Shown: piece by piece, positions 1-64,000 of the stretch | Layout of the letters: the number at the start of each line of letters is the position of its first letter | How positions within the stretch are numbered: the first letter of the stretch is position 1 | Assembly: GCA_963700285.1 (NCBI GenBank) | Contig: CAVOXA010000001.1 | Location: forward strand, 384,001 to 448,000 | DNA: 64,000 nucleotides | Reading direction: 5' to 3' | Origin: an uncultured Chloroflexia bacterium | GTDB taxonomy: Bacteria; Chloroflexota; Anaerolineae; JAAYZQ01 | Position numbers and translations under genes: made by a program | The notes under the pieces: generated by a model | Databases searched by the model: none | Told to the model about the DNA's origin: nothing | Seen by the model: only the letters and a program-made list of their open reading frames with translations

Positions 1-1
1 G

Positions 2-526
2 GGTCGAGGCTCCTATACCATTCTGCAGTTCGATGCGCACATTGACTGGCGGGATGAGGTCAACGGTGAGCGATACGGTCTGAGCAGTACCATGCGACGC
101 GCTTCCGAAATGCCCTGGATCGAGCGCATCATTCAGGTGGGCATGCGCTCAATGGGCAGTGCCCGGAGGGGTGAGGTTGAGGATGCGTTGGCCTGGGGAG
201 CAAAACTCATCACCGCCCAACAGGTCAATCGTGAGGGTGTCCAACCTGTGCTGGACTTGATCCCAGCCGGCAGCAGCGTCTTGGCGACCTTTGATTGCGA
301 TGTGCTCGATTCCAGCATCATGCCAGCCGTCATGTCTCCCACACCAGGCGGGCTCACCTATTGGGACGTCGTGGAAATCCTGCACGGCGTGGCGGCCAGG
401 TCCCACCTCACGGGTTTCAATCTGGTTGAGTTCATGCCCGGCAGGGACAGGGACGGGACATCTGCCCTAACAGCGGCACGCATCATCTTTAATGCCGCTG
501 CCCTACTTGCCCGCCAATCTGCCTGA
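2..526 (+). CDS. Agmatinase/arginase (ureohydrolase) family protein, 5'-truncated by window edge
   Basis: Frame open from base 2: ILQFDAHIDWRD (DAHxD motif), TFDCDVLD (DxD motif), PTPGGLT, NLVEFMP. Confidence 0.9.
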   Translation, partial: GRGSYTILQFDAHIDWRDEVNGERYGLSSTMRRASEMPWIERIIQVGMRSMGSARRGEVEDALAWGAKLITAQQVNREGVQPVLDLIPAGSSVLATFDCDVLDSSIMPAVMSPTPGGLTYWDVVEILHGVAARSHLTGFNLVEFMPGRDRDGTSALTAARIIFNAAALLARQSA

Positions 527-664
527 GCCGTAGATCGCATTTCTTGTTCATAGTGTGCGATTCATCGCGCCCTTGTTTGGCGCCGAAAGCCACACGCTGG
601 GCATGGCTTGCAGAACTGACCCAGCGAACTGGTGTTCCGCATTAGTAGAGGAGTTGCCGTGAGT

Positions 665-1210
665 ATGAAATGCTCAGCATACATTGCCGCCAGCGTTGAT
701 GGATTCATCGCCCGGCCCGATGGCGACATCGACTGGCTTCATAAGCCCGAGTATGCCACGCCGGATAGGGACGACTTTGGCTACGCTGATTTCATCAAGT
801 CGGTGGACATCCTGGTCATGGGAAGCGCAAGTTACGAAAAGGTACTGTCCTTCTCCGAATGGCCTTATGACGAGATTCCGGTTATCGTTCTGTCGAGCCG
901 TGACTTGGTCATTCCAAGCCGCCTACATGGCAAAGTCAGGATAAAGAACTCCGTCCCAGAAGAACTTGTTTCTGGACTGGGGGCTGAAGGAGCCAAGCAC
1001 CTCTATATTGACGGCGGTAGGACAATCCAAAGCTTCATGAAAGCCGGGTTGATCCACGAGATCACGATCACGCAAATACCTATTATTCTCGGCAGCGGCA
1101 TTCCCTTGTTTGGCTCCCTGGGGGTTGAACGATCATTGCTTCACCAGGTTACAAAATCCTTTGGCAACGGCTTTGTTCAAACGACCTATCAGGTGGTCTA
1201 CGCTACCTAG
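665..1210 (+). CDS. Dihydrofolate reductase / RibD C-terminal domain family protein
   Basis: YIAASVDGFIARPDG, LVMGSASYE, IDGGRTIQSF, PIILGSGIPLF; ATG 665 after GAGGAG. Confidence 0.88.
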   Translation: MKCSAYIAASVDGFIARPDGDIDWLHKPEYATPDRDDFGYADFIKSVDILVMGSASYEKVLSFSEWPYDEIPVIVLSSRDLVIPSRLHGKVRIKNSVPEELVSGLGAEGAKHLYIDGGRTIQSFMKAGLIHEITITQIPIILGSGIPLFGSLGVERSLLHQVTKSFGNGFVQTTYQVVYAT

Positions 1211-1347
1211 CGCGTCTGAGCCAGAGAGTACCCAATGATACTCACCAACACGATGCTCTGGGGCTCGCGGCCTTTGGTCTGTGCCAGGTCGGGGTTTGTC
1301 CCACTCTACAGTGACTCGGTTGTTGCCCAATTAGGAGGGTGTGAGAC

Positions 1348-2292
1348 ATGAACCAGGCACCTGACATTGAAGCGGCTCCGCTTCGTTATGCTGGCGTAGC
1401 CACGCTGCTGCAAAGGCCTCTGGTGAGCGATCCTTCGGGCGTGGATATCGCTCTGATTGGCGTTCCCTATGATGGTGCCACCGAAAACCGGCCGGGTGCC
1501 CGGCACGGCCCTCGGGAAATCCGCAACATGTCCAGCTTCACGCGTGCTGTCCATCACGTGACGCGCGTGAATCCTTACGAACTCGGCAACATCGCAGATC
1601 TGGGGGATGTGCCTTTTTCCAATCCATTTGACCTTCAACAATGCTTCACCGACATTACCCACTTCTATCGCAAGGTCTGTGCTGCCAGTGCGGTACCTTT
1701 GAGTGTTGGCGGCGACCACTCTATCACGTTGCCCATTTTACGAGCAGTTGCGGCTGAACGGCCAGTGGGCATGGTCCACATCGATGCCCACACCGATACG
1801 AGCGACCACGAATTCGGGCAAAAGTACACCCACGGCACGCCTTTCCGGCGAGCTATGGAAGAGGGTTTGCTTGACCCCAAGAGGACGATCCAGATCGGCA
1901 TTCGAGGAGCGCAGAACTCGGAGGAAAGCTGGCATAGCTCTGAGGATGCAGGCATTCGCGTCGTGTACATGGAAGAACTCACTTCCCTGGGCGTTGAGGC
2001 CATGCTTGACCAGGTAAGGCATGTGGTCGGTCAGGGACCGACCTACCTCTCCTTCGATATCGACAGCCTTGACCCGGCCTTTGCCCCAGGTACCGGGACA
2101 CCAGAGATAGGTGGCTTGACGCCCATCCAGGCACAGGCGCTAATACGAGGGCTGGCAGGGCTTGAACTGGTCGGTGGCGACGTGGTTGAGGTATCCCCAC
2201 CTTTTGATCCTACCGGGAATACGGCCCTCGTTGGCGCCACCTTGTTGTATGAGATCGTGTGTGTTCTGGCGGACGCTTTCGTCCGAAGGTAG
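1348..2292 (+). CDS. speB: Agmatinase-family ureohydrolase
   Basis: GVPYDG..RPGARHGP, GGDHSIT, HIDAHTD, HGTPF, SFDIDSLDPAFAPGTGTPEIGG; RBS AGGAGG; exact substrate uncertain. Confidence 0.85.
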   Translation: MNQAPDIEAAPLRYAGVATLLQRPLVSDPSGVDIALIGVPYDGATENRPGARHGPREIRNMSSFTRAVHHVTRVNPYELGNIADLGDVPFSNPFDLQQCFTDITHFYRKVCAASAVPLSVGGDHSITLPILRAVAAERPVGMVHIDAHTDTSDHEFGQKYTHGTPFRRAMEEGLLDPKRTIQIGIRGAQNSEESWHSSEDAGIRVVYMEELTSLGVEAMLDQVRHVVGQGPTYLSFDIDSLDPAFAPGTGTPEIGGLTPIQAQALIRGLAGLELVGGDVVEVSPPFDPTGNTALVGATLLYEIVCVLADAFVRR

Positions 2293-2452
2293 AGACTGAA
2301 GCAGCAGCGAACGCGCGTGCTCGCGTAAGGCTGATGCCTGGCTTCAGATGGCAGCTGAAAGGAATAATAGGAGGGAACAAGGCTGGCAGGCTTGTCTATG
2401 CTCAGCAGGGACGTGGCGAAGAGTGGACAGAAAGTGTAGCAGAGAGTCTGGG

Positions 2453-3328
2453 ATGAACTGGATACCGGTCATCATCAATCCTTCTGCGGGTCGAAAGACA
2501 GCGATTCTGGCCGAGCTAAACCAGGTCTTTCGGGCCGCCGGTATCCGCTGGTCCGTTGAGATCACCCAGGCAGAAGGTGATGGGATAGTACTTGCCCAGC
2601 AGCTTGTCGAGCAAGGGGCACATACTGTTGCAGTATACGGCGGTGATGGCACGATATGCGAGGTGGCAACGGGCCTTGCTAGCACCCAGGTGGCGCTTGC
2701 TCTTCTTCCTGGCGGCACTGGCAATGTGCTTGCCTACGAGTTCGGGATCCCTCGTGATTTTGTCGCAGCCGCACGTTTGCTTGTTTCCGAGCATGCTCTC
2801 CGTCTTGTAGATCTGGGAGCAATCGGAAACCGCAAATTCCTCTTGAGGGCCGGTGTGGGTTTGGAGGCAACTGCGATAGAACGAACCCCACGCGAGCTAA
2901 AAGATCGCTTTGGCCTATTGGCGTACGGCATTGGCGGTTTGCAGGCACTGATTGAATCTCGCCCGATGAGCTATGTTCTAGAACTGGATGGCAAGATCCA
3001 CGAGACACAGGGTTTGGTCTGCACGGTGGCAAATTCGGGTCACTTGGGATTACCTGGTTTGAGGTTGTCGCCCAAGATCGACATCGCGGACGGTCTGCTC
3101 GACGTAGTCGTCCTCCAGCATGTAGACCTTAAACTCATCGTGCAATTCATATCTGACAATGTTGGCGGCGCTCTTGAGCTGGGGGTACTTCAGCATTGGC
3201 AGGTCGCACATGCCAGCATACGGGTCGACCCTCCCCAGAGCGTTCAGGTTGATGGTGATTACCTGGGTATGACTCCGGTCGAGATACGCTGCCTTCCCCA
3301 TTCTCTCCATGTGGTCGTGCCGAAATAG
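2453..3328 (+). CDS. Diacylglycerol kinase (YegS/DAGK) family lipid kinase
   Basis: IINPSAG, GGDGT, LPGGTGN, DGLLDVVV, QVDGD motifs. Confidence 0.9.
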   Translation: MNWIPVIINPSAGRKTAILAELNQVFRAAGIRWSVEITQAEGDGIVLAQQLVEQGAHTVAVYGGDGTICEVATGLASTQVALALLPGGTGNVLAYEFGIPRDFVAAARLLVSEHALRLVDLGAIGNRKFLLRAGVGLEATAIERTPRELKDRFGLLAYGIGGLQALIESRPMSYVLELDGKIHETQGLVCTVANSGHLGLPGLRLSPKIDIADGLLDVVVLQHVDLKLIVQFISDNVGGALELGVLQHWQVAHASIRVDPPQSVQVDGDYLGMTPVEIRCLPHSLHVVVPK

Positions 3329-3375
3329 GTCCGCTCGCGCACATTCTGAGATTGTGTCCCCGCGTTGGCATGGTG

Positions 3376-3735
3376 CTACGCCGTGCGCGGCTGCAGGCTC
3401 AAGTACAGGCGTCGCAGCTCCAGGAACCCCACGCTTGCCATGGCCAGTCCGGCGAACCATCCCTGATAATCGCTGATCGCCTGGCTAGCCGCGCGCCACT
3501 GGCTGCCAAAGCAATAGCCCAGCCCGCCATAGAGTAGCAGCCAGCTCAGACGGCCGAGCACGTCCCCGGCCAGGTAGCGGCCGAAGGGAAAGTGGCTGCC
3601 GCCCGCGGCCAGGTTGGTGGGCACGTCGAGGCCGGTGAACAGAACCCGTATCATCCAGGACCGTTCCTGCCAACCCTACGGCGACAGCCATCGGCCAGTC
3701 CATAAGCCCCTGCCGGACAAAGGCCCTGGCAGCCG
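3376..3735 (-). pseudogene. DedA/VTT-family membrane protein remnant
   Basis: Pieces in two frames: RAFVRQGLMDWPMAVAVGLAGTVLDD and VPTNLAAGGSHFPFGRYLAGDVLGRLSW..YGGLGYCFG; no N-terminus, internal deletion. Confidence 0.55.
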
Positions 3736-3895
3736 ATACCAGCAGGCCTGATCGATGGCGATCAGAAAAAGGTTCGTACCCTCTAGCTGCTCCAGGACTG
3801 CTTGGCTGTCTTCTCTCCCTGTCAGCGCATTGCACAAGGGGGCGGTGAGCCGGTCTACGATCGCCGAGTCTCTGATCCATTTGCTGCAAAACAGC
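3730..3895 (-). pseudogene. Internal fragment of a MalT-like LuxR regulator
   Basis: SAIVDRLTAPLCNALTGREDSQAVLEQLEGTNLFLIAIDQACWYR resembles the conserved mid-region of MalT-type regulators. Confidence 0.55.
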
Positions 3896-3935
3896 GAATC
3901 ATGGTAGAATGCTGGAAGGCTGAAAGGAGCCACCG

Positions 3936-4661
3936 ATGAGCTCTTTGACCTCCAGGGCGTTCATCTTTGATATGGATGGCACCCTTGTCGACAATATGGC
4001 CTACCATACTCAGGCCTGGCTGGAGTTGTTTGCCGAGCTGGGGATTGAGATGGCACCTGGACGCCTTGCTCGTCTCATGGGCAGCCACACGACCTCGGAA
4101 CTGCTCAGGCACGTGCTTGGCGAGGGCATTTCTGGGAAAGAGATCGCCAGGTACTCGCAGCGCAAAGAGGTTATCTACCGTACAATCTATGGACCTCACC
4201 TCAGCGCAGTCGCCGGGGTCCATCACTTCCTGCGCGAAGCGCAGGCCTTGGGCATCCCGATGGCCGTGGCTACATCGGCTGGCAGACGCAACATCAAATT
4301 CACCCTGGATGGGCTGGGCCTCAAGGCCAGCTTTGACGCCATTGTCGGCGGCGATGACGTTCCTCAGGGAAAGAGCGGGCCGCAGATCTTTTTGACTACT
4401 GCCCAGAGGCTGGACATTGGCCCAGGGCAATGCCTGGTATTCGAGGATTCACAGTCCGGCGTCGAAGCAGCGCATCTCGCAGGGATGCACATTGTGGTCA
4501 TCGCTACAAATCCACAGGCTGAGGAATTCCGTGGCCTGCCCTCCGTCCTCGATGTGGTGAGCAATTTTAGTGGGTTGGATCCTGCCAACCTGGTCACCAC
4601 GATCGGGCACGCCGGAGAGTCAGGGGCCCACAGGCGTGGTGAACGAGCTGTTCCCGACTAG
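3936..4661 (+). CDS. HAD-superfamily phosphatase (beta-phosphoglucomutase/CbbY-like)
   Basis: FIFDMDGTL, VATSA, GKS..PQIF, VFEDSQSGVEAA. Confidence 0.9.
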   Translation: MSSLTSRAFIFDMDGTLVDNMAYHTQAWLELFAELGIEMAPGRLARLMGSHTTSELLRHVLGEGISGKEIARYSQRKEVIYRTIYGPHLSAVAGVHHFLREAQALGIPMAVATSAGRRNIKFTLDGLGLKASFDAIVGGDDVPQGKSGPQIFLTTAQRLDIGPGQCLVFEDSQSGVEAAHLAGMHIVVIATNPQAEEFRGLPSVLDVVSNFSGLDPANLVTTIGHAGESGAHRRGERAVPD

Positions 4662-4678
4662 AGAGGTGACTGTGCAAG

Positions 4679-5497
4679 ATGGGCAAAAGAGACGCACACA
4701 AACAAGACTTGGCCAGCCTCTTTGACGGCTTTGCAGCGACCGGTGATGCGGGAGACCTGACTGCCTACCTCTTGGCAAGCAGCAACCTGCCAGGCCCCAG
4801 GGGAAACCTGGAGTTGGCCCTGGCCTTCGGTGACGCTGTTGGGGAGCTGGCATGCTGCGATGCGCCGCTAGAGCCCATTTTGGCGCTGTGTGAGGGCATG
4901 ACAGGGATCTCGGCGGCAGAGGCTCCCGCCAACGATCCTCGCGAGTTCCTTCCTTTCTGCGGGGCAGTTGGGCTGGGAGCTATCGGTGCGGCCCGTGCGG
5001 AACGCTTTGATCTGGCATTGGGGGACCTCCGTGAACTGGCCCGCGATCCCCGCTGGCGGATGAGGGAAGCCGTGTGTTTTGGTCTGCAGCGTCTTTTGGC
5101 TGTCCGCAGCAAGGATACCCTGGCAGCCCTTGGGACCTGGGTGGCAGGCGGGCATCCCCTGGAGATGCGTGCCGTGGCGGCGGGCGTCGCTGAGCCCCCT
5201 CTGCTTCGGGACCCAGCGACGGCGATGATGGCCCTGCGACTGCACCAGGACATTATCTCCCATCTGCTGGACATGGAAGACCGCAGATCCGATGCCTTTC
5301 GCGCGCTGAGAAAGGGCTTGGGCTATTCTTTGAGCGTCGTCGTTTGTGCGGTTCCCCAGGAGGGATTCTCTTTCCTGGCCGAGTTGGCCGTGAACGTTGA
5401 TCGGGACGTCCGCTGGATCTTGAGGGAGAACCTGAAGAAGAACCGACTGGTCAAGAACTACCCTGCGGAGGTCAGTACGCTGAGAGCCTCTCTGTAG
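4679..5497 (+). CDS. HEAT/ARM-repeat protein (DNA alkylation repair enzyme-like)
   Basis: SNLPGPRGNLEL, LARDPRWRMREAV, DVRWILRENLKKNRL helical repeats. Confidence 0.65.
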   Translation: MGKRDAHKQDLASLFDGFAATGDAGDLTAYLLASSNLPGPRGNLELALAFGDAVGELACCDAPLEPILALCEGMTGISAAEAPANDPREFLPFCGAVGLGAIGAARAERFDLALGDLRELARDPRWRMREAVCFGLQRLLAVRSKDTLAALGTWVAGGHPLEMRAVAAGVAEPPLLRDPATAMMALRLHQDIISHLLDMEDRRSDAFRALRKGLGYSLSVVVCAVPQEGFSFLAELAVNVDRDVRWILRENLKKNRLVKNYPAEVSTLRASL

Positions 5498-5551
5498 ACG
5501 TGCGCGAAACGCCTTTGGGGCCTCTAGACAGGTGGAGACAAGGAGTCTGAA

Positions 5552-6466
5552 ATGCAAGAACAGAAACAAAAGCAGGTCGATCTTTTGGGCCCGGTACTGT
5601 TGATCGCCGTGGGCATTGTCCTTTTACTGAACGTGTTCGGGATCCTGGAATGGAGCGTGTGGTGGACAATCATCCAACTCTGGCCGGTATTCCTCATTGC
5701 GCTGGGTCTGGAGATTCTCATCGGTCGCCGCTCGATCTGGGGTTCTCTTCTGGTTGTGATACTGGTCATTGGTATCGCGGCAGGTGCTCTGTGGCTCAGC
5801 CGGGCTGATGTTATGGGAGAACACGCGACGGCTGGTCAAGAGATCAGCCAACCCTTGGAGGGCGTGTCCGAGGCGAGGGTAGTGGTCGAGCCTGGTGTGG
5901 GGGTGCTACGCATTCAGGTCTTACCCGAAGCGGCGAACTTGATCGAGGGCAGCCTCCAATTGGCCAATGGCGAGAAACTGGACCAGGTTTATTCTCGCGA
6001 CGGTGACCGGGCGACTCTTGAGCTGCGGACCACTCAGCACGGATGGAGCCCTTTCCCTGGCAGCTTTGGCCTGCAGCGGGCCTGGGATCTGGGGTTGAGC
6101 TCCGCGCCCCTGCTCCAGTTGAACACCAGTCTGGGGTTGGGAGAAGCCAGGCTGGATCTAACCGGCCTGGCACTCGGTGAGCTTCAAACGGACATGGGCG
6201 TCGGGTTCACAACGGTCACGCTGCCATCCCAGGGTCGCTTTCAGGCCAGCGTTGATGGGGCCGTCGGGATGACAACAGTCGTCATCCCCGATGGTCTGGA
6301 GGCCCGAATCCTTGCCGACAGCGGGATTGCGGTACGCGTGATGCCCGATGGCTACCAGCGTGATGGTGACGTCTATACCTCACCTGGCTATGACAGCGCC
6401 AAGGCTCGGGTAGACCTGACCGTGAGCCAGGCCATTGGTCTGCTTGAGGTACAGGCTCGAGACTAG
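5552..6466 (+). CDS. LiaF/LiaI-like (DUF5668) membrane protein with C-terminal beta-rich domain
   Basis: N-terminal TM segments with LWPVFLIALGLEIL; C-terminal LGLGEARLDLTGL..GVGFTTVTLP repeats. Confidence 0.75.
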   Translation: MQEQKQKQVDLLGPVLLIAVGIVLLLNVFGILEWSVWWTIIQLWPVFLIALGLEILIGRRSIWGSLLVVILVIGIAAGALWLSRADVMGEHATAGQEISQPLEGVSEARVVVEPGVGVLRIQVLPEAANLIEGSLQLANGEKLDQVYSRDGDRATLELRTTQHGWSPFPGSFGLQRAWDLGLSSAPLLQLNTSLGLGEARLDLTGLALGELQTDMGVGFTTVTLPSQGRFQASVDGAVGMTTVVIPDGLEARILADSGIAVRVMPDGYQRDGDVYTSPGYDSAKARVDLTVSQAIGLLEVQARD

Positions 6467-6516
6467 GAATCGTCGGTAGCCTGGGCTGTGGAGGGCAACA
6501 TCAAAAGGGAGAACTG

Positions 6517-7458
6517 GTGAGTGACAAGCTGTATTTGACTCTCAGGCGAGCCCTCATGCGCTTCTTTGTGCGGCGCTACTATGATGCGTCCTACCATCCG
6601 CTGGGATTGCAGGCTGACGGCCTCGGTGGCTATCTGGAAGAGCATCGCCTGGACGGTGTTCCCTGGATCGCGGCCCAGGAGGCGGTCTGCCAATCCACCA
6701 GCCTGCAGATGATCGCTGCCCAGCACGGCATAGTCCAACCCCGGCGGTACTTTGACTTTCTCATGGGCTTTACCTACGGCGCGAGCCAGATCCCGGGTGG
6801 CCTGGGATTCTATCCAGGTACGGATCCCGAACCTGGCTTTGTCATCGCCGCGCCCTACTTGGGCCTGGAGCGCCGCTTCTATGTCACCGACGATGCCGGG
6901 CTTTATCTCGATGCCCTGCGATACTACCTCTCGCAAGGATACCCGGTCCGCGTCGGATGGGACATGGCTGTTCTGTATGATGGCCTGGAGGCAGCGATTC
7001 CCCATAGCGACGTACTGGTAGGATACGACACAGGCGGCTTCTACTACTATGAGACGGTCTGGGCTCACAATGGCCACTCGCTCATCGGCGGTGCGCGGTA
7101 CGGCCCGCCACAGGGTGCTGACGTCATCGACAGACTGGCCAGCCAGATCGAGGTGCGAGGTACCAAGGTCGATGCCACGGAGATACAGCCTGGCCTGAAG
7201 ACAGCCATCTATGTGCGCCAGGAGAATGCCACTTACCTGCGGGAAGCGTTTCCGGGCGAGGCTGATCTGGAGAAAGCTGCCACGCTATTTGACCAGGCTT
7301 CGGATACCTATAGGGTATTGTTGGCAATCCTGGAAGATGGCATCGTGGACAGGGTGGAGGCGCGCCAGGTAGCCGGCCGTCTGCGCGCGGTTGCCGCTGC
7401 TGAGCGGGCCGCTGGAGAGATTCTACTGGCCCAGAGCCAGTGCTCGCAGTCTGCCTGA
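6517..7458 (+). CDS. Papain-fold (C39/BtrH-like) protein
   Basis: VPWIAAQEAVC (putative Cys), GYPVRV, HSDVLVGYD (putative His); start uncertain. Confidence 0.5.
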   Translation: MSDKLYLTLRRALMRFFVRRYYDASYHPLGLQADGLGGYLEEHRLDGVPWIAAQEAVCQSTSLQMIAAQHGIVQPRRYFDFLMGFTYGASQIPGGLGFYPGTDPEPGFVIAAPYLGLERRFYVTDDAGLYLDALRYYLSQGYPVRVGWDMAVLYDGLEAAIPHSDVLVGYDTGGFYYYETVWAHNGHSLIGGARYGPPQGADVIDRLASQIEVRGTKVDATEIQPGLKTAIYVRQENATYLREAFPGEADLEKAATLFDQASDTYRVLLAILEDGIVDRVEARQVAGRLRAVAAAERAAGEILLAQSQCSQSA

Positions 7459-7584
7459 CAACTGCAGACCTTGCTTAGGGTGGTTGGAACTCATTGGTCA
7501 GGCTTTCGTCCTTGTCTGGCGGAAAGCGTCCAGCGACCTGGAGAATACTGTTTCGACACTGTAGCTTTCATCAAGGAGGGAACC

Positions 7585-8232
7585 ATGACCAAACGCCTCG
7601 TACTCGTTGCTGGCAACATCGCCTCGGGCAAGACCTCGCTGACGGAGCGTCTGGGCTCGCGGCTGGGCTGGCGCACGGCCTTTGAGTCGGTGGTCGACAA
7701 TCCCTACCTGGCCGAATTCTACGCCGACATGGCCCAGTGGTCCTTCCACCTGCAGGTCTTTTTCCTGGGCCACCGGGCGGAGCAACACCTGGAACTGGCC
7801 AGCGGTCCGGAGTCGGCCATTGCCGACCGCAGCATCTACGAGGATGCTCACATCTTTGCCCGGGCCCTTTACCATCTGGGCAACCTGAGCGAACGTGACT
7901 TCCATGCCTATCGGGTCGTTTTCGAGCAGGTGGTCACTGGCTTGCCCCGACCTGATCTGTTGCTCTACCTCCATTGTCCGGTCCCTGTCCTTCTGGCGCG
8001 TATTGGGCGACGGGGGCGGGCCATCGAAACCGGTATCACAGGCGAATACTTGTCGCTGCTGGAAACCTTCTACGATGAGTGGCTGCTATCTTTTGACCTC
8101 TGTCCGGTGATCACCATTCGTACGGATGACCTGGACTTTGTCCACAGGTCCGGGCACCTGGATATCGTCGTGCAGCGAATCCAGGACCGGCTGGCGGGCA
8201 AGGAGGAGGTCGTCTTTCCCCCGCTCCAGTAA
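7585..8232 (+). CDS. Deoxynucleoside kinase
   Basis: P-loop GNIASGKTS, DRSIYED, PDLLLYL, RIGRRGR; RBS AAGGAGG. Confidence 0.92.
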   Translation: MTKRLVLVAGNIASGKTSLTERLGSRLGWRTAFESVVDNPYLAEFYADMAQWSFHLQVFFLGHRAEQHLELASGPESAIADRSIYEDAHIFARALYHLGNLSERDFHAYRVVFEQVVTGLPRPDLLLYLHCPVPVLLARIGRRGRAIETGITGEYLSLLETFYDEWLLSFDLCPVITIRTDDLDFVHRSGHLDIVVQRIQDRLAGKEEVVFPPLQ

Positions 8233-8366
8233 TCGCCAAGGCGAACGGCAGGTGACTTTGCTAGCCAGCTCAATCAATACCACCTAGCCCGCCGGCGCCT
8301 TGACGAGGATGGCGCAAACCACGATGGATGACAGGCTTGAGTCTCACAGTGGGCGCCTGCTATGGA

Positions 8367-10811
8367 TCATGATTCTGAGGATTCAGACGATCTTCGTTCT
8401 TGAATGGGCGCCAGCAGGACCGGGCGGTGGGTCTGTTGCACGACGCGGTCGGCTACGCTGCCCACCAGCAGGCCCTCCACCCCCCCCTGCCCATGGGTGG
8501 AGAGCATGATCACGTCGACGTCCTCCTCCTCGGCCACTCGGATGATCTTCTCTGCCGGTCGCGACCCGGCGACCAGCACGTGAGTCTCGATCCCCTCTGC
8601 ACGCAGGGCGGTCGCAATTTCCTCCAGGTACTGGTAGGCTTCGGCCTCGGCCTCGGCCCTCAACCGCTCGATCTCCTCTGCCATGACGCCGAACCGCTCC
8701 GGTCTGGGTACCTCCGGCACCCGTAGCAGCAGGACGACGCTGCCATACATGGTCGATGCTCGCACCATGGGTAGGACACGCTCAGCGAACTCGGAACCGT
8801 CCAGCGCAACCAGCAGCTTGCCGAACCTTGGTACGGGCGGCGGTCCACCTGGCGCTGGATGGATGATCAGGACCGGCCTGGTCAAGAGTTGGACCAGGCG
8901 GGTCGCGACGCTGCCCAGCATCCAGCGCTGCAATCCGGACCGGCCGTGGGTGCTGATGACAGACATGTCGATGGCCTGTTCCTCCATGAACTGGTTGACC
9001 GATTCGGCCACCGGCCCGCGCAGGACAGAATAGGTCACATCGATGCCTTTGGCACGCATCCGCTTGGCGACGCCCTGCAGATAGGTTTCCAGCTTCCGCC
9101 GCCTGCCGTTCAGCTCCTTCGAATCTGCGCTGGGGCGGCCCCACAGCCGAAAGCCGGACCGCTTCGGGCGCACAGAGACCAGGGTCAGACGGGCGTCAAA
9201 TGCCTGGCAGAGCGACTCTGCTGCTGGAAGCGCCTGTTCCGCATAGTCCGAACCATCGAGAGTCACCAGGACGTGTTGCGGTGTCCCCCGTGCTCGCTGC
9301 CAGAGGCGGCTAGGGGGAGCAATAGCACCCTCCTCCTGGGAAGAAAAAGTAGCCGGCAGGCTGACCGTACCTGCCCCGTCAGCAGCCTCAGCAGCAAAGG
9401 CTTGTCCAAAGCCAAAGCCGCCCAGCATGGCCACTTCCAGCTCGCCCAGCCGTTCTGCCAGAGAACTGGGAGCGCCGAGCCGCCCGCGAACGTAGGTAAA
9501 GGCCCCAAAGAGAATGGGGATAAAGACAAAGTAGGTCCAGGCGCCCTCAACGAATCGCTCCCGAAAGATGACAACCGTGGCGGCTGTGGTGATGCTTGCT
9601 GCCAGCACCGTGCCAACCAGCATAGCCATGTATGATGCCGAGAAACCTTGGCGCAGTTCCCGTGCCAGGCGCTTGGAGGCCGCCCAACCGGTCATGCTCA
9701 GGAGGACGAACACGCCTGCGGCATAGATGGCCAGGTAGGTCTCCTCGTTGGTGCCCGCCAGCAAAAAGATGAGCGTCACCAGACCCACCTCCAGCCACAC
9801 CGGCTTGTCGGCCACGCCAAAGCGATTCTGTTGGCCCAGGGAAGCGGGGATATAGTTCCGATTTTTCAGGCCGAGCGCCAGATTCTGCAATCCCTGGGCG
9901 CTGGCTGCGGAAGCCGATCCCAGGACCAACACACTGACCAGCGTGCCCAGGTAGGGCAGCGGCGCCGGCAAGAGCTGGTCCATCGTCTGGGTGAAGACCG
10001 AAACGTGCGGGTCGGTGGGATCCGAGAGGTTGGCGATGGCCGGTCCGACGATCAACATGGTCACCGCCGTGGTGCCCATGATGATCAGCAGGCTGCCGAA
10101 AGCCTTGTTGCTGCGCTGGCGGGGTTGTCCCCCGTAGGCGGCCACCAGGTTGGCAAAGACCTCGATGCCGGTCATTACGGCCAGCATGCGGGTAAAGCCC
10201 CCAAAGGTAAAGTGAAGGTAGTCGCCCGTGAATGCCTGCAGATTGAGGGTGGGCAGATGTAGGCCATACCGCCAGATGGTGGCGCCGATCATGGCCCACA
10301 GCAGGATCAGGACACCCGCTGTGGCCGGACCAAAGACATAGGCCGAGGTTTTGGGCCCGCGGTTGACCAGATAGCCGATAGCGATGCTCAGCAAAATGGC
10401 GACCAGGGTCCGGTACTGGATGCCCAAGATCGAGTCGTTCAGCATGGGGAGGCGGTCGGCGAGGAACGTGACCAGGGCGGCCATGCTCACCAGGAAGGTC
10501 AGGGTATACTCCACAAAGGTGATCGCCGCGTTGACCTTGGCCGCCCAGCCCCCGAACTCTTCCTCGCTCAGACCGGTTCCACCGCTGCCGTCGGTCACCC
10601 ATAACATCACCAGCCGGTACATGGCCGACACCATGGCGATGGTAAAGACTACCAGCCAGATGGTGGCCCCGAACGTAACCGCAGCCACCCCACCGACGAC
10701 GATCAGCCTGAGGAAAGGTCCAAAGACGTACAGGGGCGAGGTTGCCGGATCGCCTCCCGCGGCCAGTGCGCCTTCGACAGAATTGGATAGTTTGTGCGAG
10801 ACGTGCGCCAT
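8367..10811 (-). CDS. APC-superfamily (KimA/YdaO-like) permease fused to two universal stress protein domains
   Basis: About 12 TM segments with TGIEVFAN; two USP domains (LDGSDYAEQAL..THGRSGLQRWMLGSVA; LDGSEFAE..THGQGG..GSVADRVV). Confidence 0.85.
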   Translation of the reverse strand: MAHVSHKLSNSVEGALAAGGDPATSPLYVFGPFLRLIVVGGVAAVTFGATIWLVVFTIAMVSAMYRLVMLWVTDGSGGTGLSEEEFGGWAAKVNAAITFVEYTLTFLVSMAALVTFLADRLPMLNDSILGIQYRTLVAILLSIAIGYLVNRGPKTSAYVFGPATAGVLILLWAMIGATIWRYGLHLPTLNLQAFTGDYLHFTFGGFTRMLAVMTGIEVFANLVAAYGGQPRQRSNKAFGSLLIIMGTTAVTMLIVGPAIANLSDPTDPHVSVFTQTMDQLLPAPLPYLGTLVSVLVLGSASAASAQGLQNLALGLKNRNYIPASLGQQNRFGVADKPVWLEVGLVTLIFLLAGTNEETYLAIYAAGVFVLLSMTGWAASKRLARELRQGFSASYMAMLVGTVLAASITTAATVVIFRERFVEGAWTYFVFIPILFGAFTYVRGRLGAPSSLAERLGELEVAMLGGFGFGQAFAAEAADGAGTVSLPATFSSQEEGAIAPPSRLWQRARGTPQHVLVTLDGSDYAEQALPAAESLCQAFDARLTLVSVRPKRSGFRLWGRPSADSKELNGRRRKLETYLQGVAKRMRAKGIDVTYSVLRGPVAESVNQFMEEQAIDMSVISTHGRSGLQRWMLGSVATRLVQLLTRPVLIIHPAPGGPPPVPRFGKLLVALDGSEFAERVLPMVRASTMYGSVVLLLRVPEVPRPERFGVMAEEIERLRAEAEAEAYQYLEEIATALRAEGIETHVLVAGSRPAEKIIRVAEEEDVDVIMLSTHGQGGVEGLLVGSVADRVVQQTHRPVLLAPIQERRSSESSES

Positions 10812-11145
10812 GCTAGGCTTGTCCCTCCCAGATCATGTGATAACTTGGATGCGGTACCGAGATCTGCTTGCCCTCGCTCCCCAGCCCCCAACCGCCCCAG
10901 GAGCGGGAAGCCACGTCGGCGGAAATACGCTGCCGGTAAAGCTTGGTGCGGATGAATGGCAGGCGATCTGTTTCGCTTGACACTAGGCTGTTCCCAGGGG
11001 GAGATTATACCATAGCGAGGAACGAACAACAACACGTCGCTTCCGCAGGAAACGCCACGTGCGTTGAGAGCACGCGACGGGACAGTGAAACAGTGGAACT
11101 GGAACCCGCCAGGGATGAGGCGCAGTGCACCCCACCCCTGGCTGT

Positions 11146-11726
11146 TTAGGTGATCACAAAGCCCATGTCCCCCACTGCCGAGCCGGCCGGGGCTTTGCCC
11201 TTGAACTGGCTCATATACAGGGTATAGTAGAATCCCTCCTTGGCCATCAGCTCATCGTGCGAGGCCATCTCCACTATCTCGCCACCGTTGACTACCATGA
11301 TCCGGTGCGAGTCGCGGATGGTAAGATCACGACCAGAATCATGAGGATCTGCAGGACCGCGCGTACGAGTTGGCCAACTGCTGACTCGCAGAACAGGGCC
11401 ACGGCCTCCGCGTCGTTGGTTACCCTGCTCAGGATCTCGCCCACAGGCATCCTGTGGAAAAAGCCCATCGACAGCGACTGCATATGGGAGAATAGATGGA
11501 TCTGGAGCTTGCTGAGTGCCTTGGTCGCCTGGCCGATGACAAAAGGCATGGCCATTAGGCCGAGCAGGGCTACCACGCGGATGAGGATCCCCCCGATGAA
11601 CTTGCCCCGGGCCTCTCCACCGGCCATGTACTCCAGCAACTGCTGCAGGGTCGCGCCGCTATTGTCCTTTGTCTCCTCCTTTGCACCTATTGGCTTTTTG
11701 CCTGCTGTAGCTGTTGCTGTCGTCAT
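11146..11726 (-). pseudogene. ABC exporter (permease+ATPase) subunit, collapsed by internal deletions
   Basis: LSMGFFHRMPVGEILSRVTND (TMD) joined with a frameshift to TIRDSHRIMVVNGGEIVEMASHDELMAKEGFYYTLYMSQF (NBD tail), stop at 11146. Confidence 0.8.
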
Positions 11727-12190
11727 GCTGGCACCTCCTCCAGACCCACTCCAGCCGTGACGGCACCGCCAAGCTGGGATTCATAGATCTCCTGGTAAAG
11801 TGGGCTGCTCTGTAGCAACTCTTTGTGGGTGCCCATGGCCACGATTTCCCCGTTCTGCAGGAGTACGATGTTGTCTAGTTCGATCACGGCGCTGATCCGC
11901 TGGGCGACGTACAGTGTCGTACTGCCGTGCGTAAACTTGGGGATCTCTGCCTGGCCGCGACCCTCGGTAGAGGCGTCCAGGGCACTCGTACTGTCGTCTA
12001 GGATCAGGATCTTGGGTTCTGGCATCAGGGCTCGGTTGATCGACAGGCGCTGGCGCTGGCCACCGGTGCATCCCACTTCTCTGGAAGATTGTTGACAAAA
12101 CCCCACGTGTCAGCCGTCTTGGCCGCACTAAACATGACCCCATCCTCCGCCTCGGGATTCCCAAACTCTAGGTTGAAGCGCAGGTCACCC
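11723..12190 (-). pseudogene. ABC exporter partner subunit, C-terminal NBD remnant
   Basis: NLEFGNPEA..AAKTAD in one frame, GGQRQRLSINRALMPEPKILILDDSTSALDA in another; no TMD or Walker A. Confidence 0.8.
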
Positions 12191-12209
12191 TTACCCTGAC
12201 ACCCTGTCA

Positions 12210-12776
12210 TTACCGTGAACTTTTCGCCCCCTTGTCGGTGAAGCGCTGCACGCGTTTGATAACAAAGGTTCCCCTCAACCTGCCTTCAGGCCACGAGTAG
12301 GTGACAATGGTACCCGCCAGTTTGTCGTGGAAGCCCTGGCGCCGGTTGTCGAACAGGATCCACAGAAAGCCCAGAAAAAAGATGGCCGAGACCCAGTAGC
12401 CAACCTGCCGCACCAGGGCATCGCCCACCCTCAGTCGCTTGCCGTCCGTGCGCATGACGCGCACGCCCAGTATCCGCTTGCCAGGCGTCTGGCCTGCTAG
12501 CAGCCAGAAACCGACGTCGTACAGGATGGAGACCAGGAGATAGATCCCCAGGGTTGACAACAGAATAGCCAAGACCGCGTCGATCATCGCATCTTGACTC
12601 AAGCTCTCAAGCCACTGGTTCACCCGAAAAAGACTGAGAAAATACTGGATCACCAGGAGGATGACGAACGCGATGCCAAAGGCGATGATGCGGTCGAGGG
12701 CAAAGGCGGCTGAGCGCGAAAAGAAACCGGCGTAGCGGCCCAGGATAGCGGGCGGGGGCGTCTTCTCAGTTGGCAT
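12210..12776 (-). CDS. RDD family membrane protein
   Basis: YAGFFSRSAAFALD, GQTPGKRILGVRV, RQGFHDKLAGTIV. Confidence 0.9.
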   Translation of the reverse strand: MPTEKTPPPAILGRYAGFFSRSAAFALDRIIAFGIAFVILLVIQYFLSLFRVNQWLESLSQDAMIDAVLAILLSTLGIYLLVSILYDVGFWLLAGQTPGKRILGVRVMRTDGKRLRVGDALVRQVGYWVSAIFFLGFLWILFDNRRQGFHDKLAGTIVTYSWPEGRLRGTFVIKRVQRFTDKGAKSSR

Positions 12777-13392
12777 CAGGCGCCTCTCCTTCCACCCTGG
12801 CCGTAGGCACATACATCGTTTGGGGCTGTCCTTCCACGGGCGAAGGGGGCAAGTCGCGGCGGGGTTTCCGCCTCAGTAGCCAGCGCAACAGTGCCTCGCC
12901 GGCATCGTCAGCCGTAAGGGTCACGGACCGCGCGTTGTCCATGACGCTCGTGACCATGCCCACTCCCTGCTGGCCGATCAGATCCTGCACAAACTCGTGC
13001 ATCTCGGGGTTCTCGGCAATCTCGTCCATGACCTCGAGAGCGAGGGTACCCAATGCCCCAGTTGTGAGTGCCCGGCCTTGTTGTTCTTCCAGCTCTCCCT
13101 CTCTGACGATGCGGGCAGCCTCTTTGCGCCATTGTCCGAGTTGCGCCGCAATGGGCCTGCGGATAGGTTGGGAAAGGCGACCGGCGCCCCATCGATTGGA
13201 CGCAGAAGCAAAACGATCTGCCAACCTGTCTTGCATGTCCTGCAGACGCCATGCAGCCTCGTCGCCGCCCAGGGCCAGGAGGCCTACGAGAAAGCGCAGC
13301 GCGAGATCGACACTATCCCGATTATGATCGGTGTTCAGATCAGTTTGTGCAAGCAAAGGTCCCTGATCTGTGCCCTGGAATTCGTCGTTCAT
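12766..13392 (-). CDS. Hypothetical helical protein coupled to the RDD gene
   Basis: 208-aa ORF with GGAG RBS, overlapping the RDD start. Confidence 0.6.
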   Translation of the reverse strand: MNDEFQGTDQGPLLAQTDLNTDHNRDSVDLALRFLVGLLALGGDEAAWRLQDMQDRLADRFASASNRWGAGRLSQPIRRPIAAQLGQWRKEAARIVREGELEEQQGRALTTGALGTLALEVMDEIAENPEMHEFVQDLIGQQGVGMVTSVMDNARSVTLTADDAGEALLRWLLRRKPRRDLPPSPVEGQPQTMYVPTARVEGEAPDAN

Positions 13393-13715
13393 GATCTACT
13401 CCGTGCCGAGAGGTGATGTCACGGGTGATCAGACCAGGCTTTGTAGTGCCCTCAGTCGATCCTGTGGCTGAGTAGGGCTACCAGGTCGCCGCCGACACGC
13501 GGATGGTAGAGTCTGGTATGGATCAGGGACGGAGAAGGATGGTTGCTTCAGTCGCCATTGCAAGCATAGCCTGTCCCGAAATCACATACCATGGAAAGTA
13601 TGGATTCTATAATACCTTAGACTTACCCAGCGTGCATCTGCTATCGGCATAGTGTTCCGCCTCTGGGCCCATCAAGTGGGGGGAACGTTAATACACATCA
13701 CCAATTTGGGCGCAA

Positions 13716-13744
13716 TTGACAATTAGCTTTCCCTGTTGTATAAT
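13716..13744 (+). promoter_or_regulatory. Consensus sigma70 promoter upstream of rubrerythrin
   Basis: TTGACA-17 nt-TATAAT exact match. Confidence 0.8.
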
Positions 13745-13905
13745 CCTCCGCGATACTTCCTTGTTCTGTCGCACGTGATTGCATCGACACCCGCTCGATC
13801 TCGGACCTCTGTACGACAAACTCGGAGATTTCGAACCACACGGCCATAGAACACGTCTAGGGCCTATGGGTTCGGTATAAAACGCAGAAGAAAGGGAAAA
13901 TGATT

Positions 13906-14406
13906 ATGGCAACGATTGAAAATCTCCAGGATGCCTTTGCCGGCGAAAGCCAGGCCAATCGAAAGTATCTGGCTTTTGCCAAGAAAGCAGATGCTGATGG
14001 TTACCCCCAGGTCGCCAAGCTCTTTCGCGCGGCGGCCGGGGCGGAGACCGTCCACGCCATGGCCCACCTGCGGGCCATGGGCGGCATCAAGGACACTGCT
14101 GAGAACCTGCAGGCGGCCGCCGGGGGCGAAGGTTTTGAATTCCAGGAGATGTATCCGCCCTATCTGGCCCAGGCAGAAGAAGAGGGCGACAAGAAGGCAG
14201 CGGTCTCCTTCAAATATGCTTTGGCCGTCGAGGAGATCCACTACAACCTATACGTCGAGGCCCTGGCTGCTGTGAAGGCCGGCCTGGATCTGTCAGAGGA
14301 GCGGATCTTTGTCTGTGACGTCTGCGGCAACACGGTCTATGGCGAAGCGCCGGACAAGTGCCCCATCTGTGGAGCGCGACACAATCGCTTCTTCGAAGTA
14401 GAATAG
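13906..14406 (+). CDS. rbr: Rubrerythrin
   Basis: AFAGESQANRKY, ETVHA, EEIH di-iron motifs; C-terminal CDVC..CPIC rubredoxin-like domain. Confidence 0.95.
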   Translation: MATIENLQDAFAGESQANRKYLAFAKKADADGYPQVAKLFRAAAGAETVHAMAHLRAMGGIKDTAENLQAAAGGEGFEFQEMYPPYLAQAEEEGDKKAAVSFKYALAVEEIHYNLYVEALAAVKAGLDLSEERIFVCDVCGNTVYGEAPDKCPICGARHNRFFEVE

Positions 14407-14428
14407 GGCCCGACCGCCAGGAAACAAA

Positions 14429-14463
14429 GGGCGCTGCCTGTTTGGGACAGGCGGCGCTCTTTT
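14429..14463 (+). terminator. Intrinsic terminator after rubrerythrin
   Basis: GGGCGCTGCCTGT-TTGGG-ACAGGCGGCGCTC followed by TTTT. Confidence 0.75.
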
Positions 14464-14562
14464 GCTTGCCTGAAACATACGGGGGCGAGTCTCCCCGCTG
14501 AGTCGTCCCTGGAACGTCGGACGACAGCATGCTGTCGTTTCTAGAAGCCATCGTCCAGAGCC

Positions 14563-15795
14563 TCAGCTTGCAGGCTCCCCCTGCCTCTTACCCGGGGCCA
14601 TCCATCCCAGCACCAGATAGCCCAACCCTGCTGCCAGGCCGGCGACCAGGCCTCCATACCAAATGGCCATCGGCCCGATCTGGTCGTTGAGGAATCCCCC
14701 GATGACCGGGCCAAGGCCGATGCCCACCCGCCAGGTGAGGCCGTAGAAGCCCATATATCGCCCCCGCATGTCGGGCGGTGACAAGTTAGCCGCCAGCGTC
14801 GTGCCGGTCGGTATCATGAGCATTTCGCCGGTGGTAATCACGGCCATGCTCAGCAGAAAATGCACGAATCCGGTACCCAGCGCGATGCTTCCCACCCCCA
14901 GAGCATAAAACATCGACCCCACGGCCATGACTGGCAGGGGAGGGAACTGTTTGGTACGCTTGGTGACGGTATACTGGAACAGAACCACCATGACCGCGTT
15001 GGTCGCCATCACAAATCCGTACTGGCTCTCCATCACACCGTACTGCTCCTTGCCATAGACCGGAAGTAGCACAAATACGAGGGCTGAGGGCACGATGGCC
15101 AGCGTCGTGACGGCACAGAAAGCCAGGAATCGCCCGTCGCGCAATAGGCGGCCATAGCCCCCGTTGGTCTCGCCCTCACCCTGTTCCACCTGCGGCGAGG
15201 GTAGCGTCTCGGTGGCAAGGAACAGGATGAGCAGGCCAAATGCGGCCGACGCCGCAGCCGCGGCATAGAAGGCCCAGTCATAGGAAACGGCGGCCAGGAA
15301 TCCTCCAACCGCTGGACCAATGGCAATCCCCACGTTGTTGCTCATGCGGATCAGGGCGTAGGCGCCCGATCTCTGCTCGGGCGGCAGTAGGTCGGCCACC
15401 ATTGCGTCGCTTCCAACACGGAACAGGGGGTTGAGCGCTCCGTTGGCCACCATCAGGGCGGCCCAAGCTGGCAGGCTGCTGGCCTGGCTCATGGCCACAT
15501 AGATGCCGGTGCTGGCGAACAAGCTGAGGACCATTACGCCCTTGCGACCGAGGCGATCGGCCACAGGGCCAGCGATCAGGGTCGCGACCAACGCAGAGGC
15601 CGAGTTCAGCGCCAGCAACAGGCCGATCGTCGTCAGGGGAATATCCAAACGCTGCCGGACAATGATCGTAAGGAATGGCCAGACCATACTGCCGCCGACT
15701 GCGCTGATGAGCATGCCGGCGAATAGCAGCCAGAACTGGCGGGGGTATTCAGCGATGAGGCGCCGGATGCTGTTCAGGCTGCGGGATACGGCCAC
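14563..15795 (-). CDS. MFS transporter
   Basis: About 12 TMs, motif A GPVADRLGRK, RGRYMGFY. Confidence 0.92.
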   Translation of the reverse strand: MAVSRSLNSIRRLIAEYPRQFWLLFAGMLISAVGGSMVWPFLTIIVRQRLDIPLTTIGLLLALNSASALVATLIAGPVADRLGRKGVMVLSLFASTGIYVAMSQASSLPAWAALMVANGALNPLFRVGSDAMVADLLPPEQRSGAYALIRMSNNVGIAIGPAVGGFLAAVSYDWAFYAAAAASAAFGLLILFLATETLPSPQVEQGEGETNGGYGRLLRDGRFLAFCAVTTLAIVPSALVFVLLPVYGKEQYGVMESQYGFVMATNAVMVVLFQYTVTKRTKQFPPLPVMAVGSMFYALGVGSIALGTGFVHFLLSMAVITTGEMLMIPTGTTLAANLSPPDMRGRYMGFYGLTWRVGIGLGPVIGGFLNDQIGPMAIWYGGLVAGLAAGLGYLVLGWMAPGKRQGEPAS

Positions 15796-15854
15796 TTGGT
15801 CTCCGGTTCGCTAGGACCAGGGTGAAAGTAGCTCTGATCCTCTGGGGGTTGAGT

Positions 15855-17333
<1,479 letters not shown>

Positions 17334-17501
17334 TCCTTCTCTGTATAGGTGATTCTTCTCTGGCCCTGATGATGGCCGGGCGCCATTCTATCATAGGCAT
17401 CGTGCCCCGTCAAAGGCTGTACCGGGCCATACGCCGCCTTTGTTGAGGTCGGGGCGCAACTGGATGGGAGCATTGCCTACCCCCGAGGGGCCTGGGCCCC
17501 T

Positions 17502-18566
17502 TCACCCCTGGCGCCAGCGTTCTAGAATGACATAATGGCTGCGGAAAGCGATCATTCCCAGGGGCGGCAGTTCGGTGGGTGAAAACCAGCGGGCAGTGGC
17601 TGCGTCATCGCCGGGCTTCAGGGTCCCGCTTGTTGCCTGTGCCTTATAGATCAGGTTGATCCCGGGTCCGCGGAAATCTTGCGTGTAGTGAGTTGCTTCC
17701 AATAGCTCGAGGCTGGCCACGATTAAGCCTGTCTCTTCTGTACACTCCCGGATGGCCGCGGCCTCGGGCGCCTCGTCCCATTCGACAAAGCCAGCGGGCA
17801 GGCACCATTGGCCCAAGCCTGGCTCGATGGCCCGCTGGACAAGCACTACCTGCCCGCCGCGTTCCACCAATACCGAGACCCCGACTTTCGGATCGCGAAA
17901 ATGGACAAAGCCACAGACCGGGCACACAGGCCGTTGCCGGCCAAAAGCCAGGTGTTTTTCCAATGGATGGGCGCAATGGGGGCAACAGCGCAGCGGCGCT
18001 CCCGGCTGCCAGCGGTCAAGGGTCTGGCTTCGCCAGGCATGGATGGCGCGTGCGTGGCCGCCGCCACACAAGGGTGCTGGCAACTGCTCCGGTGCATAGA
18101 AGCCGGCGGCAGAGATCTCTGGGCTCGTGCCGCCCCTGCGCAGCCTGCCGCCTACGACTTGGGCTTCATAGACTACCAGCAGGCCGTTGCCCCGCGGGTC
18201 ATCGTCAAAGTAGTAGACATCGACCAGGCGACCCACCTGAACCTGGAGGCCGCTTTCCTCGGCTGCCTCGCGCGCAGCGGCGACGGGCGGAGGCTCATCG
18301 GCCTCACAGTAGCCGGCGGGCAGGTTCCAGCTTCCGGGGAAGGCCTTGCTCTCCGGCGAGCGTTGTACCAGGAGCAACGCGCCTTCGTGTTCGACCAGTA
18401 CACCGGCGCCGACCTTGAGCTGTTGGTAGGCGATATGGCCACATGCCGGGCAGACCGGCCGCAGCCGGCCATCGAGTTGCTGCTCTATCAGCTTGGTACC
18501 ACACTGGCTACAGTACAATCCCAGTCTCCCAGATACCTGCCCGCAGGGATGCTGGCTATCTGCCAC
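17502..18566 (-). CDS. Tandem (zinc ribbon + NUDIX) x2 hydrolase
   Basis: Two CxxC..CxxC ribbons, each followed by a Nudix box (PAGYCEADE..AREAAEESGL; PAGFVEWDE..IRECTEETGL); GTG start after GAGGG. Confidence 0.85.
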   Translation of the reverse strand: MADSQHPCGQVSGRLGLYCSQCGTKLIEQQLDGRLRPVCPACGHIAYQQLKVGAGVLVEHEGALLLVQRSPESKAFPGSWNLPAGYCEADEPPPVAAAREAAEESGLQVQVGRLVDVYYFDDDPRGNGLLVVYEAQVVGGRLRRGGTSPEISAAGFYAPEQLPAPLCGGGHARAIHAWRSQTLDRWQPGAPLRCCPHCAHPLEKHLAFGRQRPVCPVCGFVHFRDPKVGVSVLVERGGQVVLVQRAIEPGLGQWCLPAGFVEWDEAPEAAAIRECTEETGLIVASLELLEATHYTQDFRGPGINLIYKAQATSGTLKPGDDAATARWFSPTELPPLGMIAFRSHYVILERWRQG

Positions 18567-18828
18567 ATCTGTTTCCCTCGCGACCGAGGTGCAGGGGATT
18601 GTACCACAGGTCCTTGCAGAACCCAAGCAATGAGTCCCATGTACCAACTCAGGTTTATGGGAGGCGGGCCGTGCGCTACCGATGCCTGCTAGCCTCGGAC
18701 CACGGTCCAGCACTCCAGAGCATTTCACCTCCTGAGCCTGGTACGAGTGAATTGGCCAGCTTCTTCCAGATTCGCTGGCATAGGGTCAACTCACGGCGTG
18801 TCTCTACTGGCCATTCACCTTTTGAGGC

Positions 18829-19974
18829 TCACGGCAGATCCCGGCAGTTCCCGCTGCCGGCCTGGATCGAGTGGTCCGGATTGGCGACGAGGATGCACAT
18901 CTGTGATGCGTTTGCGGGGCGGTCCGCTACACCATACTCTGTGAAGGGGCTCGTGCCGCCATAGACGATCCAGGGGCCGCTGCCAGGGACGCCGGCTTCC
19001 CCCTGAGGCACCGTGTCAAAAAAGAAGTGCACGTGCTGTCCCGGAAGCTGCGGCTCGAATCCCAAAGTCTCAAAGTCTACCACATAGCCTTCGCCCTGTA
19101 TGGAAATGCTGTTGATGCGCGCGGATTCGGGTTGCAGGGCAATTTCAAAACTCCACATCCAGACTACATTGCTGCCGTTGTAGGGGTTGATGTCGATGGT
19201 GACGGTGTGCAGGCCGTTGGTAATCTGCGCGCCTCCTGGCCAGTGAGCATCGTACTCAGCCAGGGATAGTACGTCGCAGTCTGGCTCGCCCCCGCCAAAT
19301 ACGCAATAGCCGGCGTTGTTTTCGGTCCTTTCGTGAACCGGGTTGCCGTTTGGGTCGAGGATGGTAAAGGTGACATTTTCGATGCCGTCGCCGTCGTTCG
19401 TGCCGACATTGGCATCGAACACCTCGGCCTGAAAGACGATCCGGTCACGGTAGACCATGGGCTCTGTGGCTTCGCCCGGCGAATAGCCCGGCAGGGTGAC
19501 ATTGCGCCCGTCCTTCACCGGGTGGTTGTTGCGGATATTCGGTACGTCACCGCCGCCTCCGTCCACTGGCAGGACTGCGATCAAGACCGGTGTTGGGCTA
19601 GGTGGCGGGGGTGGTGGGGTGTCAGAAGGATCCGGTGGCGGTGCTTCTGTCGCGGCTGGCTGCTGTACGTCCGTGACTGCCGGAACAGGGGTCAGGGTCG
19701 GTGATGGGGATGTATCCTTCGGCGCGGCTGCCGCCAGTGTGGGTGTGTCCTCGGGTGGTGGTGCTTCTGCCGGCGCGGCTGCCGTTAGGGTGGGTATGGG
19801 TTCGGGCGGTGGTACGGCTGCGGTCAGTGTGGCCGCGACTGCCAGGTCTTCGGCCACGCGCGTGGCGACGCGATCTGCTTCTGGCTCATCCGCCGGGGAT
19901 GATCCACCGCAGGCTACCACCAAGAGCCCGGTCAGAATCAGGCTGAAAACCAGGAACGATCTGTGCTTTGTCAT
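18829..19974 (-). CDS. Lipoprotein with Pro/Thr linker and two beta-rich extracellular domains
   Basis: Signal peptide with lipobox LVVA-C; Pro/Thr-rich linker; C-terminal HVHFFFD domain with paired Cys; starts 2 nt after the TPR gene stop. Confidence 0.8.
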   Translation of the reverse strand: MTKHRSFLVFSLILTGLLVVACGGSSPADEPEADRVATRVAEDLAVAATLTAAVPPPEPIPTLTAAAPAEAPPPEDTPTLAAAAPKDTSPSPTLTPVPAVTDVQQPAATEAPPPDPSDTPPPPPPSPTPVLIAVLPVDGGGGDVPNIRNNHPVKDGRNVTLPGYSPGEATEPMVYRDRIVFQAEVFDANVGTNDGDGIENVTFTILDPNGNPVHERTENNAGYCVFGGGEPDCDVLSLAEYDAHWPGGAQITNGLHTVTIDINPYNGSNVVWMWSFEIALQPESARINSISIQGEGYVVDFETLGFEPQLPGQHVHFFFDTVPQGEAGVPGSGPWIVYGGTSPFTEYGVADRPANASQMCILVANPDHSIQAGSGNCRDLP

Positions 19975-19976
19975 GT

Positions 19977-21530
19977 TCACTCTCCTGCCAATGCCAGTAG
20001 CGCTTCTTCTACGTACCTATCCAGAGGTACGCACGAATCGGCAATGATCGCCGATCTGAGGATCTCGTCTTCGGGCGCCCGTCCTTCCTGGTCAATGCAG
20101 CCAGCGAAGGACTCGCGCGCGTGTTCGTATGCCGTCCGGCTGCCCGCCACATCCCCCCGCTTGCGCTGTATCTCGGCCTGTTGGGTGTAGGCTGCGCCCA
20201 ATGCCTGGTAGGCTTGGGCCAATATCCGGTATTGCTCTGCTTCGGCCAGGGGGTCCAGGACAGGGACGATCTCGCTGATGGCCAGGTCAAAGAACTGGTT
20301 GGCTTGTACGTCTTCTTGGAGCCAGAAAAAGGTCTCGCCCTGCAGGCGGTAGGCGCTGGCCAGTGCAAGACGGGCTATGATCTCAATGAGTGGCTCGTGG
20401 GATAGCTGGGCCAACTCCAGCCCCCTCTGATAGCTGGCGATTACCGCATCCATGCGCCCGCTTAACGCTTGCACCTCCTCCACCCGGAGGGGACTCTGGG
20501 GAGCGTGCAGCAGCTTCTCGATCCTGCGGAATTCCACCCCGGCCAAAACGATCTGAGCCCGGGCATAGTTAGGATCGATCTCCAGTGCTTTCTCCAGGGC
20601 CTCTTCGGCTTCATCAGGACGGTCCAGGAACAGTGCAGATCGCCCGATCCAGAAAAAGAGGATCTCTTTGCCCTCTCCTTGTTCCCTCCAGTTTGGCAAA
20701 CCTGTCTCCGCTTGCCGAAAGATGGACAGTGCGCTCTCTGACCGTCCCAGAAGATCTTCTCGGAGCCCCAGGAGCAACTGGAACAGAGCGCTGGCGCGCG
20801 TTGCCACCTGGCTGCCCAGCGCCTCCTTGGCCAGCGTATCGGCGCTATTGAAGTGCGCTGGGATCCGGACCGGATCGCCCAATTGGTAGCGGCCGATGGT
20901 CACGTTGGCCTCGCCCCGGACGCGGGGTCTCACATAGAACTCTAGCACCAATTCCGCCGGGCTCTGAGGGGGAGTCAGATGGCCATAGATGACGACGTCC
21001 GCGTCGATCTCACTGGCCAGTTCGCTGGCTGCTTCAGCCCTGGCCTCCGGCGTCTTGCCAGACATCATGCCCAGCTTCACGCGCTTTTCCAGCAACGACA
21101 TGCTGTCGTGCCAGATCTCCACGCCGCTCTCCGCCCGCTGGTCGTTGGCCGCCGTCAGCTCATCATAGATCCATTTGCTGAAAAGTTCGCCATCTTCTGA
21201 GCGACGCATCTGACCATCTGCGCCTATTTCTCCGATCTCGGTCACGGCCACGTTAAAGCGGGCGTCCATCCTGGCAGGTCCAGCAAAGTTTAGGGCAACA
21301 AAGACCAGGGCACCAACCACCACGGCCAGCAAGCCCAACAGCGGTACCGTTGGGATCTTTAGGGTGCCGATCTTGATGATGTTCTTGCCGATGACAACGT
21401 CCCGGGCCCCCTCGCCGACGTAGGCCGCGATCACATCCCGGCGTTTGTCGCGTTGAAGAATATCTCCCAGGGTCCGCCGCAGCCAGCCCTGCCCCTTGAC
21501 CTTGTCAGAGCCCGATGCATCGTCGCTCAT
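19977..21530 (-). CDS. Single-pass membrane TPR protein with N-terminal amyloid-like motif
   Basis: Basic N-tail, motif at aa 32-51, TM about aa 61-82, alpha/beta domain (FNVAV..IDADVVIYG), TPRs (EAEEALEKALEIDPNYARA). Confidence 0.8.
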   Translation of the reverse strand: MSDDASGSDKVKGQGWLRRTLGDILQRDKRRDVIAAYVGEGARDVVIGKNIIKIGTLKIPTVPLLGLLAVVVGALVFVALNFAGPARMDARFNVAVTEIGEIGADGQMRRSEDGELFSKWIYDELTAANDQRAESGVEIWHDSMSLLEKRVKLGMMSGKTPEARAEAASELASEIDADVVIYGHLTPPQSPAELVLEFYVRPRVRGEANVTIGRYQLGDPVRIPAHFNSADTLAKEALGSQVATRASALFQLLLGLREDLLGRSESALSIFRQAETGLPNWREQGEGKEILFFWIGRSALFLDRPDEAEEALEKALEIDPNYARAQIVLAGVEFRRIEKLLHAPQSPLRVEEVQALSGRMDAVIASYQRGLELAQLSHEPLIEIIARLALASAYRLQGETFFWLQEDVQANQFFDLAISEIVPVLDPLAEAEQYRILAQAYQALGAAYTQQAEIQRKRGDVAGSRTAYEHARESFAGCIDQEGRAPEDEILRSAIIADSCVPLDRYVEEALLALAGE

Positions 21531-21593
21531 GGTACCAGCCGGCTCGTTTGGCCAGCAAGGAGTCTGTTCATTCTCCGCCCTGTTGCCATGGAC

Positions 21594-23219
21594 CTATCCT
21601 CTTGCTCCAAAGCGATTCTTTGCCCACTCCACTGCTTCGTCTCCGGCCTCTCCCATCGCTCTGCCTACGGCCGGAGCGGCGAATAGCCGCCGGATGGCCT
21701 CGGTGAGTTGGGGCACGTTGTCAAGAAGCCAGTCACCCACCTGTACGATGGTATTGGCGCTGGGCTTGCTGCCGTCTCCCGCTTTGACCAGTTCTCCCCG
21801 CAGCAGCTTTAACTGGAACTCGGCCATCATGGTCACCTGGGGATCAAGCTCCGTTCCGAGCCGCCGAAAGGAGGCTTCTGTTTGGGCAAACTGTTTTTCG
21901 ATACTCTGGCCATCGTCGGCGCTGGGCTTGCCCAGAATGATGGTGATCTCCTTGCCAATTGTCGTCTGCTGGGCGCCTGCTCCCGCAAAACCAATGATCA
22001 CATCCCCTGCGCTCTGGACCGAGATGCCCTCCCACCAGGGCTGCTCTCTTTCGTCTGCCACCTGATTCTCCTCCCTGGCTGCCATTTGCCATAGGATGCC
22101 ATCTGTGGAGCGCATGAACAGCACAGGCGTTCCCCACTCGTGTTCGTTCCCCTGCCGGTAGATGGCTTTGCGCGCTTCCGCCAGGGCGGCGTCGACCGGA
22201 TAACCATCTGCCAGAGCCAGGTAAAACTCGTGGGCCAGGATCTTGGCAGCGCCGTCCGTGATCGGAGACTGCATGGCAACCACCGCGGGGATCCCCTTTT
22301 GCACCAGCGTCTGTGCTGTTCCAGCGAATGGACCGCTATGGGAACCGCGTGCTCCTTCACAAGCGTTCAGGACGGCCAGCCGCAGTGAGGGCTCGTCGTG
22401 CAGCAGGGTTCCCAGCACCTGGCTGCTGACCAGATGACTGGCCCCGGCGCCATCCTCCAGGACGAGCAGACCATCCTGGGTCTGCTCGTCAAAGGCGCCG
22501 TGGCCCATAAAGTGAAAAATGTGGTACTTGCCCTGGCGCAACTGCTTCTGTAGTTCAGCCAGTGTCGCTGTGTCCAGCCGGTGCAACAGGACCTGCCCTT
22601 GGGCTTTCAGGTCCGCCAGGGCTTTGTTGAGTTTGGCCCACTCCTCTTCAACGTCCAGCGGAGGCTGATCTTTGGGCGCCGAGATCATGACCAGCACGTG
22701 GAGCGGCGGCTCTGTGGCCATTGGCTCCTGGCGCTGGAGTACATCCAGGTAGCGCACGACCGGGCTTTGAGTGGACAAGCTCAGGAATTGGTTGTGAGCG
22801 GGATCGTAGAAAAGTTCCCAGGGCAGCTTGGCCAGCTCTGGTACGTCCGTCAGCAGCAAACGGATGCGCAATCCATCCGCGCCCTGCCGGGCAGTCTCAT
22901 CCTGGCTTCTTCGCAGAAAGCTCAGGACCTCGCCATGGAACACGGCCTCAAAAAGGTACTTCCCCAAGGCACGGGGATCCAGGGGGATGGCCGGCTGGGG
23001 AGCAGGCACGGGCGTTGCTGGGACCAGTCTTCTGTGATCAGATACCGGCTGTCGTGGTTCCGACCCTGAGGCTCGAAGCACCTTCTGTTCGGAAAGAGAA
23101 ATGCGGCTGCTTGCTCCACCCTGTACCGGCGAGTCGATGACGAGCGAGCGGTAACTACCCTCCCAGGGCTCGATGCGAAGGTCAAAGTTCAGATAAATTG
23201 GCGGCTCTGTAGACAGCAT
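21594..23219 (-). CDS. CHAT (caspase-like) protease with C-terminal motif and helical domain
   Basis: LPWELF, HIFHFMGHG (His), LAVLNACEG (Cys), VVAMQ, EWGTPVLF. Confidence 0.9.
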   Translation of the reverse strand: MLSTEPPIYLNFDLRIEPWEGSYRSLVIDSPVQGGASSRISLSEQKVLRASGSEPRQPVSDHRRLVPATPVPAPQPAIPLDPRALGKYLFEAVFHGEVLSFLRRSQDETARQGADGLRIRLLLTDVPELAKLPWELFYDPAHNQFLSLSTQSPVVRYLDVLQRQEPMATEPPLHVLVMISAPKDQPPLDVEEEWAKLNKALADLKAQGQVLLHRLDTATLAELQKQLRQGKYHIFHFMGHGAFDEQTQDGLLVLEDGAGASHLVSSQVLGTLLHDEPSLRLAVLNACEGARGSHSGPFAGTAQTLVQKGIPAVVAMQSPITDGAAKILAHEFYLALADGYPVDAALAEARKAIYRQGNEHEWGTPVLFMRSTDGILWQMAAREENQVADEREQPWWEGISVQSAGDVIIGFAGAGAQQTTIGKEITIILGKPSADDGQSIEKQFAQTEASFRRLGTELDPQVTMMAEFQLKLLRGELVKAGDGSKPSANTIVQVGDWLLDNVPQLTEAIRRLFAAPAVGRAMGEAGDEAVEWAKNRFGARG

Positions 23220-23322
23220 GCTTGCTCCCTTGGTCAGCAGATCGGTGGGGTGGGCCCCTGCCTCCAGGGCGTGGCTGCGATTCAGGACGATGATTCTATG
23301 GCCTGCCCCGATTTACGCCAAC

Positions 23323-23351
23323 ATCATACATTAATATGGGCTATTTGTCAA
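23323..23351 (-). promoter_or_regulatory. sigma70 promoter for the CHAT-TPR-lipoprotein operon
   Basis: Minus strand TTGACA-17 nt-TATGAT in an AT-rich patch. Confidence 0.7.
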
Positions 23352-23431
23352 ATTAAAATGATATTAAATCGAAAACTGATGGCTGGGGCACTGGGGGACA
23401 ACGGGAACGGATTCAGCTAGGAAGGGAAGAG

Positions 23432-24352
23432 CTATGGTAATCCTGAACCAAGGACCGGCGCCGAGATCCGGCCCAACGCCGTAGGTAGGTTGGCCAGGTC
23501 ATCCAGGACTTGACCCAGGGGATGCCGCGCCACGACACGGGCGCACCAGTCTGGGGTGTAAGGTGTCCGTAGTAGGAAGAAGGGGATGCCCATCATCAGG
23601 GGCATCGCCCCCGGCAGGGAAAAGGTATCGGCGACCACCGCCAACTGCGGCCGGCCGGAATCGTCGTCAGCCGCTGCCTGGACCAGGGCCCGATAGTAGG
23701 CCGGACGGCGCAGGTCCACGGCGTGCACCTCGTCCACCGGCCAGACCTGGATCTCGCCCAGTTCCGGATGACGGAAGCGGTGCGGCCAATTGGGGGCCAT
23801 TTCGTACTGGCGCGTGTCGCCCAGCACGGCCACCTCCTCTGCCAGCCCCAGCGTATCCAGGTGTCGGCGCACCTTGTCGCCCAGCGAGTTGGTGAGGACG
23901 ACCGGTGTGCGGCGGGGATCTCTGCTCAATGCGGCCAGCACCTGCCGCGCGGCCGGCCGGAAGCGCGGCGCGAGTTCCGCCGTGTGTCGGTGAAAGAGAT
24001 AGTTGGTGCAATCCACCACGGGGTCGTACTCGGCCTGCGGGTAAGCCGCGGCGACGGCCCGGGCATAGGCCCGGTTCTCACGCAGCAGGGTCTGCAGCGT
24101 CGTCGTATTGAGGATAAAGGCGCCCTCGTCGCAGTAGGAGGCCACCAGGCCGTTGACCTCCCAGAAGTAGCGCTGCGGCGCGCGTAGCAGGCGCTCCTGC
24201 GTCGCCTGGTACTCGTCAGCCAGGGCCCCTCGTGGTACCCGGAGGAACTCGTCCGCCAGTGTATCCAGCGACCTGGTCGCCAGTTCCGCGACCTGCGTCT
24301 CCTCGGCGGTCAGCGTGCCGTCGAAATCGATGATGACTTTGAGGTGGGCCAT
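23432..24352 (-). CDS. Divergent HAD-superfamily protein
   Basis: MAHLKVIIDFDGTLT (motif I), VVLTNS (motif II), atypical VVADTFS; ATG 4 nt after the upstream stop at 24357. Confidence 0.7.
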   Translation of the reverse strand: MAHLKVIIDFDGTLTAEETQVAELATRSLDTLADEFLRVPRGALADEYQATQERLLRAPQRYFWEVNGLVASYCDEGAFILNTTTLQTLLRENRAYARAVAAAYPQAEYDPVVDCTNYLFHRHTAELAPRFRPAARQVLAALSRDPRRTPVVLTNSLGDKVRRHLDTLGLAEEVAVLGDTRQYEMAPNWPHRFRHPELGEIQVWPVDEVHAVDLRRPAYYRALVQAAADDDSGRPQLAVVADTFSLPGAMPLMMGIPFFLLRTPYTPDWCARVVARHPLGQVLDDLANLPTALGRISAPVLGSGLP

Positions 24353-24356
24353 GGCG

Positions 24357-26913
24357 CTACGCGGACGTCTCCTCGGCCAACCGGGCGCGCACCTGGACCA
24401 GGACCTCGCCCCACGGTTCTGCCAGTGGATGTCTGATTTCCCGCACAAAGGCAACAGCCTGCTCGAGGAGGGGCAGCGCTTCAGCGAAAGCTCCCTGTTG
24501 GGCCAGCCAGGTGCCGAGGGCCCAGTTGATGTTTGTCTGGCCCACGCGGTCGCCCACTTGCTGGTAGAGCGTCAGGGAGGCACCATACGTTTCGAGCGCT
24601 TCCTGTACCTCTCCCTGCGCCAGGTAGAGACTCCCCAGGGCCTGCAGGGTGTTGGCCTCGCCCAGGCGGTCGCCGACGGCGCGGAAGAGTTGGAGGGCCT
24701 GTTGGTAGCTGTCCAGGGCGTCGTCGTTCGTCGCGGAACTGCTGGACGTCGCCGATGGCCTGCAGGGTGTTGGCCTCGCCCAGGCGGTCGCCGACGGCGC
24801 GGAAGAGTTGGAGGGCCTGTTGGTAGCTGTCCAGGGCGTCGTCGCGTTCGTCGCGGAACTGCTGGACGTCGCCGATGGCCTTCAGGGTGTTGGCCTCAGC
24901 CCCGGCGTCTCCAGCGCGCCGGGCGGCGGCGGACGCGCGCCGCAGGCGGTCCACGCCCTCCTCGGGCCAATCGAGGAGCATGTACAGGTTGTGCAGGGAG
25001 CCCACCAGCCGGGCGGCCTGGGCGGCGCTTTCGCCTTCCTGGGTTAGCCCCCAATCGGCGAAGGCGTGCAGGTTGGGCAGCTCGGTCAGCGCCATGGCCA
25101 GGCTAAATCCCGACGCATGGCTCAGCGGTATCTCACCCAGTTTTTCTATCACCTGCGCATAGTGGGCAACAGCAGCGGGCCCGTAACATTCCCAGGCATC
25201 GGCCGGCAGGCGGCGCTCGGCGTAGGCCCGGGCCGGGCCAGGCAGGCGCACCCGGCTGTCTCCCGCTGCCTCCACTAGGCTGGCCGCCCGGAGCCGGGCC
25301 ACCAGGGACACCGCCGCTGGCCCCAGAACCGCGCGGACCGCTGCCTCGTCTGCCCCGCCGGGAAAGAGGGCCAGCAGGGCAAAAACCTCCGCCGCCTCCG
25401 GGTCGGTCTTTGCCAGATGACTATGCGATAGGGAGAGGGAAACGTCGACGCTGTCCAGCTTGTCGCGCGCCTCGGGCGGCAGGCCGGGCTCGGCCAAAAG
25501 CTGCTCCCTTTCCGCTTCCAGGCGCCGACGCAGCTCGGCCAGAGAATAGCCGGCCAGCAGGGGCGCGGCCAGTACCAGGGCCAACGGCCAGCCGTCGAGG
25601 AAGTTGAGCACCGCAACCAGGTCGTCCTGCTCCCCCCCAAGGTCCCATCCCGCCAGATCAGCCTCCCGCAGAAAGAGCAGGCGGGACTCGTCGGGGGCCA
25701 GGCGGCCGAGGTCTTGGTACCTGGCCGGCGGGCGACGGCCCAGGCGCTCGCGGCTGGTCAAGAGCAGGTGGCAGCCCCTGGACCCACTCAGCGCGGAACC
25801 GCCGGCCTGGCACAGGGCGCTGAGCAGATCGCGCAAGCTCCGCTGGCTGTGGCGCGCGGCCTGGTCCAGATCATCCACGATGAGCAATCGCTCGCCGCTG
25901 GCCAGGGCCGCAGCCAGGTCGACATTGGAGGCCGCCGCCTTGGGATGGAGCCCGGCCGCCTCGGCCATCCGGGCCCGGACCAGGCTCAGGTCGGAAACAC
26001 CACGCAGATCGACCCAGCCGATGCCCGCCGGATAGTTGCCCCGGGCAGCCAGCCACCGGCCGGCCTCGCGGGCCAGCTCTGTCTTGCCCATGCCGCCCAT
26101 CCCCATCAGTACCGTCAGGCGGTTTCCCAGCACGTTGCCCACCAGCTTGTGCAGTTCCCGCTGGCGGCCGGTAAAGGTCTCCGGCCGGACGCCTAGAAGG
26201 TGGGGCGATGGGGGTGGAATGCAGCGGGCCACGTCTCCGGCCGGCAAGCCCGGCGGAAAGAGGGGGGCGCTGTGCTTGCCCCCGTCCTCGGGCGCGGGCA
26301 GCAGGCGGAACTTGAGCGCTTCCCGCCCGGCCAGGCCCGCGCGGGCCAGGTCAGGCTGGGTGCGAACGGCGGTCTGGCCCAGGCCAAAGGCGGCGGCCAC
26401 GCTCTGGCCAGCCAGCAGCGCGGCATAGAAGGCGCGGGCAAAGGCTGCTGCCGCCAGATCGACTACCGGCTCGTCCTCGTCCACAGCCACCACGTGGGGC
26501 ACGCCCGCGGCCAGCAACGCCGCGGCCAATCCCGCCGAATGGCAGGCGCTGAGAAAGGCCAGCTCAAAGGCCAGTTCTCCACCAGGACAGACCAACGCCG
26601 CCAGTTGGCCGCCCGGCAGGGGGTGCAGGCCGCCGCGCCCGTCCTCAAAAGCCAGGGCCTCCGGGTGGCCGTGGCCCGTATAGTGTAGGACGCTGTAGCG
26701 GCGGTGCAGCAGCGCGCGCTGCAGCCGGTCCGTCTCGGCCCACTCGACATAGAGGTCGACGGCCCGGCCTGGCTCGCGCAGCCAGCGCTCCAGGCCGTCC
26801 AGCTCGCCGGCCACATCCAAAAGGTCCACTGGCCTGCCCTGCAAGTCCACCAGTGGCGCGGAAACCAGGGCCAGGATGGCCGGGGGAATGGCTGCCGGGG
26901 GGGGCATGGTCAT
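24357..26913 (-). CDS. CHAT-NB-ARC(STAND)-TPR NLR-like protease, with a 2-bp frameshift near 24726
   Basis: VLHYTGHG and FLSACHS dyad; FTGRQREL, GMGGMGKT, LLIVDDLD, DGWPLAL; TPRs continue in another frame (..GDRVGQTNINWALG..EETSA*) to 24357. Confidence 0.85.
24639..24897. repeat. Near-perfect 120-bp tandem repeat (40-aa TPR units), about 2.2 copies
   Basis: Units start at 24639 (118 bp), 24757 (120 bp) and 24877 (partial); the two full copies differ only by a missing CG. Confidence 0.92.
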
Positions 26914-27716
26914 GTTTCTACAGCCTCCAATCGGTGCTGCACCTCCCGCGCCCGGGATTCCAGGTTGTCATCGGCCAGGCCACCGAGGAGGGGCAGGGCC
27001 TCTGCCAGCCGTTGCCTGGCGGCCTGGGGCCGGTAGGTCGCCTGGTACAGCGCCGCCAGTTCCACCAGCAGGTCGGCTCGGGCGCGTTGCTCCATACGGC
27101 CATCGCCCAGGCTGCGATAGTCGGCCAACAGGCTCTCCAGCACGCGGATCTGCTCTTCGGCCTGGGTCCGGGCTGGCGCCTCGACCGGGCCGGCGCCGTA
27201 GGCCCACTGCGGCGAAAAATCAAAGCTTCCGCTGCGCCAGGCCCAAAAGTCCGGCGCGCCCTGGGCCAGGCGGATCAGGGCGGCGTTGGACAGCCAGAAG
27301 ACCAGGGCACAGGGCAGATCTCGATAGTTTTCCCGGGCCAAGTTGAGTTGGCTCAACAGGGGGGGCTGGTTCACACCGGGTGACAGGACCTCTTCCAGAC
27401 CGCAGACGTGGATACAGGCCGGCCTCTTGCCAGCCTCCGCAATCCGGCAGACGGTTTTTAGGCCGGCCAGCAGGCCCGCCGCCGGCGGCACGACCTCCAA
27501 CCGCCGTGACCGGTAGCCCTGCCGGGCCAGCCGCTCCTCCATGAGGGCGATCAGGTCATCGCGCAGGGCTGGCTGGTCGCAGCAGGCGAAAAAGAGGGCA
27601 AACCCCTGGGCCAGCTCGATGGCCCGCTGCAGGTGCCCCATCGTTTCCAGGTTCTCAGCGCTCGGGGCTCCTGCAGCCTCAATCGGCGTCCGGGAGTCCG
27701 AGATTGCTTCGTTCAT
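26910..27716 (-). CDS. Degenerate P-loop/STAND-like domain with short TPR, partner of the upstream ATPase
   Basis: FALFFACCD (no Walker A Lys), IHVCGLEE, LNLARENY..LVFWL..APDFWAWRSG; C-terminal TPR-like helices; overlaps both neighbours. Confidence 0.65.
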   Translation of the reverse strand: MNEAISDSRTPIEAAGAPSAENLETMGHLQRAIELAQGFALFFACCDQPALRDDLIALMEERLARQGYRSRRLEVVPPAAGLLAGLKTVCRIAEAGKRPACIHVCGLEEVLSPGVNQPPLLSQLNLARENYRDLPCALVFWLSNAALIRLAQGAPDFWAWRSGSFDFSPQWAYGAGPVEAPARTQAEEQIRVLESLLADYRSLGDGRMEQRARADLLVELAALYQATYRPQAARQRLAEALPLLGGLADDNLESRAREVQHRLEAVET

Positions 27717-29046
27717 CTTGCAGAGCCCTCTGGAACTTGGGTAGTTTGGTCACGGCCGGGTGGACGTCGTGCCAGGGCGGCGCACCGTTGACGTACTCTA
27801 GCACGCTCAGGTTATAGAGCATGAGCTGGTGGGCCTCGTCGTTCTGCACTGTTTTGAGCAGGTGCACCCTGGCCAACAGCGGGAAATGGCCCTCCGGGAC
27901 CATCCGGCTGTACTCGGCCACCAGCCGGGACTCGGCCCGCTGGACCACTCCCAGCGTGATGGGCCGCGGCCAGACGTCGCGCGGGGCGTAGGTGCAGGCA
28001 TAGCGGACCAGCAGCATCAGGTCCCGCGGGTGCCCTCCGCTGGCGCGGCAGAGGTCCTCCGCCGCCCCGGAATCGAAAAGCTTGCGCAGATCCATGCGCG
28101 AGGCCAGGATCTCCCGCAGATATCCCAGCCCCGGCGGGTACTCGCTGCCGTCCCGGTTTCTGACTTTGAGCATGGGCAGCACCTGGTAGTCGGGAAAGAT
28201 GGAGGTGACCGCCGTGGCCCGATCGGAGTACATGACCGAGATGGGTACCGTATAGACCAGGTGGCAGTGCAGGGCGCGCAATTGCTCGCCATGTTCTACG
28301 TACAGGGCGTGGTGGGTCGTGCGGCCATCGCCCAGGTCGCGGAACACGATGCGGTCCAGGTTGTCCACGAGCAGGACCAGGCCCCGTTGGCCCGCCTTGC
28401 GGATGCGGGCGTGGGCGGCGTCCAGCAGGTGGTTGAGGTTGGCGATGAGCTGCGAGATCTGGGGGTCCAACTTGCGGCGGATCTCGGTTTTGACGGCCCG
28501 GCCCGTCTTGATCTGGCCCGACACGCGGGCCATGAGGCGGGCGACGAGGGGCATCGACTCTGGCAGGCCGATGCCCAGTTGCGCCTCGGCCTCCAGCTCG
28601 CGGCCGATCTCGCGCCGCTGCTCCTCGCTGTAAAGCGTCTCGGCGAACCAGTCGGCCACGCTCTGGAGCAGGTCCTCGGGCAGACGGATGCCCTGGCCCT
28701 GCAGGTCGCCCGTGACCCGCCGGGCGATGCTCAGCAGCAGGTCGGTGTATTCCAGGTCGTTCAGGTCGAGGTCGTCGTCGGCCTGGAAGTAGAGGACGAC
28801 AAAGCCGGCCTCCACCAGCCGGGCCTGCAGGCGCAGCAACTCGGTGGACTTGCCCGAGCCCCGGTGCCCGGTAAAGAGTTGGGCCACGTGCACGTCGGAC
28901 CAGGTAATGGCGTTGAACATCTGGGACACCACGTCCTCGTCGCCGCGCACCGGGGTGCAATCGACGTAGCGCGGATCGCCGGGTGGGAGGGGCTGCACCG
29001 GATTCGACAGGTTGTAGGCATCGGTAATCGTGTGGGCTATTTTCAT
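27679..29046 (-). CDS. STAND/KAP-like P-loop ATPase
   Basis: Walker A FTGHRGSGKSTE, Walker B LLVDNLDR, SGGHPRDL, WHDVHP; RBS GAGGAGG. Confidence 0.85.
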   Translation of the reverse strand: MKIAHTITDAYNLSNPVQPLPPGDPRYVDCTPVRGDEDVVSQMFNAITWSDVHVAQLFTGHRGSGKSTELLRLQARLVEAGFVVLYFQADDDLDLNDLEYTDLLLSIARRVTGDLQGQGIRLPEDLLQSVADWFAETLYSEEQRREIGRELEAEAQLGIGLPESMPLVARLMARVSGQIKTGRAVKTEIRRKLDPQISQLIANLNHLLDAAHARIRKAGQRGLVLLVDNLDRIVFRDLGDGRTTHHALYVEHGEQLRALHCHLVYTVPISVMYSDRATAVTSIFPDYQVLPMLKVRNRDGSEYPPGLGYLREILASRMDLRKLFDSGAAEDLCRASGGHPRDLMLLVRYACTYAPRDVWPRPITLGVVQRAESRLVAEYSRMVPEGHFPLLARVHLLKTVQNDEAHQLMLYNLSVLEYVNGAPPWHDVHPAVTKLPKFQRALQDERSNLGLPDAD

Positions 29047-29252
29047 CAGGGCACCTCCTCAGCTCAGCCAGCTCGGTGGACGCCAGGCAGGCCCATTGTA
29101 CCACATCGTCATGGCTCTGGCAACCCTACCGGTTCGACCCTCCGGGCAATTGCATGTGACTGGAGACAGGCTCCCTATCGCTCATGCCCCCGTTCCGGGG
29201 GAGGTCTTTCTACCCGATGCGGCTTCTCGACTACAGATCCGCCCAAATCATC

Positions 29253-30028
29253 CTACAGCCGCCTTACGACCCAGATCTGCTCGCCGCTGTGTTCATCCAG
29301 AGGACGCCGGTCGAACCAGCCATAGACCGCCTCGACCTCGAAGCCGCAGCGGGCTAGCAGGTGTTCCATCTCCCGCGGCCAAATATAGCATAGGGTGAAG
29401 TTGCGGTAGCGTGTGGTCACGACAAAGCCTTCGCTGTCCAGTTGCTCGTAGCGGTATTGCACGTGGATGCGCTGTTGGTGGATGTCGTAGAGGTGGCTCG
29501 CCCAGACGGCCACGCGGGTACCGCCGGTCGCATCGCTGACTTCCTGCAAGTAGCTGAGCCCTTGTTTGGTCGTGGTCGTGTGCTCGGCTATCATTCTCAG
29601 GTCGGGGACGAACAGATTCAAGGCCAGCCGGCCACCAGGGTCCAGATGCTCGCCGATGTTCGTGAGGGCCTGGATCTGATCGTCGGGGTTGAGCAGGTGA
29701 AGGAACGACCGGGCGGGAATGATGGCCAGGCCAAAGCGTTCGTCCAGGCAAAAGCTGCGCATGTCGGCTTGCACCCAGCGTACCGGCAGATCGCCCAACT
29801 CCCGGCTTTTTCCCGGCCCTTGTCCAGCATCCGCACCGAACTGTCTACCCCAACAACCGGTATCCCAGCCTGGGCGATGGGCAGCGTGACGCGGCCGGTG
29901 CCGCATGCCAGTTCCAGCACCGGTGGCTGTACAGCCCTGGCCTCCTCGAGATAGAAATCCAGGTCCATCGTCGTGGTTCCATATTGCAGGTCATAAACAT
30001 CAGCAAATGTGTCGTACTCTGTCGCCAC
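29253..30028 (-). pseudogene. Class I SAM-dependent methyltransferase, split by a 1-bp frameshift near 29803 (possibly an assembly error)
   Basis: VLELACGTGR..GVDSS..REKAG in one frame; LGDLPVRWVQADMRSF..HLDPGGRL in another. Confidence 0.85.
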
Positions 30029-30138
30029 GTCTCTCCTCCGAGGATCTGCTACCAGCGTCCGTCTGCCAGCTAGCAGCCTTCAGCTTCCATCTGCTGAATC
30101 TCATGGGCTGATTGCTGATAGCCAGCAGCTAGCCGCCC

Positions 30139-31320
30139 TCAGCCTGCCATGGCCAGAGCCACACAGCCCACCGCGTTCTCTACGAGTTCGTCCAGCGATA
30201 TCCGTTCTTCCACCGTGTGGACTACCGTATCCACCCCGGGCCCAAACCCGAGAACGGTGGTGCCGGCAGCAGCAAAGTGGCCGCCGTCGGTGGCAAAGCG
30301 CCAGACGTCCACCTCTATTTCGTGGCCCAGTGCTGTCGTCAGTGTCTCCTGTGCGGCAGCCAGCCAGGGATGGTCGGCATCTGTGGTAAAGGAGGGAAAG
30401 GTGTCGGGAAAGGTCATCTGAAAGCCGGTATAGGTGGTCAATTCCTTGGTGGCGACCTCAACCCGACCCTGGCAACCGGACTCTAGGCTGCGAGCGAGCG
30501 GTGACTCCAATTTACCCAGGATTTCCGCAGGCCCTTCACCGGGGATATTGCGCCAGTCAAGCACGAGGCGGATCTCACCAGGGGTTACGTTGGCGCTTCC
30601 TGGTTCACTGACCACGCGCGTTGGAGCCACCGTCGATGCGCCATAGTCCGGGTCCGAGGCCATGTGCAGGGATCGGAGTTTGTCCACAAAGTGCATCATC
30701 GAAAAATGTGGATTGATGCCCAGGTCCGGCATGGAGGCGTGCACCGACCGTCCCTCAAAGTGGGCCAGCAGCTCTATCCTGCCCCGGTGCCCGCGGCGCA
30801 GGTGGTTGCCGCTCGCCTCGCCGACGATCGCCCTGTCCACAGGCAGGGTTCGGGCCAGGTGTCGCGCTCCCAGACCGCCCACCTCTTCCTGGACGACCGC
30901 GCTCACGTACACGTCGCCCGGTGGGCTGGCGCCCAGCTTCTTGATCAGACCCCCGGCGTAGACCATGGCCGCCAGTGCGCCCTGCATATCGGCCGCGCCC
31001 CGGCCCCACAGCTCGCCGTCGTGGATCTCACCGCCGAGCGGTGGGTAAGGCCACCGGGCCGGGTCGCCAGTTTCCACCTGGTCCATGTGCGCGTTGAACA
31101 TCAACGACGGCCCCCCGCCGCCAGGGATTCGGCCGATGACATTGCCTGCCTCGTCCACCCAGACCTCGTCGTAATCCAGGAGCCTCATTTCGGCTTCTAC
31201 CAGCGCAGCCACTTTGCCTTCCTGGCCAGACAGGCTTGGTGTCTGGATCAGTTTCTGAGCAAAGGACACCAGGCCCTGGCGATTCGCTTCTGCTAGTTTC
31301 CAGATTTCGCTTCCCTTCAT
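30139..31320 (-). CDS. M20 family metallohydrolase (ArgE/DapE/YgeY-like)
   Basis: FNAHMD, GRGAADM, QEEVG, IVGEAS, FATDG, GFGPG..HTVEE. Confidence 0.9.
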   Translation of the reverse strand: MKGSEIWKLAEANRQGLVSFAQKLIQTPSLSGQEGKVAALVEAEMRLLDYDEVWVDEAGNVIGRIPGGGGPSLMFNAHMDQVETGDPARWPYPPLGGEIHDGELWGRGAADMQGALAAMVYAGGLIKKLGASPPGDVYVSAVVQEEVGGLGARHLARTLPVDRAIVGEASGNHLRRGHRGRIELLAHFEGRSVHASMPDLGINPHFSMMHFVDKLRSLHMASDPDYGASTVAPTRVVSEPGSANVTPGEIRLVLDWRNIPGEGPAEILGKLESPLARSLESGCQGRVEVATKELTTYTGFQMTFPDTFPSFTTDADHPWLAAAQETLTTALGHEIEVDVWRFATDGGHFAAAGTTVLGFGPGVDTVVHTVEERISLDELVENAVGCVALAMAG

Positions 31321-32108
31321 TCCTGTTCCTCCAGAGTATATGAGTTGTTGTGATTGCTCGACTTCAAGTCTGTTCCCCGTAGCTGCATCCACCGCTGTCG
31401 GAGTACCAATATCAAGAAGCGGGGTAGCGCCAACTGGCGCCGCCAGCGCCACGGCTCGCGGATCAAGCGGTAGAGCCATTCCAACCCCAGCCGGCGTATC
31501 CAGACGGGCGCTCTCTTGGTGACGCCGGCCACAAAATCAAAGCTGCCCCCTACGCCGATCATAACCGGCACGCCCAATCGATCGCGGTTGCGGGCAATCC
31601 ACTTTTCCTCGGCCGGGACGCCATAGGCCACGAAGAGCAGATCCGGCGTCGTGGCGCGTACCTGAGCAATGACCTCATCCTCGTCCTCGCCGCGCGGGGT
31701 GCCGGCAAAGGTACCGGCCACGTCCAAGCCTGGATTGGCCGCCGCCAGCCGTTCGGCGACGGCTTTGGCAACACCCGGCGCCGCCCCCAGGAAAAATGGC
31801 CGGTAACCCCAGTGGGCGCAGTGGGCTGAAAGCCGGTGGATGCCGTCGGAGCCGGTCACCCGCTCCCCCAGGGAATGGCCGAGCAAGTGGGCGGCCAGAA
31901 CCAATCCCACGGCATCGGCCACGACCAGGTCGGCCCTGTTGAGCATCTGGCGGAATGCCGGATCGTCGTGGGCCGCGACCAGCATCTCTGTGTTGAGCGT
32001 GACGATCTGATGGGGCTGGCCGCTGGCCACGTAGGCGTCTACGCGCTTCATAAGCTCGTCGTAGCCCATGTCGTCCACGCGCACGCCCAAGATCTCAACC
32101 TGGCTCAT
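31317..32108 (-). CDS. WecB/TagA/CpsF family glycosyltransferase
   Basis: ILGVRVD, ERVTGSD, LFVAYGVPAEE, GVGGSFDF..RAP..GLEWLYRL..EPWRWRR. Confidence 0.92.
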   Translation of the reverse strand: MSQVEILGVRVDDMGYDELMKRVDAYVASGQPHQIVTLNTEMLVAAHDDPAFRQMLNRADLVVADAVGLVLAAHLLGHSLGERVTGSDGIHRLSAHCAHWGYRPFFLGAAPGVAKAVAERLAAANPGLDVAGTFAGTPRGEDEDEVIAQVRATTPDLLFVAYGVPAEEKWIARNRDRLGVPVMIGVGGSFDFVAGVTKRAPVWIRRLGLEWLYRLIREPWRWRRQLALPRFLILVLRQRWMQLRGTDLKSSNHNNSYTLEEQE

Positions 32109-33247
32109 GCACCAGCTCCGCTGCTCCCGGCGATTTTATCGAATACTTGGAGTGTTTCTTGGGCACAGCGCCGCCACGAAAAGCGCTCGATCTGCCGGTA
32201 TCCGCGCGCCACCAATTCGCGACCCAGACCATCGTCTGTTATTACGTCATGCAATGCCTGTGCCAGGACCTCTATGTCCAATGGATCTACCAGGAGCGCC
32301 GCATCTCCGGCCACCTCGGGTAGGGACGAAACATTGGAACAGATTACAGGCGTTCCGCAGGCCATCGCCTCCAGGACAGGGAGACCAAAGCCTTCGTACA
32401 GACTGGGGTAGACAAAGGCCCGCGCCCCACTCAGTAGGGCGGCCAGATCGTCCCGGGGCACGTAACCGGTCAGGAGTACCCGATCCGCCAGGCCCAGTCT
32501 GCGAACTTTGCTCAGAAGTTCGTCATAGAGCCAGCCCTTCTGCCCGGCCAGTACAAGCTGGAGATTGGAGATGGGCGACTGGAAACCGGAGACCGGGGAT
32601 TGGACAATCATGTTGAAAGCCTGGACGAGGCGGACCAGGTTCTTGCGTGGGTGAAGGGTGCCAACATAGAGGAGGTACGATTCGTTCAGGCCGTAGCGGG
32701 CGCGAACGCCGGCAACGGTAGCCGGATCGCTGATTTGAGTCAAGGTCTCGTCCCGGCCGGGATAGACGACGCTGATCTTTTCCTCAGAGATCTGGCAATG
32801 ACGTACGAGATCTTGGCGCGTGGCTTCCGAGTCAGCCAGTATGGCGGCGGCAGAGCGGGCATTGAAGCGTGTAGACCAGCGCAGGTAGGCGTTCTGGGAT
32901 AAGGTGTGCGCCTCCGGATAGTAAAGATACCCCAGGTCATGTACTGTGACGACACTGCATCGAGGATGAACGAGTGGCAGTACGTGCGATGGAACAAAGA
33001 GGAGATCCGGCGCATGCCTGAACATCTCCCATGAGAGACGTAGGTGGGTCCATAGCCGGGTGAAAGGGAACACCCTGTGCTCCGTTTTGTCCGGAAAAAG
33101 ACCTGGGGGCGGCGCCTGATTGAAATAGAGCCTGAAACGATGCCCCGTGGTCGAGGCAAGAAGCTCCCTGATCAGGTACAGGGAATAGTTCTCAGTACCC
33201 GTGCGCCGTCCAGCCGTCGACCGGCTGGCATCAATGCCGATGAGCAT
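32105..33247 (-). CDS. GT4 family glycosyltransferase
   Basis: IGIDAS, VTVHDL, VGTLHPRKN, YEGFGLPVLEAMACGTPV. Confidence 0.93.
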   Translation of the reverse strand: MLIGIDASRSTAGRRTGTENYSLYLIRELLASTTGHRFRLYFNQAPPPGLFPDKTEHRVFPFTRLWTHLRLSWEMFRHAPDLLFVPSHVLPLVHPRCSVVTVHDLGYLYYPEAHTLSQNAYLRWSTRFNARSAAAILADSEATRQDLVRHCQISEEKISVVYPGRDETLTQISDPATVAGVRARYGLNESYLLYVGTLHPRKNLVRLVQAFNMIVQSPVSGFQSPISNLQLVLAGQKGWLYDELLSKVRRLGLADRVLLTGYVPRDDLAALLSGARAFVYPSLYEGFGLPVLEAMACGTPVICSNVSSLPEVAGDAALLVDPLDIEVLAQALHDVITDDGLGRELVARGYRQIERFSWRRCAQETLQVFDKIAGSSGAGA

Positions 33248-33338
33248 CTAGTCCTGCGCACCGAGCCCGTGACATGGCACGTCTTGCCTCCTGGGTGAGT
33301 AGCCCGTTTGTTTGGCACGTATTGCGTCGCGCTGGGGT

Positions 33339-33367
33339 ATTATAGCACGATCCAGAGGGGGCGTCAA
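33339..33367 (-). promoter_or_regulatory. sigma70 promoter for the GT4-WecB-M20 operon
   Basis: Minus strand TTGACG-17 nt-TATAAT. Confidence 0.7.
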
Positions 33368-33523
33368 TCAGATCCGTTCTGGCAAAGAAGAAATGTGAAA
33401 CGCACGATACGACGACCTGCGCAACCTGTGGAGAAGCAGAAAGACGCAGACCTACCGCAGAATACGTGAGTCCAGGGCGGATCCAGCTCAGGCCTGCCGG
33501 GTATTGCCCAGTTGTGGAGCCTC

Positions 33524-34198
33524 CTATTCCAAACTGGATGGTCTGGTGGGCGCCAAAGGCACGAGGCATGCCAGCTGTTCAGCTTTCACCGGACCGGCTC
33601 GCAATATGGCCGGTGGCCAGACGGTCAGGTCCAACACAGTGGAGGCCATACCACCCGGGCAGGCCCCGCCGTCGAGCAGGAGAGGAATGCGCCCCCCTAA
33701 CATGACCTGCACTTGGTCGGCGGTGGTAGGGGGCGGCTGGCCGTGTAGATTGGCGCTCGTGGCTGCCAGGGGGACCCCTATACGGCGACAAACATCTTGT
33801 ACAAAAGGATGGTCGGGCACGCGCACAGCCACCGTTGCTCCTCCAGCAGTCACCAGATCGGGAACTGCGTCTGACCGGTACAATACCAGGCTGAGACCGC
33901 CCGGCCAGAAACGCTCAGCGATCTGCCAGGCTACCGCCGGAATGTCGGTGCAGACCGCTTCCATCTCGCGCGCATCCGGCAACAACAGGGGAACAGGCAG
34001 ATCCACCGGACGCTCCTTTACCCCATAGAGTTGTTCTACTGCTTCTTCCAGGAATCCGTGAGCGCCGACGCCATAGACGGTGTCCGTCGGAAAAGCAATC
34101 ACAGTTCCCCGGCACAGTTCTTCCGCTGCCCGTTCCAGGGCGCCGGGCGCTAGAATGGAGATCCTACTGGTCTCAACCACGTGCTTGCTCCTGGCCAT
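33524..34198 (-). CDS. tsaC: L-threonylcarbamoyladenylate synthase (Sua5/YrdC)
   Basis: FPTDTVYG, KER, FWPGGL, AVRVPDH, ATSAN, STVLD; start approximate. Confidence 0.9.
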   Translation of the reverse strand: MARSKHVVETSRISILAPGALERAAEELCRGTVIAFPTDTVYGVGAHGFLEEAVEQLYGVKERPVDLPVPLLLPDAREMEAVCTDIPAVAWQIAERFWPGGLSLVLYRSDAVPDLVTAGGATVAVRVPDHPFVQDVCRRIGVPLAATSANLHGQPPPTTADQVQVMLGGRIPLLLDGGACPGGMASTVLDLTVWPPAILRAGPVKAEQLACLVPLAPTRPSSLE

Positions 34199-34541
34199 AC
34201 TCGACGATGGCCTGTGTCCCTGCTCCATGCTCTGACATTGTACATGCGATCTTGCAAGGGGTCAATACTGACTAAGGGGTCCGAAGTCCGGCAAAAACCT
34301 TCACGTTCGTCCAACCTTCGTGAAATTCGTGCAATTCGTGGCAAAGAAAGGAACTCGATGGACGGCTTTCTCGCCGCCTGCATCATCGGCGACAGCAACA
34401 CCCCTGTCGAAAAAGCTCTCGCTGCTTCAACGCTTCTGCATATTTCCTTCAACACTTTTTCACATACTTGCGCTACACTGGTGGCAGAATTCGGATGGGG
34501 TCTCCCCATCCAACCAAATCCTACAGTGCGTTTGGAGGTAC

Positions 34542-35168
34542 ATGATGTTGAAGAAAGCTTTGAGAATCGGAGTGATTGTGCTGGTTGGGATTCTCGTCGT
34601 TGGCGCCATTACAGCCTGGGCTCTCCCCAGTGCGACAGAGACAGCGTACCTTGGCCCTCAGAATCCGGGCCAGGGGGCGGGTCAAAGGGGGCAAGGTCCT
34701 GGTACAGGCTCTGGTAACCCGGGCGACCTGAGCGAGTCAGAGGTGGAAGCTCTGCGCATGGCCCTGGACGATGAGTACAAGGCCTGGTCCGTCTATGACC
34801 AGGTACTCGTGGACTTTGGTCCGGTATGGCCCTTTGCCAGCATCCAGCAGGCCGAGGAGGCCCACATTGCCGCCCTGGTCCGGCTGTTCGACCGCTACGG
34901 GCTGGCTGTGCCGGAGAACCCCTGGCCAGGCAGCGTGCCCACTTATGAAACGGTGACCGATGCGTGTGCAGCGGGCGTCCAGGCCGAGATCGACAATGCA
35001 GCGCTCTACGATCAACTGTTCAGTATGGTCGACAACCCGGACATTGTCCGCGTCTTTACCAACCTGCAGCAGGCGTCGCTGACCAAGCATCTGCCCGCAT
35101 TCGAGCAGTGCGCGGATCAGGAGCCAGCGGGCGAGAGCCAGTCGTTCCTGCCAGCCCTTGCTCAATGA
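34542..35168 (+). CDS. Secreted/membrane-anchored ferritin-like (DUF2202-like) protein
   Basis: Signal/TM, Gly-rich linker, DEYKA..EEAH..EIDN..HLPAF; RBS GGAGG. Confidence 0.75.
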   Translation: MMLKKALRIGVIVLVGILVVGAITAWALPSATETAYLGPQNPGQGAGQRGQGPGTGSGNPGDLSESEVEALRMALDDEYKAWSVYDQVLVDFGPVWPFASIQQAEEAHIAALVRLFDRYGLAVPENPWPGSVPTYETVTDACAAGVQAEIDNAALYDQLFSMVDNPDIVRVFTNLQQASLTKHLPAFEQCADQEPAGESQSFLPALAQ

Positions 35169-35217
35169 GAGACAGGCGACCGCGAACAAGGCGGTCCTGG
35201 AGTTAGGACGGAAGTTT

Positions 35218-35248
35218 GAGCCTCCGGTTTCTATGCAGCCGGAGGCTC
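35218..35248 (+). terminator. Hairpin downstream of the DUF2202-like gene
   Basis: GAGCCTCCGGTT-TCTATGC-AGCCGGAGGCTC; no U-tract on the + strand. Confidence 0.45.
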
Positions 35249-35324
35249 GCCATGCCCTTGGCCTGCTACTTGACACGGCAGGCCTCTTGAGGTATTCTGG
35301 ATCCAGGTTGAGAGAGGTTGTGGA

Positions 35325-36014
35325 ATGAGTGGAGAAACGATCCTGGTGGTAGATGACGAGCCCAAGCTCGTCAAGACCGTGCGCGCGTATCTGGAGAACG
35401 CTGGATTCCGGGTGGTGACGGCCGGCGACGGCCAGATGGCGCTGACCGTCTACCGTCATGAGAAACCCGCCCTGGTGATCCTGGATCTGGGGCTGCCGGG
35501 GATGGACGGGTTGGACGTGGCCCGTTCCCTGCGCCGGGACAGCAACGTGCCCATCATCATGCTCACGGCCCGGGTAGACGAAACCGACAAGTTGATCGGC
35601 CTGGAGCTGGGTGCCGATGACTATGTGACCAAGCCCTTCAGCCCCCGCGAACTGGTGGCCCGGGTACGGGCTGTACTGCGCCGTACGGGCGGCGAGCGGG
35701 AGCAACCCCAGGCGCCCATCGTCGCTGGTGACGTTCAAGTGGATTTGGAGCGCCGCCAGGCCACCGTCGGTGGAAAGCCGGTTGAGTTGACCCCCACCGA
35801 GTTTGAGTTGCTGGTCGTCCTGGCCCGCCATCCGGGTCGCGTCTTCAGCCGGCTGGAGTTGCTGGACCGGGTGCAGGGCTATGCTTTCGAGGGCTATGAG
35901 CGGACGGTGGATGCCCATGTCAAGAACCTGCGCCAAAAGATCGAGCCCGACCCCAAGGAGCCGCGCTACGTGCTCACCGTCTATGGCGTGGGCTACCGGT
36001 TCAGTGAAGCGTGA
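35325..36014 (+). CDS. OmpR-family response regulator
   Basis: VVDDE, ILDLGLPGMDG, GADDYVTKPF, winged helix with TVYGVGY. Confidence 0.95.
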   Translation: MSGETILVVDDEPKLVKTVRAYLENAGFRVVTAGDGQMALTVYRHEKPALVILDLGLPGMDGLDVARSLRRDSNVPIIMLTARVDETDKLIGLELGADDYVTKPFSPRELVARVRAVLRRTGGEREQPQAPIVAGDVQVDLERRQATVGGKPVELTPTEFELLVVLARHPGRVFSRLELLDRVQGYAFEGYERTVDAHVKNLRQKIEPDPKEPRYVLTVYGVGYRFSEA

Positions 36015-36026
36015 GAGAGCTACAAG

Positions 36027-37511
36027 TTGAGCTATGAAAACTCGGGGCACACGACTGGAGCCAGTACACCCTCCGTCGATCCTAGAACCTCAAGCCTCGA
36101 ACCCCGTACTTTGAACCTAAACCACCTGTGGGTGAAACTGCTGGCCGCCTTCATGTTGGTGGCCCTGGTGGCGGTGGGGGTGGTGGCTCTACTGGCCAAC
36201 CGGGCTACGACGCAGCAGTTCCGTCTCTATGTCAGCCTGGGGCGGCAGATGCGCACCGAACGACTGGCGCCCGAGTTCGTCGCTTACTATTCCCTGAACG
36301 GCGGTTGGGATGGCGTGGCGGAGTGGATGGCTGCTCTGAGCCAGCTTCAGAGTGGCGGGCGGGGGCAGGGACAGGGGTTGGGCCGGGGCAGGCTCAGTGA
36401 GGGTGACCGGCTACTGCTGGCCGGCGTCGATGGGCAGATACTGGCTGATACCCAGGGCGAGCTGCTGGGCCAGCGACTCTCAAGCGCAGACCTGGCTGCC
36501 GGCGTGCCCATCGAGGTGGGAGGCCAGCGTGTCGGGACCTTGTTTATCCCGGCGGCAGATGGCGTGTACGAATCGCTGGAGGCCGAATTCCTGGGCCGGA
36601 TCAACGATTGGTTGCTGTGGGCAGGGTTGGCTGCTGGCGCTGTTGCGTTGGTCCTGGGCTTGCTGTTGGCGCGACAGCTCACCGCACCCCTCCGGTCGCT
36701 GACCTCTGCAGCTCTACGGCTGGCACAAGGACCGCTGAGCCAGTATTCCCAGGAAGACGTCCCGCAGGTTCCTGTTCGCAGCCAGGATGAGGTGGGCGAA
36801 CTAAGCCAGGCATTCAATCAGATGGCCTGTTCGCTGGCCCAGCAAGAGACGCTGCGCCGCAACCTAATGGCTGATGTCGCCCACGAGCTTCGCAACCCGC
36901 TAAGCGTGATGCGCGGCGATCTGGAGGCATTGCTCGACGGCGTGTACGAACCAAAGCCCGAGGTTCTGGCCTCGTTGCACGAAGAGACGCTGCTCCTGTC
37001 GCGCTTGGTCGACGACCTGCGAGCGCTGGCCCAGGCGGAGGCGGGGCAGTTGCGGCTGGAACGCCAGCCCACGGATCTTGCGGATCTGCTCGGTGGGGTC
37101 ACAGCCAGTTTTGACCTCCAGGCAGAAAGCAAGAGGCAGACCCTGACCTTGGATCTGCCCCCGGATTTGCCTTTCGTCGACGCCGACCCGCAACGCGTGC
37201 GACAGGTGGTCGCCAACCTCGTTTCCAATGCTCTGCGCCATACGCCAGAGGATGGGCAGTTGGTCGTTTCGGCTCTCGAACTGCCGGACGAAGTGCAGGT
37301 GTCGGTAGTGGACAACGGGCCGGGCATTCCCCCGGACGACATTCCCCACGTCTTTGACCGCTTCTGGCAGGGCGACCGGGCCCGTGCCGGGAGCAGCGGC
37401 CTGGGGCTGGCCATCGCCCGGGAGCTGGTCCGTGCTCACGGCGGGCGGATCTGGGTCGAAAGCACAGCGGGCCAGGGAACAACCTTCCGATTCACACTGC
37501 CCCAGAGCTAG
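36027..37511 (+). CDS. HAMP sensor histidine kinase (BaeS-like)
   Basis: Two TMs, HAMP, VAHELRNPL, NLVSNALRH, DNGPGI, GLGLAI; start uncertain. Confidence 0.93.
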   Translation: MSYENSGHTTGASTPSVDPRTSSLEPRTLNLNHLWVKLLAAFMLVALVAVGVVALLANRATTQQFRLYVSLGRQMRTERLAPEFVAYYSLNGGWDGVAEWMAALSQLQSGGRGQGQGLGRGRLSEGDRLLLAGVDGQILADTQGELLGQRLSSADLAAGVPIEVGGQRVGTLFIPAADGVYESLEAEFLGRINDWLLWAGLAAGAVALVLGLLLARQLTAPLRSLTSAALRLAQGPLSQYSQEDVPQVPVRSQDEVGELSQAFNQMACSLAQQETLRRNLMADVAHELRNPLSVMRGDLEALLDGVYEPKPEVLASLHEETLLLSRLVDDLRALAQAEAGQLRLERQPTDLADLLGGVTASFDLQAESKRQTLTLDLPPDLPFVDADPQRVRQVVANLVSNALRHTPEDGQLVVSALELPDEVQVSVVDNGPGIPPDDIPHVFDRFWQGDRARAGSSGLGLAIARELVRAHGGRIWVESTAGQGTTFRFTLPQS

Positions 37512-37581
37512 CGAGTAGAAAATCAACGTTCCCCGTTGACCTGCTTTACGGCCGCCGATCCCTGGCTGTCCACTCTGCTTT

Positions 37582-38865
37582 CTAGACCTTTCGGAAGGCG
37601 TTCTGGGCCGCTGCGATGGTGGCGTCAATCACGTCGGCCGTGTGGGCGGTACTTGTGAACCCTGCCTCGTACTGCGACGGGGCCAGGTAGACGCCCGCTC
37701 CGAGCATGGCCTGGAAGAACCGGCCAAAGCCGGCGGTATCGCTCTTTGTGGCGCTGGAGTAGTCGGTCACCGCGCCGTCAGCAAAGTAGGTGCAGAACAT
37801 GGTGCCGACCCGCGTCTGGTATACGGATACGCCTGCTTCCTCAGCCGCCTGTCCAACACCGGCACAGAGTCGCTCAGTCTGATCGACCATCTGCTCAAAG
37901 GCACCTGGCTTTCGCAGCTCTTTCAGGGTGACCAGCCCGGCGGTCATGGCCAGCGGATTGCCCGAGAGGGTTCCTGCCTGGTACATCGGTCCCGCGGGAG
38001 CCACCATCTCCATGACTTCTCGCTTGCCGGCGTAGGCTCCCACCGGCAGTCCGCCGCCAATCACTTTACCCAGCGTCGTCAGATCGGGATCAATCCCATA
38101 CAGTTCTTGCGCTCCACCCAGAGCCACCCGGAAACCGGTCATCACCTCGTCAAACACGAGCAAGGCACCATGGGCCGAGGTCAATTCCCGCAAGCCTGCC
38201 AGGAAGCCGTCGACGGGCGGCACGACGCCCATGTTGCCCGCCACCGGTTCGATGATGACCGCCGCGATCTCTTCTGGAAATCGCTGGAACAGGTCCTTGA
38301 CGGCGGCCAGGTCGTTGAAGGGTGCCGTCAGGGTGTCCTGCGTAGCGCCAGGGGGTACGCCTGGGCTGTCGGGCAGGCCTAGCGTGGCCACGCCCGAGCC
38401 GGCTTGTACCAGGAGCATGTCAGCGTGGCCGTGATAACAGCCCTCAAACTTGACGATTTTGTGACGGCCAGTGTAGGCGCGCGCCAGGCGCAGGGCGGTC
38501 ATGGTCGCCTCGGTGCCAGAGTTGACAAAACGTACCATCTCAACACTGGGTACCATCTCCACAACCAGCTCGGCCAGTTCGGTTTCCAGGGAAGTTGGTG
38601 CCCCGTAGCTGGTCCCCCGGGCCGCAGCCACAGCCAGTGCCTCTACGACGGCCGGATAGGCGTGGCCCAGGATCAGCGGGCCCCACGACAGCACATAGTC
38701 GATGTACCGGTTGCCGTCCGCATCCCACAAGTAGGCGCCCTCGCCCCGGGCGATGAAAGGCGGCTCGCCACCCACAGCGCGGTAGGCCCGTACCGGGCTG
38801 TCTACACCGCCAGGAATGACCCGCCGTGCAGCAGCCAACAATTCTCCAGATTTCGTCAAGTTCAT
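37582..38865 (-). CDS. hemL: Glutamate-1-semialdehyde 2,1-aminomutase
   Basis: [44 protein letters not shown]. Confidence 0.97.
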
Positions 38866-39854
38866 GCTTCCTCCTCGAAGTAGCGTACGCGTTCCTTTTT
38901 GAATTCATGGGTGCTGAACAGCACTTCAAACTGTTCGATGCCTGTTTCCTGGGCTAATTGGGTGACGACTGCCTCGACCTCGTCCACCGTCTGCCCGTGG
39001 ATCATGGTGAAAAGTGAATAGGGCCAGTGAGGTGGGTAGGCAGGACGCTGGTAGCAGTGGCTTATCTGAGGATATTCGGCAGCCCGGTGCCCCATCTGTT
39101 CAATTTGTGGCTGCGAGACTACCCAACATGCCATGCCATTGGCCCTGTAGCCCACCTTCCGGTGGCGCAGAACCGCGCCGAAGCGGCGCATGATGCCAGC
39201 GGCCTCCAACTCCCACGCTTGGGCTAACAACTCCTCCTCGCTCGTACGAATCCATCTGGCGGGCTCGATGAAGGGGCGCGAGACCAGTTCCAGATCTCTT
39301 TGTAGCGCCCGCACGTAGGGGATGTCAGCCGTCGTGAAACGCCGGCCATCTGATGCGGATCCAGCGGGCTCGGCCGGCATCGTGGGTGCGGCTTCTGGGA
39401 TCATCTTGAAATGCGTTTTGATCTTGAACACCCGCAGGGCTGGTAGGTCAAGCCAGTCATCCACCCCGGCCTGGCGAGCTATGCGCTCGATCGCCGGCGC
39501 CAGCCCCTTTCCTGGTGGGATGGCCAGTGTGAACCACAGGTTGTAGTGATGGGGCCGTGCATAGTTGTGACTCACACCTGGATGAGCATTGACCAGAGCA
39601 GCAGCCTTTTCCAGTCCATCGCTTGCTACGTGGAAGGCGACCAGGGTCGTCTGGTAGCCCAGCCGCCGGGTGTCAAAGATGGCGCTGATCTCGCGGATCA
39701 TGCCCGCCGCTTTCAGCATCTGGATGCGTTCAAGTACCTCGGCCTCTTTGAGATCGGCGTCTTGAGCCAGGGATGCAAAGGGGCGCTGTACCAGGGGAAA
39801 CTGGGCTTGCAGCCGCTCCAACAGTGAGCGGTCCAGGGCATCGAGATTGGTCAT
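38862..39854 (-). CDS. ahbAB: Siroheme decarboxylase, fused AhbA-AhbB (NirDL/GH-like)
   Basis: Two Lrp/AsnC-like halves: VSHNYAR..YNLWFT and [19 protein letters not shown]; operon context. Confidence 0.88.
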
Positions 39855-40948
39855 GCACTGGCCTCTGCCACCGCGCGGGGCTGGTAGATGCAATAGGGCT
39901 CCTCGGCCAGGTAGTTGCCGGTCAAGCTCAATGCTCGGGCCCGGCAGCCACCGCACACCCGCAGGAATTCACAGACACCACATTTGCCCTGGTAGTGGTC
40001 CAGGTCGCGCAACGATCGGAACAAAGGGGAATCTATGTAGATGTCCTGCAGGCTGCTCTCGCGAAGGTTGCCGGCCACGATGGGGAAATAGCCACAAGGC
40101 GTGACGTCGCCGCGGTGGGAGACGAAACAATAGCCGTCTCCGGCCAGACAGCCGCGAGTCGTGCGATCCATGCCGCCAGGATGCCGGCGGCCGTTGCCGC
40201 CTGGCCGAACCAGGTTGGGCTGCTCCTGATCCTGTCGCCGGTTCTGGGCAACGATGCGCATAAAATGTGGCCCGCAGGTGACGCGGATGGGGATGGGCGA
40301 ATTCTTGGTCATGCCATAGATCTCGTGCAGGATCTGTTCGTACTCTTGCGGTGATACCTCGTCGTCGATCTTGCCCCGGCCCGTGGGCACCAGCATGAAC
40401 AGGTGCCAGGCTTCAGCGCCGATCCGCACCGCCAGATCGCGCACGCCGGGCAGATCGTCCCGTGTCTGGCGCATCACCGTAGTGTTGAGCTGGAAGCCCA
40501 ACCCCAGCTCGCGACAGGTAGCCAGGCCCTCCATGGCCGTCGAAAACGCGCCCGGAACGCCACGGATGGCATCGTGGCGCTCGCTCGTTGAGCCGTCGAT
40601 GCTCACCGAAATGCGCTTTACACCTGCCGCTTTTAGCTTTGTTACAGCTTCGGGAGTTAGCAGGGTTCCGTTGGGGGAGACCGCCACCCGCAACCCTTGT
40701 TGCGTACCATAGGCCGCGATCTCATAGATATCGGGCCGCATCAAAGGCTCGCCACCGCTGATGACAAAGATCGGCCGGCCAAAGTCGGCCAGTTGGTCTA
40801 TCAAGCCAAAGACCTCTTTGGTCGTCATTTCATCCGGCTCGGGCGCGGTCTGAGCACTGGCCCTGCAATGGACGCAGGCCAGATTGCAGGCTACAGTTGA
40901 CTCCCAAGCTACGACGTGGGGGCCCTTGACTTTGTGAGACGCGTCCAT
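39851..40948 (-). CDS. ahbD: Radical SAM heme b synthase
   Basis: WESTVACNLACVHC, FMLVPTGRG, TCGPH, SPASM Cys cluster; operon context. Confidence 0.85.
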   Translation of the reverse strand: MDASHKVKGPHVVAWESTVACNLACVHCRASAQTAPEPDEMTTKEVFGLIDQLADFGRPIFVISGGEPLMRPDIYEIAAYGTQQGLRVAVSPNGTLLTPEAVTKLKAAGVKRISVSIDGSTSERHDAIRGVPGAFSTAMEGLATCRELGLGFQLNTTVMRQTRDDLPGVRDLAVRIGAEAWHLFMLVPTGRGKIDDEVSPQEYEQILHEIYGMTKNSPIPIRVTCGPHFMRIVAQNRRQDQEQPNLVRPGGNGRRHPGGMDRTTRGCLAGDGYCFVSHRGDVTPCGYFPIVAGNLRESSLQDIYIDSPLFRSLRDLDHYQGKCGVCEFLRVCGGCRARALSLTGNYLAEEPYCIYQPRAVAEASA

Positions 40949-40962
40949 GCTTCTGATCCTTT

Positions 40963-41985
40963 CTATTGAGCGCCGAGCCAGCGGACAGCATCCTTAGCCC
41001 AGTAAGTGATGATCATGTCGGCTCCAGCCCGCTTGATGCTGGTCAAGCACTCCAGGGCAACCCTTCTTTCATCCAGCCAGCCCCGCTGGGCAGCCGCCTT
41101 GACCATGCTGAACTCGCCGCTCACGTTGTAGGCCGCCACCGGCAGATCAAAAGTGTCCCGTACCTGATGGATCACATCCAAGTAGGACAGGGCGGGCTTG
41201 ACCATGACTACGTCGGCCCCTTCGGCGACGTCCAGTGCCACCTCCCGCAGCGCCTCCCTGGCGTTGGCCGGGTCCATCTGGTACCCGCTACGGTCGCCAA
41301 ATGCCGGCGGCGAGTCGGCTGCGTCCCGGAACGGACCATAGAAGGCCGAGGCATATTTGGCAGCGTAGGACATGATGCCCACGCACTCATAGTGGGTATT
41401 GTCCAGCGCTGTGCGGATGGCACCGACCCGTCCATCCATCATGTCTGAAGGGGCGACCATGTCAGCGCCGGCCTCGGCGTGGCTCATGGCCACCTTGCTT
41501 AGAATCTCGAGTGTGGCGTCGTTGTCCAGACATCCACCAGGCAGACCCTTGCCCTTGCAGTAGGCCGGGTGATCGTGGATGATGCCACAGTGCCCATGGC
41601 TGGTATACTCGCACATGCACACGTCGGTGATGACAAATATCTCCGGGACAGCGTCTTTGATAGCTCTGATGGCCTGCTGGACGATGCCTTCGGGATCAAA
41701 GTTCTCCAGTCCAATGGGGTCCTTTTCGGCCGGCAAGCCAAAGAGGATGACAGATGGGATACCCAGCCTGGCAATCTCCTCCACCTCAGCCGCAAGCCGG
41801 TCCGCGGACCAATGATAGTTGCCTGGCATAGAGCTGATTTCCGACTTGACGTTCTGACCGTGGACCACAAAAAGGGGGTAGATCAGGTCAGCCGGATGCA
41901 CCCAGGTCTCCTGCATCATGCGGCGGAAATTGGGGCTGCATCGCAGCCGGCGCGGACGGTTCTGCGGATAAGGGCTATGTTCCAT
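40963..41985 (-). CDS. hemB: Porphobilinogen synthase
   Basis: [43 protein letters not shown]. Confidence 0.97.
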
Positions 41986-43165
41986 TGAGACCTATCTCCT
42001 CGTCGGTGAGATAGCAGGCAGGGTCCGGCGCCCACACGTCGTCATGGACCGCCTCGGCCCGGACGCGAAAGTTGCCATTGCAGATGTCCAGATACTGGCA
42101 GGCGGCGCATCGGCCCTTCAGTAGCGGCTTGCGGTCCTTCAGACCCGCCATCAATGGGTCGCTGGTGTCGGTCCAGATCTGGCTGAAGGGTCGCTGGCGA
42201 ACATTGCCAAAGCTGTAATGCTGCCAAAACTGGTCGGCGTGGACGTTCCCCAGATGGTCCACTGCACCGATACCGATGCCGGTTGAGTTTCCGCCGTTCC
42301 AGCGCAGCAGTTGGAGTACCTCTTCTGCCCGCTCTGGCTGTTGTTCCTGGATACGTCGCAGCAGATAGGGTCCATCGGTGTGATTGTCCACCGTGAGAAT
42401 CTCAATGTCCACGCCCCGCCGCGAAAAATCCTCAGTCCGGGTCAGGATCAGGTCAACGGCAGCGCGACTCTCCTCAAGGGAAAGGTCATCGGTCTGGATG
42501 CGTGCACCCCGTCCGGCATAGACCAGGTGGTAGAAACAAGCGCGCCGGATCTCTTCTTCCTCCAGCAGGTCAAAGATCGCATTGAGGTCCTCGTAGTTGT
42601 GGCGGTTGAGGGTCAGTCGCAGACCGGTACGCACCCCCACGTCGGCACAGGCACGGATGCCGGCCAGCGCGGCGTCAAAGGCGCCGGACATGCCCCGAAA
42701 ACGATCGTTGGTCTCGTCGATGCCGTCCAGGCTGATCCCGACGTAGGAGAAACCAGCCTCCTTGATGCGGGCTGCCGCATCCAGGTCTATGAGGGTACCG
42801 TTGGTCGAGATCACTGTGCGCAAGCCGCGCTCGACAGCGTAGGCCCCCAGCTCAAAGAGGTCGTGTCTCATCAGGGGCTCTCCGCCGGAGAAGAGGAACA
42901 CGGGCACGCCAAAGGCGGCCAGGTCATCGATCATTGTTTGGGCCTCGGCCGTCGTCATCTCGTCCGAGTCAGCCTGGGATCGGGCGGTGTAGTAACAGTG
43001 AATGCAGCGAAGGTTGCAGGCCTTGGTGCTATTCCAGACGACGATGGGTTTCTTGTCGTGGGTAAACTGTAGTAGGTGGCTCGGTGAGCGGTCGGAGCGC
43101 CGGCCGTAGCGCAGCGCGTCCGAAGGCGTCACTGTACCGCACAGCAATTTTGTTACGCCAATCAT
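41975..43165 (-). CDS. ahbC: Radical SAM Fe-coproporphyrin synthase (NirJ1-like)
   Basis: [50 protein letters not shown]. Confidence 0.88.
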
Positions 43166-43274
43166 GAGGTTACAATCTCGTCCTTTCCGGCAGAGTTCTT
43201 GGGTCAGAAAAATACGCACGGGATTCGCGACCCGGGGCAGATTCCCCCCCGCGGGGGGTTGGTACTCGGCAGGC

Positions 43275-44807
43275 CTACGTAGCAGAATCTGTTGGCGCAG
43301 AATACTGAACCAATGCTTGCACCAGGCCATCAATCGTATATTCCATGGCTATGACGTCTACGGTCAGGCCCATCTCTCGTGCTGTCTGGGCTGTGACAGG
43401 GCCGATGCAAGCGACTACAGTACTTTTCAGCGTACGAGGCATATCAAGTCCTGCGTCATTAGCCATCGCTGCCAGGTTGCGTACGGTCGAGGAGCTGGTG
43501 AATGTCACCGCAGTAATCCCATCCAAAAGGTCGTGCAGCTCACGAGCCTCCATCTCTGGTCGCAGTGTGCGGTAGGCCGTGGTTTCTACAATGTCAGCGC
43601 CTGCCTTTCGCAACAGATAGGCCAGCGCCGGGCGGGCGATGTCAGCGCGAGGTAGCAGCACACGGCGACCGCGCATGTCCTCCAACCCTGCGGCGACGGC
43701 TTCGGCCACATACTCCTGTGGCACATAGTCGGGCCGCAGGCCGCGCGCCTCCAATTCCCCGGCCGTGGCCGGCCCGATGGCTGCCAGTTTGACCCCGTAG
43801 AGCGCCCGTGCGTCCAGTCCCGCGTGGGCTAGCCGCTCCCAGAAGAACCGGACGCCATTGACACTGGTAAAGATGATCCAGCCAAAAGTCGAAAGTTCCC
43901 CGATGGCCCCATCGAGCGGCGCCCAATCATTGGCTGGCGCGATACGAATGGTTGGTAGCTCGACCGTTTCAGCACCCAAGTCGCGCAGCCGGGCTGAGAG
44001 AATACTGGCCTGCTCGCGAGTACGGGTGACCAGCACGCGGTGACCAAAGAGGGGGCGATCTTCAAACCACCGCAATCGCTCACGCAGCGCTGCTACCTGG
44101 CCAATTACGGTAACAGCAGGTGGCTTGAGGTCTACCGCTTGTACTCTCTCCACAATGTCGGACAGCGAACCGGTCACGGTCTCCTGAGATGGCATGGTGC
44201 CCCAGCGCACGATGGCGACTGGCGTCTCCGCAGGACGACCGTGAGTGATCAACTGCTCCACGATCTGGTCCAAGTGCCCGACGCCCATTAGAAAGATCAA
44301 GGTGTCCACGCCTGCGGCCAGGTGCTGCCAGTCCATGGCTGATCTGCCCTTGGTCGGGTCCTCGTGGCCGGTGATGACGGCAAAGCTGCTGGCCAGCCCG
44401 CGGTGAGTGATTGGGATCCCAGCATAGGCAGGCGCGGCCACGGCGCTGCTCACCCCGGGGATCACTTCGAATGATACCCCTGCCTCAACGAGGGCCAGGG
44501 CCTCCTCGCCGCCACGGCCAAAGACGAAGGGATCGCCGCCTTTCAGACGGGCTACCCGTCGGCCTCTCTGCGCCAAATCGACCAACAGGGTATTGATTTC
44601 ATCCTGGGTCCGTGTATGGGCGCGCGCCTTTTTGCCCACATAGATCTGCTCCGCCTCCGGCCGGGCATGGGCCAGCAGGGCAGGGTTGGCCAGATAGTCA
44701 TAGACCACTACATCAGCGGCAGCTAGAGACGCCGCACCTTGTAGGGTCAGCAGTCCGGGGTCGCCCGGTCCAGCCCCGATCAGGGAGACGAACCCGCTAG
44801 CTTCCAT
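43275..44807 (-). CDS. cobA: Uroporphyrinogen-III methyltransferase / synthase fusion (CobA-HemD)
   Basis: GAGPGDPGLLT, RLKGGDPFVFGRGGEE; HemD part VLVTR..FTSVNGV..FTSSSTV. Confidence 0.93.
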   Translation of the reverse strand: MEASGFVSLIGAGPGDPGLLTLQGAASLAAADVVVYDYLANPALLAHARPEAEQIYVGKKARAHTRTQDEINTLLVDLAQRGRRVARLKGGDPFVFGRGGEEALALVEAGVSFEVIPGVSSAVAAPAYAGIPITHRGLASSFAVITGHEDPTKGRSAMDWQHLAAGVDTLIFLMGVGHLDQIVEQLITHGRPAETPVAIVRWGTMPSQETVTGSLSDIVERVQAVDLKPPAVTVIGQVAALRERLRWFEDRPLFGHRVLVTRTREQASILSARLRDLGAETVELPTIRIAPANDWAPLDGAIGELSTFGWIIFTSVNGVRFFWERLAHAGLDARALYGVKLAAIGPATAGELEARGLRPDYVPQEYVAEAVAAGLEDMRGRRVLLPRADIARPALAYLLRKAGADIVETTAYRTLRPEMEARELHDLLDGITAVTFTSSSTVRNLAAMANDAGLDMPRTLKSTVVACIGPVTAQTAREMGLTVDVIAMEYTIDGLVQALVQYSAPTDSAT

Positions 44808-45732
44808 GCCGAACCTCATCCAGAACTTCCGCGCCACCCGCAGCCAGTACCCGCTCTGCCAGTTCGGTGCCGAGGCGCATGGGGTTTGTAGCAGGCCCGT
44901 GGATCTCGTCACCGACCAGCCGGGTGCCGTCCAGCGAGGCGACCAGACCCCGAAGGTAGAGTTGATCTCCATCCGCTTCCCCGTAGGCGGCGATGGGTAC
45001 CTGGCAGCCGCCCTCCAGGCAGTGCAGAAAGGCGCGCTCGGCGGAGGTTGCCTGGCGGGTGGGTGCGTGGTCGAGTGGGGCAAGCATCCGCTGCGTCGCG
45101 TCGTCCCCTGCCCTGACTTCAACGCACAATGCGCCCTGGCCAACCGCGGGGAGCACAAGATCTACCGGCAGATATTGCCCTATCACGCCCCCATATCCCA
45201 GCCGGAGGAGACCGGCGGCGGCCAGTACCACGGCGTCGTATTGGCCCGAGTACAGCTTGCGCAGCCGCGTGTCCACGTTGCCCCGCAGGTCACGGACTTG
45301 AAGGTCAGGCCGGAGCGCCAGTACCTGCGCCTTTCGACGGAGGCTGCTGGTGCCGACGATTGCTTCCTCTGGCAAACCGGCCAGATCTGTCCGCTTCCCG
45401 CGCACGACAAGGGCGTCACGGGCATCAGCCCGGGCCAGAACCCCGCCCAAGGCCAGTCCGATGGGTAGCTCTGTTGGCATGTCCTTGAGGCTGTGAACGG
45501 CCAAGTCGATCTCGCCGGCCAGCAGCGCATTCTCGATTTCTTTGACGAATAACCCCTTGCCGCCCACCTGCGATAGGGCCCGGTCCCGGACCAGATCGCC
45601 ATGGGTCTCGATTGTCTTCAGCTGAGGGTCGAGGTGTGGATAGATAGCTCGCAATCGGTCGATGACGTGCTTGGCCTGCCAAAGCGCCAGCGCACTGCCT
45701 CGGGTTCCAACGATAAGTGTTTGTGTAGACAT
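44797..45732 (-). CDS. hemC: Hydroxymethylbilane synthase
   Basis: GTRGSALALWQ, KGLFVKE, VHSLKD, GTSSLRR, LEGGCQVP. Confidence 0.97.
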   Translation of the reverse strand: MSTQTLIVGTRGSALALWQAKHVIDRLRAIYPHLDPQLKTIETHGDLVRDRALSQVGGKGLFVKEIENALLAGEIDLAVHSLKDMPTELPIGLALGGVLARADARDALVVRGKRTDLAGLPEEAIVGTSSLRRKAQVLALRPDLQVRDLRGNVDTRLRKLYSGQYDAVVLAAAGLLRLGYGGVIGQYLPVDLVLPAVGQGALCVEVRAGDDATQRMLAPLDHAPTRQATSAERAFLHCLEGGCQVPIAAYGEADGDQLYLRGLVASLDGTRLVGDEIHGPATNPMRLGTELAERVLAAGGAEVLDEVRHGS

Positions 45733-45735
45733 GGG

Positions 45736-46566
45736 CTATGAATTGAATAGAAAGTTGTGATGGCTGCCAGGCATAAGCAGATCTGCTCCGACAAAGGTGA
45801 TGAGTACCGAGAAAAAGCCAGCGACCAGGAGCCAAGCCCCCCGGCGATCTTGCCAACCGGCGCTGTGCCGGGCGAAAAAGTAGAGGGCGTAGATGAGCCA
45901 GGTGACCAGCGAGGCGACCTGTTGCGGCTCCCAGGGCCAGACGATGCCCCATGCTTTCTCTGCCCACAGAGAACCACTGATCAAGGCTCCAGTCATGAGT
46001 ACCAAGCCCACGATGGCCAAACGGCTCTGCAATGCCTCAAGAGTCTCTAGAGATGGCAGCCGGCGGGCCCACAGCCAATGACCTGGCTCTCTGATCGACC
46101 GCAGTTGCAGCAAATAGGTGAGTGCTGCGATGAAGGCCAAACTGAACATGGCATATGCCGCAAATGAGATGCTCACGTGGACGGGCAACCAATGGCTCTG
46201 TAGCACGGGCACCAGCGGCTTGATCCCTTTGGGCAACACCGAAGCGACAAGAATACTGAGTAGTGCGAGCGGTGTAACAAAGACACCCAGCATAGCATGC
46301 CGCCGCAGCGGCGGGATCAGAAGGTAGGCGACACCCAGACCCCAGGCATAGAGGGAAAAGGCCTCAAACCCGTTGGACAGTGGGGCATAGCCCGCTTCGA
46401 TCCAGCGCAGTAGGATGGCCAGACCGTGGAGTAGCACGGCCACCGCCAGTGTCAGGCGAGCCAATCGCTCGCTCCCCCTGCTGCCGCTGATCCAGCAGGC
46501 GACAAAGGCCACTGTGCTAGCCGCATAGAAAAGCGCCGCAAGAAGAAAGAAAACAACGTTAGCCAT
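45736..46566 (-). CDS. ccsA: CcsA/HemX-like cytochrome c assembly membrane protein
   Basis: Multiple TMs, LQSHWLPVH, SGSLWA..WG..WPWEP (WWD-like), C-terminal His. Confidence 0.8.
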   Translation of the reverse strand: MANVVFFLLAALFYAASTVAFVACWISGSRGSERLARLTLAVAVLLHGLAILLRWIEAGYAPLSNGFEAFSLYAWGLGVAYLLIPPLRRHAMLGVFVTPLALLSILVASVLPKGIKPLVPVLQSHWLPVHVSISFAAYAMFSLAFIAALTYLLQLRSIREPGHWLWARRLPSLETLEALQSRLAIVGLVLMTGALISGSLWAEKAWGIVWPWEPQQVASLVTWLIYALYFFARHSAGWQDRRGAWLLVAGFFSVLITFVGADLLMPGSHHNFLFNS

Positions 46567-47875
46567 GACCATTTTCTTCTTCCGGTCCACAACCACCGTC
46601 TTTGATACCAAAGAGGTCACGGACCGCTTCCGTATAGTGGTAGGCATGGCGCCCGTTGTCCTGCTGTTTGAGACGGACCGTCGGCTGGTGCAAGATCTTG
46701 TTGACCAATCGCCGGCTAAAGGCCAGAACCACGCTGCGCTCCTCTTCTGAAAGATGCTCAAGCTTGGGCATGGCCCATTGCAGTTCCGTCTCACGAATGA
46801 GATCCAGGTGCTGCCGGAGGTCTACGATCGTCGGAACCACGTCTCGAGCGCGAAACCAGTCAAGAAATGCGGCGGTCTCTTGTCCGATGATCGACCGCAC
46901 GTGGGGTACCTGGCGGCGGCGCTGCGCCAAGTTCGACTCGATTACCTGCTGTAAATCATCGATGTCATACAGAAACACATTGTTCAGCTCGCCCACGCCT
47001 GGCTCGACATCGCGGGGCACGGCGATGTCGATGACGAACATCGGCCGATTGCGCCGCATGCGCATGGCGGCTTTGACAGTATCGGCGCGAAGAATCGCGT
47101 GCGGGGCAGCCGTGGAACTGATGACAATGTCGGATCGCCACAGCGCCTGGGTAAGATGATCCCAGCCCATCGCCTCGCCACCATATTTCTTGGCCAGGCT
47201 TGCACCGCGGCCGGCGCTGCGATTCACTATCAACAGCTTGCCGACACCATTGTCTACCAGATTCTTGGCAGCCAATTCGGCCATCTCGCCCGCGCCGACA
47301 AGGACAGCGGTCTTGGTGGCCAGGCCGTCAAAGATCTGCAAGGCCAGTTCGACGGCGACATGGCTGATTGAGGCTGCGTGTCTGTTGATAGCTGTCTCGG
47401 TGCGCGCTCGCTTGCCCGCCCGGACCGCCGTGCGGAACAGAGCGTTGACCACCGGGCCGGCAGCGCCGTAAGCCAGCGCCAACTGGTGAGCCTGGACGAC
47501 CTGTCCCTGGATCTGCGACTCGCCCAGTACCATGGAGTCCAGCCCACAGGCAACCTCGCAGAGGTGCTCCACGGCCAATTCGTCTTGACGAACCTGCAGG
47601 TGGGGATCAAATACTTCCCGGGGCGTACCTGAAACCTTGGCAAGATAGCTGCGGATGTCCTGCTGGCCGCAATCGGCAGATTCAACGACTGCGTATACCT
47701 CCAGGCGATTGCAGGTGGACAGTATTGCCCCTTCCAGGGCGTAGGCCGGGCCGCAGCCATTGTTTGGGCACAAGGTTCGGAGCCCGGACGGGACACTGTC
47801 TTCAGCAAGTGCCAACTGTTCTCGAATCTCGACTGGTGCGGTCTGGTGACTCAAACCGACTTGTAGAATCTGCAT
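46559..47875 (-). CDS. hemA: Glutamyl-tRNA reductase
   Basis: GLSHQTAP, STCNRLE, GLDSMVLGESQI, GAGEMA, DIAVPRD. Confidence 0.97.
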   Translation of the reverse strand: MQILQVGLSHQTAPVEIREQLALAEDSVPSGLRTLCPNNGCGPAYALEGAILSTCNRLEVYAVVESADCGQQDIRSYLAKVSGTPREVFDPHLQVRQDELAVEHLCEVACGLDSMVLGESQIQGQVVQAHQLALAYGAAGPVVNALFRTAVRAGKRARTETAINRHAASISHVAVELALQIFDGLATKTAVLVGAGEMAELAAKNLVDNGVGKLLIVNRSAGRGASLAKKYGGEAMGWDHLTQALWRSDIVISSTAAPHAILRADTVKAAMRMRRNRPMFVIDIAVPRDVEPGVGELNNVFLYDIDDLQQVIESNLAQRRRQVPHVRSIIGQETAAFLDWFRARDVVPTIVDLRQHLDLIRETELQWAMPKLEHLSEEERSVVLAFSRRLVNKILHQPTVRLKQQDNGRHAYHYTEAVRDLFGIKDGGCGPEEENGHG

Positions 47876-47894
47876 TGATATCCTTGGGTCCTGG

Positions 47895-48533
47895 TCAGCA
47901 ACATGTCTCGATGATCGTCTGTGCGCACCGACGGGCATTCTCGGGCTGGCCAGATCGCAGCAACTCGATGATTTCGGAATCCAACAGTGCCTCCCAGATC
48001 TCTCTCCTCTGGGCGGGATCGAGGACTTGTTCCCTTACGGCGGGGCGTAGGTCGGCCAGCAGGGCTAGATATGGCTCATATGCTGCGTCGAACTGTTGCT
48101 CAAGGACCTGGCGTATGCGCCGGGCGAGTAGGGGGCTACTACCCCCGGTGGAGACGCTGACAGTAAGTGCGCCACGGCGTACACTAGCTGGAACATGGAA
48201 ATTGCAGCGTTCTGGATCATCTACGACGTTAACCAGACAGCCTATCGCCTGCGCCTCTTGCCACACCGATTCATTGGTATCTGGATCGTCGGTGGCCGCA
48301 ATGACCAGTCGTGCGCCGGCGAGATCTCCAAACTGGTATTCCCGGCGAATTGTCTCAATCTTGCCGGCGTCAGCCTGTTCCTGAAGGGTCTGGCCCAAGT
48401 CCGGACTGATCACGATGGGACGGGCGCCGGCAGCTTGCAGACCAGCCACTTTGCGGGCTGCAACTTTCCCACCACCAACTACCATACAGCGGGCGAAATG
48501 CAAATTCACGACAGCAATAGGATAGTCGCCCAT
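47895..48533 (-). CDS. Precorrin-2 dehydrogenase / sirohydrochlorin ferrochelatase (CysG N-terminal, SirC/Met8-like)
   Basis: VVGGGKVAARK, IAATDD, VNVVDDP, VSTGGSSPLLA. Confidence 0.9.
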   Translation of the reverse strand: MGDYPIAVVNLHFARCMVVGGGKVAARKVAGLQAAGARPIVISPDLGQTLQEQADAGKIETIRREYQFGDLAGARLVIAATDDPDTNESVWQEAQAIGCLVNVVDDPERCNFHVPASVRRGALTVSVSTGGSSPLLARRIRQVLEQQFDAAYEPYLALLADLRPAVREQVLDPAQRREIWEALLDSEIIELLRSGQPENARRCAQTIIETCC

Positions 48534-48535
48534 AA

Positions 48536-49189
48536 CTATGTCCCTGCACCCAACAGGCGGCGGTATGTCGCCTCGTAGCTGGCCAGACAGGCATACATGA
48601 CTTCATCCAGGAAGTGACGCAGCTGCCGGTGAATGCGCACGTCTTCGTTGTCGTATTGACCATGGCTAGCTTGACCGGGCCTGGCCGCTCGCAGCAATGA
48701 CTCACGGAAGAAGAACAGCGCGCGCACAGTGTCCACGAGCGACATCTCGTGTTGGGCGCATTCTTGTCCGTAGAGCTCGCCGATGCGTCGCCCCTCCTGA
48801 AGAACAGGCTCGTAGTCCCTGGTTCGGCCCATGTACTGGACCGCTAGCCCAAAGAGCCTGCGGCCTGTATCGCGCATCTGCTGGCGGTCCTCTTCTTGCT
48901 CAAAAGCCATGTACCACGACTCGTTCGATACATGTTGCGTGGCCATCTCCTGGCGAGCGTAGCCCACTGCACTTTGCACCAGAGTTTCTGACTGAGGCGC
49001 CAGAGCAAGTGTCTGCTTGCCTTCCATCCAGGCGATAAGGTCACTGGTCCTAAATCGCCTGTGCCCGCCTGGCGTACGGAAGCAAGGGATGTCCCCCGAA
49101 TCGGCCCAGCGCCGCAGCGTGGTTGGATGCGCGCCGACCAGTGAACCGGCTTCGGACAAAGAGAGCCATTGTTTTCTTTCGAAAGGCAT
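48536..49189 (-). CDS. MerR/Xis(BldC)-type HTH regulator with helical C-terminal domain
   Basis: WLSLSEAGSLVGAHPTTLRRWADSG..RTPGGHRRF; first gene of the heme operon. Confidence 0.85.
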   Translation of the reverse strand: MPFERKQWLSLSEAGSLVGAHPTTLRRWADSGDIPCFRTPGGHRRFRTSDLIAWMEGKQTLALAPQSETLVQSAVGYARQEMATQHVSNESWYMAFEQEEDRQQMRDTGRRLFGLAVQYMGRTRDYEPVLQEGRRIGELYGQECAQHEMSLVDTVRALFFFRESLLRAARPGQASHGQYDNEDVRIHRQLRHFLDEVMYACLASYEATYRRLLGAGT

Positions 49190-49273
49190 CGATGTCACCA
49201 TTGCGTAATGCAATCTCGGAATTCTGACTGTGAATGTAGATTTATCTGCGCAAACCTAACTAAAAGTAGGCGC

Positions 49274-49302
49274 ACATTAGCATAGTTGCATATCATTGTC
49301 AA
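49274..49302 (-). promoter_or_regulatory. Putative sigma70 promoter of the heme operon
   Basis: Minus strand TTGACA-17 nt-TAATGT with a TG extension. Confidence 0.5.
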
Positions 49303-49485
49303 ATCTCTAGGGCGGTTGCGTCCAACAGGGCGCAGGTTGGGGAGGCTGGTTCGCGCTCCTGGGCACGGGCGGTGACATGGGAGGGGATGGTGAGACTCCT
49401 GCGCAGAGCGGAAAACGAATCGGTTCAAAGGGGCAGCTTGTCGCTGGGTACTGCTTGTGCTAGAATACTCGTATTCGAGGTATCA

Positions 49486-50319
49486 ATGCAACCATAGTAC
49501 TCTCCACCGGATCCCTAACTATGGCATTGCCCGTACCTTGAGCTGGCGGCACAGGCAGGTTTTGACGCCGTCGAGGTCATGGTCGATCACCGCTGGGACA
49601 GCCGCCAGCCGGCCTATTTGCAGCGCCTGGTCCGAGACCACGATCTTCCCGTAGCGGCCATCCATAGCCCCATCGTGCCCCACGTGCCCGGCTGGCTGCA
49701 CGATCCGATGGGGCGTCTGCAAGAGTCGGCTAATCTGGCTCAGGCGGTGGGGGCGGGGGTCGTGGTTGCGCACCTGCCGATGCGTATCCGCGCGGCAAGG
49801 ATAGCATTCTTTGGCTTCCGTGCCAAGCCACTGTTGGTTCCTATCTTTCTTCCCACCGATAGGGACTACCGGCGTTTCTTGCAGGATGGGTTGGCCCAAT
49901 TTGAGGCTGACAATGACATCATCGTCGGCGTGGAGAACATGCCTGCCAAGCGCCTTCTGGGACGCCGGGTGAGCATTTACTCTCTCAACGGGCTGGATGT
50001 CCTGGCCGGCCTGCCCCACCTGACATTGGATACGACCCACCTCGGTACCTGGGGCCTGGATCCACTGGCTGTCTACGAACGGCTCAAGGCGCGTATCGTC
50101 CATGTGCACCTGTCCAATTTTAACGGGCAGGAACACCGGCTGCCGGGGGATGGGCATCTACCTTTGGGGGGACTGCTGCAGCGATTGACCCGAGATGGCT
50201 ATGAGGGCGCAGTTTCCCTGGAATTTGACCCAGATGTGCTTCAGGCTGAGAATGAGGCACGGGTGCGGGACCATCTGTGCCAAGCGGTGCGTTTCTGCCG
50301 GCAATACATGGCCGGCTAG
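49486..50319 (+). CDS. Sugar phosphate isomerase/epimerase TIM-barrel protein (5' end frameshifted)
   Basis: IVLSTGSL / YGIART / ELAAQAGFDAVEVM lie in shifting frames; VENMP, LDTTH, HVHLS, HRLPGDG. Confidence 0.8.
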
Positions 50320-50331
50320 GCCAGCAGGATC

Positions 50332-52050
50332 CTAGAAGAATTGTTCGCGGCGAGGCCGGTTGCGGAGATCCCAGATGAGGGCTGCTGCTACGGCCAAAAA
50401 GAGGACCCCAAGGATAGCGACCGGCAGGACGGGGAAGGCACGTGGTTGTCCGGCGTTTACCTCAAAAGCATCCACATTGGCAGGGCCGTGGGCTCCATCA
50501 TCGACCGTCAAGCGTACCACGTGCTGGTCGGTCGCCAGTCCGCTGCCAATGGGCCGACGGGCTTGCCATACGGTGTCCTGGGCCTGGAGATCCAGGTAGG
50601 ACCGGCCCTGGTCATCGGTGGGCAGGCCGGCGACGTTGCGGCCATCTAGCGTCACGAAAAGCCGGCCCTCCTGAGGGCCTTGGCGGGCGAGAAGATCCAC
50701 CGAGTGGCCCCGGAAGGTGAAGGTCAGGCTAGCGCCAGACTCAGTGCTTCGTAGCAGGGCCTGACCACTGGCCTCAGGGGCGATCACACTCCTCCAGCCA
50801 GATCCGGCAGCCACCGCAGGGTTGGTCTCCTCAAAGTGCCCTGGCGGCGCGACAAAAAGCGCGCCAGCCGCGTCCTGGACGGCGTCGTACACGCGGCGGG
50901 GGGTAAAGTCAACGTCGACCATGCGGAAGTAGTATGCCGCGTCGTCAGGGGCGTATTGTTGGCCCGTTTGACGAAAATACCAGATGTTGAACACGCCTGC
51001 CCAAGGCCAGTCCCGCTGGGCCAACTCGATGCCCTGCAAGGTGTATTCGGCCTGCTCTTCCTCGCTCACCCGTTTCCAGACAAGATCCTCTTTGGCGAAA
51101 TAGTCCGGTGCGGCGTTCCACCCGTATTCGTTGACCCATACGGCTTTGCCGCTGTCGCCGTGCTGCTCCATGATTTCCCGTTGAAGTTCCACACGCCGGA
51201 AGTTGAGTACGTCGGGGTCAGGTGGATCGTCGGGTGGGAGGTCAAAGCCAAAGGCGTTGACTGACAGGATGTCGAAAAACTCACCGGCGCCGGCCTTGTA
51301 CATCGCCTCCAAGTATTCCCCATCGGGCATCGAACGCCATTTCTCCGGATCCGGATGCGGCTCGCCCAAGGTGATGGCCAAGGGTGCCGACAAAACGTAC
51401 ACGTCGGGGTCAGCCTCCTTGGCTCGCTGGTACGCGATCTTGAGCAACTCGGTGTAAGCTTCCGGGTCAACAGCCTGCTCACCCCACTCGGGGTAGATAT
51501 TCGGCTCATTCCAGATTTGGATGTACTGTACCCGTCCACGGAAATGATCGACAAAGGCATATACAAAATCGCCATAGTCCTCAAAACTGGTGGGGGGTGT
51601 TTCGGGACGTGTGTCCTGGATGCGGGCCCAAGCAGGAGCCCGGTCCAGGCGGGCGATGACCTGCAATCCGTTGGCCCGGTACAGGTCCACAAGCTGGTCG
51701 AATTTCTCCCAACTGCTTTCGCCGCTCACCGGATCGATGAACTCACCCTTGCGAAGTGGCTCGATCTCGGCCCAGGCGAACTGCTGTTTGGCCCAGCCCA
51801 GACCAGCCTGCCGAGCCATCTCGACGGTTCGTTCCCGCTTCCAGGGTTCAACCTCGCGGGCCAAAAAAAAATCAGCGCCATAGGGGTTGACATCAGTGTT
51901 GGGTACTGTCCGGGCCGGGCGCCAGGTGTCCCCCGATGAGCGTACCGAGAGGGAGTAGCGGATGAGAACCACACCTAGTAGCCCGGCCAGTAGTACCAGA
52001 ATGGCTATGCTCACAACCGTCCGAAGGCGCAAACTTGGTCTCCTTGTCAA
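50332..52050 (-). CDS. Membrane-anchored clan GH-A glycoside hydrolase (GH5/GH39-like)
   Basis: N- and C-terminal TMs, IWNEPN acid/base, VNEYGW nucleophile, C-terminal beta domain. Confidence 0.8.
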   Translation of the reverse strand: MTRRPSLRLRTVVSIAILVLLAGLLGVVLIRYSLSVRSSGDTWRPARTVPNTDVNPYGADFFLAREVEPWKRERTVEMARQAGLGWAKQQFAWAEIEPLRKGEFIDPVSGESSWEKFDQLVDLYRANGLQVIARLDRAPAWARIQDTRPETPPTSFEDYGDFVYAFVDHFRGRVQYIQIWNEPNIYPEWGEQAVDPEAYTELLKIAYQRAKEADPDVYVLSAPLAITLGEPHPDPEKWRSMPDGEYLEAMYKAGAGEFFDILSVNAFGFDLPPDDPPDPDVLNFRRVELQREIMEQHGDSGKAVWVNEYGWNAAPDYFAKEDLVWKRVSEEEQAEYTLQGIELAQRDWPWAGVFNIWYFRQTGQQYAPDDAAYYFRMVDVDFTPRRVYDAVQDAAGALFVAPPGHFEETNPAVAAGSGWRSVIAPEASGQALLRSTESGASLTFTFRGHSVDLLARQGPQEGRLFVTLDGRNVAGLPTDDQGRSYLDLQAQDTVWQARRPIGSGLATDQHVVRLTVDDGAHGPANVDAFEVNAGQPRAFPVLPVAILGVLFLAVAAALIWDLRNRPRREQFF

Positions 52051-52214
52051 CCCTGTCCGGCTGGCAGGGGAGTCGGGGTCTGGACCTCGTCAATCCACAA
52101 GTCTGCCAGCGGATGGTTGAAGGAGTATACCAGAAAACGCAGAAAGACGCAATGAGCAGCAGTTACCCCTGCAAGGAGCAGGCGAGTCGGGTGTGATCGA
52201 AGACGGGTTTCGCT

Positions 52215-52766
52215 CTAGGGTGTGGATGTCTCGATGGGCAGGCCAGCTTGTTGCCAAGCGGCGTAGCCACCCAGCAGGGCTTGAACGTTGGTGAACCCCA
52301 GGTCCATTAGCTTTCGTGCCACACGGGCACTCTGTTGCTCCTGGCCTCAAGTTCAGTAGAGGACCAGATCTTTGTCGCGGGCCAAGTCCTCCAGACGAGC
52401 ATCAATCTCTTCTTCGGGGATAGAGATTGCCCCTGCCGCGTGGGATTTTTCGTAGGAGGCGCCGCTGCGTACATCCACCAAGACCGCCTGGCCTAGATCC
52501 AGCTTCTCCTGCGTCTCATCCAGAGAGGCACGCGGTACCGTCGGAAAGGGGATAGACTGGGAGGATAGGGGCTGTGCGGTAGACAGGGCACCTGAAGCTC
52601 CGCCAGCAGATTGTCGGTCTCGAAGGGAGAAGACGATCGCAAGGGCAAGGACTACCACGACCACCCCGACAACGGTTGGGACGAACAGCGATGGCTGTTT
52701 CTTGGCTCGGGTTTTCCCTTTCCCGGTGGACGTGGTCTTGCGATTCTTGTTTCGTTTTCTGGTCAT
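52215..52766 (-). CDS. Membrane-anchored rhodanese-domain selenoprotein candidate with two in-frame UGA (UTU)
   Basis: VDVRS..SHAAGAISIP..LVLY-TGA-ACT-TGA-GQEQQSARVARKLMDLGFTNVQALLGGYAAWQQAGLPIE..TAG; the rhodanese signature continues past both UGAs. Confidence 0.85.
52316..52330 (-). promoter_or_regulatory. Candidate bacterial SECIS hairpin
   Basis: GUGCC-CGUGU-GGCAC starts 16 nt 3' of the second UGA, with G at loop position 2. Confidence 0.6.
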
Positions 52767-52933
52767 TGATGCTGACAAGCCTTTCCCGATCGAATGATAA
52801 CAGATCTATAGACTATGGGCAAGGAAGCCAGGTCGATCCCGGTGCTCCCAGCCAATGCATAAAGGCGCCCCGATATCTGGGACGCCTCTGTCACATCGCA
52901 GAAACCTGGGCGAGGTTCAGATACACGCCTGGT

Positions 52934-54181
52934 TCAAGACAAAAAGTCGCGCAGCTTGCGACTCCGGCTGGGATGGCGCAGCCGTCCTAGCGCCTGGGCT
53001 TCGATCTGACGGATGCGCTCCCGGGTTACACCAAACTTTTTACCCACTTCTTCCAGCGTGTAGCTGTAGCCATCCACCAATCCGAAGCGCAGTTGAAGGA
53101 TCCGGACTTCTCGGGGCGTTAGCGAAACAAAGATGTCGTCGATCTGGTCCCTGAGCAACTGCTGCGATGCCTGGTCGGTGGGCGATGGGGCTTCGCTGTC
53201 TTCGATAAAGTCACCCAGGAAGCTGTCATCCTCCTCTCCTACCGGCATCTCCAGCGAGAGGGGGCGCTGAGCGACCTTGATGGTCCGCTCTACCTTCTTG
53301 GGACCGACACCCAACTCTTTTGCAATCTCCTCGGTGGTTGGATCACGACCCAACTCCTGGACCAACTGGCGAGTGACTCGCGCCAAACGGTTGATCTGTT
53401 CGTACATGTGCACCGGTACGCGGATGGTACGGCCCTGGTCGGCAATGGCCCGCGTTACGGCCTGCCGGATCCACCAGGTAGCGTAGGTAGAGAATTTGAA
53501 TCCTCGCCGGTAGTCGAATTTCTTGACTGCCCGGATGAGGCCGATGTTCCCTTCCTGGATTAGATCGAGGAAAGGTACTCCCCGCCCTACATACTTTTTG
53601 GCCACACTGACCACAAGACGGGAATTGGCCTTGATCAGGTGCTCCTGAGCTGCCTGTCCATCCCTGATCAACTCTCGCAGGTCCCAACGCTCATCTTCGC
53701 TCATGTGGCCGTCCCTACTCAGACGCCACTTGGCGTTACGTCCTGCTTCCATCCGCTTGGCAAGTGACACCTCTTGCTCGGCAGTTAGCAGAGGGATGCG
53801 TCCGATCTCCCTGAGATAGAGGCTAATGGAATCGTCCACGTCAATAGCAGTCAGATCTGCCTCCCCTGACATCGTCTCTGGTTTCGCGGTTTCTATCTTT
53901 TCCTTATCTCTAGCCACAGGCTCTTCCAGCTCAACGTCGCTGATCTCAATTCCCTGCTCGATAAGGGCTGCCAAGGCATCCTCCAGTTGCTCGATATTCA
54001 GTTCGGCTTCAGGGATAGCCTCCATCACGTCGTCGTACGTGACGTATCCCTGGCTGCGCCCCAAACCCAACAGCCCCTCGATGGCTGTTATCCCCTCCAA
54101 ATCCCCATTGGATGGTTCGTCCTTTTGGATCATTGGAGCCTTCTGTTCATCCACCACTTCCACCATACTCATCCTAACCAT
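52934..54181 (-). CDS. rpoD: Primary-type RNA polymerase sigma-70 factor
   Basis: [50 protein letters not shown]; start approximate. Confidence 0.93.
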
Positions 54182-54560
54182 TCTCTCCCACTTGCTGGGC
54201 TTGGCGATAGCACTCATGCCAAGGGCGGCAGCCCAGCTTGTGATCGACTTGATCCCCACACACCAAATGAGAGCCGGGCAAGATTGCATTGAGCAGCCAA
54301 TTTAGTCGGCACGATATTGTAAGGCCAGCATCTCCTTGCCGTCAGTAACCAAGGTCACACCTTCCCCGGCCAAGTACTCGCACCGGCAGAGGGAGGCGGC
54401 AACCATCTTGCCCAGCAAAGCTTAAAGCAGTAGTCACGGAGTGACCGTCTCATCTATGCCGCTAGACCCCCAGAGTCCAAGGATCATCCCCTACTCGACC
54501 TCAGCTAGACCTGGATCAGAGCCCTCCTACCTAAGGCAGGAGGAGAATGCAACCAACACC

Positions 54561-54569
54561 ATTATACCA
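54561..54569 (-). promoter_or_regulatory. Extended -10 promoter for rpoD
   Basis: Minus strand TGGTATAAT. Confidence 0.5.
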
Positions 54570-54735
54570 CGGAAAGGGAAAAAGTGTACCCCCCAGTTTT
54601 CTAAAAATATGTAAATTCGGTGCTCAAAACAGATATCTATGGCAAGTTTGAGCAACCGATGGAACCTTTTCTGCGGCCCGGAGGTGTCGCAAGCGAACCG
54701 TCTGGGTGCTACGGAGCGCCGGGGGCCTGGTTCAT

Positions 54736-54764
54736 TTGACAATACACGTCATCGGTTGTAAAAT
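54736..54764 (+). promoter_or_regulatory. sigma70 promoter for hppA
   Basis: TTGACA-17 nt-TAAAAT. Confidence 0.7.
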
Positions 54765-54893
54765 GTTGCGCGTTCACGCCGCCTAGGTACGAGTAGCAGC
54801 CAGAGCCCGGGCCCTCCGAGGCTTTGATTAGATCAGTGGCTGGCCCCGAGGCGACACGCGACATCGACATCTTGTTCAAGGAGGATCGAATAC

Positions 54894-57149
54894 ATGTCAG
54901 CACTCAATAGTTTCGAGCAGACCATGCTTTGGGGCGTGCTCGTAGTGGCATTTATTGCCCTGATCTATGCCTGGTGGTTGTGGCGCGACACGGTGCGCCG
55001 CGACAAGGGCAGCAAAGCGATGCAGGAGGTCTGGCTGGCAGTGAAGGTGGGCGCCAATGCCTACCTGGGACGGCAGTTGCGGACGATGCTGCCCATCCTG
55101 GCGCTGCTGGCCGTGGTCTTGTTCTTCAGCGTCTTTGTGGTCGAGCCAACTCGCGAAGCAAGGGAGGTGTTTCCCACCGAGGACGCCGCTCGCTTGTGGT
55201 TGGGAATTGGACGGAGCCTGGCCTTTATCCTTGGCGCAGGCTTTTCGATGCTGGTCGGGCAATTGGGCATGCGGGTGGCCATTGAGGGCAACATCCGGGT
55301 CGCGGCTGAAGCGGTTCGGGGCAATTATAACGGCGCGCTGACTGTGGCCTACCGGGCTGGTACCTTCACCGGGATGCTGACCGACGGCCTGGGCCTGCTG
55401 GGCGGTACCGCCATCTTTATGGTGTTCGCCCAGGCTGCCCCAGACGCCTTGCTTGGCTTTGGCCTGGGTGGTACGTTGGTGGCCCTCTTTATGCGCATCG
55501 GCGGAGGCATCTACACCAAGGCCGCTGACGTGGGCGCCGACTTGGTGGGGAAGGTGGAGCAGGGTTTGCCTGAGGATGACCCGCGCAATGCCGCTGTCAT
55601 CGCGGATCTGGTGGGCGACAACGTGGGCGACTGTGCCGGCATGGCCGCTGACATCTTTGAGAGCTACGAGGTCACCATCGTCTCGACGTTGATCCTGGGG
55701 CTGGTTTTGATGTACCAAACCGGCGATACCTTCTGGATCGTTTACCCCCTCATCGTACGGGCCATCGGCGTCATCTCTTCCATCTTTGGCACTTTTACGG
55801 TCCCGATCTGGGAGAAATTCCCCATCAAGTTCCTGCGGGCCCATGACGCCGAGGAGGCAATGTTCCGCTCCTACGAGGTGTCTTCCATTAATACCATCAT
55901 CTTTGCCTTTCTCTTCTCCTGGTTCTACGCCGGCGAGTGGCAGTTGGCGACGCTGAACGCTGTTGGTGTGGGGCTGGCCGTGGCCTTTAACCCACTCACT
56001 TCCCTCTTTACTTCGATCAAGCGCAAGCCGGTGCAGGAGATTGCCGAGTCCACCCAAACAGGCTCGGCCACGACAATCCTATCCGGTCTGGCTGTGGGAA
56101 TGGAGGCCAGTGTGTGGAGCCTGGTGGCGATTGTCATTGCGCTTTCCGCCGCCCTGATTGTCTTCCGGGGAGAGCCCATCATCTATACGTTCTACGGCGT
56201 GGCGATGGTCGGCATTGGCATGCTCTCACACACCGGCAACAACGTGGCCATGGACGCCTACGGTCCCATTGCAGACAATGCGGCTGGCATCGGGGAGATG
56301 GCCGGCGTTGGGGACCAGGCCAGATCTCTGCTGGACGAGCTGGATGCGGTGGGCAATACCACCAAGGCCATCACCAAACAGGTTGCTATTGCCTCAGCAG
56401 TGGTGGCCGCCACAGCTCTCTTTTTCTCTTTTGTGGCCGATGCATTGACCCTGGCCTATCCCGGTATGAGCGTTGAGGATCTGCTGGAGCAGGGCATTTC
56501 GATCGCCTCTCTGACAGGCATCATCGGCCTCCTGTTGGGTGGAGCGTTGCCTTTCTTGTTCTCAGCCTTCTCGCTGAGGGCCGTGGCCCGCGGCGCCAAC
56601 CTGGTTGTTGACGAGGTCCGCCGCCAGTTCAGGGTTCCGGGCGTGCTCGAAGGCACAGCGAAGCCGGATTACGGCAAAGTGGTGACTATCGCGACCTCCT
56701 CTGCCCAGAAGGAGTTGGTCAGCCTGGTCGCTCTATCAATCGGCGTGCCCCTGTTGGTCGGCGTCATTTTTGACGTGAAAGCGCTGGGCACCTTCCTGGC
56801 TGGCGTCATCCTGACTGGCCAGTTGCTGGCAGTCTTTATGGCTATCGCCGGTGGCGCACTGGACAATGCCAAAAAGTACATCGAGGATGGTCACTATGGC
56901 GGCAAAGGCTCGCCAGCTCATAAGGCGGGCGTAGAGGGTGATACGGTGGGCGACCCGCTCAAGGACACGGCCGGCCCGGCGCTGAACCCGATGATCAAGG
57001 TCGTGAACCTGGTGAGCTTGCTGGCTGCACCCTTGATCATCCAGGCGCAGGGTACCATTGGGCTCTGGATCGCTGGCGTTGGCCTGGCTGCCCTGGTCAT
57101 CTGGGCCATCTGGACGAGCAAGAAGGACGTGAATGTGGGTCTGGGCTAG
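54894..57149 (+). CDS. hppA: Membrane-bound H+-translocating pyrophosphatase, K+-independent type
   Basis: GGGIYTKAADVGADLVGKVE, GDNVGD, GNTTKA (Lys at the K+-dependence position), GDTVGDPLKD. Confidence 0.95.
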   Translation: MSALNSFEQTMLWGVLVVAFIALIYAWWLWRDTVRRDKGSKAMQEVWLAVKVGANAYLGRQLRTMLPILALLAVVLFFSVFVVEPTREAREVFPTEDAARLWLGIGRSLAFILGAGFSMLVGQLGMRVAIEGNIRVAAEAVRGNYNGALTVAYRAGTFTGMLTDGLGLLGGTAIFMVFAQAAPDALLGFGLGGTLVALFMRIGGGIYTKAADVGADLVGKVEQGLPEDDPRNAAVIADLVGDNVGDCAGMAADIFESYEVTIVSTLILGLVLMYQTGDTFWIVYPLIVRAIGVISSIFGTFTVPIWEKFPIKFLRAHDAEEAMFRSYEVSSINTIIFAFLFSWFYAGEWQLATLNAVGVGLAVAFNPLTSLFTSIKRKPVQEIAESTQTGSATTILSGLAVGMEASVWSLVAIVIALSAALIVFRGEPIIYTFYGVAMVGIGMLSHTGNNVAMDAYGPIADNAAGIGEMAGVGDQARSLLDELDAVGNTTKAITKQVAIASAVVAATALFFSFVADALTLAYPGMSVEDLLEQGISIASLTGIIGLLLGGALPFLFSAFSLRAVARGANLVVDEVRRQFRVPGVLEGTAKPDYGKVVTIATSSAQKELVSLVALSIGVPLLVGVIFDVKALGTFLAGVILTGQLLAVFMAIAGGALDNAKKYIEDGHYGGKGSPAHKAGVEGDTVGDPLKDTAGPALNPMIKVVNLVSLLAAPLIIQAQGTIGLWIAGVGLAALVIWAIWTSKKDVNVGLG

Positions 57150-57174
57150 CAAGTCCGGAGTACGGGAATGAGAA

Positions 57175-57203
57175 AGGGCTGGGGGATTGTACCCCCCAGC
57201 CCT
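57175..57203. terminator. Hairpin between convergent hppA and tyrS
   Basis: AGGGCTGGGGG-ATTGTAC-CCCCCAGCCCT with flanking T/A-rich bases. Confidence 0.7.
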
Positions 57204-57242
57204 CTGTTCGTGGTGTACGTGTCGCTACCCCCTCAAGTCCGG

Positions 57243-58475
57243 TTACCTTGCGATGATCCTATGGTACCGCTTCTTGCCAGCGCGGAGGAGGATGTCGCCA
57301 TCTACCAGGTTCTCAGTTGTAATGAGCGCGTCAACGGCGCTCACTGGCACGTCATTGACGTAGGCACCCATCTGCTGGATCAGGCGGCGGGCGTCGCCTC
57401 GAGAGCGGCAGAGCCCTGCCCGCTGAAACAGCTCGGGAGCCGGGATCCCGGCTTGTAGTTCACCCGCATCGACCTCGGTGGTAGGGACCGCATCGCTTAC
57501 CATGCCCTTGCCGAAAAGCTCGCGAGACGTATTTCGGGCCTCATGGGCCGCGTCTTGGCCGTGGAGTGTTTTGGTCGCCTCGAAGGCCAGTACCTCCTTC
57601 GCCTGGCGGATCTCGGCGCCGGAAAGCCGGCCAAGTTCGTGGACCTGATCCATGGGCAGAAAGGTAAAGATGGCCAGGAAACGCTCCACATCGGCATCCT
57701 CAGTATTGATCCAGTACTGGTAGAATTCGTAAGGCGAGGTCAGCTCGGGATCTAGCCAGATCGCACCCTCCGCTGTCTTGCCCATCTTTGCCCCGGAGCT
57801 TGTGGTCAGCAGTGGGTAGGTCAGAGCGAATGCCTGCGCAGCCTCTTTCCTGCGAATCAGGTCCACACCAGCCAGGATGTTGCCCCATTGGTCATTGCCG
57901 CCTGCCTGGAGCACGCAGCCGCGCGTCCGGTGGAGATGCAAAAAGTCATAGGACTGCAGAAGCATGTAGTTGAACTCGAGAAAGTTGAGCCCCCCCTCGC
58001 TGTCGTAGCGCCGACGGTAACCCTCAGCGGCCAGCATGCGATTGACGCTGAAGTGGCGGCCGATGTCGCGCAAGAACTCCACATAGTTGAGCGGCCGCAA
58101 CCAATCGGCATTGTTTAGCATGAGCGCCTTGTCCTGGGAAAAGTCAAGGAGGTTGGCCATCTGCTTTCTCAGATTGGCGACGTTGGCGTCGATTTGCTCA
58201 ACGGAAAGGAGCTTGCGCATCTCGTCTTTGTCACTGGGATCACCGATCATGCCCGTGCCACCGCCCATGAGGGCGATGGGTTTGTGACCGTGCCGCTGCA
58301 AGTGGGCCAGGGCCATGATGGGAACCAAGTGGCCCACATGAAAGCTAGGCGCGCTTGGATCAAAGCCCACGTAGCAGGTAATGGGCTGCTCCACAGCAGC
58401 CCGTACCCCCTCTTCGTCCGACACCTGTTCGATGAATCCTCGTTCCCTCAGTACGTCGTAGGCATTTGTGGTCAC
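57243..58475 (-). CDS. tyrS: Tyrosine--tRNA ligase
   Basis: YVGFDPS..HVGH, QAGGNDQWGNI, KMGKT, C-terminal S4-like domain. Confidence 0.97.
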   Translation of the reverse strand: MTTNAYDVLRERGFIEQVSDEEGVRAAVEQPITCYVGFDPSAPSFHVGHLVPIMALAHLQRHGHKPIALMGGGTGMIGDPSDKDEMRKLLSVEQIDANVANLRKQMANLLDFSQDKALMLNNADWLRPLNYVEFLRDIGRHFSVNRMLAAEGYRRRYDSEGGLNFLEFNYMLLQSYDFLHLHRTRGCVLQAGGNDQWGNILAGVDLIRRKEAAQAFALTYPLLTTSSGAKMGKTAEGAIWLDPELTSPYEFYQYWINTEDADVERFLAIFTFLPMDQVHELGRLSGAEIRQAKEVLAFEATKTLHGQDAAHEARNTSRELFGKGMVSDAVPTTEVDAGELQAGIPAPELFQRAGLCRSRGDARRLIQQMGAYVNDVPVSAVDALITTENLVDGDILLRAGKKRYHRIIAR

Positions 58476-58549
58476 GTCCCCATCCTCCTGACTTGCTGCT
58501 GATTGATGTGTCCCGCTCGGACAGCGCGCCCTAGCGGTTTGGTCCTGAA

Positions 58550-58587
58550 CAAATCAAAGGCCCCGGCACTCACTTGGAGGCCGGGGC
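58550..58587 (-). terminator. Attenuator terminator in the tyrS leader
   Basis: Minus strand GCCCCGGC-12 nt-GCCGGGGC followed by CTTTGATTTG. Confidence 0.75.
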
Positions 58588-58640
58588 TTGTGTGTGTTCA
58601 GCACGACGTGCATGAGCACTCTGGCTGTGCTAGGCAATTG

Positions 58641-58718
58641 TCATCTGCCCAGAGGCCTCCCCAGCCAACCGGCATAATCGTCGGTATAATAGAACGCCTC
58701 AGCCAGCAAAGAGTACAT
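58641..58718 (-). CDS. Tyr-rich leader peptide of tyrS (MYSLLAEAFYYTDDYAGWLGRPLGR)
   Basis: ATG 6 nt after GGAG; 4 Tyr codons in 25 aa; alternative in-frame ATG at 58730. Confidence 0.72.
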   Translation of the reverse strand: MYSLLAEAFYYTDDYAGWLGRPLGR

Positions 58719-58899
58719 CCAATGCTCCATGGATACTATCTCTGTCTTTTACCAATCCTCTGTGCTCTGGAGCGGAGATCCAGAGCGCGCCAAGTATAGC
58801 ACATGTCCGCAATTCTGGCAAACTGCCGCTTCGCTGGTAATAGGCATTAGGCATGCCTGGCCAATGCTACCCGCTGTGGCGTTGAGGTCCGTCTTTCTC

Positions 58900-59376
58900 T
58901 CAGCGAGCGTGCTGGCTGCGCTGCACGGCCCACTCGATGATGTCCGGGGTCCTGGCGACTGGCGTACAGAGGCGCTGGGGATCAGGTTGAATGCCGATGC
59001 GCCCCAGATCCAGCCGGTCAGAATCCCAGCATGCCTGGACTGTGACATCGGCATCCATCAGTCCATCGCTGTGATGGATACAGGCATAGGTCAGGAGTTC
59101 CAGCCTCTCCTCACAAAGTGACAGATAGGAGCCCTGCAGGCTCTGAGCAAAGGCCGCGGCCCGGCGTCCATGTTCCAGGTCCCAACCTTCGGTGAGCCGC
59201 TGGGAATCGTGGAGGTAGGCAAACAGCTCCGTGAGCTCTGGGTCTGCTCCCGTTTCTTTGGCTAGGCGCAGTCCATTCTCACACACACGCGCCCAGTGAT
59301 GGATACCGTGGATGCCCTCCAGGTCCAAGGCAAAGCCGCGCTGGATAAGGCTCATCAAGTCTCTGGAAATTGGCAT
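58900..59376 (-). CDS. HD-domain protein
   Basis: HGIHHWARV, YLHD, HG, CWDSDRLDLGR; RBS AGGAG. Confidence 0.85.
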   Translation of the reverse strand: MPISRDLMSLIQRGFALDLEGIHGIHHWARVCENGLRLAKETGADPELTELFAYLHDSQRLTEGWDLEHGRRAAAFAQSLQGSYLSLCEERLELLTYACIHHSDGLMDADVTVQACWDSDRLDLGRIGIQPDPQRLCTPVARTPDIIEWAVQRSQHAR

Positions 59377-59801
59377 TGTGGTGGCTCTCCTTGAACATCT
59401 GCGAATTCGGGTAATCAGATGAGAGTATAGCATGCTTTCTGTTGCTTGCCAAGTGAGGGCAGATTTGTCCTGTAAGAGGCCGCAGCGGCTGCGAGCTTTC
59501 GGTCCGCCCCAGCAGACCTCCGCGGGCCGAGATGGCTTCTACATAGAACCTCCATCTGATTTTCACCAAAACTCTAGAGTGTCGGTAGAAATCTCCATCT
59601 CTGTCTGATACACTGAGGTGGACAGTCACAATCGAGGATCCATGCTCGTACCCTGGGACAAGCAGGATCGATCTGCTGCCCGGCCTTTGCGCTTTGCCCC
59701 TCACACAGAACGCGTATCTCCATGCCTCTGCAAAGCAAAGGACTGTTGGCTCCCCCCCGGGAAGTGACCGCGGATGCCTGCCTGGCTTGGCAGCGATCAG
59801 G

Positions 59802-59828
59802 TGTAACGTTCTGCCACCCAAGCCGTTA
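59802..59828 (+). promoter_or_regulatory. Putative ECF sigma promoter
   Basis: TGTAAC-16 nt-CGTTA upstream of the DUF5666-like gene. Confidence 0.45.
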
Positions 59829-60054
59829 GACAGATGATTGGCACGGCACCTGTTGAGTCCGTTCAGGATAATCAAGGGGGGGTAAGATTGCCCAGGTAAG
59901 CATCCGCATATCGCTTCAGTGCAAGGAGGCCAACGATGTAGCGTAGCCAGTTGAGCAGTTGCTCGTCGATCGTGGACATTCGGTCCTGAATGGACCAAAC
60001 CAGTCTGTTCCAAGCGGGCATTCCACTAGTCAGTCTAAAACGAGGAGGTTTGTC

Positions 60055-60996
60055 ATGAAGAAACGTTCCGCAATACTGATTCTCGCTTTGCTTTTGACCT
60101 TGGTGGTCACAGTGTCTCCTGCTCTGGCTCAAGCCAGGCCGGTTCACGTTGCGGGAGTGATCATCGCCGTGGATGCCGGTGCATCCCAGTTTACAGTAAA
60201 GCCCCGTTACCGAGATGCGTTGACAGTCCAGACCTCGGTTGACACCGAGTACTTTCGCAAGATTCAGCACAGTGGCCTGGAACCCATCTCCTTTGACAAC
60301 CTGGGGGTCGGAAATCAGGTCAAAGTTGCTGGCACGTGGGAGGGCGAGGTGCTGCAAGCCGGCAACGTGGTTGTGATGCCAGCCATCTCACCTCCTCCAG
60401 TTGTGATACATGGTGCTATCGCTGTTCTGAATACCAGCAACGGTACCATGACAGTTGAGCCCCGGACAGGGAGTGCGGTCATCGTGCAGACTTTTGGGGA
60501 GACCGAGTTTTTTCGCACTGTCCAGCATGGCCGTCTGGTGCCGATCGATTTCACAGACTTGGCTGTTGAGGAATGGGTCAAAGTGCAGGGCGCCTGGGAT
60601 GGTGACGTGCTCAATGCCATACGGGTGACTGTGATGCCCTTCGCGCCCGCGCCTCCACCACGGCTGGTGGCCGGTAGCATTGGGGAGCTGCTTTCCGAGA
60701 GCGATTTCAGCCTTGATCATCAGCGCCGAGAGGCGATCACGGTCAAGACGGTGGAAACTACAAAGTTCTACCGGACACTTGGTTGGGGGCGCCTTGAGCC
60801 GATCACCTTTGGTGATCTTGCAGTTGGAGACTGGGTGGCTGTCCTGGGCAAATGGGATGGCGAAGTACTGAACGCCGATGTCGTGACCGTGACGCGTGGC
60901 CACGGTGGCGAGGCGGAGGGCGTCCTCGAGGCCGGAGAGGTCTTTGAGGCCGACGAACTCGTGGACGAGATAGATACACTTCAGATCCAGCCATAA
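60055..60996 (+). CDS. Secreted protein with three DUF5666-like repeats
   Basis: Signal peptide; three repeats of T.F.R....G.L.PI.F.DL.VG..V.V.G.WDG.VL.A; RBS GAGGAGG. Confidence 0.8.
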   Translation: MKKRSAILILALLLTLVVTVSPALAQARPVHVAGVIIAVDAGASQFTVKPRYRDALTVQTSVDTEYFRKIQHSGLEPISFDNLGVGNQVKVAGTWEGEVLQAGNVVVMPAISPPPVVIHGAIAVLNTSNGTMTVEPRTGSAVIVQTFGETEFFRTVQHGRLVPIDFTDLAVEEWVKVQGAWDGDVLNAIRVTVMPFAPAPPPRLVAGSIGELLSESDFSLDHQRREAITVKTVETTKFYRTLGWGRLEPITFGDLAVGDWVAVLGKWDGEVLNADVVTVTRGHGGEAEGVLEAGEVFEADELVDEIDTLQIQP

Positions 60997-61034
60997 GCTG
61001 CTGTACCTGCGTCTGTGAGTGGACCTAAACCGTT

Positions 61035-61078
61035 CAGAGCCTGCCGAGGGGAGGAAGCCTCTCTGATGGTGGGCTCTG
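61035..61078 (+). terminator. Hairpin after the DUF5666-like gene
   Basis: CAGAGCCTGCC...GGTGGGCTCTG inverted repeat. Confidence 0.45.
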
Positions 61079-61109
61079 TATCGTTATTCTACAGGATCGA
61101 GGGATGTGC

Positions 61110-62789
61110 ATGAAAGCCGAGGGTACTGCAGAGAAGCGACTGTTCGTCCGGCACGCGCCATGGCTGCTGTTGACTATGGTCATTCTGGTTGCCCTGGAGG
61201 TCAGCCTACTGGCTGCGTATACCGGATCGGACGTCTTTTACGTCTGTCCAGCTGGCCCACCGGCGTGTGACTATGGCTCCATTCAGGATGCCGTGGACGC
61301 GGCTGCTGATGGCGATACCATCAAGGTGGCAGAAGGTACTTATACGGGCGTTCATGAGCGCACCGCTCCAGCTAGCTATGAGGGACCGGCCAACCTTCGC
61401 CAGATGGTCTACCTCACCAAAACGGTGACGATCCAGGGTGGCTATGCTATGGACGATTGGACTACTCCCAACTTGGTGGCTCATCCCACAGTGCTGGACG
61501 CTCAGGGTCTGGGACGGGTAGTGCTGATTGCTGGAGAGCATACACCTGCGATCAAGAGTTTGCGCCTGACCGGCGGGGATGCGTCGGATCTGGGTGGTAC
61601 GCTGTCGACAGACGCGGGCGGCGGCATCTATGTCCTCACTTCCGCGGCAACGATCGAGCAATGTCTCATCTATGGGAACATCGCTGGCACAACCGAGTGG
61701 GGCGGCGCTGGAGGTGGCCTATACCTGGCCTCCAGCGCCGCTTCTATCCGGGACAATACCATCCGGAATAATACTGCCGCTACTGTAGGCGAAGGCTTTG
61801 GCGGTGGTCTGTCCCTGTATGATAGCAAAGCCACGGTCAGCAACAATGAGATCCATGATAACACGGCCAGTACCGGTAATTGGGGACACGGGGGCGGCGT
61901 GGACCTATACGCTAGCGCAGCGACAGTGAGGAGCAATGAGATCCTCAGCAATACTGCCAGCACGTCTGACCAGGGCTTCGGTGGCGGACTGCATTTGGAG
62001 GAATCTGCAGCCAATGTAACGGGAAATACAATCCAGGGCAATATTGCCAGCAAGGAGACTGAAGGCGGTGGCGGCGGATTGTCCGTGATCGGTGCTGGCC
62101 CGCTGCTCCGTGACAATGTCATCCAGAACAACGTCGCTAGTGCCAGTAGTGCCAGCTATGCATATGGTGGCGGGCTAAATCTCTGGAAAAGCGATGCCAA
62201 GCTGAACGGCAATGTGATCCGTGACAATGTTGCCAGCATGGGGGACTGGGGATTTGGCGGGGGGCTGAACCTGTCTGAAAGCGAGGCTGTGCTGGAGAAC
62301 AACGCGATTATCGACAATCGGGCCGGTGGTCATGGTTCTGGCCTGTTTATCGGAGGAAAGGCGCCAACCCTGACCCACACGACCATCGCGCGCAATCGGG
62401 AGGGCGATGATAGCGGGCTCTATGTCGCTGACAACAGCGCGCTAGTCCTTTCGAATACGATCCTCGTGGGCCAGGGGACGGGTATCATCGTCGAGGAAGG
62501 TACCAGTGCTGAATTGGAGGGCGTGCTGTGGTATGCCAACGGGAACAACAGCGGTGGCGGCGGCAGCTTCAATGTGTCCAAGGCGGCCACCGGCAATCCA
62601 GCTTTTGCTATCGATGGCTACCACATTCTCGCAGAATCGGCAGCCATCAATGCAGGTGTAGATGCGGGAGTGGGTGTGGACATCGACGGCCAGGCGCGGC
62701 CAAACCAGCTTGTGGATCTGGGGGCCGACGAATACTGGCCACCTGCTGGACAGAGTCACATCTATTTGCCACTGGTGTGGTCCAGGTAG
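61110..62789 (+). CDS. Secreted right-handed beta-helix (pectin lyase-like) protein with C-terminal IYLPLV motif
   Basis: SIQDAVDAA, repeated GGG.L...S.A....N.I..N.A, DIDGQARP..DLGADE, terminal HIYLPLVWSR. Confidence 0.85.
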   Translation: MKAEGTAEKRLFVRHAPWLLLTMVILVALEVSLLAAYTGSDVFYVCPAGPPACDYGSIQDAVDAAADGDTIKVAEGTYTGVHERTAPASYEGPANLRQMVYLTKTVTIQGGYAMDDWTTPNLVAHPTVLDAQGLGRVVLIAGEHTPAIKSLRLTGGDASDLGGTLSTDAGGGIYVLTSAATIEQCLIYGNIAGTTEWGGAGGGLYLASSAASIRDNTIRNNTAATVGEGFGGGLSLYDSKATVSNNEIHDNTASTGNWGHGGGVDLYASAATVRSNEILSNTASTSDQGFGGGLHLEESAANVTGNTIQGNIASKETEGGGGGLSVIGAGPLLRDNVIQNNVASASSASYAYGGGLNLWKSDAKLNGNVIRDNVASMGDWGFGGGLNLSESEAVLENNAIIDNRAGGHGSGLFIGGKAPTLTHTTIARNREGDDSGLYVADNSALVLSNTILVGQGTGIIVEEGTSAELEGVLWYANGNNSGGGGSFNVSKAATGNPAFAIDGYHILAESAAINAGVDAGVGVDIDGQARPNQLVDLGADEYWPPAGQSHIYLPLVWSR

Positions 62790-62903
62790 CGAGGGAGGGC
62801 ATCCTCCCGAATCTCGCTACCCCCATAGCACAAAACACAGCGCAAACTCGGCGCCGTGCGCGATGCGAATAAAAGCACCGATCTGTCTTTCGTGGGTGAC
62901 TGG

Positions 62904-62950
62904 GAGGCCTCCGAGGCAGCGAGCCGAAGGTTCGTTGCCCTCGAGGCCTT
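62904..62950. terminator. Long imperfect hairpin between convergent genes
   Basis: GAGGCCT..GGCAGCGAGCC-GAA-GGTTCGTTGCC..AGGCCTT. Confidence 0.5.
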
Positions 62951-62999
62951 CTTCGTGTGGCCAGACAGCCATCTGTCTGGGAGGCAGCCGAGTAATCTG

Positions 63000-64000
63000 C
63001 TAGGGTCGCTTTGTTGACCGCGGCCGAGGTCGTGGCGGCTCAGGTTCGGGATCCCTGGGGCGTTCAGGCTCGGGCTCCTTGGTACGCTCAGGCTTGGCCG
63101 GCGGGGGCTCCTGTGGCATCCTGGTGAACTCGGGTTGTGGTGGCTTCGGTGTGTGCTCGGGCTGTCTGGTACGCGCGGGTGACTGGACACGGGTTGCGAC
63201 AGGCGTTCTGGTGTGCAGGCGCTGCCGCTGCGGCGTAGCAGAAGCGGTCGGCTGGTGTTCCAGACGCGGCCGCTCCCGAGGTGTAGTGGTCAGGCTTGGT
63301 ACGACCATGGGGCTTGTTGACTGTGGCCGTGGCGTACGTAGAGATCTTTGCAGCGACGGCGGTACAGGGGTGCTTGTCGGCTCCAGCTCCCCCTCTTGTT
63401 TGTCTGCCCGCCATACGGAGGTTGCAGTTGGCGTGCTCGAGGGAGTTGGCTCCGAGCCCGGGATGTCTTCCATCGTGGGTGAGGGAGTCTGCGTTGGAGA
63501 GGGGATGGGTGAGGGACCGGACTGAGGCGTCAGGGTCGCACCGGTATTCGGCCTTGGCCCAGCAGGTTCCACCACTGGCTCAACCTCGAGCCTCAGCGCC
63601 ACAAGCTCTCCATTGCCTTGCGCCTGAGCTCTTGACCTGTACCCGCTTCCTCAGCTCAGGCTCACCCAGAATCACGGTGTCCGAGTTCAAATAGACATAG
63701 AACTCCTCAACCTGCCAAAAGTCATCAGTTACCGCAGTCAGGCTGCCAGCGAACTCTACCTTTGTCTGGCGGCGCTGGTTCAAGACGTTCTGCGTTTCCT
63801 CGATTCGTTCCCAGAAAAAATCCTCGCGCAGTTGCTGCTTTGCCACAGGATCGATGGCCACCGAAATCTGAACCCACTCAACGGCACGTTTGATGGGATG
63901 GAGGAGGTCGCCTGGCAAGCTGTCGTCGGCAGCAGTGACGGATGCCCACCCGCCACTCAGCAACAACACAAGCACCATGACCAAGGCTGCCGCCCACCGG
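63000..64000 (-). CDS. DUF5667/DUF5666-like membrane protein with Pro/Thr tail (anti-sigma-like); 5'-truncated, frameshift near 63630
   Basis: TM, SLPGDLLHPIKRAVE, VEFAG..WQV; RVQVK then AQAQGNGELVALRLEV in the next frame. Confidence 0.7.

Follow-up and report, generated by a model that had tools for sequence, protein, structure and literature searches.

A three-gene array encoding a CHAT (caspase-like) protease, a single-pass membrane TPR receptor and a lipoprotein-like exported protein was identified in a 64,000-nucleotide stretch of DNA (the window) from an uncultured Chloroflexia bacterium; a conserved motif of ∼25 residues is present both in the protease protein and in the N-terminal tail of the receptor. 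Homotypic coupling of receptor and partner through this motif is well supported by the sequence comparisons set out below. The motif likely docks the protease onto the receptor, possibly by amyloid-like templating. The model as a whole, in which an outward-facing TPR sensor and a lipoprotein would be coupled by the motif to a cytosolic protease, with amyloid-like templating as the favoured means, is put forward at a little under an even chance.

The features of the locus are listed in Table 1. Genes 1 and 2 are separated by 63 nt, genes 2 and 3 overlap by 4 nt and a promoter-like site precedes the start of the CHAT gene by ∼100 nt. The description of these genes in an earlier note on this DNA, as an operon with its own promoter, agrees with what was found: all three lie on the minus strand and the site, read from 23351 to 23323, matches the consensus.

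Table 1. Features of the receptor–protease locus (positions are those of the window)
Feature	Positions	Strand	Basis
Gene 1: CHAT (caspase-like) protease–motif–helical bundle, 541 aa	21594..23219	-	Pfam and motif HMM
CHAT domain, aa 87-360 of gene 1	22140..22961	-	Pfam
Effector-side motif, aa 405-429 of gene 1	21933..22007	-	BLASTP, HMMs
Conserved six-helix bundle, aa ∼436-537 of gene 1	21609..21914	-	Alignment, AlphaFold2 model
Gene 2: single-pass membrane TPR receptor, 517 aa	19977..21530	-	ORF, Pfam, model
Receptor-side motif, aa 31-55, N-terminal tail of gene 2	21366..21440	-	HMMs
Transmembrane helix, aa 61-81 of gene 2	21288..21350	-	AlphaFold2 helix, hydropathy
Extracytoplasmic domain, aa 85-517 of gene 2	19980..21278	-	AlphaFold2 model, TPR Pfam, fold matches
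Gene 3: lipoprotein-like exported protein, 383 aa	18829..19980	-	Putative signal peptide with V-V-A-C
Conserved ∼120-residue domain, aa ∼163-283 of gene 3	19132..19494	-	BLASTP, HMM
Sigma-70-like promoter site, TTGACA-17-TATGAT	23323..23351	-	11/12 matches, consensus match only

A stretch of 20 residues common to the CHAT protein and the receptor had been reported in the earlier note. Its coordinates were exact (aa 406-425, nt 21945-22004, in the CHAT protein; aa 32-51, nt 21378-21437, in the receptor) and the ten identical positions of the 20 were reproduced. The two proteins were also confirmed to have no other similarity: in a BLASTP comparison the motif was the sole notable match (11 of 23 residues identical, E = 0.005 for this single comparison) and everything else had E > 5. 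The 20-residue match is the local copy of a conserved ∼25-residue Gly/Val/Asn motif. Among the genome's 103,114 six-frame ORFs, the CHAT neighbour came third (E = 0.94) with an HMM built solely from the receptor-side motifs of 21 homologues, and a combined motif HMM retrieved only the two adjacent genes from the whole 7.05-Mb genome (E = 2e-11 and 9.5e-9; next best 1.4). The window pair is among the least similar of the cognate pairs, with 11 of 25 motif residues identical. Taken alone, its match would be judged marginal; the orthologues render it decisive.

With the receptor-only HMM, the motif was detected in each of the 52 homologues of the C-terminal region of the CHAT protein (10.5-37.3 bits). 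Among receptor homologues a strict motif pattern was matched by 29 of 70 and the motif HMM by 32 of the 64 with a full ectodomain, and the motif is kept across receptors down to ∼30% overall identity. Gene neighbourhoods were collected from both directions: 19 genome loci, 18 of them evaluable, were found via the helical domain of the partner and 51 metagenome loci via the receptor ectodomain (25-row alignment). A motif-bearing receptor lies immediately downstream of the partner in 14 of the 18 evaluable genome loci and convergent to it in one (15/18 paired); among the metagenome loci 24 of 51 encode a motif-bearing receptor, with the partner upstream in 22 of 23 evaluable cases. Eight of the 51 encode CHAT-fused receptors, and no motif or bundle gene is found anywhere in those loci. 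In the related loci examined the receptor may carry the motif and never carries the bundle. The combination of a motif HMM with an adjacency check, proposed in the earlier note, thus returned receptor/partner pairs recurring across dozens of genome and metagenome loci, with the motif conserved in orthologues and paired between neighbours. Chance similarity, or a functionless relic of gene fission that duplicated a juxtamembrane linker, would suit the marginal pairwise and genome-wide (receptor-only HMM) E values of the window pair alone. Set against the conservation in all 52 partners, the fused CHAT–TM forms that lack the motif and the co-variation between partners, this explanation is scarcely credible, and it was refuted by the conservation and pairing data.

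Co-variation was measured in 33 unique pairs: cognate motifs have 13.97 of 25 residues in common, versus 12.21 ± 0.25 for shuffled partners, and 0 of 10,000 partner shuffles reach the observed similarity; across 31 pairs motif position 6 (A or G) is the same in 28 versus 15.5 expected and position 14 in 18 versus 9.5 expected, all of these statistics being inflated by shared descent, since both genes are inherited together. The receptor and partner copies differ systematically at positions 10 (E versus A), 13 (R versus Q/K), 16 (V/I versus A) and 22 (V/I versus T/Q). Other motif classes, again matched, occur in homologous receptor/partner pairs (loci L042, L057, L060, L053 and L062), and in the L053 pair a two-residue insertion is matched in both motifs. 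In 24 of 70 receptor homologues CHAT is placed N-terminal to the TM helix ('all-in-one' forms), and a TIR-fused form was found in L044/L045; receptors with CHAT or TIR fused ahead of the same TM helix have neither the motif nor a partner gene. The distant relative L062 contains a P-loop (GASGSGKS) NTPase-like region, apparently STAND-like on inspection of the sequence, which is preceded by a matched motif of another class and followed by the TM helix, and the N-terminus of the receptor relative in L064 looks EAD-like by eye.

The same pairing, exclusivity, co-variation and fused-form data would also fit if the motif docked homotypically as a finite β-sheet of non-amyloid type (a β-zipper heterodimer or small oligomer); the partner would then be tethered constitutively and the signal would pass by conformational change or regulated release, with no templated polymerization. 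The strong residue conservation and the receptor/partner differences at positions 10, 13, 16 and 22 also suit such an asymmetric interface. The use of several unrelated motif sequences by homologous pairs would, however, be easier to understand if only self-similarity mattered, the length and the Gly/Asn/Val composition are like those of described amyloid signalling motifs and AlphaFold2 shows no structure for either monomer. A finite sheet is regarded as possible but rather unlikely.

The conserved residues of the motif include four Gly and an invariant G, D, G and K. In the receptor it stands directly ahead of the TM helix; in the CHAT protein it is not C-terminal but internal, between CHAT and the bundle and ∼135 residues from the C-terminus. 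Neither motif region was matched by a Pfam RHIM or HET-s model, even with E values up to 10 allowed, the motif (25 residues, low pLDDT) has no Pfam EAD match, and Pfam and NCBIfam gave no match on the motif, the helical bundle or gene 3. In the AlphaFold2 model of the partner, block-mean pLDDT is 47-65 over model residues 1-40, which hold the motif and have no secondary structure; in that of the receptor the motif region has pLDDT 41-52, with residues 25-45 below 50. No structure is predicted for the motif in either monomer, and the domains on its flanks are folded with high confidence.

Gene 1 is matched by Pfam CHAT (PF12770) with E = 5e-33 and 115 bits (cutoff 24), and its H/C dyad is intact, as had been noted, with His240-Gly and Ala-Cys287 in the usual caspase-like contexts. 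TIR or EAD7 replaces CHAT on some other partners. At least 275 clusters of partner proteins of 77-268 aa with motif and bundle were found, and 117 of the 120 listed clusters have no Pfam enzyme domain; the protease is optional, and most partners are small and enzyme-free. Many partners are only ∼157 residues long. These counts bear on the possibility that the motif is a recognition or cleavage site for a third factor (CHAT itself, a chaperone or a membrane-targeting factor). CHAT in related conflict systems has been proposed to act by (auto)proteolysis, according to the available passages of Kaur et al. (2020, PMC7159879), and the motif lies within linker-like, unstructured regions; yet most motif-bearing partners have no protease domain, their loci encode none, and partner-specific co-variation and whole-motif swaps would be unexpected for a conserved third-party reader. 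A third factor is considered very improbable, and the reading of the motif as a CHAT cleavage site was rejected on the protease-free partners, the co-variation and the motif swaps.

The effector-side motif is followed by a conserved six-helix bundle of ∼105 residues in all 52 homologues, always at a fixed short distance, and the same spacing is kept by the partners with variant motif classes. This bundle and the prevalence of enzyme-free partners go beyond the earlier note. Block-mean pLDDT for the six helices is 88-98 over model residues 41-140. Such constant spacing, together with a receptor that has the motif and never the bundle, would suit an intramolecular latch, in which the partner motif binds its own bundle and the receptor copy competes for the groove, releasing or capturing the bundle; the resemblance of the motifs would then be due to their binding one common site and not each other. 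The latch is judged improbable: AlphaFold2 leaves the motif undocked, with its low pLDDT set against that of the bundle, and the possibly related TCAD2 family is not known to have a latch of this kind.

For the bundle fold, a Foldseek search of the PDB gave nothing at E <= 0.001, a wide VIA search returned generic helical bundles only (best Z 7.7, rmsd 3.3, 97 aligned) and PDB sequences searched by profile yielded no match with E under 0.45. The bundle is possibly TCAD2-like. Its family profile aligned with the L042 partner (hhalign 84%, E = 7e-6, 121 columns), which in turn matches TCAD2 at exactly the cutoff (27.0 bits), and a TCAD2 cluster is listed in the ESM Atlas with a score of 0.92, taken as a lead only; the TCAD2 profile (PF19971) itself matched 0 of 17 family members at E up to 1. 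In the literature passages covered nothing on TCAD2 was found. A pore-forming bundle, like Bell or HeLo, was considered but is not claimed, since by a hand estimate the last helix is too weakly hydrophobic for a membrane helix.

The description of the receptor in the earlier note as a single-pass protein with a basic N-terminal tail and no NTPase was borne out: the window receptor has no NTPase Pfam match, a single TM helix and a tail with 12 K/R against 8 D/E. Since homologues carry CHAT, TIR or a STAND-like NTPase ahead of the same TM helix, the N-terminus is taken to be cytosolic, as had been proposed. The model of the ectodomain consists of an α/β subdomain (residues 92-216) and TPR-like helical repeats (232-515), with ten-residue block-mean pLDDT of at least 84 from residue 81 on, except for 66 at 201-210. 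TPR_8, TPR_1 and TPR_2 score above the Pfam cutoffs; Foldseek gave E = 8e-7 to consensus TPR structures, and VIA gave LGN with Z 19.2 (rmsd 4.8, 259 aligned) and Rap/NprR/PlcR with Z 15-17. The fold-search lists were filled by TPR matches, with none for the α/β subdomain, which may be TolB-N-like.

Gene 3 has a hydrophobic N-terminus ending in V-V-A-C-G, with a putative lipobox (V-V-A-C) at residues 21-24, with comparable endings (...A-C or ...G-C) in the third genes of related loci. Its conserved domain matches the third genes of eight loci (BLASTP E = 1e-9 to 7e-20), and HMM matches were found in 39 of 70 related loci. The putative lipoprotein, to which the earlier note gave a co-receptor role, is thus the product of a conserved third gene.

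In the favoured templating model, binding of an extracytoplasmic cue to the TPR ectodomain and the lipoprotein would bring the receptor tails together, and these, once clustered, would adopt a β-arch stack (DVIIAxV strand, GxG arc, AxxVxV strand, GKN arc, IxQ strand). The motif of the partner would be templated on this stack, and induced proximity within the oligomer so formed would activate CHAT, or elsewhere TIR or an EAD7-recruited effector; in the enzyme-free partners the helical bundle itself may be the output or may recruit one. The model draws on the conservation, exclusivity, pairing and co-variation of the motif, on the other matched classes and fused forms, on the low pLDDT of the motif and on the precedent of the bacterial amyloid signalling motifs (BASS). 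Several points speak against it. The motif is unusually conserved for amyloid signalling (invariant G, D, G and K), so a specific folded interface would also fit; the effector-side copy is internal, whereas it stands at the C-terminus in the effector pairs described from bacteria and fungi; and the motif matches no RHIM or HET-s model. Because most partners are enzyme-free, 'protease activation' would cover only a minority of the family. Judging from the domain repertoire alone, the system is likely to serve multicellular Chloroflexota in conflict or in cell-fate decisions, in response to a signal at the envelope. The further reading as a bacterial 'death-receptor' pathway, with prion-like templating onto caspase-like, TIR or bundle effectors and the motif as an exchangeable private address label for each pair, is offered tentatively, as a possibility with the balance against it.

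As in the fungal HET-S/NWD2 and metazoan RHIM systems, so far as the available accounts of them go, the motif would link a receptor with an effector of cell death or immunity; templated cross-β structure is established there and is proposed here. The motif sequences of those systems are unrelated to the present one and come from other kingdoms. In the Drosophila PGRP-LC/Imd pathway, which uses a cryptic RHIM, PGRP-LC is a type II membrane receptor whose N-terminal motif lies in the cytosol and whose sensor domain faces outwards, the same topology as that proposed for the receptor here.

Dyrka et al. (bioRxiv 10.1101/2020.01.06.895854) reported bacterial amyloid signalling motifs together with CHAT and TIR effectors. 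As given in the available part of that work, BASS1-10 are similar to the present motif in being short, common to adjacent gene products and placed at the receptor N-terminus, and in their 'all-in-one' fusions, CHAT/TIR effectors and filamentous or multicellular hosts, including Chloroflexi. They differ in that Bell-domain or CHAT/TIR effectors pair with NLR receptors, whereas the receptor here is single-pass with an extracytoplasmic TPR domain and no NTPase, and in that the effector-side motif here is internal and followed by a conserved helical bundle; the comparison is one of descriptions and not of profiles.

A further parallel is the antiphage system Bab/Agp with BASS11, a motif reported alongside TIR, CHAT and EAD7 in which four Gly serve as β-breakers (Ibarlosa et al., bioRxiv 10.1101/2024.11.07.622273). 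By the available text, Agp is a non-NLR TPR receptor with an N-terminal motif of ∼24 residues and a small helical partner; partners here likewise occur with CHAT, TIR or EAD7, and the motif also has four conserved Gly. Agp is, however, cytosolic (TPR-GreA/B-C-PIN) and the present receptor transmembrane, and Bab has the helical domain first and the motif last, the reverse of the order found here; the conserved Bab residues Q92, D99 and N100, compared by text description only, have no obvious mapping onto the motif. A tblastn search of the motif–bundle module against plasmids gave chance-level matches only (E >= 0.3) and against phages no matches; neither Bab/Agp nor mobile elements could be linked to the module in this way. 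The view of the earlier note that the architecture was undescribed stands for the transmembrane receptor and falls for a non-NLR amyloid receptor: as Agp and an amyloid motif linked to CHAT, TIR and EAD7 are already in print (10.1101/2024.11.07.622273, available text), the new part is the transmembrane receptor and not NLR-free amyloid signalling.

The effector-associated domains (EADs) known from the conflict systems of multicellular bacteria (Kaur et al., eLife 2020, PMC7159879, and 2021, PMC8195603) are likewise small non-catalytic elements on a sensor and an adjacent effector, with neighbours most alike, and EAD7 itself is present on some partners here; in the available descriptions they are folded domains of 60-100 residues, unlike the ∼25 residues with no predicted fold found here, and a TM–TPR receptor with a lipoprotein was not found among the EAD systems described there. 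The EACC1–caspase 'System 4' (Kaur et al. 2020, PMC7159879) is similar in having two genes, a membrane-proximal setting, a caspase-superfamily protease and multicellular bacterial hosts. As described in the passages available, EACC1 differs in being a small single-TM protein with a Gly-rich helix and its caspase in having variable C-terminal domains, with no TPR ectodomain, lipoprotein or common short motif. A literature search found no description of a TM–TPR/motif system.

To our knowledge, amyloid- or adaptor-type coupling of sensors to cell-death effectors in bacteria has been described for cytosolic receptors only (NLRs and Agp). Here the same genetic signature, consisting of matched short motifs in adjacent genes, fused alternatives and CHAT, TIR or EAD7 outputs, is found on a transmembrane receptor whose sensor domain faces outwards and which has a putative lipoprotein partner. 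If the proposal is true, the conserved helical bundle, of so far unassigned role, would be defined as the constant partner element, and the family, compact and testable because many of its partners are so short, would provide a model system. With several matched motif classes on a single receptor scaffold, it would also offer a natural experiment on the specificity of templated signalling. The system would then represent a bacterial route from an envelope cue to caspase-like or TIR enzymes, resembling animal death-receptor and PGRP-LC/Imd signalling.

Gene calling in the window reproduced the proposed operon of three minus-strand genes (see the table); genes 1 and 2 are separated by 63 nt, genes 2 and 3 have 4 nt in common, and a promoter-like site was located upstream. 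The CHAT protease encoded by gene 1 retains both the caspase-like His-Gly and the Ala-Cys context, so that its H/C dyad is intact, as the earlier note had stated. The two 20-residue stretches singled out there lie where they had been placed and are identical at ten of 20 residues. When the products of genes 1 and 2 were compared by BLASTP the motif gave the sole notable match (11/23 identical, E = 0.005 in a single comparison), in line with the earlier note, which saw no other similarity between them.

Coordinates of features in the window and in related loci (L handles)
Feature	Position	Strand	Size	Remark
Promoter-like site	23351-23323	minus		TTGACA-17-TATGAT
Gene 1, CHAT protease	21594-23219	minus	541 aa	Pfam CHAT aa 87-360, E 5e-33
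Motif stretch in gene 1	21945-22004	minus	20 aa	aa 406-425
Gene 2, TM-TPR receptor	19977-21530	minus	517 aa	TPR matches and one hydrophobic helix
Motif stretch in gene 2	21378-21437	minus	20 aa	aa 32-51
Gene 3, lipoprotein-like	18829-19980	minus	383 aa	no Pfam match
Region of the second caspase-like gene	24481-27716	minus	810 aa	CHAT - STAND NTPase - TPR_12
Tandem repeat, 118 nt	24639-24953			2.7 copies, 86% matches, 3% indels
Overlapping ORF	26910-27716		268 aa	no Pfam match
L001	6962-8629			second, partial receptor motif
L007	4965-7444			insertion sequence and partner
L011	5729-12740			CHAT-motif-bundle gene and AAA/VWA genes
L021	1462-1917			distant bundle homologue, E 7e-13
L022	1483-1917			distant bundle homologue, E 8e-11
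L025	1276-2529			second, partial receptor motif
L036	1-3468			two tandem receptors
L042	1029-3202			variant motif pair
L057	1658-3695			variant motif pair
L060	683-2695			variant motif pair
L062	3975-7380		988 aa	receptor relative with P-loop

Taken by itself, the match in the window would be marginal. With an HMM of the receptor motifs of 21 distinct homologues (emitted consensus GDVIAAYVGEGARDVVIGKNIIKIG), the CHAT neighbour ranked third (E = 0.94) of the 103,114 ORFs in a six-frame translation of the 7.05-Mb genome, behind an unrelated ORF at rank 2 (by eye an aldolase-type enzyme). That the motif is more than chance is settled by the homologues. Within the size range of 297-947 aa the C-terminal 157 residues of gene 1 have 52 homologues, and the receptor-only HMM found the motif in all 52 of them, about 135 residues from the C-terminus (10.5-37.3 bits); the window's own copy is farther from the receptor consensus than copies in more distant partner homologues. 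When 67 distinct motif segments were pooled in one HMM (emitted consensus GDVIIAYVGAGARNVAVGKNITQII), its matches in the genome were confined to this adjacent gene pair (E = 2e-11 and 9.5e-9; the next best had E = 1.4).

On the effector side, the motif is followed in every partner by a well-conserved region of about 105 residues (mean column identity 62% in a 17-row alignment). In an AlphaFold2 model built from 63 sequences this region is a six-helix bundle, with pLDDT of 88-98 in ten-residue block means for model residues 41-140; model residues 1-40, which include the motif, lack secondary structure, and their block means are 47-65. In the 52 longer homologues the domain in front of the motif was CHAT in 49, EAD7 in two and TIR in one. 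Short partners (77-268 aa) formed at least 275 clusters at E <= 1e-5; among the 120 clusters listed, most were of about 157 or 225 aa, and 117 had no Pfam domain, one had EAD7 and two were CHAT fragments. By these counts the CHAT fusion of the window is a minority form, and motif plus bundle is the constant element of the partner.

Fold and PDB-sequence searches with the bundle gave no specific match. The bundle may be linked indirectly to Pfam TCAD2 ('ternary complex associated domain 2'): the partner of a variant locus (L042) matches TCAD2 at its cutoff (27.0 bits) and was aligned by hhalign with the partner-family profile over 121 columns (84%, E = 7e-6), and a TCAD2 cluster is among the nearest in the ESM Atlas (0.92). 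None of 17 partner-family members matched TCAD2 directly, and no text on it was found in the papers searched. In L007 an enzyme-free partner gene is directly preceded by an insertion sequence (HTH_Tnp_1 and rve integrase genes), which may have removed an N-terminal effector domain. Partners of about 225-244 aa carry a helical N-terminal extension that looks, by eye, like the helical head described below for ~576-aa receptors (P0124/P0125 and P0026/P0035, aa 1-70 of each; pattern L..L..IL.E..A....AP..L..Q); BLASTP lent this likeness no support (E = 65).

Pairing of receptor and partner was assessed through two independent entries, the bundle for genome loci and the ectodomain for metagenome loci. 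The bundle led to 19 genome loci (17 from Chloroflexota, one from an Acidobacteriota MAG and one from an Actinomycetes MAG). In 14 of them the next gene downstream, on the same strand, encodes a receptor that has the N-terminal motif, the TM helix and the ectodomain. At a further locus (L014) the receptor is convergent and 0.7 kb away, one locus stops at a contig edge, and the receptor is absent from three (L011, L012 and L018). At L011 the CHAT-motif-bundle gene is followed by AAA, DUF6575, MoxR-like AAA_5, VWA_CoxE and TPR genes; these neighbours suit the name of TCAD2 ('ternary complex associated') and hint that the bundle is able to plug into MoxR-vWA systems. The ectodomain led to 51 metagenome loci, of which 24 have a motif-bearing receptor; the partner lies directly upstream in 22 of the 23 with room upstream (exception L049). 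Eight loci have CHAT-fused receptors, with neither motif nor bundle found anywhere in them, and the others are N-terminally truncated (six) or carry other heads (13). In L036 one CHAT-motif-bundle gene precedes two tandem motif-bearing receptor genes.

The system is rare among the genomes searched: the module was found in three of 401 sampled genomes of the phylum, the window's own included, the other two having distant forms that lack an enzyme and carry a degenerate motif. Searches of plasmids and phages gave nothing similar. The distant bundle homologues of L021 and L022 have a degenerate motif only; each is closely preceded by an ORF of 480-490 aa that contains a hydrophobic segment, and neither is upstream of a receptor.

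Among the 70 receptor homologues found the ectodomain is conserved and the part before the TM helix variable. Receptors of about 517 aa have the motif directly before the helix (29/70 by a strict pattern, 32/64 full-ectodomain rows by HMM); those of about 810-840 aa have a fused CHAT there and no motif (24/70, precomputed Pfam), and in those of about 576 aa the N-terminal region is helical and the motif is reduced to its juxtamembrane end. By eye, a TIR-like N-terminus (metagenome loci L044 and L045) or a helical EAD-like one (L064) precedes the same helix. In L062 the receptor relative carries a different N-terminal motif and a P-loop (GASGSGKS) NTPase-like region, STAND-like by eye, before its TM helix and ectodomain, and a 143-aa upstream protein starts with that same motif and continues into a helical region; here the system would have an NLR-like form anchored in the membrane. 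Some receptors (P0014, P0016 and P0017, and those at L001 and L025) have a second, partial motif copy, placed after the first one and before the TM helix; such copies recall the pseudo-repeats of amyloid signalling motifs, though here they are on the receptor.

Because the fused heads are cytosolic domains and the tail is basic (12 K/R against 8 D/E), the receptor N-terminus is probably cytosolic and the TPR domain extracytoplasmic. In a quick, midpoint-rooted tree of 64 ectodomains the motif, CHAT-fused and other forms were interleaved, and well-supported branches require at least three changes of the motif label and at least six of the CHAT-fused label. Five of 69 rows had ectodomain matches too short to be kept in the tree, and some of the 'other' rows are N-terminally truncated fragments. 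From the interleaving, the cytosolic head seems to have been swapped repeatedly on one sensor scaffold.

In the model of the receptor, built from 59 sequences (mean pLDDT 86), a low-confidence tail (1-56) is followed by the TM helix (61-81), an alpha/beta subdomain (92-216) and helical repeats (232-515). The repeats matched TPR structures in Foldseek (E = 8e-7). By VIA they matched LGN at Z 19.2 (rmsd 4.8, 259 aligned) and three peptide-binding receptors, Rap, NprR and PlcR, at Z 15-17, a likeness that is generic to TPR proteins. The gene 3 product starts with a putative signal peptide with V-V-A-C at its end. In eight of the compared loci the gene after the receptor encodes a domain of about 120 residues that is also present in gene 3 (E = 1e-9 to 7e-20). 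With an HMM of this domain, 39 of 70 related loci gave a match downstream of the receptor, whatever its head type, and many of the remainder stop at a contig edge. On this distribution, the sensor and the lipoprotein form the conserved core, and the cytosolic head is the exchangeable part.

Cognate motifs had 13.97 of 25 residues in common over 33 distinct pairs, against 12.21 +/- 0.25 with shuffled partners (none of 10,000 shuffles reached the observed value). Counted over 31 in-register pairs, agreement was found at position 6 (Ala or Gly) in 28 pairs against 15.5 expected, at position 14 in 18 against 9.5 and at position 7 in eight against 3.6. Because both genes are inherited together, all these values exaggerate the number of independent events. 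Matched variant motifs in homologous pairs are more telling. The main motif is replaced in both the receptor tail and an upstream small helical protein by a matching GGDVV/GDKIT repeat motif (L042) or GDKV-repeat motif (L057 and L060); at L053, where the partner is a CHAT protein, both motifs carry the same two-residue insertion, and at L062 an unrelated SGDFRGA-INIKST type is matched in receptor and partner.

That the motif is a functional, partner-specific element standing in for a covalent sensor-effector link is well supported, and it is probable that coupling goes through it. By analogy and sequence character, templated cross-beta stacking of the motif is the favoured way in which sensor and effector would be coupled. 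The motif is about 25 residues long, has conserved Asn and four conserved Gly so spaced as to break three short hydrophobic strands, and is disordered in both monomer models; several unrelated sequences serve the same job provided that both partners carry the same one, and the gene-pair grammar is that of fungal and bacterial amyloid signalling. Against templating, the partner's motif is internal, and the strong conservation of the motif and its constant receptor/partner differences at positions 10, 13, 16 and 22 would fit a finite beta-sheet interface between the two motifs equally well. Amyloid-type templating is on the whole given a little less than an even chance. The earlier interpretation is supported in part: the coupling gained support from pairing and co-variation, the topology from the fused cytosolic heads and basic tail, and the lipoprotein co-receptor from the conserved third gene.

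A second caspase-like gene was observed 1.3 kb upstream of the operon. Its NTPase gave nSTAND1, NB-ARC and NACHT matches, all under their cutoffs. The 3' part contains the 118-nt tandem repeat; the frame finishes in an Arg/Pro-rich tail and a TPR-like ORF goes on in another frame, which looks like a frameshift or an assembly slip in a highly repetitive TPR array. The 268-aa ORF overlaps the start of this gene.

In Drosophila, PGRP-LC/Imd reportedly offers an earlier example of a membrane receptor whose amyloid motif is cytosolic. In the available sections of Dyrka et al. (10.1101/2020.01.06.895854), BASS motifs are defined by the same gene-pair signature, with CHAT and TIR among the effectors, receptors that are always NLRs and C-terminal effector motifs. 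Amyloid signalling with a non-NLR, TPR-containing cytosolic sensor is described in the accessible text of Ibarlosa et al. (10.1101/2024.11.07.622273); the domains associated there with BASS11, namely TIR, CHAT and EAD7, strikingly overlap the partner domains found here, the BASS11 residues named in that text have no clear mapping onto the present motif, and on this comparison of named residues the motif may or may not be BASS11. The sections available of Kaur et al. (PMC7159879, 2020; PMC8195603, 2021) set out the EAD principle and a membrane-associated EACC1-caspase pair, and a TM-TPR receptor was not found in their descriptions. The literature searched held no description of a bacterial transmembrane receptor using such a motif. 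The earlier claim of an undescribed architecture thus stands in part: the kind of signalling is itself known, and what is new is a conserved, previously unremarked architecture that is readily testable.
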